From: Emiliania huxleyi CCMP1516
Lineage: Eukaryota
Assembly (NCBI RefSeq): GCF_000372725.1
Contig: NW_005201392.1
Location: forward strand, 413,660-477,659
DNA length: 64,000 nt
Direction: 5' to 3'
Shown: piece by piece, positions 1 to 64,000 of the stretch
Layout: every line of letters begins with the position of its first letter
Numbering within the stretch: the stretch's first letter is position 1
Notes under the pieces: generated by a model
Database searches by the model: none
What the model was told of the DNA's origin: nothing
What the model saw: the letters and a program-made list of their open reading frames with translations, nothing else
Program-made: the position numbers and the translations under genes

Positions 1-955
1 CCTCCTAGCCCAACCCTCCTAGCCCAACCCGTCCTAGCCCAACCCTCCTAGCCCAACCCTCCTAGCCCAACCCTCCTAGCCCAACCCTCCTAGCCCAACC
101 CTCCTAGCCCAACCCTCCTAGCCCAACCCTCCTAGCCCAACCCTCCTAGCCCAACCCTCCTAGCCCAACCCTCCTAGCCCAACCCTCCTAGCCCAACCCT
201 CCTAGCCCAACCCTCCTAGCCCAACCCTCCTAGCCCAACCCTCCTAGCCCAACCCTCCTAGCCCAACCCTCCTAGCCCAACCCTCCTAGCCCAACCCTCC
301 TAGCCCAACCCTCCTAGCCCAACCCTCCTAGCCCAACCCTCCTAGCCCAACCCTCCTAGCCCAACCCTCCTAGCCCAACCCTCCTAGCCCAACCCTCCTA
401 GCCCAACCCTCCTAGCCCAACCCTCCTAGCCCAACCCTCCTAGCCCAACCCTCCTAGCCCAACCCTCCTAGCCCAACCCTCCTAGCCCAACCCTCCTAGC
501 CCAACCCTCCTAGCCCAACCCTCCTAGCCCAACCCTCCTAGCCCAACCCTCCTAGCCCAACCCTCCTAGCCCAACCCTCCTAGCCCAACCCTCCTAGCCC
601 AACCCTCCTAGCCCAACCCTCCTAGCCCAACCCTCCTAGCCCAACCCTCCTAGCCCAACCCTCCTAGCCCAACCCTCCTAGCCCAACCCTCCTAGTCCTA
701 TCCTCCTAGTCCAACCCTCCTAGTCTAACTCTCCTAGTCTAACTCTCCTAGCCTAACCCTCCTAGCCTAACCCTCCTAGTCCAACTCCTCCTAGCCCATC
801 CCTCCTAGCCTAACTCCTCCCAGTCCCTCTCTCCTAGTCCATCCCTCTCAGACTAAACGTCCTTGCCCAAAGCTCCTACCTTATCCCTATCAGACCAATT
901 CCTCGAGACCTGTCTTTCTTAACTGTATTTCATCTAACCCTTTTCCTCTTACCCA
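1..955. repeat. Tandem 14-bp satellite (CCTCCTAGCCCAAC)n, telomere-like; degenerates after ~695 and resumes at 1435-1510 after the gap
   Basis: About 50 near-perfect copies are directly visible. The plus strand is C-rich; the minus strand reads TTGGGCTAGGAGGG. Confidence 0.95.
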
Positions 956-1434
956 NNNNNNNNNNNNNNNNNNNNNNNNNNNNNNNNNNNNNNNNNNNNN
1001 NNNNNNNNNNNNNNNNNNNNNNNNNNNNNNNNNNNNNNNNNNNNNNNNNNNNNNNNNNNNNNNNNNNNNNNNNNNNNNNNNNNNNNNNNNNNNNNNNNNN
1101 NNNNNNNNNNNNNNNNNNNNNNNNNNNNNNNNNNNNNNNNNNNNNNNNNNNNNNNNNNNNNNNNNNNNNNNNNNNNNNNNNNNNNNNNNNNNNNNNNNNN
1201 NNNNNNNNNNNNNNNNNNNNNNNNNNNNNNNNNNNNNNNNNNNNNNNNNNNNNNNNNNNNNNNNNNNNNNNNNNNNNNNNNNNNNNNNNNNNNNNNNNNN
1301 NNNNNNNNNNNNNNNNNNNNNNNNNNNNNNNNNNNNNNNNNNNNNNNNNNNNNNNNNNNNNNNNNNNNNNNNNNNNNNNNNNNNNNNNNNNNNNNNNNNN
1401 NNNNNNNNNNNNNNNNNNNNNNNNNNNNNNNNNN
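956..1434. other. Assembly gap (N run)
   Basis: Run of n characters. Confidence 1.
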
Positions 1435-1624
1435 AAACCCTCCTAGCCCAACCCTCCTAGCCCAACCCTCCCAACAAACCCTCCTAGCCCAACCCTCCTA
1501 GCCCAACCCCCAGCGGCCTCGAACTGGCAGCCACTCAGCACCATCTGTGGTGGCCCTTCAAGTCTGCTAGAGCTCTACCCACCCCCCTCCCTTGAGCAAC
1601 AGATACCACACAAGTCACTTTGCA

Positions 1625-2168
1625 CTCCTAGGCTGTGATGTCTCCTAGGCTATGATGTCTCCTAGGCTATGATGTCTCCTAGGCTATGATGTCTCCTAGG
1701 CTATGATGTCTCCTAGGCTATGATGTCTCCTAGGCTATGATGTCTCCTAGGCTATGATGTCTCCTAGGCTATGAACCTATGATGTGTCTCCTATGATGTC
1801 TTTGCTGCTATGATGTCTTTGCTAAGCTTGCTAAGCTAAGCTATGTATGTCTTTGTCTTTGCTAAGCTACTAAGCTATGTATGGCTTCAAAGCTATGTAT
1901 GTCTTTGTCTTTGTCTTTGCTAAGCTATGTCTTTGTCTTTGCTAAGCTAGCTATGTATGTCTTTGTCTTTGCTAAGCTACTAAGCTATGTATGTCTTTGT
2001 CTTTGCTAAGCTATGTATGTCTTTGTCTTTGCTAAGCTATGTATGTCTTTGCTAAGCTAAGCTATGTATGTCTTTGTCTTTGTCTTTGCTAAGCTAAGCT
2101 ATGTAGCTTTGTCTTTGCTAAGCTAAGCTATCTATGTCTTTGTCTTTGCTAAGCTATGTCTTTGTCTT
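1625..2168. repeat. 17-bp satellite (CTCCTAGGCTATGATGT)n grading into a mixed GCTAA/GCTATGTAT/GTCTTT satellite
   Basis: About 9 copies of the 17-mer to ~1775, then shuffled short units to ~2168. Confidence 0.9.
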
Positions 2169-3498
2169 CGCCATGCCTTTGCTTTGCCCTACCTGTCCTC
2201 GACCCTGCCTTCTTTGACACCTTGGATGCCCCCTTGCAAACTTTGCTACCAGGCCCCACCGCCGCCCCTTGAGTCGCAAAGGTGCTACAAGTACCTAGAC
2301 GACGAGCTATGAAATGCCGCGCGAGCGCGACCTTGATAGGGTGGCAGCCTCGCGGTGACATCAGCGCAGCGTGGACAACGTCGCTTTGCCTTGCGGCCAG
2401 GCGACCAAGAGGAGGAAATATGTCGCACGAGCCACGCGTGAAACGCCGCAGGGGTCTGCAGAGGCTGGACGACTTCCTCGCAGCATTCTCCGACGAGGTC
2501 TGCATGAACGAAGCCGAGCGGTCATCCGAACGCGACTCCCGTGAAGCTCGGTGGTAAATCGCAAAGCTCCTCACAACCGCACGGGAGAGAGAAAGAGAGA
2601 GAGAGAGGTAGCTGATCTCATTGGTCCCAGCTGATTCCCCAAAGGCACGTGTGGCAGTTCCTGACCGTAGTGCCGATCGCTGCAGGCGCAACGGGTGCTG
2701 CATGAGCGAGGCGGCGAGGCAACGTCGCGGCGTAGCGAAGCCATCTCCCCGCTGTGTGCGCGATGGCCGTGAAGTCCGCCTCGCAGGCCCTGAGACAGAC
2801 GCCAAGAGCGCCTGCCGCGGGCGGTCTCAGCTCTTGTGCCGCGCCACTCGTACAGCGCTGAGTTGGATTACACCGTCGTAGGCACGGTGCTTTCATCGTC
2901 ACCGACGCGATGCGCGAGCAGAGCCTCCGCAACGAGTTTGAGAGCGAGACGGTCAGGCTACAGCAGGAGGCATCTTTGACGCAGCAGCAGCTCGCGCTCC
3001 ACGCTGTGCGCGACCGTTATCTGGCTCGCGTGCATTTCAACCTCGGGCTGGCCGATGGGGCGACGGGTATGGCTGATATGGCGGACGCGATATGCGGCGG
3101 ATGGGTTGCGGAAGGCGATGCTTCCACAGCACTTGCGCATGCAGCGCGGCTGCGTGCTGAGCAGGCACAGCAGCGTGTTGAGCAACTTGCACGTCCCGGT
3201 GCGCAAGTCCTGTGCCAGTGGTGCGCAAGTCCGGTGTTGTGCAAATTGGTGCCGGTGCGCAAGTCACGCACGTGCCAGTGTCACGTGCCCAGTTTATACG
3301 TGCCCAGTGAGCAGTGTCACGTGCCCTGACGTGCCCAGTGTTGTGCACGTTTAGGTCTTTTGTGCGCGACCGTGCAAGTGTCGAGCGATTCCGTGTGCGA
3401 GTCTCGCTCGGCGAATCCGCTTATAGCAAAGAAGGGGGAGGGCGTGGGTCTGCGGGCTTGGGGCGCACCCCACCCCGCTCAACGCAAACACTCGCCTT

Positions 3499-3558
3499 AT
3501 AACATTCGTCACTGCTGTCTTTTACGAGCCGTTGCGGTTCGCTCTAACAGCTCTCGTT
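3499..3558 (+). repeat. 60-bp direct repeat, copy 1 (identical copy at 5795-5854)
   Basis: ATAACATTCGTCACTG...AACAGCTCTCGTT is identical at both positions. Confidence 0.9.
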
Positions 3559-5794
3559 AAGTGCCGGCCAGAAGATCCGCCCTGGGATCTTCGGCGCAGG
3601 GCGCCGTCACCGGCCCCATGAGCCGCCTGCGAGGCCATTCAGTGCTCATGTGGCACGGCCTGAGCAGGCCTAGCAATGCCTCGGGCCGACCGGCGCCCAG
3701 AATTGTTGGTGCTGGCCAGCAACGTGGCCGGCGAGTGCCGTCGTTGCATTGGTGGCGACCACCGCAGAAGCGGTCAGCAGGTGGGAAGGCATCGCTCTCT
3801 TTGTAAGGATATTGTCCGTATTCATTGTCTGGTCAATACTTCTGCCTGGATGGCACCTGTGTGCCCAACATGGCGACCCTCGGCCTCCCTCGTGAGTCCA
3901 CCTCACGCTGATCATTCTCGTCGCTAGCTCAAGCCGAGAAGTGGTCCGCCGACACCAGGAGGAGCGCAACCATCATGGCTGCAGCCTCAGACTGACCGGG
4001 TTAGGTCATATCACCGGCGTGGTGGCCCAGAAGTGCGACATTTGCTGCCCGCAGAGCGCTAGCAGCCCACTAGCCGGCACGTCTGTGCGTCGTGCGGGGC
4101 TGAACTTCAGGCACGCTGCACGCGGCTTATCGTCGAGAAGAGCTCAACCCCGGCCAGTGAGTGATGGATCTGATCATAATCAATCCCTACTGTGCTGGGG
4201 GGCTCACAGATCAGCCGTTCAGAGCTCTGATATTGGTTCCCGGCAGAAGATCCTCTAGAGGATCTTCTGCGTCGGCCAAAAAACCGTGTTCAAACGAGAC
4301 ACAATGACCCAACAATGACCCCCACGGCCAGCCCGGACATGCAGCCGACCCGGCCTGGCCAGCTGGGCCATCGGGGCGGCCGCCATCGGCCGTAGGACCG
4401 CGCTGCGGTGCCGAAAGGGGCTGGAAGATCCGCCCTGGGATCTTCGGCACTTCTACCCTTATAAGTCTCTCGTGTCGGCGCCGACGCTCTTTTAACGTAG
4501 AACGTCCCAGCTGAACACGAGAACACCGCCCGCCGACGATCGATCAGTCCACAATCGTCGGCCCGCAGCGACCCGCAGCGATGGATGCCGCCGCCCCCCC
4601 GGCCCCTACGGCCGACGCGCCGATGCACGACCGGCCTCCGTCGGACGGCTCTCCAGCCTCTCCGGCCGCTGCCGCCCGCGCTGCTGCCGATCCAGTCCCT
4701 CTCACGCTCAGCGATACCCGCACAACCTACGACAACTTTGAGGTCGCCGGCTTTGGCCAGGTGCAGCCACCACCTGCTTGCCTCCATGTTCACGCTTCGC
4801 GCCCCTCCCCCCCCGCTGACGCCGCCGCATGACCTTAGGTGAGGGGCACGACTACCCGCCTGGAAGGCGCTCTCATCAGCAAGTCACCCAGGCACCAACT
4901 CCTGGGCGTTTACGCTTGACTGCGAAACCATGCAGTGGATGCAGCTCGATCAAAACGGCGACGCCAACAGCTGGCCCCTGGGCGAGTTCCTTGCGCTCAG
5001 GATGAGGTGCGAGCCATGATGCTCGACTATCAGCGTGCACCAAGTCGCTCACATTCCGTGAGTTCGTCAACGGGCCGAACTCTCCAAGTCGACGGCGATC
5101 TCGAACTCCGACAACTGGGCCGGTGCACCAGCCACGGAGGACGATGGCTCCCTCGACGACATCCCTTCATCGACGGACGCCTTCACCGCCGCCGGCCCTG
5201 GGCCATCCAGCGCGGCCTCCGACGGCCTGCACGTGATCGAGGTACAGAAACGGTGGCTGCCGCAGCTCACACCCTAATCTATCTGCCTTAGGCACGGAGC
5301 CAACGGAGCCATCGCGCATGCCCGCATCGCGTGCGGCTCCGAGGTCTCCCGCCAAGACCGGCTCGGCGCGGCGCGTGGCCGCACGCCGCCGTTGAAAAGG
5401 CGATAGGAGAGGGGAGAGCGCCGGCCACATCGAGCGAGCGCTGACGTGTAAGGTGTCTGCGCTGCTCCGGTGTGTGTGGGAATATGCCTCCCCCCATCTG
5501 TGCGGCGAGGTGTTTGCGGTGGGTGCGAAGGCCGATCGTGCGCGATAGCCTCCCATTGTGCGTGGTGTGTCGGTGTGTCGGTCGTCCGGAGCGTGTGGCG
5601 GCGCCGTTGCATGCAGCGACTCTGCTCACGTGCCACGACTGCTTTGACTGACTTATGAGTGCTGATGGATGATCTCCGACAACCCAAAACCAAAATGAAA
5701 ATGCGGAGTGGCCCCACTTTGGCGTGCAGATCCTGCGTCTCTCACTGCCCGAACAACAGAGGCGGGTCCGCCGCAGGTCCCCCACTAGTAAGAG

Positions 5795-5854
5795 ATAACA
5801 TTCGTCACTGCTGTCTTTTACGAGCCGTTGCGGTTCGCTCTAACAGCTCTCGTT
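5795..5854 (+). repeat. 60-bp direct repeat, copy 2
   Basis: Identical to 3499-3558. Confidence 0.9.
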
Positions 5855-6622
5855 CCGTGGCTGGAGGCTGGCCTGCCAATCTGGCACGAGCGAATTGACG
5901 CGAGAGATGGATAGACAGTCAACGGCACAGCACCCGCTGCAGAAAGGTTAACGCCATACAGCTGCGCCGCCATCGCTAGTCGCCGGTCTGAGCCAACTTC
6001 CGCTGCTCGTGCACATCACTGCCGTCTCCGCGTTCGGCGGGCACAACGCTGGGCACGGGCCATGTGCAAGCGTGCAACGGGTGGGATAAGGTGGTCCAAC
6101 CCCGACGAGGAGAACGCCGATGGGACCAGTTGAGGACGGACCAGTTCAGGGCGGGCCCGTCCAGGCTCGTTGAGGGCGCGAGAGAGGCGGGGCCCTCGAA
6201 AGGGCTGCCGAGATTAGGCTCAGACTGTTAAGTCTGAACCAGAGTACCACCTTCGTACGTTCCATCTGGGTGCCGCACTTCCCGATCCTGAGCTGTTAGA
6301 AGCACTCATAGTGGTTAGGTTTTCATTCTGCATAAACTTGCAGGGCCGGCCACGAGCCAGTCTCGCGTGTGCCGCACAGAACGTGGACTGTGTTCGCTGT
6401 GTGCGGAGGAGAGACCGCGCCGCGGCGCTGGCCGCTGCCGGCTCCACCACACAACCCGGACGTCCGGGGGCAGCTGCAGAGGCTCCGGCAACACGCCCGC
6501 AGCATTGGCGGCGCGCGTTGGTTGAGTGGTGTTGGGGAGATGGGCCAGCGCTCGAACATGTTTTCACAGAGATGTTTCATACCTGCGTCCTGCGTAATAC
6601 TCATCTCACAGACGCATCACCA

Positions 6623-9600
6623 TCAGCTTGGAGGACGGCACGCGAAGAAGCAGTCGAGGTGCGCAGACGGCTCCGCGTACAGGCAGACGAACGCGCCGTG
6701 CGGCCAGGCGGACCCGTCCTCGTCGGCGATCTGCTGGCCCGGCGCGAGCCACCAGTGCTCGTCGACGCCGCAGTCGCGGAGAGACGGCAGCGAGGCGGGG
6801 TTGCACAGCCCGCGCTCGAGCAGCACCTCGCGCACCCGCGCGCCATGGCTCAGCTCGTCGAGCAGCGAGTTCGGCCCGTCGAAGGCGAGACCGACCCCCG
6901 GGGAGGCGGCGCGGACGCCGCAGACGCGCGAGAGGCCGTCAAAGTAGACAAAGCCGCCGAAGACGACGAAACGCTCCTCGTCTGACTGAGGCACCAGTCC
7001 GGTGCCGCGGGCGCCGGCGAGAGGGAAGGCCCACGCGAAGAGCGTCGCCTCTGCAGGCGCGGCGGCAGCCCACGCGCCTTCGCCCGCCGCCACGGGGTGG
7101 AGCGGCGTGATGCGGCCGAAAGCGGCGAGGCCGTGCTCCGCCACGCGAGAGAGGGCGGCGCTCTCGAGGCCGACCCGGTACGACGCCTTGCCCGCCTCGT
7201 GCGCCAGGCCGATGGCGCCGGGGCGGAGCGGCGAGAGGGTGAGCGAGAGGGGGCCGGGCAGCCTCGGCTCCGCCACCGAGCTCGCACGGAGCGCGCGGCT
7301 GCTCGGCGCCGACGGCAGAGAGTGCGCGAGAGTGTGCCTCGCCTGCGCCTCGCGCTGCATCTCCTCGGCCTTGGCGAGGTGGCGACGCGCCTCGGAGAGC
7401 ACCTTGCGCAGCCCCTCGTCCGCCCCCGCGTGCTCGAGCAGCACCGCGCTCGTCTGGATCTCGGAGTACTCGGCGACAGCAGCCTGTGACCTCGGGTCAT
7501 CTCGGGTCATCTCGGGTCATCTCGGGTCATCTCGGGTCATCTCGGATCATCTCGGGTCATCTCGGGTCATCTCGGGTCATCTCGGGTCATCTCAGGTCCT
7601 CTCGGAGTGCTCGGCGACGGCAACCTCCTCGTCGAGCTTGCGCGTCATGTTTGCGAATCTCGATCTCGGGTGAGATCTCGGGAAATCTCGTCGCGCCTCC
7701 TCGTCGAGCTTGCGCGTCATGTTTGCCGCCGAGACGAGCGACTGGTACTCGAGCCGGAGCAGCTCCAGGTTCGGCCCGCCGCCGCTGCCCAGGCCCGAGG
7801 CCCGCCGTGTGCTCGCCTCGGCCGCAGCGCGCCGCTGGCGCAACACCTCGGACGCCTGTCGGAAGAAGAGCCATCTCTCTGCTCTCTCTCGGCTCTCTCT
7901 CGGCGAGATCCGGGGCGCCTGTCGGAAGTACAGCCACGCCACGCGGGTCAGCGCGCGCCCCTCCACCGTCAGCCCGCCCTCCATCACGCCCGGGTTCGTC
8001 TCGCGCCCGCGACGGTTCCACAGATCGTGCGTCGCCTTGGCCTGCCGCGTCGTCTGCTCGGCGGGGGGCGCCTCGAGGCGGCGGGAGTGGAAGTCGATCT
8101 CCGCCCTCGCGAGTCGCTGCAGCAGCTCCTCCATCCCCGCGGACCTAGGTAGCCCAGTCATTCCTCAACTCATCCATCAAGACGAATGAGACGCAGCCAG
8201 CTCCTCCTCCCCACCGCACCCCTGCTGCAGCTGCTCGTTCTGCCGCTGCGCCTCACGCAGCTCGTCCCTCGCCTGTTCGCAGCTGGAGGCGTGAACAGCG
8301 CCTCTTCAGAGCTGCGCCTCACGCGGCTCGCCCCTCGCCAGCTCCACCTCCCCCTCGAACATGCGCACCTCGTGCGTGTGCCTAAAAGAAGAAACGACCG
8401 CCGGTAAACAAGACACACCGCCGCGCACCTCTGCGCACCGTGCGTGTGTGTGCCTCCGGCCGAGCAGCTCGTAGTTGGAGAGCTCGTCGAGCATCACCTG
8501 GTGCATCGCCCGGTGCATCGTCTACCCCCTGGCGACTCGTGCGGAGATGTGGGGCGCTATGGCGAGATATGGCGAGATCTCCTCGAGTGTGTGTCTCTCC
8601 CGGGCGCATCTCGCCTTGGGGGGTCGAGCCGCCCGTCAGCTCGATCTCGCTTCAATCTCGGGTCATATCAGCTCATCTCGGGTGATCTCGCCTGGTTCTG
8701 CCGCTCCAGCTCCTCCCGCTGCCCCATCTCGAGCAGCAGCGCCGCCTCGAGCTTCTCCTCCTTCTCCGCCGCCTCCGCCTCCAGCCCCTCGCACCGCGCC
8801 CTCCATTCCTGCGCAAGACGCTCCGCCTCCGCCACCTCCGCCCGCCGCCGCTGCTCGAGCGCCTCTGCCCGCTGCTCCGCCTCGGTCGTGAGGGCGGCAC
8901 GCAGCAGCTCGACCTCCGCCCGATGCTCCGCCTGCAGCCGGCCCAGAGCTCCTCCCTCGGGACTCAATCCAACGGCTCCTTCACCCCCTCACTCACTGAT
9001 GGACCGGCCCCTCGCCTGCAGCCGCTCCAGCCGCGCCACGCCGTCGCAGCGCAGCTCCTCCTCCGCCTTCTCCCGCTCCGCCGTCAGCCGGCGCGCCTCC
9101 TCGCGGGACGCCTCCATGGCGGCGAGAGCGCGGTGGGACGCGTCCTGCAGCCTCTGCTCGGTGCTCGCCAGCGCCGCCTCCGACCTCTCCCGCGCCTGTC
9201 GGACATGTCTCGGACATGTCGCGGACGTGTCGCGGACGTGTCCGCCCGCTCGAGGCCTTCTCCGCGCCTCCCTCTCTCGGCGCGACTCCTCCTTGGACGC
9301 CTCCTCCCCCTCGCGCGCCTTGTCTGCTGCAGCCCGCGCCGCCGCCGCCGCCGCCGCCTGCGCCTCCGCCACGGCCTTGGCCGCCGCCATTGCGGAGAAG
9401 GCCTCGCCGACTTCCTCCTGCGCCCTCGCCGCCTTCTCGGCGAGGGCGCGCGCCTGTTCCTCCGCCGCCCGCTGCCGCTGCGCCGCCTCGAGCAGCCTCG
9501 CCTCCTCCTCCCTCCGCGCCTCCTCCAGCGCCGCCTCGTCGGCAGCGCGTTGCGCCTCGGCTGCGTCCGCCGCGGCCCGCCGCTCCTCGAGCTCCTGCTC

Positions 9601-12529
9601 CACCGCTTTTCATCAGTTCATCCATCCGTTGAGAGCTAATCCAGAGCTCGAGCTCCTGCTCCATCATCCCAATCAATTCGTTCAGTGAGTGAGTGAGTGA
9701 TTGAACGGCTTAGTCCTCGAGCTCCTGCTGCATCGCCGCGCGCGTCGCCTCCAGCTCCGCATCCTTTGCCCGCGCCTCCGCCTCCGCCTCCAGCCTCCGC
9801 TTCTCCGCGTCGACCGTCGCCGCCTCCGCCGCGGCGAGCATCGCCGCGTGCGCCTCCTCGCGCTCGCGCTCCATCTCGGCGAGCCTCGCCTTTTGGGGAG
9901 AGAGGGGGAGAGAGGGGAGAGAGGGGGAGAGAGGGGAGAGAGGGGGAGCGCTCGCGCTCCATCTCGGCGAGCCTCGCCTTCTGCTCCGCGGACATCGCCT
10001 CCGCCTCCCGCTGCCGCGCCCGCTCGTCCGCCTCGCGCCTACTCTCGACGCCCCCCCGCGCCCTCTCGACCTCACCTCGCGCGATCTCGACCTCTTCTCG
10101 CCCACATCTCGAGGCCATCTCGACTGTCTCTCGGCTACGTCTCGCGCCGCTCGCGCAGCTCGCGTGCCCTCTCCGCGAACTGCGCCTCGAGGCCCGCCGA
10201 GCCGAAGACCATCGTGCGGCCCAGCTGGTAGTCCTCGTCGGCGAACCCCGCCTGCGCGAGATTCCTCGAGATGCGGTCGAGATGTACCGAGACCTGAGCT
10301 GGCCCTCCTGTCCGCGAGGCCCGCCTGCGTCAGCAGCTTGCGCACCATCGCCTTTCGCTCCGCCGCCGAGCCGCCCCAGGCGAGGCGCTGCTCCTCGAGG
10401 GTGAGTAGGTCGCGAAAGTCGTCGAGCATCGACAAAAAGGTGCGGCGGTACGGGAAGCCCGCCTGCGCGACGCATGCGGGAGATATGGGGAGATGTGGGG
10501 AGATGTGGGGAGATGTGGGGAGATGTGGGGAGATGTGGGGAGATGTGGGGAGATGTGGGGAGATGTGGGGAGATGTGGGGAGACATTGGGCGAAAGGAAG
10601 TTTGCCTGCGCGACGCATGCGGCGGCGAGCACGCCGCACGACTGCAGCTGCGACCGCACCAGAGCCTCGTCGAAATCGAAGGGCGTGCGGCGGTCGTTTG
10701 GCTTGATGCAGCGTATGAAGTGCTGGTCCGTCGCCGCGAGCGTCTCTGTCAGCTCCTTCATCGACGCGGCGAACTGGCGCGCCACCTCGCCGCGGCGAGA
10801 GTCGGCGGCGCGCGCGAGGAAGAGGTCGCGAACAAACGGCCAGCGCGAGGCGGCCATCAGCGCGGGCAGCTTCGCGTGCAGCTCGTCCTTGTTCTTCTTG
10901 AGGAAGGAGCGCGCCACATCGCCGCCGCCCGCGCCGCCGCCGCCCGCCGCGGTGTACGTGACTTGGGCGGAGAAGTGGCGGACGGTGAACGAGGTCGCCG
11001 GCTCCGCCGCTGCCGGCTTGCGGTACGCCGGGTGCTCCGCAAAGCGACGGTGCAGCGCCTCGACCAGCCGCGCGTCGTCGGGAGGCTTCGGCGAGGCGGT
11101 CTCCTCGTTGAGGATGGAGAGTAAGCCCGGCCGAGGGTAGCCTCCGCGCCGCTTTGCGCCCTCAAAGAGCTCGAGGACGGCCGAGTTGTCGGGCGAGTCG
11201 ATCAGCTCGACGCGGATGCCTACGTGCTGAATACGCCAACCTCAGGGCACGAACACGGCATTGTGCAGCGCGTTGAGAGCACCGCGTGAGTACAACGGAT
11301 AGGAAGACAGTGAATACAGCGGAGGACGTGGCCCTCTCGGGCGCTAGTTGGGAGACAAGAATACGTACTCTACTTCTAGACGCGGACGCCTTCAGACACA
11401 AACTCAGCGCGGACCAGCTCGACCGCCTCGGAGACGAAGAGCGCCTGCAGCTTCTCGTTCGCGAAGTTGATCAGCAGCTGCTCGTACCCGTTTCGCTCGA
11501 ACGTCTCCATACCAAAGATATCGAGCAGGCCGACGAAGCTCGAGGGCGGCGCCGCCCCGCCGCCCGCCGCCCCGCCGCCCGCCGCCCCGCCGACGGCGTC
11601 GCCGACGACGGAGGCGAGGGCGAGGTTGGTCGTATCGACGAGCCGCATGAAGAGCAGCTCGTACAGCGCCTGCGCGAGCGCGTCGCGCGCCTCCGCCGCC
11701 TGCTCGCAGCTGCTCGCCATCTCGACAACCTCGCTCGCCGTGTGCAGCGACACCTTGACCAGCGCCGTCTCGAGCTCTGCTGGCCCGACCTGCGTGGCAG
11801 GTGCGTGGCAGGTGTGTGGGAGGGAGGTGCGCGGGAGGCAGGTGTGTGAGGTGTGTGGGACGGAGGTGTGTGGGAGGGGGGGGGTGGGAGGGAGGTGCGT
11901 GGCAAGCGCGTGGGAAGTGCGTTGTGACGGGATGCTTCAGCGTGACAAGCTCTCCCAACCTCGAGCAGCGCCGCCGCGGCCTCGAGCGATGCACGCGAGG
12001 CGGGCGCCACGCGCGCCGCCGCCTCCCCCCGCCCGCGGCTCTGCTCGTCCGCGTCCGCAAAGCTGATGTTGCCTGTTCTCATCCCGCCATTCATCAACCA
12101 CACCTCATAAGACAGAGATGCTCGACCGCAAAGCTGATGTTGCCGACGTGCAGCACGGCGGCGACGCAACGCCAGACGGCGTCTGGTCCGTCGAGCGAGG
12201 CGGCGGCGGCGGTGGCGATGGAGGCGCTCCGGATGCGGTGGACGGGGCGAGGGAAGGAGCCGCGCTTGCGGGTCCCTTCGCCGCCGCTGGCGTGCGAAGC
12301 GGCGGGCGAAGCGGCGGCCGAAGCGACGGGCGAGGGGGCGGCCGAGGAGGCGGCGGGCGAGGCGGCTGCTGCGTGGGTGCGAGCGACAACCAGCGAGCCC
12401 GCCTCCTCGACGGGCGGAGAGGCGGGTGGGTGGAGGGGCAGGTCGAGGATAGACAGAGGCGCGCTGCGCCCGTTGGCCGTGCTGCTGTCGTGCGGTGGCG
12501 GCACGCGGGGCACCGCCCCCTCGCCCCCC

Positions 12530-12561
<32 letters not shown>

Positions 12562-12562
12562 C

Positions 12563-12596
<34 letters not shown>

Positions 12597-24536: not shown

Positions 24537-25415
24537 ATGCGGCGCGTTCGCAGGTTACAGGCACAGGTGCTGGTGGCGCTGCGGGGACGTGCGCCTGTGC
24601 CGACTAAGTATGATAAGGGGCCCACAGGACCCAAAAGAATCTTACAAGAAAACTCCCCCAAAAGAAAATAGCTTTCGAAGGGACGCACGAGGCAAATCTG
24701 ATGTTGGAGTGTTTCAATAGGAGCGAGGCCTCTTCCGTTGGGGGACCGAGTTCATAGGAAACGAGGGTTTCCCATTGTGACCCGCTCGCGCGCGCGAGCG
24801 TGACACTGCACTTGGCGCCGAGCGCCCGCGGCTCAGACCTTGTGCACGCCGACCCTCGGTGAGCACGCCGGTCCGGACCGATGGCGCTCGGTGTGGAGCA
24901 AGCAAGATACACCCACCCCCCATCGGCGCGCGCCCGACCTTTGAACGGCCGCCAGAAGCACCAAGAGGACTCCTCATGGCTGTGCTCAAGGGGGCTTCGA
25001 CCGGCCTCGGCTGGGGGGGCGGTTGTCCCGGTTGCGGACGCGTTCTGCAGCCCCCTGGGCGTGGGTCAGCACCCCAAAACTGCCCCTCGGCGGCATATAG
25101 CACTGCCAGCCAGCCTCTTCCTCCTCCTCAAGGGCTGTACTATGGCCATATTGCGCCGCCTCCTACTGGCAGGGGCGCGCGCCGCGGGCGCCTCGGCGCG
25201 CGCACGGCTCGCAACATTCGAACGAGTACTGCCGCGCCTGGCCGCCTCACGAGGCTGCCGGGCGGCAGTACTCGCCTCGCAAGGCGCGCACCGGCTGCTC
25301 TGGCTGCTGCGCCGGCGGCCGCTGCGCTGTCCGCTGCTGCGCTGGCCAGCGAGCGGTACGACCGCCGGCGGCCGCTGCACCCGCGCCTTCCCTCGCCGGC
25401 GCCGTCGCGCCCTTA

Positions 25416-25897
25416 GGGTACCCCTAGGGTTCTGAGGGCCGGATTGTTTTAAGACCTTTTAGGAAATGAGGAGGTTTGGGGGCTCAAATTGTCATTTAAG
25501 AGATTGCAGGCACGGGGGGTCCCTCTTTAAAGTCTGTTTAAGAAAATCGGCCTCACCGGCACGCGTCGCTGGGTTCCGCGCCGTTTTATCCAATACTGCC
25601 TTTATTAGGCACAAACCCGCCTCTGAAGACACATCTGTAGGTCTGGTGCACTGGCAGGAGCCATACTCGCATAGGGGACGCGTGCCAGCTGACTGTAGCC
25701 AGCTTCCCGGCCTCCGGCGTCTACCGGGAGCCTCCCGGACCATCGACCTCGGGAGCTCTCCCGCACCGTTTAAGCGTTTAAGACCGTTTAAGGAATCGGC
25801 GGCCCAGCAGCTCTTAAAACCGGCCTAGGCCGGTTTTAAGCCGTTTAAGCCGCAGGCGCGCGCCCCAGGGCCCACCCTTTTAAGCCTAGGGGTACCC
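25416..25897. mobile_element. MITE with GGGTACCCCTAGG TIRs, flanked by TA
   Basis: Inverted repeat CCTTAGGGTACCCCTAGG (25411-25428) / CCTAGGGGTACCCTAAGG (25885-25902); internal TTTAAG repeats. Confidence 0.8.
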
Positions 25898-26048
25898 TAA
25901 GGTCGCGCCGCGCGCGCCCAACTCTGCTGGCACACGGCACGCGTCGTCACACAGCCGCGGAGAACAGGCGGTGCTGTGCGCGAAGCGCGCGCGATCTCGT
26001 ACTTGTAAGGCTGGATCGTCCGGGGCCATTCGCATTCCAAGGGGTACG

Positions 26049-26601
26049 GGGAGCGGACCCTGAGTTGACCAGGGGTTGTGCGCTGGGTCCTCCTGCTCGG
26101 CTCCAGCCAGTAAACAAGTCTTGTCATCAACAGAGTAGATGGATCTGACCTCAGGGCTGATGTGACCAAGCGCTGGTAGCGTGGTTTAACCTCACACCCA
26201 TGGTCTCACAGTGTGCCGGCAGTCGCCGAGCAGTGTCGCTCACACAAGCCGCAGCACAAGAGACTGAGGGCCAGTGAGGGCAAGCCCATCGCTGTCACAG
26301 CTGTGGCAGCCGCACAGTGGGTTGTGCCAACTGTGCAGAGCGTGTGAGCAGCAGAGGAGCTGCTCTCCAGGCTTCTGTCGCAAAGAGCTGCATGCCACCG
26401 AAAGCGCTGTCGAGGTTCGCCGAGCGCGGCGCAGGTTGAGGGAAGCCGCCACCGACGAGCGCGTTGGACTTTTCACTCCGGACAAAGACGGGGACACAGC
26501 GGACGGTGCGGGGTGTGTCCCCGTCATAGCGGCGAGGCGCGGGACCGTCTGTGGCGAGGTGGGTCGCGTCCCTCGATTTCCTCAACTCAGGGTCCGCTCC
26601 C
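26049..26601. mobile_element. Non-autonomous TIR element
   Basis: Perfect 20-bp inverted repeat GGGAGCGGACCCTGAGTTGA (26049-26068 / 26582-26601); TSD unclear. Confidence 0.7.
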
Positions 26602-26777
26602 TTTATATACCTTTGAGAATCCCCAGCGTCCATCCCTCCTAGTCACACTCTCAATATCTCGACTCTCCAACACGAAGTGCTGCGATCGGCCAGAATCGAG
26701 GGGTCCCGTACGCAAGACGGAGGGACGGTCACACTGGAGCGTCACACAGACACACAAGCCAGACGCTCAACACGACC

Positions 26778-27965
26778 TCAAGACGCGTGGCCGTCCGCCA
26801 CCTCCTCCGCAGCCGCGCCGCCCGCGGCCCGCTCGCGCGCAACACTCCGGATGCGCTCCGCCCACGCGGCCTGCGCCTGCCTCCGCTCCGCCCACGCGCG
26901 CCGCAGCTCCTCCGTCGCGTCCGCGGCCCGGCCCTCCTGCGTGCCGGGGGTCGCCGCGGCCGCGGCCGCCGCCGACGGCAACGAGGCCGCCGACGATGAC
27001 GCCGCCGCCTGCTGCGGCGGTGGCGCCCCGGACGGCGGCGCGCCGGGAGCCGCGGCGCTCGTGCCGGCGCTCGGGGCGGCGGACGCACCGCCGCCAGCAG
27101 CAGCAGCAGCCGTCCTAGCGTTGGCCGCCGGCCCGGTCGCGCCCGCCCCCGCCCCGGCCCCGGCCACCCCGGCCCCGGCCCCCGTTGCTGCCGCCGCGAC
27201 CACCGCCGCCGACACCGCCTCCTCGGCCGCCTCTTCAGCGTCGGCGACCGCGGCGAGGTGCTGCAGGATCTCGCGCTTGGAGCGGAACAGCTTGGCGCCG
27301 GCCGGGCTGTAGTAGTACCGGTCGCGGGTGCCGACCGAAGCCCCCTCCGCCCTCACCCGCTCGACATACATCCACCCGTCCGGCAGGCCGAGCTCGAGCT
27401 GCAGCGAGGCGGGCACGGGCAGCGCGTCCTCCGGAGCCGTGCCGCTGCGGCGCCGCGCCGCCGGCCGAGCGGGGCGCGAGGGGGCGGGGGCGGTGGAGGC
27501 GGCGGCGGTGGCAGTGGCGATGGCAGCGGAGGAGGTGGAGGATGAGGCGGCGGCCGCGGCGGCCGCGGCGGCCGCGGCGGCCGCGGCCGCGGCCGCGGCC
27601 GAGGCTGCGCGCCCGCCTGGCGGCGGTGAGGGCGGCGAGAGGAGAAGCTGATCCCGTGCCGCGACGAGGGCCGCGAAGGCTTGGGCCGCGTGCGGATCGT
27701 CATTCTTGTCGGGATGAATGCGCACGCACAGCCGGTGGTACGCCTTGTTCACCTCGGCCGCCGCCGGCCTCGCAGAGACCCTGAGCACAGCGCGCGGGCC
27801 GCTCGCTGCCGCGGCGAGCACTCGCGCGACGTGTGCGGCCTCCTTTGCAGCATCACTCTGGCCGAGGGCAATTGCCTGCTCCGCCAGGCTGTGTGCGCGG
27901 CTCCAGTCGCCGGCAGACGCGGCGACGCGGGATTGGGACAGCGAGGAGGCGGCCGCGAGCGTCAT
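26778..27965 (-). CDS. J-domain + methyl-CpG-binding domain (MBD) protein, single open frame
   Basis: J domain: VNKAYHRLCVRIHPDKNDDPHAAQAFAAL. MBD: LPDGWMYVERVRAEGASVGTRDRYYYSPAGAKLFRSKREILQHL. Low-complexity Ala linkers. Confidence 0.88.
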   Translation of the reverse strand: MTLAAASSLSQSRVAASAGDWSRAHSLAEQAIALGQSDAAKEAAHVARVLAAAASGPRAVLRVSARPAAAEVNKAYHRLCVRIHPDKNDDPHAAQAFAALVAARDQLLLSPPSPPPGGRAASAAAAAAAAAAAAAAAAAASSSTSSAAIATATAAASTAPAPSRPARPAARRRSGTAPEDALPVPASLQLELGLPDGWMYVERVRAEGASVGTRDRYYYSPAGAKLFRSKREILQHLAAVADAEEAAEEAVSAAVVAAAATGAGAGVAGAGAGAGATGPAANARTAAAAAGGGASAAPSAGTSAAAPGAPPSGAPPPQQAAASSSAASLPSAAAAAAATPGTQEGRAADATEELRRAWAERRQAQAAWAERIRSVARERAAGGAAAEEVADGHAS

Positions 27966-28254
27966 GACCGCTTGCCCCAGCCGGGCCACGCCACCGCGAG
28001 CACGCCTGTAGCCTCTCGTAGCCTCTCGTGGTTCGCAACGCGGGAAAAGAGAATTTCGATTAAGCACGAGCGAAAAGAGTCACGCGGGTTTGCCGTGCCG
28101 CGTGCGCGCCCGGCCGCCGACCGCGGCGTGTCTCGTTTTCTCAGAGACTATGGAAAGTTCACGTCATGACGGTTAGCCGCTGTCACGACCGTTAGCCGCT
28201 TTCACGACAGCTGGGAGCTGTCATGACAGCAAACGACAGCGACAGTGACACCTA

Positions 28255-28384
28255 CCTGTCACCAGCTGTCACCAGCTGTCACCAGCTGTCACCAGCTGTC
28301 ACCAGCTGTCACCAGCTGTCACCAGCTGTCACCAGCTGTCGTTGCTGCTGTCGTTGCTGCTGTCATTGCTGCTGTCATTGCTGC
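28255..28384. repeat. (ACCAGCTGTC)n followed by (GTTGCTGCTGTC)-type repeats
   Basis: About 8 exact 10-mers, then about 4 12-mers. Confidence 0.9.
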
Positions 28385-29096
28385 TCTCATGAGCACCCCC
28401 GCAGGACAGTGTCACAATGGGATGTGGTGCCACTAACGAGAGAGACAGGACACTCAAGATATACACGCACGCGCGCGCGACCGCTCACTCGCTCGCCCGA
28501 CGCCACATGAGAAACCCTCTCAACAGGAGCCACGCACCGTCAGCAGCAGCGTGAGTCACAGAATCTGCAAAACCCTTGCCCTCCTTCCTCCAGCATGTGC
28601 CGTGATGGGCTCCAGCGCTGGTTCATCTGCCGCTCAAAAATCTCACGCGAGCGAACGGCGTCAATCATCAACCGCGAGGATTGGGACCTTGAAATCCACG
28701 TCGCAAGCAAACGCGCAGAGCATTGAACACACCTCGGGTATTGAACCTCTTGGCCATTGCCGAGCCACAAGGCGTTGATCAGGAACTCTCATGTAGAGAG
28801 CTCGGCTCTGCTACAAGAAAGCAGGCTCGCCCTACACAGAGAAATTGTGAGGTAGAGGAGCAGGAGTTTTGCAAAATGTGTGAGACGTACAAACGCTGCT
28901 GTGCATCAAGCGCTGAGAGCTACATCCACGCGCACCGGTGTCTTATTTTAGTCCATGGGGTGTAATGCACAGATGGGTGGGTGGGCGGTTGGGCCCCTTT
29001 GCTGGTGCCTGTCACTAGGGCTATGGCTGCCTCACTGTGGCGCTGGCGCTGCCTCGCTGTCGCTGTCGCTGTCGCTGTCGCTGTCACTCGCAGGGC

Positions 29097-29340
29097 TTTG
29101 AACGATCCGCGTGTGAGGTAGCATAGAGGGCCTTGTTGGCAGCAGCCAGCTTGTTGCGCTGCTTCGTTGCGATGAGCTGATTGGGATCGCAGAAGTGCAT
29201 GCCAAGCACCGACACGATCTTGAAGCAGAACACATCGCAACCGCATCGTCCGCACTGCCATCGGCATGCCGCGCCCGCCGCTTTTCGCCGCAGCCGACAT
29301 AGCGCCACAGCACATGGTCGGTGTGCGTACTTGAGCAGGC
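29097..29340 (-). repeat. Dispersed ~250-bp repeat; diverged copy on + at ~60251-60510, possibly a DNA-transposon remnant
   Basis: Both copies translate to near-identical ..MAVRTMRLRCVLLQDR..LLRSQSAHRNEAAQQAGCCQQGP..RGSFK. Confidence 0.8.
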
Positions 29341-29505
29341 GTTGCGTGACACGATCACTAAACTGAAGAGTGGGGGAGAGCCGCGCACCCCGCGTCCAGC
29401 GAATGAAGGAGGGGGTACGAAACTGCAACACCAACTTCGCCTGAGGCGGGGCGGGCACTTTCCGCTAATCCCGGGCGGCCGCACCAGCTGGTCGCTGAGC
29501 TCCAT

Positions 29506-31273
29506 ATGCTGCGCGTTGTCGCCGTGCTCGCGCTGGCAGCCACTGCTGCTGGGTTCGCTTCGACGGCTAGGCCAGATGGCGCTTCCCTGGAATACTGCCA
29601 TTCCGGCCCGGACACGTTCGAGGCAGATGTCAGGGTCCGGGCATTCGCACGCTCCCTGGGCCTCGGAACTGAGCTGCGACCAGGTCCCTTTCGCCACCGT
29701 TCTAACCACCGCTACCAATGTCTACGGCGGGTGCTCTCTGTTTCGCGGCCATTGCCCTTGCTCGTGCTCGACATACGAAAACAGCTGCCTGCAACCAGAA
29801 TGCACGCCTTTTGTGCAAGAGCGGTGCACCTTTTCGTGCCCTGAGCAGTGTCAAGACATAGCCTGTCAACCCCGGCAGAGTCCGGTGACTATCGAGTTCT
29901 TGAAAGTAAACTGCTGCACGGACCCGTGCCATCCCGCAGATGATGCTTGTGGCAGCCCGACCTGCAACAGCACCACTCTCTGCACCACTCCTTCTCCGCC
30001 GGCGGCGCCTCCGCTGCTCCCTCCGCCCCCCCCCGCTTACTGTGGATTGGTTCAGCCGTGGATGGAGGGGAAGAAGGAGCTTGGCTCGGATCAGGCTCGC
30101 GCCACACATACACACACGCGCGCTAGGCGCACACGCACACACACGCACCCTCCCACGCCACACTCACGCGCACTCACACGCGGCACCGCACGCACATCTG
30201 CATGTGCATCTCCCAGGCCGCACCCGCCCACTCATGACATGACATCTCTCCCTGACGCTGAACCCCACCCCCTGCCCCTGCAGTGCTACCTGTACAACGG
30301 AGACCAAACTGCGTGCGAAAGCTACTATGTCGTCGAGCCCTACAACGAGCAGACCAACCCATGGGGCGCGTGGACCGCAGAGTGCGTCTACAACCAATCG
30401 GGCAACGAGAAGTGCACGACCGGCGAACACATCTATGCCTGTTCGCCCTTCCCGCCCGGCCTCGCCCCTACGCCGCCGCCGCCACATCCGCCCGGTAAGG
30501 CACCGACGCCGCCGCCACCATCGCCGCCCCCCCCGCCGCCCCCTCCGCCGCCACCGTCGCCGCCCCCCTCATCACCCTCGCTGCCGCCGCTGCCGCCCTC
30601 GTCGCCGCCGCCGCCGTCGCCGCTCCCCGCACCACCCTCGCCGCCACGACCGCCGCCCGACCCGCCATCGTCGCCGCCCTCACCACCCTCACCACCCTCG
30701 CCGCCACCGCCGCCGTCGCCACCGCGCCAGCCGCCGCCCTCCCCATTGCCGCCGTTGCCCTCCCCACCATCTCCGCCCCCCTCGCTGCCGCCGCCGCCGC
30801 TGTCCCCGCCTGTACCAGCCCCAGAGCCAGCCCCAACGCTCCCGACGCCAATCGCAATCCCCTGCATCCCCCCCGGGCTTGGCGGCGACCCGTGCCTTGC
30901 TGATGATGACTGCTGCGATGGCACGGCCTGCGTGGAGGTGGAGTTCGACTCCGCCGATCCGAGCGAGGCCACGACAGGTATGCACTGCCTCGACTCGTCG
31001 TATCAGAAGTACACGCTCCGCAACGGCGCCTGCGGCGTTCCCTCCTTTGTGGTTCTGGCCGCCCCCGTCACCAACGGCGACTGGTGCGGCCAGGCACTTG
31101 ATTGGAGCACTGATCCGACTTACATCGAGGCGGACCAAGCAAAGTGCACGGAAATTTACATCCAGCAGGACAACTTTGCAATGCCCTGCAAGTACGTTCC
31201 GTCCACAGCCGACGGGGACGGACCGTACGAATGCAAAGGTGGCAGCAACAAGACGACCTACCTCATGTGCTAG
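29506..31273 (+). CDS. Secreted Cys-rich protein with an extensin-like (SP)n proline-rich stalk
   Basis: Signal peptide MLRVVAVLALAATAAG. A GT-AG intron at 29635-29683 restores the frame; an in-frame GC-AG intron lies at 30095-30283. Cys-rich modules flank ~140 aa of P/S. Confidence 0.82.
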
Positions 31274-31959
31274 TGCGATCAGCGGAGCCGGCAGCCGCCA
31301 GGCGCCCGCCCCGGCGGTTCACTCTGCGGTCTCGTGCTCCTCCCTCTGCCCGCTTGGCTTCGCGATTCGCGCCGCCCACATGTCGCGCTTCGCGCCGCCC
31401 ACATGTTGGAGAGGGGCAGATAGACGGGGAAGTGCACCGGCACTCTCTGCAGTCTGCACTCTCTGCTCTCTCTCGCACAATCATCTCCTGTGGCGCATCG
31501 TGTTTTTGCCTCGCGAGTGCCTTCTCGCAAAAGTCGAGACGTGTGTGTGTGTGGGTGACAGTGCACTGATCATGGGCGAGTAGCACTGATTATGGGCGAG
31601 TAGCGATGTAAACCTGGGGGTGCTTTCTAAGTTGAACTTTACTCTGTCGCCAACCAGACACACACGTCAGACACACGGAACCCGACAAAACAGTACTTTG
31701 TTGATCACGTAATGCCACACACAGCCGCCACTCCACGAGTCTTTGCACAGCTCACTAGCACACGTAGCCAAAGTTCTCCAACTGGTAGCCCAGGCCCAGC
31801 GCACCGTGGTCGAAGCCGAGAAGCCATGCTGCCGCCGCCCGTGGTGCGGGTGCCTGCTGCTCAGCCGAATGCGCCGGCGCGACGGCCGACTGTGGACGCT
31901 GTGCGCCGTCGGTGATGATTCGCCGCGGCGGCGGGGCGAGCCAGAGCGTGAAGGGAGGC

Positions 31960-32079
31960 CGTCATCGCCTTCGCCTTCCTGGGACCCAGCGCTGACTTCT
32001 GACTGTCGTCGCTGTCTTTCCCCCTTCTCGACTGTCTGTGCTTGTGCGTCTTGGGTCCGGAGTTGTGCGTTTATGTGAA
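31960..32079 (+). mobile_element. Short retroposed 3'-end fragment ending in TGTGAA, with TSD
   Basis: 95 bp (31985-32079) matches 48640-48734 with 1 mismatch. Flanking direct repeat GTGAAGGGAGGC at 31948-31959 / 32075-32086. Confidence 0.8.
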
Positions 32080-33336
32080 GGGAGGCATTGAGGAGCGGCC
32101 GGTCCTTGGTTTGGAAGCTGTTCGAGAGTGCCCACACCGCAGAGCCACCTGGCGCCGGTTTTCTCTTCGGTTTCCAACTTCTTTTTCTCTTGCAAGAGGC
32201 GCTCGTTAACCCTGGTAGGTGGACAAAAGTATGCCCATACAAAGTAGTTTTTTGTTGTTATCCGAGATCATATGGAGCTCACCACAGGGTTTGCGGCGAT
32301 CACTCTGGGCCGGCGCGGGCCCCCCCGGAGGCACCGTGCGCCGCGCAGCAGTGCGGAAACGGGGCTCCGGCTCTATGAGTCTCTATGAGCACCGACTTCC
32401 CGATTAAGTACGGTTAAGTAGAGGGCAGATTTGGAAAGATCTCGAGGAGTACATACAGATAGACCCTCCAACCACCAGAAAACTCCGACCTGATCGGTCG
32501 TACTGACCGCCGACAGATCACTCCAGACAGCAGACAGGCCGACGTCTGCACGTGGCCGGCCGGGCGAGAGGCTTGACACGATCCGACCCTGCGACCCTGA
32601 CGCTGCTGCTCTAGCTATCAGCCATGCAATGCTGACTGCTGCCACAATGTGCGACCGGTGCTGGCCCACTTGGCGGCCTTCCCGGTCAGTGGTGAGGCGC
32701 AGTTCAGAGCTGTCGATGGCGCGATGCCGCACTGGCCCCACATTGGTGACACGAGACCACCAAGTTTGCCGGTCCAAGAGAGAGGCACCGGCGCTGTCCT
32801 CACCTGAGAAGGTGCGTGGTCCCTCTTGACTGCCCATGCGCGCGAGGCTGTGTAGGCATAGCCTCGAGAGTGCCAGCAGCCAATCCGAGGATGACGCGCA
32901 TTGCGCCAGAAGCGTGCACGCAGCTGGAAGGACACCTTCCTACTGGCCGTACGATCAGGTCGTCACTGAATGCTTGATACTAAGGCCGCGAGCTATGCAG
33001 GTGATCAATTGTGCATCATGGCACGGTCAGCTGCGCCGACAGGCTGTCGCAAGGCGTGATAGCATGGCCGCAAGTACGCCGAATTCCCATGAAAACAAGT
33101 AAAAATCTCGAAAAAAGAAAAAAACTCCAAAAAATCGGCGCCTGCGGCGGGCCATGGGACCCCATCTCCCCCCCGCATGGACACCCTCTGGGGCCCCCGC
33201 GCCGGCCCAGAGGGCGATCACTGTCGTACCAGCGGGCACAGTAGGCCGCGGACACCCGTGAATGACCTTAACTTATTTCGGCAGGAGCATGAGCATCGAT
33301 CGGCGAGAGCTCACAAAAAGCACTGTACCCCCACCT

Positions 33337-36300
33337 CTACTCTAGCAGCCGGCCCAGGAACTGCTGCAGCGGCGGCGAGAACTGGCGGCGCTGCAACGCG
33401 CTGCGCAACGCCGCCGTGCCGCCGACGCGCAGCAACCGGCCGGCCCGCTGCAGCTCCGTCTGCCGCGCCAAGGCGACGTCGAGCGCGTCCCTGGCGGCGG
33501 TGCGCTGGCTGCGCAGCTGCCGCTCCGTCGCCTCCATCCGCCGAATGGCACGCTCCTACGGCAAACGTGACGCGCTCGCGGGATGGCCGGGGCGGCAGAC
33601 GAACCCAACCGCGCGCGGGCGGCGGGCAATGCGGCGGCGAGCGCGGGCGGCGGAGGCAGAGGCTGCGTAGGCGGAGGCGGGCGCGGGCCTGCTGCTCAAA
33701 CTGCGCGGGGCCGAGAAATGGGGAGATGTGGGGAGATGTGGGGAGAGATGGGCCTGCTGCTCAAACTGCGCGGGGCCGAGATATGGGGAGATGTGGGGAG
33801 ATGTGGGGAGAGATGGGCCTGCTGCTCAAACTGCGCGGGGCCGAGATATGGGGAGATGTGGGGAGATGTGGGGAGAGATGGGCCTGCTGCTCAAACTGCG
33901 CGGGGCCGAGATATGGGGAGATGTGGGGAGATGTGGGGAGAGATGGGCCTGCTGCTCAAACTGCGCGGGGCCGAGATATGGGGAGATGTGGGGAGATGTG
34001 GGGAGAGATGGGCCTGCTGCTCAAACTGCGCGGGGCCGAGCCCCTCGACACCCTCCCCCGACGCGGGCCACGCGTAGTCCGCACCTATTTGCGGCGCGGC
34101 ATGGCACGTGTCGGGCGAATGCCTGGAGGCGGCCTGGCCGGCCGCGACGCCGAGTCGGCGCCGCGCGCGCGAAGGGCCGAAGCGAGCGCGCGCAGCTTCT
34201 CGCCCGCCTCCTCCTCGGCCGCGGAGAGCGCCTCGACGCGCCCGAGCACGCGCCCATGCAGCCGGCGCAGCCGGCGCGTCAAGTAGGCCCGCCGCTCCTG
34301 CGGCGAACTTGGACGAGCTTCGCCGAGCTTCGCCGAGATTCGCCGAGCTTCGCCGAGCTTCGCAAGCATGGGTGCGAGATTCGCCGAGGGGTGGGTCAAG
34401 AGCGCCCCGCGCTGCGCTCGCCGCCGCGAGGGGAGTGCAAGAGGCTGCCAGTGCAGTGGCTGTGGGGGGGTAGTGGCTGTGGGGGGGTAGTGGCTGTGGG
34501 GGGGTAGTGGCTGTGGGGGGGTAGTGGCTGTGGGGGGCGAGAGTACGGGTGCGGCTGGGGCATCCTACACCGGCCGCGCCTCTTCGCGCGCCGCGTCGGC
34601 GTCGGCCCCAACAGCAGGACCGAGGAGCCACTCGAGGTCCCCCTCCTCCTCCTCCCACTCCCCCTCCCCCTCCCCCTCCCCCGCCTCCTCCTCCCCCGCC
34701 TCGCCCTTCACCTCCCCGCCCTCGCCTTTCAACGCCTCCCCCAGCGCCACCGCCGCCGCCCCCTCCCCCGCCACCGCCGCCTCCTCTGCCCCCTCCTCCG
34801 CCGTCGCCGCATCCTCTGCCCCCTCCCCGGCGCCAGAGGAATCGACGGCCTCCGCCTCCGCCGCCGCCGCCGCCTCCGCCGCCTCTCCTACCCCCCGCCC
34901 CTCCGCCGCCCCTCGCCGCGCCCTCCGCCCCGCCCTCTCGGCGACCTCCCCAATCTCCGCCTCGAGCTCCGCGGCGCTCAGCGGCGAGACAAGCCCTTCC
35001 CACCCCACGGCCCCTCCCTCACGCGCGCCGGCATGCCCTCTCCTCACCCCCCAACCCGCACCCTCGCCGCCCGCCTCGCCGCCGCCCCTCCCGCCGCCAG
35101 CCGCCCAGCGGCGGCGGCGGCGCGGCGGCGGCGGCAACGGCCGGCCCGCCGCCTCCCTCTCCGCCTGCAGCCAAGCGTCGGCGGCCCCCTCGAGCCTGCG
35201 CCGTGGAGTCCAAGGGGCGTCAGGGCACGTGTCGCGCGTTGGAGTCGGAGCACCGCGTCGCTAGGCACGTGATGAACGCCTCCCCCGTACCTGTATCTCC
35301 CCTGTATCTCCCCCGCACCTCGCCTATCTCTCGCACGGTGAGGTCCCATAGGCGAGATACGACCACCTCCCCCGTACCTCGCCTGTATCTCCCCTGTATC
35401 TCGTCCCAGGTGCTGGCCTACGTGACGAACATGTATGGCAACCACCCCCTTGCGTCCCCACATGGCAACCACCCCCTTGGATCCTCATCCCGCAGGTGAA
35501 GCGCGCCTTCATGGACTCCCTCCTATGGCAACCACCCCCTTGCGTCCCCACATCTCAGGGCGGGAGGAGCGCGGCCGCGTGCCGTGAGGAGACGGACCAC
35601 CGCGCGACGAGGAGGGAGAATACGGCGCCCCAGCCCCGACCCTAGCCCACACAGGTAGGAAGGGCGGGCACCCCTAAGACTATAGCCGCAACCCCAACCC
35701 TAAGCCTAAGCCTAACCCTAGCCCACACAGGTAGGAAGGGCGGGCACCCCTAAGACTATAGCCGCAACCCCAACCCTAAGCCTAAGCCTAACCCTAGCCC
35801 ACACAGGTAGGAAGGGCGGGCACCCCTAAGACTATGGCCGCAACCCCAACCCTAAGCCTAAGCCTAACCCTAGCCCACACAGGTAGGAAGGGCGGGCACC
35901 CCTAAGACTATGGCCGCAACCCCAACCCCAAGCCTAAGCCTAACCCTAGCCCACACAGGTAGGAAGGGCGGGCACCCCTAAGACTATGGCCGCAACCCCA
36001 ACCCCAAGCCTAACCCTAACCCTAGCCCACACAGGTAGGAAGGGCGGGCACCCCTAAGACTATGGCCGCAACCCCAACCCTAAGCCTAAGCCTAACCCTA
36101 GCCCACACAGGTAGGAAGGGCGGGCACCCCTAAGACTATGGCCGCAACCCCAACCCCAAGCCTAAGCCTAACCCTAGCCCACACAGGTAGGAAGGGCGGG
36201 CAGTGGGAGGCGGAGGCGGATGGCTGCTCCAACGGAGTGCGGGCGAAGGGCGGGCCCGTGTCCTGCCGAGCACGACTCTGAAGACTCTTCTCTAGGCATC

Positions 36301-36780
36301 TAGGCCGGACCAGTCTTCGCCCCGCCTCAGCGCCTCGCCAAGCCCCCTCGCCACGCGGTCGAGATCGTCGCCTGCTCTCGCCCAATCTCGCGTCATCTCG
36401 CGTCACTCTCGCGTCAGCTCGCGACGCGGGCGAGCTCGCCGCCGCCGCCGCCTCCACCTCCGCCGCCGCCGCCGCCCTCCCACCCCCCCTCGTGCTCGCT
36501 CCCCTCCCACCTCGTCAGGCCGCCGCCCGCGCCCCTCCCTTCGCCTCCCGCCTCAAGCCCGGGCAGCGACGCGGCCGGCGGCGGGGTGGGGCCGAGGCGG
36601 CGGTAGCCGCTGTAGCCGCCGTAGCCTCCAAACCCGCCCGACGCCTCTTCTGCCTCGACTGCGAGAGAGGGGGGAGGGGGGTGGGAGAGAGGGGGGGGTG
36701 GGAGAGGGGGAAGGGAGAGGGGGAAGGGAGAGGGGGAAGGGAGAGGGGGAAGGGAGAGGGGGAAGGGTGAGAGCGAGGGG

Positions 36781-36829
<49 letters not shown>

Positions 36830-38946
36830 GGGAGAGAGAGAGAGAGAGAGAGAGGGAGGGGGGGGAGGGGGGGGGGGGGGAGAGAGAGCGAGAGGAGCGA
36901 GAGAGGGAGCGAGAGAGGGGGGGAGGTGCTGCTGCGGAGGAGGGGGGCTGGCCGCTAGTCTCGGCTAGATCTCGGCTACATCTCGCCCAAGTAGTCCTCT
37001 TCGTCCGGCAAGTCCGACGTCTCGTCGATCACTCGCCTGCCTCACGAGTGCACCCCACTCAGGACCGCCACCACATGCGGGCTGTGAACTCACGCGCAGG
37101 CCGTGAATACACACGCGAGCTGCGAAAGCGGCGGAGCGCGGTTCAAGACGGCTGGGGAGATCTGGGGAGATCTGGGGAGATCTGGGGAGCACGGTTCAAG
37201 ACGGCTGCATGCGCGTCCTCTCTGTAACACCGCTCGGCACTACGCGGACCTGCACTCCGCATCTAGGCCTCGACATCTGGGGAGATCTGGGGAGATGCGG
37301 GGAGATCTTTCCGCATCTAGACTCCACGCGCAGCGCGCGCGAGAAGAGCTCTTTCCTCCACTGCTGCTCCACCGCCATCCAGCGCTCGAAAGTGCCTAGA
37401 AGGCTCCAAGAAGGTTCCTAGAAGGCTCCTGCGGCTCCACCGCCATCCAGCGCTCGAAAGTGCCGACACGGGGGTCGTCATCTCCCGCGCCTGCGGGACA
37501 TGTCTCGGACATGTCACGGACGTGTCGTGGAGATGTCCCCGGGGCGCCCCTGGCACCGAGGAGTCCGCCACGCGTTTCTCCTCCCGCCAGCCGCCCGCCG
37601 CTGCCCCCTCCCTCCTCGCCGCCTCCTCCCTCCTCGCCGCCTCCCCCCCCCCAGTCCCGCTGCCGGCTCCGCCACGCTAGCTCGGCGGCGTCGCGCCTAC
37701 TCTAGCGCAATCTCGGGTAACCTCGCGCAATCTCGGGTAACCTCGGTACCCACGGCGCCAGCTCGGCGGCATCGCGCCTGATCGGGTCCATGTGCACTAC
37801 ATCCTGGCTCTCTCGGCTATCTCTCGGCTGTCTCTCGGCTGCCTCTCGGCTGCCTCTCGGCTTCCTCTCGGCTGTCCCTCGGCTGCCTCTCGACTGCCTC
37901 TCGTCTGTATCTCGCGCCGCAAAAAGTCAGTCGCGGCGGGGTTGCGGCGACCCCATCGCTCGGCGGAGCGCTGCGCCTCGGGCATGCGCCGGTACGCCTC
38001 CAGCGCCTCCCGCCGCCGCCGCGCCGCCTCCTCGCGCCTCGCGTCCTCGCGTTGCATCCTACCGACAAAACGGCGCAGGCAAACGCGTCCGTTGATCGGC
38101 CACGGGCAGACAGACGCCTCTGCCGGGCGCTGTGAGGCAGTGCTCGGCGGCGGTGCGAGGCGGTGTGCTGGCGCGGAGGGGGGAGGAGGAGGCGCGTCGT
38201 GGCGGGGCGGTGTAGTGAGCAGGCAGGGCGGGCGCTGCAGTTCCTGTACCTGGCGACCACCAGCTCGGCGCTGTCGCCCTCTGCAAGCTCACGGCGCATC
38301 CGAGCTAGCTCTTCGTCGCCCTCCTCTGCCGCCTCCTCCTCCGTCGCCGCCCCCGCCTCCTCTGACGACTCATCCGCCCTCCTCGCCTCCTCAGCCTTCT
38401 CCGACATGTCCTTCTCCTCTGCCACCGCCGCCACCGCCGCAGGCGCCTGCCCTGCCGCCGGTGCGCTCACGGTGTCCTTCCCGCCGTCGCCTATCGCCGC
38501 TTCGCCGCGAGGCGCCTCATGCGCCGCGCGATCCGCCTCGACGCGTGGAGGGTCCGCTGGTGTGGTTGGCGGCCGCAGCAGAGCGCCCACCTCGTCGCGG
38601 CCGCGGAGCCAGGCAAGCGGCCGCCAAGCGCACACGGCCGGGCTGGCGCGGGCCCGGACAGCAGCGCGGCGCAGGGAGGGTATTCGGCGAGCCGAGGGCG
38701 GGTCAGCTTCGCGCTGCCGCGCGTACTCCTTCCACGAGGTGCCGCTCGCGTCGCGCCTACGCGCAATGGAGCACAAGATCTGGCAAGCGGAGCCAGAGGG
38801 CCGGCGGAAGCGTTTTGACTGGAAACGCACGTGGCGTCCTGATCGACGAGCGCGACGCGCGAGGAGCGGGGTGCGACACGGGGCGCGCGAGGAGCATGCT
38901 GGACGAGCCCGGCGACGACGCACAGACCCGCCGCGAAGCGCAGCAT
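33337..38946 (-). CDS. Multi-exon gene(s) of unknown function with an N-terminal targeting-like peptide and helical/coiled-coil segments; exon structure uncertain
   Basis: MLRFAAGLCVVAGLV start; exon-like frames such as EELARMRRELAEGDSAELVVARY, QQWRKELFSRAL, WLPYMFVTYAST, RRAYLTRRLRRL and a final ..QQFLGRLLE*, separated by satellite introns. Confidence 0.5.
33686..34040. repeat. 65-bp tandem repeat (30 bp exon-end copy + GGGGAGATGT satellite); 6 copies of the 30-mer
   Basis: GGCCTGCTGCTCAAACTGCGCGGGGCCGAG at 33686, 33751, 33816, 33881, 33946, 34011. Confidence 0.95.
35640..36202. repeat. 76-bp minisatellite, ~7.4 copies, containing CCCTAA/GCCTAA telomere-like hexamers
   Basis: Unit CCTAGCCCACACAGGTAGGAAGGGCGGGCACCCCTAAGACTATRGCCGCAACCCCAACCCTAAGCCTAAGCCTAAC. 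Confidence 0.95.
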
Positions 38947-40592
38947 CGCCGGCTGCGAGGCTTGCTCTCCACCGCCGCGCCCGAATTTTTTTTTACTTTT
39001 AGATCGGGGGCCCATCGCATGGACGTGACGCCCGGACGTGGCAGCCCGCTGGCTGTGTGTCTTGTGAGCTTGTTTGTGTCTGTGTGTCGCTCGTGCGTGT
39101 CGTCATCATCTGTCCAGCGTCCACCCTACCCAACCGTAGACGGCGTGAGATAGGGTGCTGACCTTTCTCGCAAGGCTCGCCGTGGCCCCACACGGCGGCC
39201 TCTGCTTGCGTTTTCGAGCCAGGACCTTCGTCCGGGCCCACGGCCGGCACGGCGTCAAATTTTCTCGCCGATACCGCGCGCTCGGCCGCCACCGCGGCGC
39301 CTCCGAGAGCGCCGTTTCGACACGCTGCAGCCGCGGGCCGCGGCACCTCGACACACCGCCTCTCGCGCCGCCTCGAGGTGCTCCGATCGTGCACGCGGGT
39401 CGGCTCGGCACGGTGCGTGCAAATTATCGCATGTATTCGCACTCGCTGCGCCACGTATCTGCCTCTGACGGCCCGATACGCCACCCGAAGCGCCACCGGT
39501 CCACACACGCGGGGCTGCGCGACTCTCTCGCGGCCCACCGCCCTCCCACACGCCGTTCGACCTCCACACAGGCGCTCGCTCGAGCCTCGCCGTCCGGGCG
39601 GTCCTGCGCGTCCAGATCTCGGCGACCATGACCCGCCACGCGCCAGCTCTGCACCTCTCCCGCGCGCGCCCGGCTGCTGGCATGGCGTGGCGGGCGAGGC
39701 TGGCGCGCTGCGACCGGTGGAGCGCCGCGCGGGCAGCGCACCAGCCTCGCACGCACCTCTCCACTGCGCCGCGTGCGCCGCTGGCAGTGTGCTGCGAGGC
39801 TCAACATGTGGTCACAGGGTAGTCAGGGTGTGGCTTGTGGTGGCTTGTGGTGCTGATCGCTGGCTCTTAGCTCCCCGGCCCTGGATGTGAGGCTAATGAC
39901 TGCACTCCAAGTGCTCCAAGTTAGGAAGCCGCAGGTCCTAGCGCCTGATAACGTCACCGGCGCTTATTTCTTGATCTTTGGCAAGCCTCGATATTTCTAT
40001 ATTAAAACCGGCGGGCAGAGAGGGAGGGCGAGACGATCGAGGGGTCCCGTACCACGGTCCACGCGGAATCGACCCTATCCAGTGCTCAAGTGCTCAAGGT
40101 CAAGCTCGGGGCGCGTGAGCCGGACTTGTGAGCCGGACGGCTTTCATTTCTCTCTGCGTTCTCGCACAGCGAGATACTCCTTTCCGCCCCAAACTGTCAC
40201 TCCCCTTTCTCCCGGCCGGGGTGGGGCGCTAACAACAAAAAAACTTAGTGAGAAACGCCGGGCAGCGTGGCGCATTACTGAACCCTCCCATACGTGTTCG
40301 AGAGAGATTTTTAGCAATACCAAACAACTCTAACACTCACACGTAATTTGGGGCCTGGAGCCCTGTTCACGCGTCGTGTTCGTGGCTCCTCCTTCGCTGT
40401 CCCATCTCCTCATCTCTCTCCCGCCTGGGCGGGGCGGCGGGTGGGCGCGCGGTGAGGCGTGGCGTGTGAGTGTGTGCGACTGCAACGACGGACCGCTCGC
40501 AAGAGACCATTGGGTTTGTACTATTAACAACGAAGGCGCTCTCAAAAAACTTGCCGGGGGGGGGGCTGTCACCCTGGTAGGGCCCTATTAGG

Positions 40593-42735
40593 ATGGTCCT
40601 CCACTCGCTGTCTCGTGTCGCCCCAGGGCTGCTCGCGCTGCGGCCGAAGCTGACCGCCGATTCGCTGAAGCCCGGCAGGCTCCTGCGCGTGGGCAGCGCC
40701 GCCGGCCACGACGTGCATGCCGCGGTGCTGTGCTGGTGCGGCGGCGTGGCGTTCGCCGCGCCTATTGCCGGCTGGCCGCACGCGCCCGCCGTCATTTGCG
40801 GCGCGGTTCCAGCTGAGGCGGCCGAGAGCGCCGTGCTCCTTGACGACAGCCTGGGTGCCTCGCCGGACGCTGTGGACGCGGCGGCCGAGGAGGGAGGCGT
40901 GTCGGTCATCGACTGCTTTGGCGCGCCGCTCGACAGCCCGCCGACCTCGCTGCGCGACGGGTCGAGGAGGCGCCTGCCTCTGATGGCGGTCTGCCCGGGG
41001 CAGGCGGACCTCCAGCCCATCTGCGCCAGCCTCCACACAGGCACAGGCGCCACCTGCCTTTTCGCCCTCGGGCGTGTCAGCAGCAGCCCTTGCACGCGCA
41101 CCGCCACCACCGCGGGTCTGGCGCCGACACCGCCGCCGCCATCGGCCGCAGGCACCGCCGCCATCGACGTCCTCACCCCCGTGGGGCGAGGCCAGGTGTG
41201 GCGCGCACTCTCTGTCCGCCTCCTCCGCACCTTTTCGCCCGCACCGCCGTTTGCGCCGCCCCGCCCACCCCGCCACCGCCTGCCGCGCCCCCCGGTCCAA
41301 TCAGCTATCAATTATGGCTCATTGCTCATGCATCCGCGCCCCCCAGTCCATGCTGCTGATGGGCGAGCGGGGCACCGGCAAGTCCGCCGTTGCCATCGAC
41401 GCGGTGATTGCGCAGGCGGCGCGAGACACACACACACACACTCACTCCCACATCGCTCGCCCACGCGCACTGGGCCTTGCACTTTGAATGCCGTGGGGCT
41501 CCCGTCGTCTAGACGTCGAGTCGCGAGGGCCAGCCTGGCCCTCGCCCCACCACCTTGTGTGTGCGTGGAGAAGTGTACCTGACCTCACCTCAGGCGGCGC
41601 GGCCGCTGCACTGCGTGGTTGCTCTTTCCGACCCGGGCGCCGAGGCAGCCTCGGACCTTGCCCCCCCCCCCCCTCGGTTGACGGCGTTGACGGCACGACG
41701 GCTGTGCTCAGGCTGCCCGCAGCCTCGCGGAATGGATCTGCGAGCGCGCGGATCGGCAGGTGTCGCTCTCGGCTTGCGGAGGCGCCTTTCCTCCTCCCAC
41801 GATCCTGGCAGAAGACGCGCCTGTCAGCACACGTCCACGTCCACCCGCTGCCTCCCGCTCGCCACAACTCAAAAGACATCGCACTCTCACTCCTCGACCA
41901 CCTCGTGCGCGGCGTGCAGCCTCCCCGCCTTCCCTCTTCCTCCCGCTCTCCCTCCTCTTTCTCTTGCTCCTCCTCCGCCCGCGCGCCTCCCGCCGCTCCG
42001 CTCCTCTCCACCGTTTCGCGCGCATCCCCCCCCCCCCCCCCCTTCCCCGGACAGCTCCACCACGCCCGCCCATGCCTTGCGCCCCTGCCTCCTCCCCCCT
42101 GCTTCTCAGGCCCCCTCCCGCCTCCGCTCCGGTCGCGCCTCACCCTGGTCGCCCCCAGAGGCGGCAGCGCGTCGGAGAGAGCCCTCTTCCTGGACCTTTC
42201 CTGGACCCTTCCTGGACCCCTTCCTGGACCCTTCCTGTAGGCGGCAGCGCGTCGGAGGGAGCGCTCGTCGCGGCGGCGGCTTGCGCGGTGGGCGAGAGGG
42301 TGCGCGACGGCGGCGGCCACGCCCTTGTGGTGGTCGACGGTTGGCGCGGCCTAAGCGCGGTGTGGGACCAGGCGGCGGCGGCCCTCACCTCCCCCCCCAC
42401 GAGCGCACCGGGAGAGGGGGGCGGAGGAGAGGGAGGCGGGGGAGCAGGAGACGGCGGCCGCGGCGGCGGTGCCGGCGCGGCGCATACGGCGGTCGCCGCG
42501 GCGGTGCGTCGGCGGCTCGAGGCTGCGCAGCGGGAGACCTCGGCGGAGCAGCGCGTCTTCTACGGCGCGCTGCTGCAGCGCGCGGCGCAGCTCGCCCCCT
42601 CGCTCGGCGGCGGCTCCCTCTCCCTCATCGCCGTCGCGGAGCAGCTGCCCCGGCCTTGCGGCGAGGCGCACGCGGCGCCGTTGGCGGCGGGTGGCGACGG
42701 CGGTGGCGAGGGCCAAGGCGGCGGCGGCGGCGGCC

Positions 42736-42776
<41 letters not shown>

Positions 42777-44323
42777 GATGTGGCTTTCCCGCTCGATCGG
42801 TTCTCGGACCGGCCCCGCTCGCAGCGCTTGCGGCTCGAGGCGCTCGCTGCGCGGGGCGTGCCGCTGACTGCCGCAACGCTCCGCGTCATCGGGATCCCGC
42901 CTCCTGCCTCCCCTTTTGGCGCTCCTGTCACGCGGCTGCCGGGCGGTGGGGGCGAGGGCGAGGGCGAGGGCGAGGGCGAGGGTGAGGGCGAGGGCGAGGG
43001 TGCGGGCCAGGGCGCGGCCGCAGCGAGCAGCGCGGCGTTGTTCGCCGCGCGAGCCAGTTGGTCCCACATTGACCAGCTGCAGTCGCTCGCAGACGGCGCC
43101 GCGCCCTAGAAGCGGAAGATCTCCCCATATCTCCCCGTATCTCCCCGTATCTCGTGCCCTAGAAGCGGAAGGGGGAGCCGTGGAGTCCGACGGGCGCTCG
43201 AGAGGACGCGTATTCGGCTGCACTCGACCGCTGTATTCGTCGCCCGTGTACCCACGCGGTGCTCTGAGCACACCGCACGAGACCGTGTTCACACCCTGGC
43301 CTCGGCGTGTTCGGCTGCACTCGACCGCTGTATTCGTCGCCCCTGTAGCCACGCGGTGCTCTGAGTACACCGCACGAGACCACCCTCCCGCCCCCGCCTC
43401 GGCGTGTTCGCAGCATAGGCCACGATGCGCTGCTACCGCACCACCCACGGGACTGAACCCGCACTGGATTCGACCACTCTGGAGGTATGGTAGGCCACGT
43501 TCAGCTGCTTGCCTCCGAGTGGGCCCGCGGGGTGCGGCCGGCGCTGCGGCCAGCCGAGTCGATCGCGCGCGTCGGCGTTGGGTCGGACACGGCGAAGCGT
43601 CCACGGCCAGCATCGGCGGCGATGTTGCGGCTATCGGTGGGGCACGCCTCTGGCGACAGCGTGTGTGGGCCGTTTTCTGCCACGTTTTCTTCTTCTTGTC
43701 GGCAGGCGGGGTTGCGGCTCGAGCTGGCGCAGGCGGAGGATTTGCCGGCCGCTCTCGGCGACGCGCACACGCGGCTGCAACAGACGCGCGCACGCGCACT
43801 GGCGGCGGTGCTCGGCACGCACCGGGAGGGGGTGCCGCTGGCTCTGTCGCAGCAGGTGGCTGCCTGGACCCTTGCCCCAGCACCTTATGTGTGTGGAGAA
43901 GCTCACTTGACCCTACCTAGCAGGTGGCGCTGCTCCTCGCGATCCTCGACGGGCGCGCCGCCGTCGCCCTCCGCACTCCCGTCACGAGCCCATCGACCTC
44001 GCCGGCCCTGCCTCGCCCTACAGACGCTTCGGCCACAAATGAATGAATGAATGAATCAGTCCATTTTGCCGCGCCCCAGGCGCCTCGACCACCTTGCCAC
44101 CGCCGCGCCCGCCACCGCTGCCGAGGAGGTGGCGGGTTTGCTCGATAAGCTGCGCGCCTCGCCCACCGCCGCCGCCGCATTGCGCGCCGTCGACGAGAGC
44201 GAGGAGCTGGCGCCGCCGGAAGAGTCGGCTCTGCTCGCCGCCATCGCCGAGCACATGCCGCGTGCGGGCGGGCGTGGTTTGTTTGCCTCGTGGCAGACGA
44301 CTGCGATTGCGACTCGGAGTTGA
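40593..44323 (+). CDS. Divergent F1-ATP synthase alpha-subunit-like protein, multi-exon
   Basis: VIDCFGAPLD; QPICASLHTG/TAAIDVLTPVGRGQ; LLMGERGTGKS.AIDAVIAQ; GERVRDGGGHALVVVD; VFYGALLQRAAQL..GGGSLSLI; SLADGHVQL..GVRPAL...SIARVG; LRLELAQ. Confidence 0.85.
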
Positions 44324-45797
44324 TCCGCATGCATTTTATATTTTATTGCACGTTGCTCGTTGGCCCTCGGGTTCGACGTGTTTCGTGTTCCGGCGCGCGA
44401 TACAAGGCCCATCAAGCAGCCAGAGAGAGAGAATTAGGCTTTAGCCTCCAGCTGCGCGGCATTTGAGTGGCGCAGTGGCTTCTGGTGCAATCTCATGGGT
44501 ACGACGGCGTCAACGCCTCGGGTATGACTTGCTTGTTGCTACTTCAAGATCGCACCACGAGCGAGTGACGGGTAATCGTGGCCGTGGCCAAGAAAGATAT
44601 CAAATATTAAGGGCTTATTTTGCCTACCGCGAAAAACTCGACGGTTTTGGGCGTTTCAGAGCACGCTGAACAGATTGGCTTAGCTCTATAATTCTCGCCA
44701 GCCCTTTCCTTTCATAATTATTGACTCAAAACCTCTGCGCCGCGCAGATGAGCTCCGCCTCGTCTGCGTCGAGGACGCCCATCGCAGGGCTGTCATAGCG
44801 CCATATGACGTACTGCATGTTGTTCATTACTTCGCAGGTGCCAAAGTGGAGGACAATCTCACTCAGCGATGGCGAAGGCTGCACTCCCGGCCGGCGGTAG
44901 GAGAGATGAAGGCTAATGTACTTGGCGGTGCCTTCCGGCGTGAACAGTGCCCCGGTACGAAAGAGGAGGCGACGTCTCCCTCGTCCACGAGCGCCTCGAT
45001 GTGCGCATCGACGGTGTAGCCAGCTTTGAGAGACGGGAACGAGCGGCGGTGAATCGCCGACAGCGGCGCCTTCGTTTCTTTCCCGGTGGATTGCCGACGG
45101 GTGCCCTGAGCGTCGTATCTGTCGGCCCGTTGTCGCACCGCCGGCAGCAGCTCCGCAGCAGCCGCCCAGATGGCGCCGGTTAGGACAGGAGCGAAGCCGC
45201 GTGGACACGGCTGAGCGACGCCGTGCGCCTCGTTTGGATGCTGCAGGCATGCCGGGCAGCGTGAGCGCGCGCGCGCGTGCTCCATACCGCGTCGGGCGCC
45301 CGCCGAAATCTTCGATTTCTTTGGCGTATCTAGATAGGGGACCAAAAACCCTGAACATTTTCTTCGCCTGCGGCGGGCAATTAACTTCGATACTTTCGCT
45401 TTCACAGCTCTTTCACACGATTTTATCCGTCACTCGCTCGACTCAGTTCTTTCTTCCAGACTCGGAGATTAATTAGGCTGAACAAGGTTTTCCTCGCACC
45501 CCGTCTCTTTTCCTTTCCTTTTTTCTCTGCAGCACCCTCTCTTTTCCTCTCTATTTTCCCGGGAGAACCATCAAATTTTCCGGGCTCTGAGCCGAGTCTG
45601 AGGCTGGTTTGGGCCCAAAATCAGCCAAATCGGCAAAATACCGGGTATTTTGCGGGTATACCTGGAAAACCCCGGGTATACCTGGAAAATATCCTGCGAC
45701 CGCCTGGGTATCGTGCCGATTTCCTCAATTTTGCGTCAGATTTTGCCCCAGACCAGCTCTCAGACTCAGGGAAACTCGCGAGTTTCCAGAATGGAGC

Positions 45798-46682
45798 CTG
45801 AGGGAGGGTGTAGAGGATGTAGAGTGTAGAGCGCTGTAGAGCTGTAGAGATGTAGAGCGCTGGAGAGCGCTGTAGAGCTGTAGAGCTCTACATCCGCCGC
45901 GTGACGAAGCGCCTCCGTTGTAGAGCGATGTAGAGGCGCTCTACAACGTGAAATCTCTACAACAAACTCTACATCATAAGCGGCGAACGAGGCACGGTCG
46001 CTCTCCGACATGAGGCGCGTTGCACTTGCCAGTGCTGCCCTGGCCTTCTGTCTGCCCGCCCAAATGGGTGGCAGGTGCCTCTGCTGCTATGGCATGCCTC
46101 ACGGCTGCGACTGGCCGGCGCCTCGGCGCGTCAGCTCGGCTCGGCGTAGCGATAGTGGCCAGCGCAACTCGCCTGGACTGTCTCAACGCTCAGCCAGGAG
46201 CTCCCGCACGCGCTGGCGCGAGTCATGGCGCATGCAACGCGCCTGAATGCTCGCCTCGCCTCGCGCAAATGCGACCGTCCTCGCAGCCGACAACCGCCTG
46301 CTAAAGAAGCACAGCAACGAATGCGGCACCGGCGACGGGCTGGTCATGACGCAGTTATAGGGTGTTGTGTGCCGTCAGAGTGACTCTCTGTGTGTCAGGG
46401 ATAGTCAGGGCTGTCCATCAGAGCTCCAGTAAGCTCGGAGACACCCCATTAGCGCGGCTCGACCTCTTTGAGTCACTGCCTTCCCGGCGGTTTGGCTGTA
46501 GAGCCTCTACAACAAACTCTACAACAAAATCGCGCTCTACATCGCTCTACAACGGAGGCGCTTCGTCACGCGGCGGATGTAGAGCTCTACAGCTCTACAT
46601 TGCTCTACAGCGCTCCAGGGCGCTCTACATCTCTACAGCTCTACAGCGCTCTACACTCTACATCCTCTACACCCTCCCTCAG
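45798..46682. mobile_element. Non-autonomous DNA transposon (hAT-like, 885 bp) with long TGTAGAG-rich TIRs
   Basis: Termini CTGAGGGAGGGTGTAGAGG / CCTCTACACCCTCCCTCAG; imperfect inverted repeat of ~140 bp; 8-bp TSD AATGGAGC (45790-45797 / 46683-46690). Confidence 0.9.
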
Positions 46683-46951
46683 AATGGAGCACCAAACACC
46701 CTCTGTTTTCCCTGGAAATTTCCGGAAACGCAAAGTGCTGGGGACCCTCTGTTTTCCTTTTTGTTTGCCGGAAAAGCTTGTGCAGGCCAACTCGGAGAAG
46801 AGTCGTGATTTCTGGCGCTTGGTTGTCAAACAAAAATCGCTCCTCCTGGCTCCCTGCAGCGGAATGAGAATGGCCAGAAAGTAGGTGAGTCCGTGCATGA
46901 TTTATTTCACTCAAGATGCGGCTCTAAAGAACGAGGTGAACTTGGTGTGTG

Positions 46952-47647
46952 CTGAGGGAGGGTGTAGGTAGAGGATGTAGAGTGTAGAGCGCTGTAGAGC
47001 TGTAGAGCTGGGGAGCGCTGTAGAGCTGTAGAGCTCTACATCCACCGCGTGACGAACTGCGTGCGTTGTAGAGCGATGTAGAGGCGCTCTACAACGTGAA
47101 ATCTCTACAACAAACTCTACATCATAAGCGGCGAACGAGGCACGGTCGCTCTCCGACATGAGGCGCGTTGCACTTGCCAGTGCTGCCCTGGCCTTCTGTC
47201 TGCCCGCCCAATGGGTGGGAGGTGCCTTTGCTGCTGTGGCATGCCTCACGGCTGCGACTGGCCGGCGCCTCGGCGCGTCAGCTCGGCTCGGCGTAGCGAT
47301 AGTGGCCAGCGCAACTCGCTTGGACTCAACGCTCAGCCAGGAGCTCCCGCACGCGCTGGCGCGAGTCATGGCGCATGCAACGCGCCTGAATGCTCGCCTC
47401 GCCTCGCGCAAATGCGACCGTCCTCGCAGCCGACAGTCCACCGCCTGCTAAAGAAGCACAGCAACGAATGCGGCACCGGCGACGGGCTGGTCATGACGCA
47501 GTTATAGGGTGTTGTGTGCCGTCAGAGTGACTCTCTGTGTGTCAGGGATAGTCAGGGCCGTCCACCAGAGCTCCAGTAAGCTCGTAGACACCCCATTAGT
47601 GCGACTAGACCTCTTTGAGTCACTGCCTTCCCGGCGGTTTGGCTGTA
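46952..47647. mobile_element. Second, right-truncated copy of the 45798-46682 element
   Basis: High identity from the left TIR through the internal region; homology stops at ..GGCTGTA before the right TIR. Confidence 0.88.
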
Positions 47648-48445
47648 CAGTGGGTTGCGGGCATTAAGAAAACAGGATTCCGCGGCACGCCGCCGTTTCT
47701 AAGCCTTTCCACAGCCCTGATCCACCCCACGCCGTGGGTTCTCAGCTCCCCGGCCGGCACTCAAGCCAGAGCCGGCCCGAAGGAGTTTTAGGTAAGAGGT
47801 AAGCTGCGGTCCGCGAGGGCGATGCCAGAGCCTGCCGCCGAGTCGGCTCTCTGGATGACGGGAAGACGCACACACACGCCTCCATCCACACACTCCACTC
47901 AGGAACACCGCAGACTTGGAAAGTGACAAGTGTGCGCGCGCCGCAGGCGAAGAGAAATTTTGAGCTGGGGCTCCCGTTCACACTCGTGGGTGGCCTTTTC
48001 TCGGGGCCGCGCCTGCGGCGCCGTAACCTGTGCTGCTGCTGCTGCTGCTGATGATGATGATGATGCTGCTCCTGCTACCCTCCCACCCGCCCGCCCTGTC
48101 CGCCCGCCCTTCGAGCCCGCCCTGCCCGCCCGCTCGCAAGGGGCCTTCACCTACACACTGGTCTGCTCCCCACATCTCCCCACACCTCCCCACACCTCCC
48201 TCTCCCCACACCTCCCCACATCTCCCCACCTCTCCCAACACCTCCCCACACCTCCCCTCTCACCTCCCCACATCTCCCCACATCTCCCTCTCCCCACATC
48301 TCCTGCATGCGTCAGGTCGTGGCGTGAAGCGTTGAGCCCGGCCTTTGAGCCGCTGTGGGATGCTCGACGACGGGTCACGCGACGGGCGAGAGATCGTCGG
48401 GCGCGGGACGTCCTATTCCCTCCGTCCGAATTTTAGGGGTTTGAG

Positions 48446-48738
48446 TGTGAAGGGGCGTGTCCTTTTCTGTGAAGGGGCGGGTAGTCTCCCTTCCAGGGCT
48501 CGCACCTCAGCCTCTCATAGACCAGGGCGGAAGTATTTTATGTATGTAAAAGAGGGATCGGCTCGATTGGACGGAGGCTGGACGCGTCCGCTGGGCACAT
48601 GCTGACTGAGCCGCCAGGCAAAGCTTGTGCTGTGAATAGCCCAGCGCTGACTTCTGACTGTCGTTGCTGTCTTTCCCCCTTCTCGACTGTCTGTGCTTGT
48701 GCGTCTTGGGTCCGGAGTTGTGCGTTTATGTGAATAGC
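48446..48738 (+). mobile_element. Cluster of TGTGAA-bounded retroelement 3' fragments
   Basis: TGTGAAGGGGCG is duplicated (48446 / 48468). A diverged copy of the 17-kb element's 3' UTR lies at 48477-48550. An insert with TSD TGTGAATAGC (48631-48640 / 48729-48738) follows. Confidence 0.7.
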
Positions 48739-48739
48739 A

Positions 48740-49313
48740 GGCGTGGTCTCTACTCGACAGCGTGTACGTGGGCGAGATCAAGGAGGGCGCCAGCGAGGGC
48801 TACGGCTGGAAGCGCTGGGTCGTGAACAGCGACGGGTCCTTCCACGCCAAGGGCAGCGTGTACGAGGGCAAGTGGAAGGAGGGCAAGAAGTGGGGCTACG
48901 GCACGGCGCGCTACGCCAGCGGCAACGTGTACGAGGGCGAGTGGAAGGCGAACGAGAAGGAGGGCAAGGGCAAGATGTGGTACGCCAACGGCAACGTGTA
49001 CGAGGGCGATTTCAAGGCGGACAGGAAGGAGGGCAAGGGCAAGATGTGGTACGCCAGCGGCAACGTGTACGTGGGCGATTTCAAGGCGGACGTCAGGGCG
49101 GGGAAGGGCAGGTTGCGCTACAAAAGCGGCAAGGTGCAAGTGGGCCGCTACGAGGGCGACAAACTGGTGGGCTCGGCGGCGAAGTGGAGCAAGGACCGCC
49201 GGAAGGCGTGGAGCGTGCAGGCTAAGCGGGGCGGCGGCTTTCAAGAGAAGCAGATCTCGCTCCAGACCGCGGCGGAGAAGGCCGCACGCCTCGGCCTGCC
49301 GGTGCCGCGGTAG
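48740..49313 (+). CDS. MORN-repeat protein (start codon not identified; partial or interrupted)
   Basis: Repeated YEGEWKxxxKEGKGKMWYANGNVY 23-aa units; stop at 49311-49313. Confidence 0.85.
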
Positions 49314-49593
49314 TGGGGATGCCGCCGCGTCGGCAGCGGCAGCGTGCGGTGTGGTGAAGGAGTAAGGGGTAGATACTATACAGGGAGGAACAAAGGGGGG
49401 AGTAAGAACGGTGCGGTGTGGTCTGTGGTGTTGAGACGCGATGCAATGTTGGGCATCATGGCTTGTTGCACCCATGGCCCGCTAAGGATTGTTCACTTTC
49501 GTGTGTCGCATTTGACGACCGATGGACAATTGCATGCGACGGACGTGGCAGACGATGGACCCTTGGTGGTCTGCTCTTCTCGACCGGCAATGA

Positions 49594-51160
49594 ATGGTTT
49601 GGCTTTCTCGACCAACTCGATCGACTATCGGTCGGACCAGTCGTCTGTCAAGTCATCCGGATGCGATTGTCCATGCGATTGACTTCGACTTCGTCTCTTT
49701 CCTCTTCTGCAGTTTCTTGTCTGTTCAGCCACGTTTCGGCTTTGCCAGTGCGCCACTGCTCCCAACACTGATGTCCTCATGGCGCGTTCTGGGCGCAAAC
49801 AGTCCGAGCGCCGCCACTCGGATTGATGAAGTCGAGGCAACCGAGGGCACCGATGGACAGACTGCTGACGTCGAGGCCACCCTTGAGGTCGAGGCAACCT
49901 TGGTGGTCTCCGACGATGGAGTCACTTTCGGCGTCGAGCCCATCGATGGAGTCGAGGACATGATTTGCCACGTTGCGAATCGAATCGTGTCACTAGAAGC
50001 GGTGGGTCTGGACGTCCAGACACAGACAGCGGACTGCTCTAGCAGTGACCCCGTCTACTCGTCTTGGGAACCCTACCCTGAGGCTTACAGCCCAGGACCA
50101 GCTTCCGACGACGAGGAGGCGCTGCCGACCCTGGAGCCTGTTGAGCTACCGCTCACACCCATCGGGTGAACCACCCAGCCTGGTACGGACTGGCCACCCT
50201 GCCTTTTGGGAGCCTGCCTTTGCCCGATGGCCTGCTCGCAGACCAGATTGCTACCTACCGAAGGCTGCCCATAGAGGAGCCCGAGATCGAGACGGTCATG
50301 GAAGACTCTTCCAGACTTACCTCTACCATTCGAGCCTTCTCCATCATTTGGCTGGTCTGGCTGACGGGCATTCGATGGCAAGTACTGCTGCTCCTCTTAC
50401 CAACTGCAACATGCTGGCTGCTGCATATCAACGAGGGGGCTGAGGTTTTGACCGCTGCTCCTGAGGGATCCCAGGTCACGTTTGGCTCTATCCTTTGGCC
50501 CCTCTCCTTCGTTTACCTTGCAAGATCTGCTGCCGTTTCTTGCTGGAGCAGCATTCTTCATGCTACCGAGCGTCGAGGGGGCACGAACGCGGCGCAGCGC
50601 CCGGTTTGGCTTAACGGCTGAAGAGCGCACCGCCATCAACATCCTCGACGCCGTCCCCGTCGTCGTGTGGATCGTGCTGTCCTTCGCCTACAGACTTCGC
50701 CGCCAAGCTGCTCTTGCCCTCCGAAAGCGAGCGCTGTCTTGCTTCCGAAGACACTTGGCACAATCGAAGCTGCTTGCCGATGCTCGAGCAATCATCGCAA
50801 CTCGAGCTTTGCTATCGCACCCTCCTCGTGCTCTTCCGCTTGAGGTTGCTTGTGACGCAGTGGTCTCCTCCCAAGCTCTGGATGCGAGAGAACCTCGCCC
50901 GGCCGCCCGTGCACGACATCGACGTGCCGTACCAGCGAGTCGACGACTTGCAGTCAATTGCGCTTTGCCTAGCCTCAGCACAGGCGCCGTCGTCCAAGCT
51001 GACCCGCCTCGTCAACCGGACGATGGTGGAGGGAGGAGCGCCTTACCGAAACTGCGTCGGTCTGCCTCACTACCCGCCCGACTCATTTGACAACGATCTC
51101 ACCTACCCAATCAAAGGGCACTACGAGCGTGTCAACGGGACGCTCTGGAAAAAGATGTAA
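49594..51160 (+). pseudogene. Degenerate chain of overlapping ORF fragments, possibly TE-derived
   Basis: Four successive plus-strand ORFs in shifting frames, lower GC, no satellite introns, no recognised domain. Confidence 0.3.
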
Positions 51161-51750
51161 TCTCTTTCCGCTGCATTAATTGCTGTACCTTTGGCATCCA
51201 GATTCCCAGCCGCTCGATTTCGTTGTACCCCTGTCCAACGATAGGGATTTCATTCTATCGACTTCGAGCCGTTCTTAAATTTTGGGTCTTTAGCAGTGCC
51301 ACAAGAGACAAGGGTTGGGCGTGCTCCTCACTCCCTTCGTTGCGTTCCTTTGGCAAGGGCGCTTCATGTACCATGCCGAGGTTTGCTCCGCCTCCGAGGA
51401 GCCCACAGAGCCCGTATAACAACTATAATGCGAACAATGCATCTCTCCATCGTTTGCACTATGACCTGTCGCTTCCCCGAGTATCGGACGGGCACCTCAG
51501 GCCAATGCACGAGGGGGTCTGTCAATGGAAACCACTTCACAGCTATGCCTTGCTTCTTTAGGTGCCCTTTGTATATCTGACTCTTCCGCATGAGCACCAG
51601 AGAGAAGGCAAAAGGCAACATAAGGCAGGATCTCTCTGGATGGGGGAACAACGAAGGGGGAACAACCCACACCACACAAGACGCCAAAGCCCAAAAGAAT
51701 AACAACATACACCGACAGGTTTTCACACCACATACTGGTTGCCCCTTCCT

Positions 51751-54280
51751 ATGTCTCACTGCTTTGTCTCCATCGAGGCCCGATCGACATCCTCACCGCC
51801 CGAGCTCTTCGAGCTGGCCTGGCGGCAGTGGGGCGCCTCTGCGCGAGCGTTCCAATCGAGCCCGTACGAGAACCGCGAGGAGATCCGCGCCGCGGCCAAG
51901 GTCTTCGAGAGCCTCAGCGCGGCTCCGGCACTGCTGAGCGACAAGGCGGTGTCGCGACTGGCGCTCGCTCGCTCCACCATCGAAGCGATGCTGCCGCTGT
52001 GCGAGGAGCCCGCCGCAGCCTCCGTCGCAGAGGAGCCACTCTGCAACGCCGTGCAGTCGCTCTTCCGCACCGCGAGCGGCGAGGGCATCGGCGTCGGGCC
52101 GCCCTCTGCGCAACGCACGGCGGAGCGGGCGCCGGGCGGAGGACGGCGCAGCAAGAACTCGCCCGGAGGCCGCTGCTTGTGCCTCAGCAGCGGCTTTGGC
52201 GAGTTCAAGAGCCAGCAGTGCACCTACCTGCCGCTCCGCACGCGCAACGGCACCAGCCACGCCTGCCGCATGGACCGGCTGAGGGAGGGCGAGTCGCTGC
52301 TGGGGACGCTGGAGCAGTTCTGCCGCGCGTACTACCACGCAAACCAGTGGGAGGCGCAGGTGTACCTCTGCCTCAAGTGCGGCCCGGACGCGACTGGCTC
52401 GCGGCTCGTCCTGCCCGAGGGCGTGGAGGTCGGCGGCATGAGCGGCGGCGCCGAGGGCAACGGCGCCGAAAGCGGCGGCGAGGGCGGCGGCGAGGGCGGC
52501 GGCGAGGGCGGCAGCGGCGAGGGCGGCGGCGGTGAGGGCGGCATCGCGACGGCCCCCGACGGCGACATCTGCGGCAAGGTGCAGGTGGTGGCGGTGGTGC
52601 GGCTGCTCGGCCACGACGGCAGCGAGTGGATCTGCCGATATGCAAACTGCTTCCGCGGCTCGCCTCGCTAGATGCCGATCCCTCGACACCCGACCTCATA
52701 GCCGACCTCACAGCCCCGTGCTCAGCTGTCTGGAGGCGCTTGAGTCTCACTGGGTTCGCCGCGCAGGGTCGTCCGAGGCCAACGTGCACGCCGAGAGCTT
52801 CGTCATCGCAGACGAGACCATCCTGTCGGCGGTGCGCGCGGGCGAGGTTGCCGAGCTGACGCTCTACCTCTCGTATCAGCCCTGCCACCACTCCGGCGGC
52901 CGCTTCGGTGGAGGCGAGGCGCGCCAGCGGCGGCGCGCGCACCGGCAGCACCCCACCTCGTGCACCGAGGCGCCGATCGCCACGACGAGGGAGGTTCCCT
53001 CCTCGCCTCCCCCGAGCCGCCTCGGAGACTTCTCTAGGCGCTGATCGCCTACCACGAGCGCGAGCTCGCGCCGTACAACGTGCCGCTCTCGGTTGTGGTC
53101 GCCGACTTGTACAAGGTCATGTGGACCGAGGAGCTGATGGGCGCGCGCCGCCGGCCCGTAGCTTCCTGCCCAGCCAGAGGGCGCGCCTCCCTCACCGCGC
53201 GTGGGTCGAGGCGCCGTAGGCGAGGGGCAGGTGCGAGACGTGTACGCGGCCGACGCGAGCGCGGGCCGGGAGGGGATCCGGCGGCTGATGTCGCAGCCGG
53301 GGATGTCGATGCGTGCCACGGGCGAGGAGGACTGGGCCTTCCTGATCGGCCTGTGCGACCAGTCGGTGCAGGAGGAGTACGAGCGACGCGGCGAGGCTGG
53401 CTCGGCCTTCGGCCCCACCCACGTCGCCCTGCGGTGCGGGGCACCGCCTCCTCCGCCCGCGCCGCCCGCGCCCTCCCCACCCCCTCGCTCGTCTCGCAGG
53501 GCGAAGCTCGACGCGGTCATTGCTGACTTCCTTGCGGCGCAGCATGCTGAGATGGCCGCGGCGGCGGAGGCGGCGGAGGCGGCGGAGGAGGCCGAGGAGG
53601 CCGAGGCGGTGGAGGCGGCCGAGGCGGCGGAAACGGCGCCCGCGCCGGCGGGGCCCGCCACCGAGGGTTCGGCGGAGGCGGCGGCCGCCCAGCGCCTCCC
53701 GGACAACAAGAAGAAGGTGTACGGTCGCGACTTTCTCCTCTCCTGCGCGCCGCAGCCCGCCGCGGCGCCCTCGGAGGAGGAGTGCGCCCCTCCGGCGGCC
53801 GTCGACGAGACCACCAACTTGCCGCTTTCGCCCGAGGTGTCCCGTGACGAGACGACGAACTTGGAGGCCGACGCTGCCGCGCTGAACGGGGCGAGCGGTC
53901 CGGACGGGACCGTGTCCCCCGAGCCCGCGCCGCGTGACAGCGCCGAACAACTCGCCGACGCGCGGCTCGACTCGCTGCCTCCGCCGCTGCCTCCGCCGCT
54001 GCCTCCGCCGCTGCCGCCGCCGCTGCCTCCGCCGCTCCCGCCGCCGCCGCCGCCGTCGTCGCTGAAAGAGGAGCCGGCGGACCTCGACGATGCGGGAGCG
54101 CCAGCTGAAGCGGAGCCTCACGCTGGAGAGGAGCCTACGGCACGTCTGAGCCTGGCGGAGCTCGAGGCTATCCAGGGCGAGGCCTTGGCGGACGATATCA
54201 CAATCGAGAGCAAGATGTGCGCTTGGACGGCGGAGCAGGCGATGCGCTACTTCGAGTCGGGAGGCACCGAGGAGCCTTAG
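51751..54280 (+). CDS. AID/APOBEC-like zinc-dependent deaminase with a C-terminal low-complexity tail (5 inferred exons)
   Basis: FCRAYYH; YANCFRG|SSEANVHAESFV (HAE 52787-52795); LTLYLSYQPC (C 52883) .. SC (C 52961); VVVADLYKVMW; REGIRRLM...MRATGEEDW. Inferred introns ~52658-52766, 52970-53037, ~53141-53219, ~53434-53499. Confidence 0.82.
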
Positions 54281-55500
54281 TGAGGTGCCGCCGGCGAGCG
54301 GGGGAAGGCGGAGGACTCCGCATCCTCAGAGACCACACCACACCACCGTGCCTTCAACCACATGGTCGCACGCCCCCGCGCCCCGAACGAGGGGGGTGCT
54401 GGCCTGCTCTCAGCCACCATGCCGCACGCGCGTCGAGCAGCAGCTCTGGAAAACAACGATTTCAACGTCAGACCAGGTTTTTTGTTGGGTGTGGGTGGGT
54501 GGGGGGGGGGGGGGGGGCACTTCAGTTGAGTACTTGAGCACTGGATAGGGTCGAAGTCACCGGTCAGGGGCTTCAGGGCGCGGGGCGCTCCCGCAGGCCC
54601 TGGCGCCTGGGTCTCTCTCTGATGACTGACACCAGTCACCACGTGACACGTGTGCGCTGTGCGCGGTGTGGCCAACAAAGGTCAAAGCTCAAAACTTTAG
54701 GGAGCAAAACGGCGGACTGGCCATCCACATTGGGGCTTTTGGCATGTTGCGTGACTGTCTCTGTGCGATTTCGGGCCCGGGGTTGTGCGTTTATCTGAAG
54801 TATCTGAAGAGGAGCGACCACAAGGGATCCTGGTCATCACACGCATGCCCCTCCGTTGCGGGATCGCCATCAGTGAATACATGTAATTTTTACTTCTACC
54901 CCAGTACCCGTGACGAAAAACGAACAAGCACCAAGCGCTAAGCGTGAGGACACGATTGCGAATTCGGAGGTGCACCTAAGCAAAATTGAGCCCACTCAGG
55001 TGTGAATATAAGGGTCGAACAGGTTTCGAGCCGGGGACCTCTCGCCTGGCGAGAAGGCTCCCAGCAAGAAAAGCTGAGATTGTGAAGGAGGGCCCCAGGA
55101 GTTCGAAACCTATATAGCATACCGAGGGAATTAGACACCACAGATACGCACACACCGACGCCCGAAGTGCCAAGAAGGACGTCATTAGTACGAAACCTCA
55201 GAAGGCCATGGGCGCCGAGAGAACAAAAAAGAAAAAAGAAGAAAGTCGACGCACCCCCTCCTTGCGCAGTGTCCCTCGCTAAGTGTCGCCGTTATCGGGG
55301 CACGCTATCCTGTGCAGTCAGGGCATGAGGGCAAGCGGGGGCGGGACGCAGTCCCATCTCTCCTGTGTACGGGTGGGTTCTGTCTCCAGTCTCGGAGGGG
55401 GGCAAGAAGGTAAGAATATCTATTTTTTTGGTAATTTTTACTTCTGTCAAGGAACTCATGAGCGCATTGCACTAATGTTTTGCCACGCGTCGATCCAGGT

Positions 55501-55595
55501 CCCCACCCGTCCCCACCCGTCCCCACCCATCCCCACCCATCCCCACCCATCCCCACCCATCCCCACCCATCCCCACCCATCCCCACCCATCCCCA
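55501..55595. repeat. (CCCCACCCAT)n satellite
   Basis: About 9 copies of the 10-mer. Confidence 0.95.
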
Positions 55596-55707
55596 GCTCG
55601 CTCTATCACACACCCCAAGAGAGCCCTTGGGGAAATCCGTTCGCCATACGCTCCGAGCATGCGTGTGATGAGGAAGATGATAGAGAGGGCGAGCTTTGCA
55701 TAAAAGA

Positions 55708-56801
55708 AGGGCGCGTGGGTCTAAATTTAGTGCGGTGTGAAGTGTTTATCTACTGCATCTTTAGCGCACTTTAGCGCAAATTCAGCGCAAATTTAGCGCA
55801 ACTTTAGCGCAAATTTAGCGCAAATTTAGCGCAAATTTAGCGCGAGTTCACTGCGACTTTACATCCAGATTTAGCGAGGTTTAGTGCGTCTTTAGTCCAG
55901 CCGCGCAGTAGGATCCAGCCGCAGACCCTCGCTGGGCCTCCCTTCCCCTCTCCCCCTGCAGTTCCCTGCCCACTCGCAAAAGTTCCCCGTCCCATCCCCA
56001 ACCAACCGAACGAAGGTTCTTCAGCTGAATATCAGCCTCCAAGGTGCTTTCCGGGCTGCTTCTCCGGGCCCGAGCGGCAAAACGTTGCCGGAAGCGGGGC
56101 GTGAACATAACGACTTTACTGCGTGACTTACAATCTACATGGATCATTGCCATTTGGCCGTTTCTTTCTGTCATCGTGGTCTGGATCCTTCATCCTTTGG
56201 TTCAACATTGGTTTTGAAATTCCAAGACCGACCCTCACCTCTACTCTATTACAGCTGGTGGTCACGGGCACAGCATGGGTTGTGCGGTCGGAGGTGGTGC
56301 TTGCGGTGGCCCATTCAACTGTGCTGGTCCTCCTCTCGGGAATCGGTGCTGTGCCTGTGCTCAGTCGGGAGATCTTGCTCTGGAGGGCTGCATATCTAGC
56401 CTCACTGGGAGCCTGCCTTTGGGTCATGAGGGCAGGGGCCAGGCATCTCTCGTTGTGGTGCATTCTTGGCAGCCAAGGAGCAAAGCACGCGGCCCTGGCT
56501 AGCTGTGGTGTGGCTGGGAAGCCGTGCTAAAGATGCGTGCCCGCACTAAAGATGCGGGACCCACACTAAATGTACTGCAGCTGCCCGCACCTAAAGTGAA
56601 CTAAATGTGGCGCTAAATTGGAGATAAAACACACTAAATATGTGCTAAATATGTGCTAAATATGTGCTAAATATGTGCTAAATATGTGCTAAATATGTGC
56701 TAAATTTGCGCTAAATTTGCGCTAAATTTGCGTTCATAAATAGCGCACTAAACTATCACTTAAGTTCATTCACACGCACTAAATTTAGACCCAAGCGCCC
56801 T
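55708..56801. mobile_element. Non-autonomous TIR element with subterminal 11-bp repeats
   Basis: TIR AGGGCGC(G/T)TGGGTCTAAATTTAGTGCG; (TTTAGCGCAAA)n on the left, (TGTGCTAAATA)n/(TTTGCGCTAAA)n on the right; no TSD seen. Confidence 0.8.
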
Positions 56802-56905
56802 CCCTCACGCCATGGCCTCGGCCTCGAGTCGCAGCTTGCCCAGAGCTTGCCGCCGCCGTGGTGGGCAGGATGCCGGCCGGCCGCTCCCGCTGTCGGGCGC
56901 ATCCG

Positions 56906-58226
56906 CGGTTACTGGACCGTCACGTGTTCAACGACGTTGAACAGTGTTCAACCACGGCGCTGTTCACAGCGCGCGCGGACGGCCGTTCTGCGAGTCCAGC
57001 TCCGCTGGACTTTTGTAAAGCATGCTTGTGGCAAGTTATAGACGCTAGTATCGACCTCAGAGACCCAAACCCGAATTAATAATTAAGGCTCAAAGTATGG
57101 TTGAACAACCGTTGAACAAACAGGTTGAACAACGATATCCGACTAGTGCGACCGCTAGACGGCGGTCTCCGCCGGCCCCAAGGCTGCCCAGCCCCAGTAC
57201 CACACCGGCCACGTAGACCGTGGCGCTGGAGTCGGTCAGTGAGGCACTAGACGGGCTACGGAACCATGCGCGCGCCGGCCGGATAGGCTGCGCGCAGGGG
57301 CCGCGCCGCCTCGATTTCGCATCTCCGCTCCGCGGCCGACTGAGGGGCCAGCTCGCCCGGCGACAAGCCCAGCCATCGCCCAGCGCCCCGTATCGACGGA
57401 GGGCACGCAAAAAACCCGCACCTACGACTAGGGTGAGCCCGTGAGGGCGTCGGTGTCGGCCGCGGGCGGGCTGCCAGGAGGGCGCGGGTGGGAGCATGGG
57501 AGATGCTCCACCGCTCGACGAAGACGCGCCCGACGAAGCCCTGCTAGCGGAAGATGGTCGATCCTCACCTACTAGCGTCGGGCGTGTGCGAAAAAGAGCG
57601 CAAATCGGAGCTCAACTCGCGCGCGGCTGGGAAAGGGGTGTGGCACCCCTCCGAAGGCGCCTCGCGAGGAGCTGCTGCTGCCTCCAAACGCGCTCGGGCA
57701 GCACGTCGGCGCGCCTGCGGGGTTGGGGAGGTGAAACTATGCTTGCTGGCACGCGCATCCCGCACCACCCCCACGTCCGCGCGCACCATGCCGCCATCCC
57801 ACCTCACAGCCAAGCGCCATCGCTGTCGGACGCGGCGACGCCGAGCGGTGGCCTCGCAGACGACGAGCGCGATGAGGCCGCCGCGCCGCCGGGGTGGCCG
57901 GCGCGTGCCAGCCGCTGGCCCGTCCAGCGTGGCGGGACCGGCTCGCCCATCCTGGCCCGCGCGCTTGCCGACGCGAGAAGATCGCGCGGGAGGGCAAATC
58001 TTGGGCAAAATGCCCTGTTTGCCAATCCTTCACGGCGGCTTCACGTCGGAACGAGTCGGATCGACGACTCCCCGCCTGCACCAGCGTGTGCGCCTTGCAA
58101 TTCTATACAGAATCGACACGTGGTACGTCTTCTCAATCGCTCGTGGAGAGGAGCTACGGCCATTCCTAAGTAGTGTTCAACGACCTTGAACAATGTTCAA
58201 CGTCGTTGAACACGGTCCAGTAACCG
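56906..58226. mobile_element. TIR element, 1.3 kb, with a 4-bp TSD TCCG
   Basis: TIR CGGTTACTGGACCGT..GTTCAACGACGTTGAACA; TCCG at 56902-56905 and 58227-58230. Confidence 0.75.
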
Positions 58227-59092
58227 TCCGGCGAGACTCGCCTCGCCCCCGGCGCGCCGGCGAGCTGCGAGGGCACCATCCCAACGGCTGCCGTCCCTCG
58301 GCTGGCGGCGTGAGAGGCCTCGGAGGGCTCACCGAGGGCCGGCGCACGCGATGCAGGCACTACCAAGGTCCTGGCGACCGTCCGCGACCATCTCATCGTA
58401 TGATTTGACTGCCAGTCGACGTTTGACGCCCAGAACTCGACGAGACCGCCACACCAACACTAACTGCGCTTCGGCGCCCGATCTCGATTCTTGCCTGCTC
58501 AGTGCCGCGATGAATCGTCGCCCTCATCGTCCGGGGTCTTCCTTTCATCCTCGGGCTGGCTTTTTGAGACCCTCGCGTTTGCCCATCTCGGTCGTTTACG
58601 ACGCGTCACGCCTTCCCTCGTGCCGCAAGTAGGCGTGTGAGTGATGGTCCTGCCACCAGGTACACGGCTACACCTCGGGACGCCGTGCTGAGACGGAAAG
58701 AGCCGCCCCACGGGAGCGAAAGCCGCCTCGCGCGCCTCAGCCCGCCGGGCCCCTCGGCGGCAAGTGTGGGGTTGATACGGCGGTGATACACCCCCCTGAC
58801 AGCAGCGCCTCACGGCGTGGGCTGCGAGGTCACTCGGGGTGACCCAGGGGGCGGCGGGGGAGCAATCTCCCGCCGGAGCAGCGGGTGATATTCCCGCTAC
58901 TCGCTCGAGTTTGAGGTGCGCCGCGCCTCGCCTGTGCTGCCTTCCCAGCTGCCCCAGCCGCCCTCACCGTCCTCATCCCCTCCCCCACCCCCTCCCCCTC
59001 AGGCTAGGCCCTCGCCACCGCCGCTGCCGCCGTCTCCGCCACAGCCGCCGCCGCTTCCCTCCCCCCCACCCCCTCGACGCCGTCGCCTGGTA

Positions 59093-59192
59093 NNNNNNNN
59101 NNNNNNNNNNNNNNNNNNNNNNNNNNNNNNNNNNNNNNNNNNNNNNNNNNNNNNNNNNNNNNNNNNNNNNNNNNNNNNNNNNNNNNNNNNNN
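59093..59192. other. Assembly gap (100 N)
   Basis: Run of n characters. Confidence 1.
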
Positions 59193-62100
59193 CCACCTCC
59201 CACACACCACCACCGCCCTCCGCGCGTCCCCGCACGCCGCCTCCGCGCCCCCACGCCCCCACGACGACCTCCCGCCCCGCCCTCCCCGCGTCTCAGACCC
59301 TTGGCCGTGCTCCGCTCGGGGAAACTCGGCGCCGCCGTCGCGAGCACTGCTGCCAGCGCAGCCGCCGGGCGACGCGACAGCGGCGAGCGGCCGGGAGAGC
59401 CTCTCCAGTGCGGGTTGGGGGCGGCGGCGGCGCTCTGCGGGTGGCGGGCGAGCTGCTGGCCGGCCGGCGGCGCGTCTCGACTCGATTTATGGGCCGCCTC
59501 TCGGGCGTGCGGCCCGGGGCCCGTGCGGCGCGCGGAGATGGCGGCGCGCTCGGCGCGCTGGCGGCGGTGAAGCCTCCCAGAGTGGGCGCTGGCTGGCCAA
59601 GGGCGTCGGGCGGGTGCGGGGCGGCACTCGGGTCGCCGGGACGGGCCGTGGTGGCCCGTGTGGCGTTCGTGAGGGACTGTTTGGGCGCCCCGGCAGCCTC
59701 CAGGCCGGCGTGACCAGGGCCGGTCTCGCAGCGGTTTGGGGCTGGCCGCGGTGGGGTATATGGTGCTTGTTTGTGGTCCTCGCACCACCCACTCACCACT
59801 CCCGGCCGACGGGGCCTCGCGGGGCGTCCTCGTTTGCAGTTTTAAAGGCTTCTGCCATCGCTCAGTCTCGTCCCAAACCATGTGCTCAAGCACCGTGTTG
59901 CCTCGCAGTGCTGCGTTCGGTCCGCATCGGTGACTTCATCGGTGGCAACGGGGGTGGCAGAGGGTGGAATGGTTGGGTAGTAGGGCTAGAGGGTTGCTCT
60001 ACACTTAGCCTCTGCACAGCGAGCGAGCGCTCAACTTACCCCCGCACGGAGCCGGGCTCAGACTTAGACGCTGTATGGTCGGGGGCCATGAACTTAGACG
60101 ACATAAGGCCAACTCCGGGTAAAACCCGGGTATACCTGCAAAAGTCCAGGTTTACCCGAAAATACCTGGACGCGTCCCGACCAACGTATGCCGCGCACGA
60201 CGCCATATCGCCTTCTCCCAGGGCCAGTGCGCTACTTGCGGCGCGCAATTCCTGCTCAAGTACGCGCACCGTACCATGTGCTGCCGCTATGCGTGCCGTA
60301 AGGCGGCTGCGGCGAAGCGGCGGGCGCGGCATGCTGATGGCAGTGCGGACGATGCGGTTGCGATGTGTTCTGCTTCAAGATCGTGGCGGTGCTTGGCATG
60401 GATATGCACTTCTGCGATCCCAATCAGCTCATCGCAACGAAGCAGCGCAACAAGCTGGCTGCTGCCAACAAGGTCCTATGCTTCCTACCTTCACGCGCGG
60501 ATCGTTCAAAGAGGACCAGCATACACAGGCTTCTCTGACATGCGTTTGTTTGAGCTTGAGGCTATTTGTGAGAAATGTTTGGCTAGAGATTGCGCTCAAG
60601 AAGCAGCAACGAGAATCGGAAGGGGAGGATGCTAAGCGGCGATTGCTGAGGCATGAGGAGGATCGATCCGGATTTTAGTAGGCGCCCGCCGCAGGCGAAG
60701 AAAATTTGGGCGGAGCGCCGTACTGTATCGATCACGGTGGGAGCCTCTTGGCCCCCCAGGCCGTGCCACGGCCGACTTAGCCGATGTAAGAGGCTCCCGC
60801 TGATCTTAGACCGCGCAAGCACCCCAGCGTGCTTAAGCACACTTAGACCCGCTAGGCGTCGAGGCTCAGAACTTAGACTACTACCCAACCAGTGAGGGTG
60901 GGGTGTGGCGCAAGAACGACCTCGACCCGTGAGCCCTTGCTTGGCATGCCAGCAGGGGCATGTCATGCCTTGCCAGGAAGGCCGGTACTTCCACCTCTAG
61001 TCTACGGTCTAGTGTCTAGAGCCCTGAGGCGGCGAGATTCAGCGAGATTGCTGCGATTTGCCGGCTCTCGCGACGGTCTCACCCATGCATCTGCTGCACG
61101 AGACAAGGCGCACTCCGGGCGCTGTGGAGGGCGCAAAAGCGGGTTTCACGCCGCACATCCGACTAGAGAGTTGTAGTCCGAGGTCCGTACTACAACCCCA
61201 AAGTCGGACATTCGATGTCAATCGCTCGCGCGCGCGCCGCGCCGTTCTGTCCCCGCGCCGCCGCACCCCACGTTGTCTGCCATATGCGACGTCGTCGGGG
61301 AGGGCGTCGTCGCGGGCGCCAACGTGGTCATGCGAGCCCCTACGGCTGTCCAACGTCTGGGTGGCCAGGGGCGGGGGTCGAGCCGTGAGTGCTCCGCCGG
61401 GGCGAGCTTCTGGGTCCATGGCACCGCTGCCGGACCCGTCCGAGAGCCTCTCCGGACACGTTCGCTCGATGGCCTAGTTGGCGGCCGATATTCGACGACA
61501 AAAGCTCCGGACGCCGCGGCCAAAGATCAACGCACAGCCCCAGGACTCGTGGTGGGTGTGGGGTGTGCCTCACGAGGCGGAGAGGCCGCGTGAACTCCCG
61601 TAGAAGCTCGCGAAGTGCGGATTTGGAGCGCCGCGCCGGACCTCCGCCGGGGCCCGCCGGGGCCACGGGAGAGGTCAGAAATCGTTTTGGGGGTTAGCCT
61701 ACTCAAAGCGGTCACGGTCCCGTCCAGTTTGGTCCCTTGGCCGGCCCTGGACCGCTCGGCACCGCGCGGGAGTGCCGATTTTTTTGAAAAAGCCCCAAAT
61801 GCCAAAAGCAAAATGTGTCGTGAAGAAAACCTAAACCAGAGATTGCAGTATGCAGATGATAACCCCTCTAGCATTGTTTCCTAGATGATCACTTGAATGA
61901 CGATCACGGCGCCTGCGCCAAGGGATCGATCTCGATCCCTCACCATTTGCGCGCGCACACCTCGCCCCACGCGCAGGAGACAGGACGCGGCGGTGGGTGC
62001 GCACAAACTCAGGGCCATGCCCACGACAGACTGGGCGCATATGGCACGCAGAGACCGATTGCAGCTTTGTAGCCCGTGTCTCGTCACGACTCCGCCCTCC

Positions 62101-62269
62101 CCTTCCCTCGCCTCGCTTTCCGCCGCTTCCCCTTCTTTGGCGCCTACGTGGAGATCGCCGAGATCGCCCCTTTCGCCGAGAGAAGCGGGGGGAGGGCAGG
62201 CCACGGTGCACACCTCTCTCCTCCCGACTAGTCCTGGGTCATCTGGACGCTCCTCGGCTCATCTAGGCC

Positions 62270-62965
62270 AATCTCGAGGAAGGAGCAGCTCGTCTCTCGC
62301 CCGAGATACAACCGAGATACAGCCGAGATACAATCTCGAGGAAGGAGAAGCTCGCGTCTCTCGCCCGCGTCGACCACTCACGGTCTACCCTCGACTGTAT
62401 CTCGGCTGTATCTCGGCTCCGCTCAGCTCCTCTCGGCTCCTCTCGGCTCCTCTCGACTCCTCTCGGCTCCTCTCGGCTCCTCTCGGCTCCTCTCGGCGCA
62501 CCTCCTCGGCGTCATCGCCGCCGCTCTTCTTGGGCTGCACCGCCTGTCCACGCCAATGCGGTCTGATTAGACGCAGCCCACACACCGCGCGCCCTTCCCC
62601 CCTGCTCTGACGCCGTCGCCTTCTCCTCCTCCGCCGCCTCGCCCGCCGCAGCCTTGTCCTCGGCTGCCTCGCCACTACCTCTCGCCGCGCCTGTGAACAG
62701 CGTCTCTTCACGGCTGGTGTGAGTGGGCGATGCTTCGCTCTCCCCGCGCCCTGCGCACCCGCGCCGCCGCCCGCGGCGGCTTCCGCCCCCTTGCCGCCGC
62801 CCTCGCTGCCGCCCTCCTCCTCCTCCTCCTCCTCCTCCTCTCCCTTTCCTTTCGCCTTGCCCTTGCCCTTGCCCCGCTTCCTTCCCATGCCCTTCCCGCC
62901 CTTGGCCACCCGAACCGCCGGCTTGGCCGCCGGCTTGGCCTCCCCCTCGGCGCCAGCCTGCAGGG
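62270..62965 (-). CDS. Exons of a low-complexity K/E/A/G-rich protein; limits unknown
   Basis: AGAEGEAKPAAKP..KGKGKAKGKGEEEEEEEEE, AAEDKAAAGEAAEEEK and QPKKSGGDDAEE, separated by introns, one satellite-filled; upstream intron contains CCCTAA/CCCTGA repeats. Confidence 0.45.
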
Positions 62966-64000
62966 CAAGGCGAGGCGCGAGTCCACACCCTAACCCTGAC
63001 CCTGACCCTGACCCTAACCCCAACCCTACACGGGTGGTCTGTTTGGTGGCGCGCTAGGTGGTTGGGGCGAGGAAGTGGTGCGGGGCTAGGGCCAGCCCAA
63101 CCCGCACTCCACGCCCTGAGACAAGACTCCCCGCGGCGTTGAAGGTGCAAGGGGAGAGAGAGAAGGGTGCGTACGGACGACTGTGCGTGCGGCGCTCTCC
63201 CCGAAGGTGCATGCTGTTGACCAGGTCCTAACTAAGCCGGCGCTCGACGTCGCCTGTCGAGTTCTGTGTCGAGTTGTCCGAGAGTGTCCGAGAGTGTCCG
63301 AGATCAGTCCAAGATCCATCGCAAGCAGCCCGGCACCTTCGGAGGCTTTCGCGGCGGCTCCGAGCCGCGTCCAATGTGGGCGTGCAGCAGCTGGTGGTGC
63401 TCGGCGACCTGTCCACACGGCGCGGTTTGAAGGGCGCCGTTTGTTATGCCGAGCGAGGCCATGGATCTGAGACCTGCCGCTGAAGCTCCGAGAGCTGAAA
63501 GTCGGCGTGGTGGCCGCTGGTGGCCTGAGTGGCGGAGTGGAATGAGAGGCGAGTTTTACAGAGAGGCATCGGTGGGAGAGAAATCAGCCCGAAGGAGCGG
63601 CTGGAGTGCACGAGACCGTGCCTGCTGGAGGAAGAGGAAGCCGACGGCGCCGGTGAGGAACACAAAGCCGCCGACGAGAAGAGCAACGCAGATCGGGAAG
63701 AAGGGAGCAGTGGGAGGCGTGTGCGTCACGACGACTGGCGTCGAAGCCTTCATCGGAAGTTCAAGCAAAACTTCACAGCGACTCCCGCGAGGACAAAAGA
63801 ATTCTTAAGAGACAAGCCTCTCTCACAGCACACTGGCACGACAAAAGAAGAATTTTACCAGGCTCCCTCGCACAACACTGGGCACGGGACTCCCTAGGGT
63901 GGGCGACGGCTAGCGCATCACACTCCTCTCCTTAAAATCCCTGTGTGGTGGCGGCGTGCCGTCCTCCCATCCCTCCCTTGGGCTGTCTGTTTTCTTTCTT

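What the first reader, a model, noticed from the sequence alone, without database searches (positions are those of the whole stretch)
7624..12144. Satellite introns bracketed by exon duplications that supply the splice sites (myosin)
Seen: direct repeats flank short inserts at 7624-7654/7696-7726 (31 bp identical), 7853-7873/7916-7936 (21 bp, 2 mismatches), 9587-9603/9647-9663, 9860-9892/9948-9980 (33 bp), 10461-10479/10604-10622 and 12055-12073/12126-12144. In the clearest cases the duplicate contains AG|G(C), so one copy gives the GC donor and the other the AG acceptor, and splicing restores the protein exactly. At 7625-7696, for example, one MTRKLDEE copy is removed. Inference: an ongoing intron-gain process, in which a staggered break or tandem duplication is filled with 10-11-mer satellite. 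This differs from classic introner transposons and could help explain the GC-donor excess.
Basis: partly seen in the sequence, partly recalled or inferred. Interest (0 to 1): 0.8.

Follow-up and report, generated by a model that had tools for sequence, protein, structure and literature searches.

The report
Introns born from exon-duplicating repeat insertions
In a myosin gene of a marine alga, most introns begin or end with a copy of the neighbouring exon and many are cut out exactly in transcript data, which likely means they were born when short repeat DNA was patched into staggered DNA breaks, a possibly large source of new introns that transposon screens would miss.

Summary
The window holds a minus-strand, 20-exon myosin gene of an Emiliania huxleyi-like haptophyte. 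Transcript contigs support 13 of 19 introns. In 11 of 19 the ends match the flanking exon at score 10 or more, against 4 of 342 mismatched pairs. Across the window, 10 of 37 arrays of 10-11-mers are bracketed by repeats scoring 15 or more (controls 0 of 1284, 0 of 87). Independent DNA contigs carry the inserts they cover. A distant homologue is intronless. A second alga has four introns at other positions, also edged by exon copies but filled with telomere-like repeats; one is absent from a near-identical contig. Corrections: the spliced unit is 7484-7696, not 7625-7696; several fillers are not satellite; the copy often supplies only one splice site for certain; ongoing gain in this species is not shown. 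Fillers lack terminal inverted repeats, shared ends and a fixed duplication length, so these are not classic introners. Best reading: staggered-break repair with templated repeat filler, as proposed for Daphnia, but with longer duplications (13-35 nt against 4-12). The enzymology is inferred.

The parts
6623..14167 (-). Myosin heavy-chain gene model, 20 exons, 19 introns, 1782 aa: motor domain, Ala/Glu/Arg-rich coiled-coil-like region, C-terminal domain with no Pfam match that is conserved in homologues
   Evidence: Model translates without an internal stop; Myosin_head PF00063 E 2.9e-30 on exon 10606-11217; collinear with P0001 at 36-48% identity. Start codon and 6 introns are predicted.
7484..7696 (-). 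Intron 19, 213 nt, GAG|GC..CAG|GC; compound: degenerate filler, a buried copy of the exon-exon junction, then a 10-mer array
   Evidence: Joint 7481>7695 in X3, X9, X10; splice option; array 7491-7605, 11.5 copies, 40 nt shorter in L001/L002
7600..7654 (-).
7856..7918 (-). Intron 18, 63 nt, CAG|GC..CAG|GC; duplicate 7853-7873/7916-7936 (19 of 21), 11-mer filler
   Evidence: Joint in 4 of 4 runs; both copies in L001 and L002
8145..8219 (-). Intron 17, GT donor; 5' end copies the next exon (17 of 22)
   Evidence: Compound joint 8145>8311 with 24 letters between, 3 of 4 runs; boundaries inferred
8273..8338 (-). Intron 16; 5' end copies the next exon (26 of 28), non-satellite filler
   Evidence: same compound joint
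8382..8453 (-). Intron 15; 5' end copies the next exon (10 of 11)
   Evidence: Joint in 4 of 4 runs
8498..8691 (-). Intron 14, 194 nt, degenerate 10-mer satellites, weak end match (score 6)
   Evidence: Joint in 4 of 4 runs
8932..9015 (-). Intron 13 (predicted); 12-nt exact duplicate across the cut
   Evidence: no joint seen
9196..9267 (-). Intron 12; 8-nt duplicate, 11-mer satellite
   Evidence: Joint in 3 of 4 runs
9595..9724 (-). Intron 11 (predicted, GA donor, boundaries uncertain); three copies of a 16-19-nt exon segment at 9586, 9647 and about 9715; non-satellite fillers
   Evidence: X1 contig 9394-9819 reads through unspliced; present in L002 with one change in the middle copy
9890..9977 (-). 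Intron 10 (predicted), AAG|GC..AAG|GC; 33-nt exact duplicate 9860-9892/9948-9980, purine/pyrimidine 9-10-mer filler; a second cut 5 nt away fits as well
   Evidence: removal keeps the frame and matches P0001/P0158 across the site; L002 holds the filler (19 nt shorter) and the lower copy only; no joint seen
10039..10147 (-). Intron 9; 8-nt duplicate, degenerate 11-mer filler
   Evidence: Joint in 3 of 4 runs
10252..10324 (-). Intron 8; decayed duplicate (17 of 20)
   Evidence: Joint in 2 of 4 runs
10463..10605 (-). Intron 7, 143 nt, CAG|GC..CAG|GC; 19-nt exact duplicate, 10-mer array 10478-10583
   Evidence: Joint in 2 of 4 runs
11220..11389 (-). Intron 6 (predicted); 5' end copies the next exon (12 of 14); filler is 69% like window 43194-43315 over 123 nt
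   Evidence: transcript pieces stop at 11217-11221
11790..11959 (-). Intron 5 (predicted), GT donor, weak end match (score 5)
   Evidence: retained in X3 record 14
12073..12143 (-). Intron 4, 71 nt, TCG|GC..CAG|GC; 19-nt exact duplicate, 52-nt non-satellite filler that supplies the A of the acceptor
   Evidence: X3 record 14 joins 12054 to 12126; no independent DNA holding the insert was seen
12767..12852 (-). Intron 3 (predicted), no end match beyond AG|GC
   Evidence: retained in X3 record 15
13079..13155 (-). Intron 2; decayed copy of the next exon (24 of 30)
   Evidence: Joint in 4 of 4 runs
13463..13702 (-). Intron 1, 240 nt, dinucleotide microsatellites, 7-nt end match
   Evidence: Joint in 3 of 4 runs
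18766..18928 (+). Outside the myosin: 17-nt exact duplicate around an 11-mer array, CAG|GC..CAG|GC; predicted intron
19217..19361 (+). 33-nt duplicate (30 of 33) of an exon end plus donor around a 10-mer array, buried in a longer predicted intron (19244-19399, read by eye)
37133..37207 (.). 16-22-nt duplicate around a 37-nt 10-mer filler, no splice option inside the duplicate
37366..37464 (-). 31-nt exact duplicate around an 11-mer filler, TCG|GC..TAG|GC; predicted intron
37679..37779 (-). 20-nt duplicate around a 10-mer filler, CAG|GC..TAG|GC; predicted intron
42159..42262 (+). 19-24-nt duplicate around an 11-mer filler, GAG|GC..TAG|GC; predicted intron
43103..43171 (+). 16-nt exact duplicate that spans the stop codon of the open frame 41691-43109, 37-nt 10-mer filler, no splice option: an insertion that would need no splicing
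62269..62367 (+). About 35-nt duplicate around a 27-nt 11-mer filler; GA-donor options only

Best explanation
These are spliceosomal introns edged by copies of the exon they interrupt, and they likely arose when a staggered DNA break in an intronless exon was repaired by filling in both overhangs and patching in a short stretch of repeat DNA. Step 1 (inferred): two nicks 13-35 nt apart on opposite strands open the exon. Step 2 (inferred): both overhangs are copied, which gives the direct repeat that is seen. Step 3 (inferred): before joining, one end is extended on a repeat that is common in the genome (10-11-mer satellites here, telomere-like 6-mers in the second alga), probably primed on 2-4 matching bases; other fillers are non-repetitive. 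Step 4 (shown for the transcript-supported introns): a G|GC, G|GT or G|GA in the first copy or at its edge serves as donor and an AG in front of the matching base of the second copy as acceptor, so splicing removes one copy plus filler and restores the protein. Step 5 (inferred): insertions that cannot be spliced persist only where they do no harm (past a stop codon, inside an intron). Step 6 (shown as patterns): intron copies then decay at all three codon positions, arrays change in length, and repeat hits at one site bury earlier copies. Because the donor is taken from a G+C-rich exon, it is usually GC.
For: Own-flank matches exceed mismatched pairs: 11 of 19 against 4 of 342 at score 10 or more. 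Arrays of 10-11-mers bracketed at score 15 or more: 10 of 37 (8 of 29 outside the myosin), against 0 of 1284 cross pairs and 0 of 87 other arrays. Exact removal in transcript contigs of four studies. The duplicated string is contiguous only in the intronless state (12073, 8273, 9890, 13079). Homologue L003 is genomic (non-coding flanks and a further gene upstream) and encodes 1874 aa in one piece. Second alga: four introns in L006 at sites where the window gene and L003 have none, each with an exon copy at an end (13 of 13; 16 of 17 plus 4; 15 of 21 for the 122-nt intron; 14 of 15), and the 122-nt intron is absent in L005, whose aligned blocks are mostly 97-99% identical; P0164 and P0158, 91-92% identical proteins called as single frames, cross all four sites. 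Three of 8 duplicates outside the myosin have no splice option, so the mutation does not depend on splicing. Mismatches between copies fall 11/13/10 on codon positions 1/2/3. The array runs 2-4 nt into a duplicate at 6 of 11 sites (no control run). Literature: staggered-break neointrons with nested repeats in Daphnia (PMC4202315, passages); small tandem duplications form at breaks with overhangs (PMC8355091, passages).
Against: No break, enzyme or template was observed; steps 1-3 and 5 rest on sequence scars. No empty allele was found in the window's species: all 10 introns overlapped by L002 are shared (exon differences 8 of 2294, intron 4 of 966). Five of 19 introns score 7 or less. L005 looks chimeric at its 5' end, and I could not tell DNA from partly spliced RNA for L005/L006; intron loss in L005, L003 or P0164 is not excluded. 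DNA behind P0158/P0164 was not seen. Splice sites were chosen inside the ambiguous zone by requiring G[CTA]..AG, which inflates the donor-equals-exon-start count. Fillers show no clear copy of local flanks beyond neighbouring arrays, unlike many locally templated repair insertions. Yenerall and Zhou warn that conserved introns can carry short repeats as often as new ones (PMC3443670, passages); no set of conserved introns was available as a control.
Confidence: 0.55

Rival explanations
1. Target-primed reverse transcription: a LINE-type endonuclease and reverse transcriptase nick the exon and copy short repeat-bearing RNAs or truncated element tails, leaving target-site duplications of variable length. 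The result would be an introner of an unusual kind rather than plain repair.
For: Variable, long duplications and an array flush against one end with a few matching bases fit this chemistry (established knowledge, recalled). Fillers fall into a few satellite families shared across the window. Fillers at 37155 and 43119 are both 37 nt, both with 16-nt exact duplicates, same 10-mer family in opposite orientation. The filler of intron 11220-11389 resembles a dispersed repeat.
Against: No whole-length match among the 19 introns or to the rest of the window, only interior satellite matches; 1 of 153 filler pairs is alike at both ends, and that by in-phase satellite; no poly(A) tails seen; filler types are very diverse. 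The whole genome was not available to look for a parent.
Confidence: 0.2
2. Plain tandem duplication (Rogers model): an exon segment with AG|G was duplicated, spliced at once, and its middle was later replaced by satellite growth and decay.
For: Demonstrated mechanism (PMC3443670, passages). Some introns carry long decayed exon copies (13079: 24 of 30; 8145: 17 of 22) and buried copies (7600-7654; 9647). Array length varies between haplotypes. The 65-nt unit at 33685-34040 shows tandem amplification of duplicate plus satellite.
Against: Exact 16-33-nt copies end abruptly against 27-155 nt of unrelated filler; decay would not leave the ends untouched and erase the middle. A bare 16-19-nt duplication is too short to splice and shifts the frame until filler arrives.
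Confidence: 0.12
3. The introns are old, and exon sequence was copied into their ends later, by repair on a spliced cDNA template or by duplications that straddle an existing splice site.
For: The 55-nt copy of the spliced junction at 7600-7654 is what a cDNA patch would leave; 19217/19329 and the 31-nt pair at 7624/7696 do straddle an existing donor, so some events hit introns already there.
Against: No shared position with L003, L006 or the frames P0158/P0169/P0170 where they align; the L005/L006 difference; duplicates with filler also occur away from splice sites. Two successive insertions explain 7484-7696, and the copy ages fit (22 of 25 inside, 31 of 31 outside).
Confidence: 0.1
4. Assembly artefact, or insertions peculiar to the sequenced strain that are not spliced.
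For: Satellite-rich draft-quality sequence; two inserts were not seen in independent DNA and two not in spliced form.
Against: L001/L002 hold both copies at 7624, 7853 and 8245 and no missing intron over 6565-9945; the same architecture occurs in another organism; 13 joints restore one frame.
Confidence: 0.03

Closest known systems
Neointrons of Daphnia pulex attributed to repair of staggered double-strand breaks (PMC4202315; passages read)
   Same: [quoted passage not shown]
   Different: Daphnia repeats shared with an exon are 4-12 bp (33 cases among 90 neointrons) and fillers are AT-rich; here 13-35 nt, G+C-rich satellite or telomere-like fillers, mostly GC donors, and the scar marks most introns of one gene.
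Introners / introner-like elements that co-opt splice sites from the target-site duplication (Symbiodinium, Polarella glacialis classes 4-6, 8, 10, 14; Chrysochromulina sp.; bioRxiv 10.1101/2020.10.14.339549 part 1 of 4 read; 10.1101/2022.06.06.494994 passages)
   Same: One or both splice sites come from duplicated exon; GC and GA donors; many gains per gene.
   Different: Those have fixed 4- or 8-nt duplications, families alike over their whole length, often terminal inverted repeats. Here lengths vary, fillers share only interior satellite, and inverted-repeat scores do not exceed the control. The 2022 screen filters out introns alike only through interior microsatellites.
Intron gain by tandem genomic duplication (Rogers model; as reviewed in PMC3443670, passages)
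   Same: A duplicated AG|G gives donor in the first copy and acceptor in the second, with exact restoration.
   Different: There the whole intron is exon copy; here 27-155 nt of foreign filler lies between short copies.
Interstitial telomeric sequences inserted at repaired breaks (recalled; interstitial TTAGGG tracts are reported in the coccolithophore Calcidiscus leptoporus, PMC13518057, passages; haptophyte telomerase makes TTAGGG, PMC3622300, passages)
   Same: Telomere-like filler with a duplication of the site (L005, L006).
   Different: Applies to the second alga only; its repeats are degenerate, lie C-rich on the sense strand in 4 of 4 introns and sit inside coding exons. The passages seen do not link such tracts to intron origin.

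Membership tests
Spliceosomal GC-AG / GT-AG introns | Exact removal from transcripts at G[CT]..AG | tested here: met
   13 of 19 modelled introns match joints or pieces; all read GC..AG or GT..AG; 6 of 19 remain predicted
Staggered-break-repair neointrons (Daphnia type) | Direct repeat of adjacent exon sequence at the opposite intron end, above chance | tested here: met
   11 of 19 against 4 of 342; 10 of 37 against 0 of 1284 and 0 of 87
Staggered-break-repair neointrons (Daphnia type) | Recent gain: empty allele in the same or a sister species | tested here: inconclusive
   Not met in the window's species (10 of 10 introns shared with L002); met for one intron between L005 and L006 and for four against P0164/P0158, with caveats on molecule type and direction
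Staggered-break-repair neointrons (Daphnia type) | Nested repeats from repeated events inside young introns | tested here: met
   7600-7654, 9647-9663, 19329-19361 and L006 intron 1254-1412
Staggered-break-repair neointrons (Daphnia type) | Repeats more frequent at gained than at conserved introns | not testable with these tools
   No conserved intron was found in the gene, and no whole genome was on hand
Staggered-break-repair neointrons (Daphnia type) | Origin by break repair shown experimentally | not testable with these tools
   Needs induced breaks or mutation-accumulation lines
Introners (DNA-transposon type) | Family of introns alike over their whole length | tested here: not met
   19 introns against each other and against the 64-kb window: interior satellite matches, and one 69% match over 123 of 170 nt; not tested genome-wide
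Introners (DNA-transposon type) | Fixed short target-site duplication | tested here: not met
   Exact or near-exact lengths 16, 16, 17, 19, 19, 19, 20, 21, 31, 33, 33, 35
Introners (DNA-transposon type) | Terminal inverted repeats or shared termini | tested here: not met
   18 fillers: score mean 1.9, maximum 4, control mean 2.4; 1 of 153 pairs alike at both ends
Tandem genomic duplication introns (Rogers model) | Whole intron is a rotated copy of flanking exon | tested here: not met
   Fillers of 27-155 nt match flanks over 10 nt or less, except two that match neighbouring arrays
Non-LTR retrotransposon (TPRT) insertions | Variable-length target-site duplication | tested here: met
Non-LTR retrotransposon (TPRT) insertions | Filler is the 3' end of a parent element or RNA, with constant polarity | not testable with these tools
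   No whole genome on hand; no parent in the window

The most novel reading that the evidence does not exclude
Haptophytes make most of their introns without a transposon, by a self-feeding process: long staggered breaks are patched with whichever short repeat is most abundant in that lineage (10-11-mer satellites in Emiliania/Gephyrocapsa, telomere-like repeats added by telomerase or copied from them in another alga). Each new intron becomes a template for the next, the donor is inherited from G+C-rich exons, and this, not later GT-to-GC drift alone, produced the GC-AG majority. In the second alga the C-rich telomere-like strand would bring a branch-point-like CTAAC motif with it.
Probability: 0.3. 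Interest if true: 0.9.

Novelty: new variant of a known kind. Interest (0 to 1): 0.72.

Why it matters
Where new introns come from is a long-standing question. Transposons are held to be the only mechanism able to explain bursts of gain (PMC12130899, passages), while repair-type gains were counted as a handful in a 2012 review (5 unambiguous cases, PMC3443670 Table 1) and as 33 short exon repeats among 90 Daphnia neointrons. Here the scar is long enough to read and to date by divergence between the copies, marks most introns of one gene, recurs in other genes of the window, and appears again with another filler in a second alga. Screens built on intron-to-intron similarity discard such cases. 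It also offers a direct test of why 56-65% of E. huxleyi donors are GC (PMC4028052, passages), which that paper puts down to genome G+C content without a mechanism of origin.

Tried and rejected
No whole genome was on hand, so the genome-wide count against shuffles could not be run; the 64-kb window was used instead. A search with the motor exon among proteins of 358-2000 aa found no near-identical full-length protein (6 hits, best 45%), so 9890-9977 and 9595-9724 stay unconfirmed. The representative search (246 hits at E 0.001) gave only fragments of this gene read from unspliced DNA (P0008-P0010). One search had a merging fault that counted the 65-nt array five times (41 rows); the corrected run is (37 rows), and its figures are used. 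Duplicate length modulo 3 was looked at but the extended lengths are too soft to use. L007 was set aside (weak matches on both strands); L004 is the same gene as L003; L001 and L002 share their differences from the window and were counted as one haplotype. Bias of intron copies towards G/C (15 of 103 A/T sites against 8 of 235 G/C sites; raw 15:8, p 0.21) includes edge artefacts and is not used as evidence. Literature: ten full-text searches gave no listing on exon-duplicate-edged or satellite-filled intron gain in haptophytes. The 2013 E. huxleyi genome paper was not seen; I recall, unverified, that it notes 10-11-bp tandem repeats in introns, and its supplement may bear on novelty. No supplements of any paper were read. 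Passages only: PMC3488318, PMC4028052, PMC3443670, PMC4202315, PMC8355091, PMC12130899, PMC13518057, PMC11347835, PMC5583752, PMC3622300, bioRxiv 2022.06.06.494994 and 2024.05.26.595999; part 1 of 4 of bioRxiv 2020.10.14.339549.

Full report
Setting. The region lies in a minus-strand myosin gene of a G+C-rich eukaryote. A 20-exon model from 14167 to 6623 reads 1782 aa without a stop, has a myosin motor domain and is collinear with P0001. The only named relatives of the neighbouring gene at 15300-16226 are three Emiliania huxleyi proteins at 74-79% (3 of 41 hits). Together with a GC-donor majority and heavy intron retention, both described for E. huxleyi (PMC4028052, passages), this places the window in or near that species (inference).

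The observation. Five of six pairs are exact as written; the sixth is off by one base and has a third copy. Contigs of four runs from four studies (one on record as RNA, three guessed) were laid on 6000-16000. Eleven listed joints and one pair of pieces give 13 introns, all reading GC..AG or GT..AG on the minus strand. At 7853/7916, 10461/10604 and 12055/12126 exactly one copy plus filler is removed. At 7624/7696 the removed unit is 213 nt (7484-7696): it holds a 55-nt copy of the spliced junction, 30 of 30 nt of the upstream exon followed by 22 of 25 nt of the downstream exon. The simplest reading is two events at one site, an older gain that copied the downstream exon and a younger duplication across its donor. 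The junctions at 9860/9948 and 9586/9647 were not among the 15 of 82 joints shown and remain predicted.

It is a property of the gene and the window. Scoring each intron's ends against its own flanks gives 8 or more in 14 of 19, 10 or more in 11 of 19, 15 or more in 7 of 19; pairing introns with other introns' flanks, which keeps the splice consensus, gives 14, 4 and 0 of 342. The copies range from exact (33 of 33) to worn (24 of 30), and mismatches fall evenly on codon positions (11/13/10), as expected if the intron copy is free of protein constraint. Across the window, 10 of 37 arrays of 10-11-mers are bracketed by a repeat scoring 15 or more, 8 of 29 outside the myosin, against 0 of 1284 cross pairs and 0 of 87 other arrays. 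Five of those 8 offer a G|G[CA]..AG cut; three do not, and of these one spans a stop codon (43103) and one is buried in a longer predicted intron (19217). So the mutation is duplicate plus filler, and spliceability looks like a filter on top of it (inference).

Not an artefact where it can be checked. L001 and L002, unspliced contigs from a metagenome collection, match the window at 8 differences in 2294 exon bases and 4 in 966 intron bases, carry all 10 introns they overlap and both copies at 7624, 7853 and 8245, and differ in array length. They do not reach 10461 or 12055. They also show that these introns are not polymorphic between the two haplotypes seen.

Not shared with homologues. L003 is a genomic contig whose homologue (P0001, 99% over 1874 aa in one piece) has no intron. 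L005 and L006 come from another organism (92% to P0007; identity unknown, an alga by homology). In the 438 codons of L006 lie four phase-0 introns at sites where the window gene and L003 are continuous, and the two window introns in that stretch have no counterpart. All four are edged by exon copies (13 of 13; 16 of 17 plus 4; 15 of 21; 14 of 15 with a buried third copy) and filled with telomere-like 6-mers, C-rich on the sense strand in 4 of 4. The 122-nt intron of L006 is absent from L005, whose aligned blocks are mostly 97-99% identical, and L005 has the 3' end of an intron where L006 is continuous. Proteins 91-92% identical to the L006 product, called as single frames on contigs up to 13.6-14.8 kb, cross all four sites, while sister frames P0169 and P0170 end in apparent intron read-through at positions where the window gene is continuous. 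Caveats: L005 appears chimeric upstream, DNA or RNA origin is not known for L005/L006, the DNA behind those proteins was not seen, and loss cannot be excluded; gain is the shorter explanation.

Who supplies the splice sites. The donor dinucleotide equals the start of the next exon in 18 of 19 introns and the upstream exon ends in AG in 15 of 19; donors are GC 16, GT 2, GA 1, close to the supply in the coding sequence (G|GC 328, G|GT 51, G|GA 121). The sites were chosen inside ambiguous zones, which flatters this count. In 12 of the 14 introns scoring 8 or more the cut lies within 3 nt of one end of the duplicate, so one site is native exon and the other is formed where filler meets the second copy.

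Mechanism. Fillers (27-155 nt) have no terminal inverted repeats, no shared ends and no whole-length family in the window, and duplication length varies, which argues against DNA-transposon introners with their fixed 4- or 8-nt duplications. Sharp edges between exact copies and foreign filler argue against plain tandem duplication. The arrays run 2-4 nt into a duplicate at 6 of 11 sites (no control), which hints at priming on a repeat template. Staggered-break repair with templated filler fits best (0.55): it is the model for Daphnia neointrons, nested events included, and overhang fill-in is a shown source of small tandem duplications in mammalian cells. Retrotransposon-type target priming (0.2) makes similar scars and cannot be excluded without the genome; two equal-length fillers with equal duplications and one filler like a dispersed repeat keep it alive. 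Tandem duplication with later satellite growth (0.12), copying into old introns (0.1) and artefact (0.03) follow. Shown: the copies, their excess over controls, exact splicing for 13 introns, presence in independent DNA for those covered, unshared positions. Inferred: the break, the enzyme, the template, the direction of change and the link to the GC-donor excess.

Novelty. The kind is known; the variant differs in duplication length (13-35 nt against 4-12), in satellite or telomere-like filler, in GC donors and in apparent prevalence. Ten full-text searches showed no listing that describes it in haptophytes; the 2013 genome paper and all supplements were not seen. Three unchecked notes of this scan describe similar scars in other genomes; they are leads, not support. 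Verdict: real, a new variant of a known kind, interest 0.72.

Noticed in passing
L006:456-1412 and L005:218-1370: Introns of a second alga are filled with degenerate telomere-like 6-mers, C-rich on the sense strand, edged by exon copies; one intron has a GT donor in L006 and GA in L005; one 122-nt intron is present in L006 only, and its 5' end looks like a mosaic of downstream and upstream exon pieces.
   Followed up: partly
window 33685-34040: A 65-nt unit made of a 33-nt exon-like segment plus a 10-mer satellite is repeated 5.5 times at 99% identity: a duplicate-plus-filler unit amplified in tandem.
   Followed up: no
window 7600-7696: The buried AG|GT could act as an alternative donor that adds 24 codons in frame without a stop, or as a two-step splice point; only the full 213-nt skip was seen.
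   Followed up: partly
window 6626-7483: The C-terminal domain has no Pfam match but 246 relatives among cluster representatives, some in tandem copies and some on other myosins: an undescribed domain family.
   Followed up: partly
window 11220-11389 and 43194-43400: A dispersed repeat of about 120 nt, once as intron filler and twice in tandem near 43200-43400 (69% alike); raised depth in transcript contigs suggests more copies.
   Followed up: partly
duplicates in window 7484-13155 and 19217-19361: Intron copies tend to change from A/T to G/C relative to the exon copy (15 of 103 against 8 of 235 sites; soft count).
   Followed up: partly
window 12144-12766: A 623-nt exon puts a long Gly/Ala/Ser/Pro-rich insertion into the motor domain that P0001 lacks; transcript contigs cover parts of it, and a listed joint 12226>12343 with 14 letters between is unexplained.
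   Followed up: no
window 26781-28079: An open frame with weak DnaJ and methyl-CpG-binding domain matches.
   Followed up: no
window 1-847, 35639-36202, 16787-16927, 17578-17763: Long tandem arrays: a 14-mer x60, a 76-mer x7.4 with telomere-like hexamers, and 42-44-mers at two places.
   Followed up: no
L005:74-217: A ketosynthase-like fragment is joined to the myosin homologue at a telomere-like repeat, probably a misassembly (recognised from the translation, not searched).
   Followed up: no

What the first reader, a model, noticed from the sequence alone, without database searches (positions are those of the whole stretch)
51751..54280. AID/APOBEC-like deaminase carrying an eIF4E-binding-type motif
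Seen: the spliced ORF has the APOBEC-fold order FxxxYH ... HAE ... LxLYLSYQPC-x25-C ... ADLYK.W ... EGIRRL ... DW, with catalytic Glu and Zn ligands intact. In the disordered tail, at 53708-53740, is KKKVYGRDFLL. Established: YxxxxL-phi preceded by basic residues is the eIF4E-binding consensus of eIF4G and 4E-BPs, and divergent AID/APOBEC-like genes are known from some algae and invertebrates. Inference: this may be a cytidine deaminase tethered to cap-bound mRNA, editing or restricting host, viral or retroelement transcripts. I know of no described deaminase with this fusion.
Basis: partly seen in the sequence, partly recalled or inferred. Interest (0 to 1): 0.85.

Follow-up and report, generated by a model that had tools for sequence, protein, structure and literature searches.

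The report
Algal deaminase with cap-factor docking motif

Summary
Five exons, joined in 4 of 4 runs, give a 735-aa protein with HAE, PC-x25-C and KKKVYGRDFLL in frame. The enzyme is not new: it is XP_005768613.1 of Emiliania huxleyi in the published cnidaria-algae-APOBEC4 alignment, though that model is mis-spliced at three introns. A close relative folds like AID/APOBEC3 (Z 16.7). The motif matches human eIF4G YDREFLL at 5 of 7 letters; its extended pattern arises in 0.1% of tail shuffles. It fails the conservation test: 0 of 139 relatives have it, and most near relatives end soon after the domain. Yet 17 of 139 relatives carry a DDX3/eIF3g-type YxPPHxR motif, and others PAM2-like motifs or CCCH fingers, so docking on mRNA-protein complexes recurs in the family. 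Best reading: an mRNA-complex-targeted deaminase with a lineage-specific eIF4E tether (45%). Binding, activity and substrate are untested; no complex prediction was available. New variant of a known kind; interest 0.5.

The parts
51751..52657 (+). Exon 1: start codon, N-terminal helical domain, Zn-site inserts, helix 1 to strand 2 of the deaminase
   Evidence: numbering agrees with XP_005768613.1 (Lys135)
51793..52005 (+). N-terminal helical bundle (about residues 15-85), shared with P0031, P0024, P0002; role not determined
   Evidence: alignment; helices in the P0031 model; only generic helical matches, Z under 8
52318..52380 (+). FCRAYYH ... LCLKC: Cys and His at the end of helix 1 and loop-1 Cys of the clade's predicted second Zn site
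   Evidence: clade definition in Table S1 of PMC5889660
52642..52656 (+). ANCFR, the loop-3 NC motif that the public gene model lacks
52658..52766 (+). Intron 1, GC-AG, 109 bases
   Evidence: joint in 4 of 4 runs
52767..52969 (+). Exon 2: HAE (52787-52795), SYQPC (52871-52885), 25-residue spacer, second Zn cysteine
52970..53037 (+). Intron 2, GC-AG, 68 bases
53038..53140 (+). Exon 3: strand 4 and loop 7 (ADLYK 53101-53115)
53141..53219 (+). Intron 3, GC-AG, 79 bases
53220..53433 (+). Exon 4: helix 4, strand 5, DW helix
53434..53499 (+). Intron 4, GT-AG, 66 bases
53500..54280 (+). Exon 5: end of helix 6 (RAKLD) and a 255-residue Ala/Glu/Pro-rich tail to the stop codon
53708..53740 (+). KKKVYGRDFLL, candidate canonical eIF4E-binding motif (Tyr550-Leu556 at 53720-53740); the only hydrophobic island of the tail by an 11-residue count
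   Evidence: intact in L001
53975..54058 (+). LPPP repeat, about 28 residues
   Evidence: sequence
54140..54277 (+). C-terminal 45-residue three-helix module ending YFESGG, found at the N-terminus of other proteins that are not deaminases
   Evidence: model pLDDT 81; no clear fold match

Best explanation
The gene encodes a spliced AID/APOBEC-type deaminase with an intact zinc site, whose lineage-specific tail likely binds eIF4E and so likely holds the enzyme near capped mRNA, where it would convert C to U in single-stranded RNA, most plausibly of viruses or retroelements. Shown: gene structure, splicing, active-site residues, family membership, the motif in frame, and the fold of a close relative. 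Inferred: that the motif docks on the dorsal face of eIF4E as eIF4G and 4E-BPs do; that this replaces the YxPPHxR motif used by the sister subfamily; that the enzyme is active; that the substrate is RNA in mRNA-protein complexes; that the role is defence. A lone canonical motif would more likely ride on free or repressed eIF4E than displace eIF4G.
For: Splicing and frame. His310, Glu312, Cys342, Cys368 and the substrate-side Asn299, Tyr339, Tyr395, Trp443 are present (the assignment to AID positions is recalled). The relative P0031 (40% over residues 15-500) folds with pLDDT 86 and matches APOBEC3F (Foldseek E 1.6e-6) and AID (Z 16.7, rmsd 2.5, 173 aligned; best unrelated row 7.7). YGRDFLL equals human eIF4G YDREFLL at 5 of 7 letters and has the Arg that pairs with eIF4E Glu132 (PMC8558276). 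Shuffle rates are low for the extended pattern. Family context: YxPPHxR-type motif in 17 of 139 non-redundant relatives (null mean 0.09, 0 of 200 shuffles), the strict DDX3 form in 9 of 139, PAM2-like in 3 of 139, C2H2 in 2; Pfam CCCH fingers in 4 of 103, a zinc knuckle in 1, an RRM in 1. In human proteins YxPPx-phi-R is almost confined to translation proteins (PMC3510515). Among proteins with intact N-termini it is in 13 of 21 rows of the sister group and 0 of 7 of this gene's own group. APOBEC3G is a precedent for a deaminase in eIF4E-containing particles (PMC1458959).
Against: 0 of 139 relatives have the extended motif, and the bare pattern is rarer in the family than in shuffles (8 of 139 against a mean of 21.7). 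Of 33 near relatives checked, 14 are cut short; 16 of the other 19 end within 54 residues of helix 6, and the 3 longer tails lack the motif. Tail searches found only the C-terminal module and two chimeric copies of this gene. Position 10 of the extended consensus is Ala, not R/K/Q, and no non-canonical motif is evident, which 4E-BPs need to compete with eIF4G (PMC4164784). The YxPP motif is clustered on the tree (6 changes against 10.4 shuffled), so it counts as about one inherited feature; its partner is disputed (no direct eIF4E binding by NMR, PMC11251518); and I had no algal proteome to measure its background. No biochemical role had been shown for APOBEC4 as of PMC5889660.
Confidence: 0.45

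Rival explanations
1. The enzyme is an ordinary member of its clade, a mutator of single-stranded viral or retroelement nucleic acid, and the motif is a passenger: chance, or a fragment carried in when a patchwork tail was added, with no role.
For: No relative has the motif or the tail. The tail is a patchwork: its last 45 residues are a mobile module found at the start of unrelated proteins. The bare pattern occurs in 24% of whole-protein shuffles, and one more extended match occurs in the six frames of the window.
Against: The match goes well beyond the bare pattern (0 of 20000 tail shuffles and 0 of 8000 whole-protein shuffles for the closest form), lies in a low-complexity tail as its only hydrophobic island, and the family repeatedly carries mRNA-complex modules.
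Confidence: 0.35
2. The protein is mainly a translation repressor of the 4E-BP or Cup type: the deaminase fold binds particular RNAs without editing them, and the tail blocks eIF4E on those RNAs.
For: Canonical motif in a disordered tail, as in 4E-BPs; no biochemical activity shown for APOBEC4 or APOBEC2 as of PMC5889660; extra Zn inserts could serve binding.
Against: The catalytic Glu and Zn ligands are nearly invariant across 76 aligned relatives, as expected of an active enzyme; no non-canonical motif is evident, which repression requires.
Confidence: 0.15
3. The tail is not part of the deaminase protein (different splice or a separate transcript).
For: No single contig spans the repeat between core and motif; near relatives stop shortly after helix 6.
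Against: The exon 4-5 joint is seen in 4 of 4 runs with 88-89 letters beyond it, the frame has no stop until 54278, no well-supported joint lies in exon 5 among those shown, and contig depth is alike on both sides.
Confidence: 0.05

Closest known systems
[quoted passage not shown]
   Same: This gene is the row XP_005768613.1 in Fig. S14; all listed clade features are present once the splicing is corrected.
   Different: The published row ends at its residue 498 and is mis-spliced at introns 1-3, losing the NC motif; the tail, the eIF4E-type motif and the relatives' YxPP, PAM2 and CCCH modules were not found in the passages and supplement text searched.
Human APOBEC3G/3F in P-bodies (PMC1458959)
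   Same: APOBEC fold; associates with eIF4E-containing particles; antiviral.
   Different: That association is bridged by RNA and lost with RNase; here a direct peptide contact is proposed.
eIF4G and 4E-binding proteins (4E-BP, 4E-T, Cup, Mextli)
   Same: Canonical YxxxxL-phi motif with Arg at position 3, in a low-complexity region.
   Different: No R/K/Q at position 10, no evident non-canonical motif, no MIF4G or other eIF4G domain (Pfam); joined to an enzyme.
DDX3X/Ded1, eIF3g and eIF2A YxPPx-phi-R motif (PMC3510515)
   Same: Found at the N-terminus of 9 (strict) to 17 (broad) of 139 relatives.
   Different: Absent from this protein and from its own subfamily; its direct partner is unsettled.

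Membership tests
AID/APOBEC deaminases | HxE and PCxnC zinc site with catalytic Glu | tested here: met
   HAE 310-312, PC-x25-C 341-368
AID/APOBEC deaminases | APOBEC fold with extra helices after strand 5 | tested here: met
   Tested on the relative P0031, not on the spliced protein: AID Z 16.7, APOBEC3H Z 16.6; P0003 passes the Pfam APOBEC_N cut-off, 31.7 against 25 bits; exon 2 alone gives NAD1 E 0.0025, under the cut-off
AID/APOBEC deaminases | C-to-U activity on single-stranded nucleic acid | not testable with these tools
   needs an assay
Cnidaria-algae-APOBEC4 clade | Cys and His at the end of helix 1, Cys in loop 1, NC motif at the start of loop 3 | tested here: met
   Cys191, His196, Cys207/Cys210, Asn299-Cys300; definition
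Cnidaria-algae-APOBEC4 clade | RxxxD in helix 6; CxnC spacing of 2 to 25 | tested here: met
   RAKLD 476-480; n = 25
Cnidaria-algae-APOBEC4 clade | Additional N-terminal CxxC---H site | tested here: inconclusive
   Cys142, Cys144, Cys157, His171, Cys173 are present but spaced CxC; metal binding not tested
eIF4E-binding proteins | Canonical YxxxxL-phi motif in a disordered region | tested here: met
   Tyr550-Leu556 in an Ala/Glu/Pro-rich tail; disorder judged from composition only
eIF4E-binding proteins | Extended consensus YX(R/K)X2L-phi-X2(R/K/Q) | tested here: not met
eIF4E-binding proteins | Motif conserved among orthologues | tested here: not met
   0 of 139 relatives; kept only in a 99.7% identical copy; sister genera not sampled
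eIF4E-binding proteins | Non-canonical motif for the lateral face of eIF4E | tested here: inconclusive
   none evident by eye downstream; such motifs have no consensus
eIF4E-binding proteins | Direct binding to eIF4E | not testable with these tools

The most novel reading that the evidence does not exclude
Algal APOBEC4-like deaminases are RNA-editing or RNA-restricting enzymes wired directly to the translation-initiation machinery: one subfamily by a DDX3-type YxPPHxR motif and PAM2 motifs, another by CCCH fingers, and the E. huxleyi enzyme by a true eIF4E-binding motif. It would be the first deaminase tethered to the cap complex by a direct peptide contact, scanning capped host or giant-virus mRNA.
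Probability: 0.3. Interest if true: 0.8.

Novelty: new variant of a known kind. Interest (0 to 1): 0.5.

Why it matters
The substrate of the APOBEC4-like clade is an open question. Docking motifs for eIF4E, initiation helicases and poly(A)-binding protein point to cytoplasmic mRNA and give cheap tests (peptide pull-downs, point mutants, RNA against DNA assays) in an alga whose blooms are ended by a giant DNA virus (recalled). The corrected exon structure also matters in practice: the public model lacks the loop-3 NC motif and strand 2 and has two intron-derived inserts, so it would probably give a dead protein in any assay or base-editor screen.

Tried and rejected
No whole genome is held for this window, so paralogues and the proteome-wide background of the motifs could not be counted. 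The motif peptide matched no PDB chain, no Pfam family and no usable Atlas cluster; such short queries are weak. A sequence profile of the family found no PDB hit; the fold search did. No viral relative was found. No run is on record as RNA. A second read-laying on other organisms was not obtained, which leaves conservation in those organisms open. The careful 112-row tree did not finish (quick tree used, 28 of 140 rows dropped for lacking the HxE-PC anchor); a careful 32-row tree did. The C-terminal module and the N-terminal bundle have no clear fold match. An HLM-like motif (1 of 139) and the CCHC pattern (1 of 139) were not above shuffles. P0189 and P0190 carry this gene's C-terminus joined to unrelated sequence and were rejected as chimeras. 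The RRM on P0008 may be a gene-model fusion. No tRNA in the window and no Rfam match in 48000-58000. Earlier findings: none returned. The supplement of PMC3239186 could not be read, so whether its E. huxleyi sequence is this gene is unknown; the supplement of PMC5889660 was cut when stored and its alignments are letter-spaced, so motif searches there are blind.

Full report
Gene structure. The region is a five-exon gene on the + strand: 51751-52657, 52767-52969, 53038-53140, 53220-53433, 53500-54280. Contigs from 4 of 4 runs laid, from four studies, skip exactly these four introns; three are GC-AG and one GT-AG. The tool only guesses that the runs are RNA, but the metagenome contig L001 matches the window at 99.7% over 2656 bases with all introns in place, so the joined form is a transcript. 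The tail is covered in all four runs at depth similar to the catalytic exons; no single contig crosses the two repeats inside it, so its link to the core rests on adjoining contigs and the lack of an earlier stop.

The enzyme. Exon 2 alone hits APOBEC-type Pfam families below their cut-offs. A search with it found 29 relatives, and a profile search 412 at E up to 0.001, of which 150 were listed. P0003 passes the APOBEC_N cut-off. The closest full relative, P0031, folds with mean pLDDT 86; its best matches are APOBEC3 structures by Foldseek and AID, APOBEC3H, APOBEC3G and APOBEC1 at Z 15-17 against 7.7 for the best unrelated chain. The spliced protein itself was not folded. It is not a new enzyme: the supplement of PMC5889660 (parts 1 and 45 and searches read) aligns this very sequence as XP_005768613.1 of Emiliania huxleyi in the cnidaria-algae-APOBEC4 clade, with the same numbering, and lists five copies in the species. 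That public model keeps intron sequence at introns 1, 2 and 3 and lacks the RYANCFR stretch, which holds the clade's NC motif; the splicing seen here restores it. The clade features of Table S1 are then met. PMC3239186 (passages) had already reported an Emiliania member. No viral copy was found.

The motif. YGRDFLL matches the human eIF4G site YDREFLL (one passage of PMC13081929) at five of seven letters, has the Arg at position 3 of the extended consensus but Ala at position 10 (passages of PMC8558276), and follows three lysines. The bare pattern means little: 24% of whole-protein shuffles have it. The extended forms are rare: 97 of 100000 tail shuffles with the Arg, 2 of 20000 with an upstream basic residue too, 0 of 20000 for the closest form. 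I put the chance that the peptide binds eIF4E at a little over one half; this is a judgement.

Conservation goes against it. None of 139 non-redundant relatives (from 167) has the extended motif; 8 have the bare pattern, fewer than shuffles give. Of 33 near relatives, 19 reach helix 6; 16 of them end within 54 residues and 3 have longer tails without the motif. Two searches with the tail, each scoring about 8000 candidates, found only its last 45 residues in other proteins and two chimeric copies. The motif is intact in L001 and shows no listed difference in the four runs, with one Asp-to-Gly change two residues before it. The nearest relatives are only about 55% identical in the core, so sister genera were not sampled. 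The tail is a recent, patchwork addition.

The family points the same way by other means. Seventeen of 139 relatives begin with a YxPPHxR-type motif (null mean 0.09; 9 in the strict form), 3 have PAM2-like motifs (pattern recalled; null mean 0.55), 2 have C2H2 fingers; Pfam finds CCCH fingers in 4 of 103 scanned, a zinc knuckle, an RRM, a 2OG-Fe oxygenase and a metallophosphoesterase in one each. In human proteins YxPPx-phi-R is nearly confined to translation proteins such as DDX3X, eIF3g and eIF2A (passages of PMC3510515). Its partner is unsettled: it links DDX3X to initiation factors but did not bind eIF4E by NMR (passages of PMC11251518), and Ded1 residues 21-27 are needed for eIF4A binding (abstract and passages of PMC7343385; that these residues are the same motif is recalled). 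On a careful tree of 32 proteins with intact N-termini the motif is in 13 of 21 rows of the sister group, 0 of 7 of this gene's group (support 99/97) and 0 of 4 others; it is clustered, so it counts as about one inherited trait, and the root is only a midpoint. In the quick 112-row tree this gene's 21-row group includes two CCCH-bearing rows. The pattern fits a family that works on mRNA-protein complexes and swaps its docking modules. I could not measure how common YxPP starts are in algal proteins generally.

Mechanism. Most likely (45%) the tail binds the dorsal face of eIF4E and keeps an active deaminase near capped RNA, where it edits or damages single-stranded RNA, plausibly viral or retroelement, in line with the defence role proposed for the clade (PMC5889660). 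Since canonical motifs alone do not displace eIF4G (passages of PMC4164784), it would ride on free or repressed eIF4E rather than shut down translation. Rivals: the motif is a passenger (35%); the protein is a repressor that does not edit (15%); the tail is not in the protein (5%). APOBEC3G is the nearest precedent, but its link to eIF4E is through RNA (passages of PMC1458959).

Novelty. The enzyme is known; the motif and the family's docking modules were not found in print by the searches run: 'eIF4E-binding motif' + deaminase + APOBEC gave 0 papers, APOBEC-like + algae + eIF4E 0, APOBEC-like + Emiliania + deaminase 1, APOBEC4 + deaminase activity + algae 2; eIF4E does not occur in the main text or readable supplement of PMC5889660. 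The library lacks most subscription papers, and unread supplements may bear on this. Verdict: new variant of a known kind, interest 0.5; 0.8 if direct tethering is shown.

Noticed in passing
window 54140-54277; P0030, P0191-P0194: A 45-residue three-helix module ending W-x7-YFESGG is C-terminal here and N-terminal in other proteins; no Pfam, Atlas or PDB match. It looks like an undescribed mobile domain.
   Followed up: partly
window 52658-53219: The public model XP_005768613.1 is mis-spliced at three GC-AG introns; it lacks strand 2 and the NC motif and carries two intron-derived inserts.
   Followed up: yes
P0048, P0063, P0051: One subgroup of the family combines an N-terminal YxPPHLR motif, a C2H2 finger and C-terminal PAM2-like motifs, a set that would contact both ends of an mRNA complex.
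   Followed up: partly
P0106, P0166, P0160: Family members fused to a 2OG-Fe(II) oxygenase (AlkB-like), to a metallophosphoesterase, or carrying two deaminase domains.
   Followed up: no
window 51793-52005; P0031, P0024, P0002: A conserved N-terminal helical bundle confined to this gene's subfamily, with only generic structural matches.
   Followed up: partly
P0004 residues 46-57: A short leucine-rich helix motif like those of decapping-complex proteins (recalled); single case, not above shuffles.
   Followed up: no
window 54995-55165: A stretch with two tRNA T-arm-like elements by eye, partly matched upstream in L001 at another window position (55725-55841); ARAGORN and Rfam found nothing. 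Possibly a short repeat.
   Followed up: no
L117:28-621: Of 120 viral eIF4E-like genes fetched, only this one kept the S/T-V-E-E/D-F-W dorsal motif by my pattern; it is closest to a fungal eIF4E structure.
   Followed up: no
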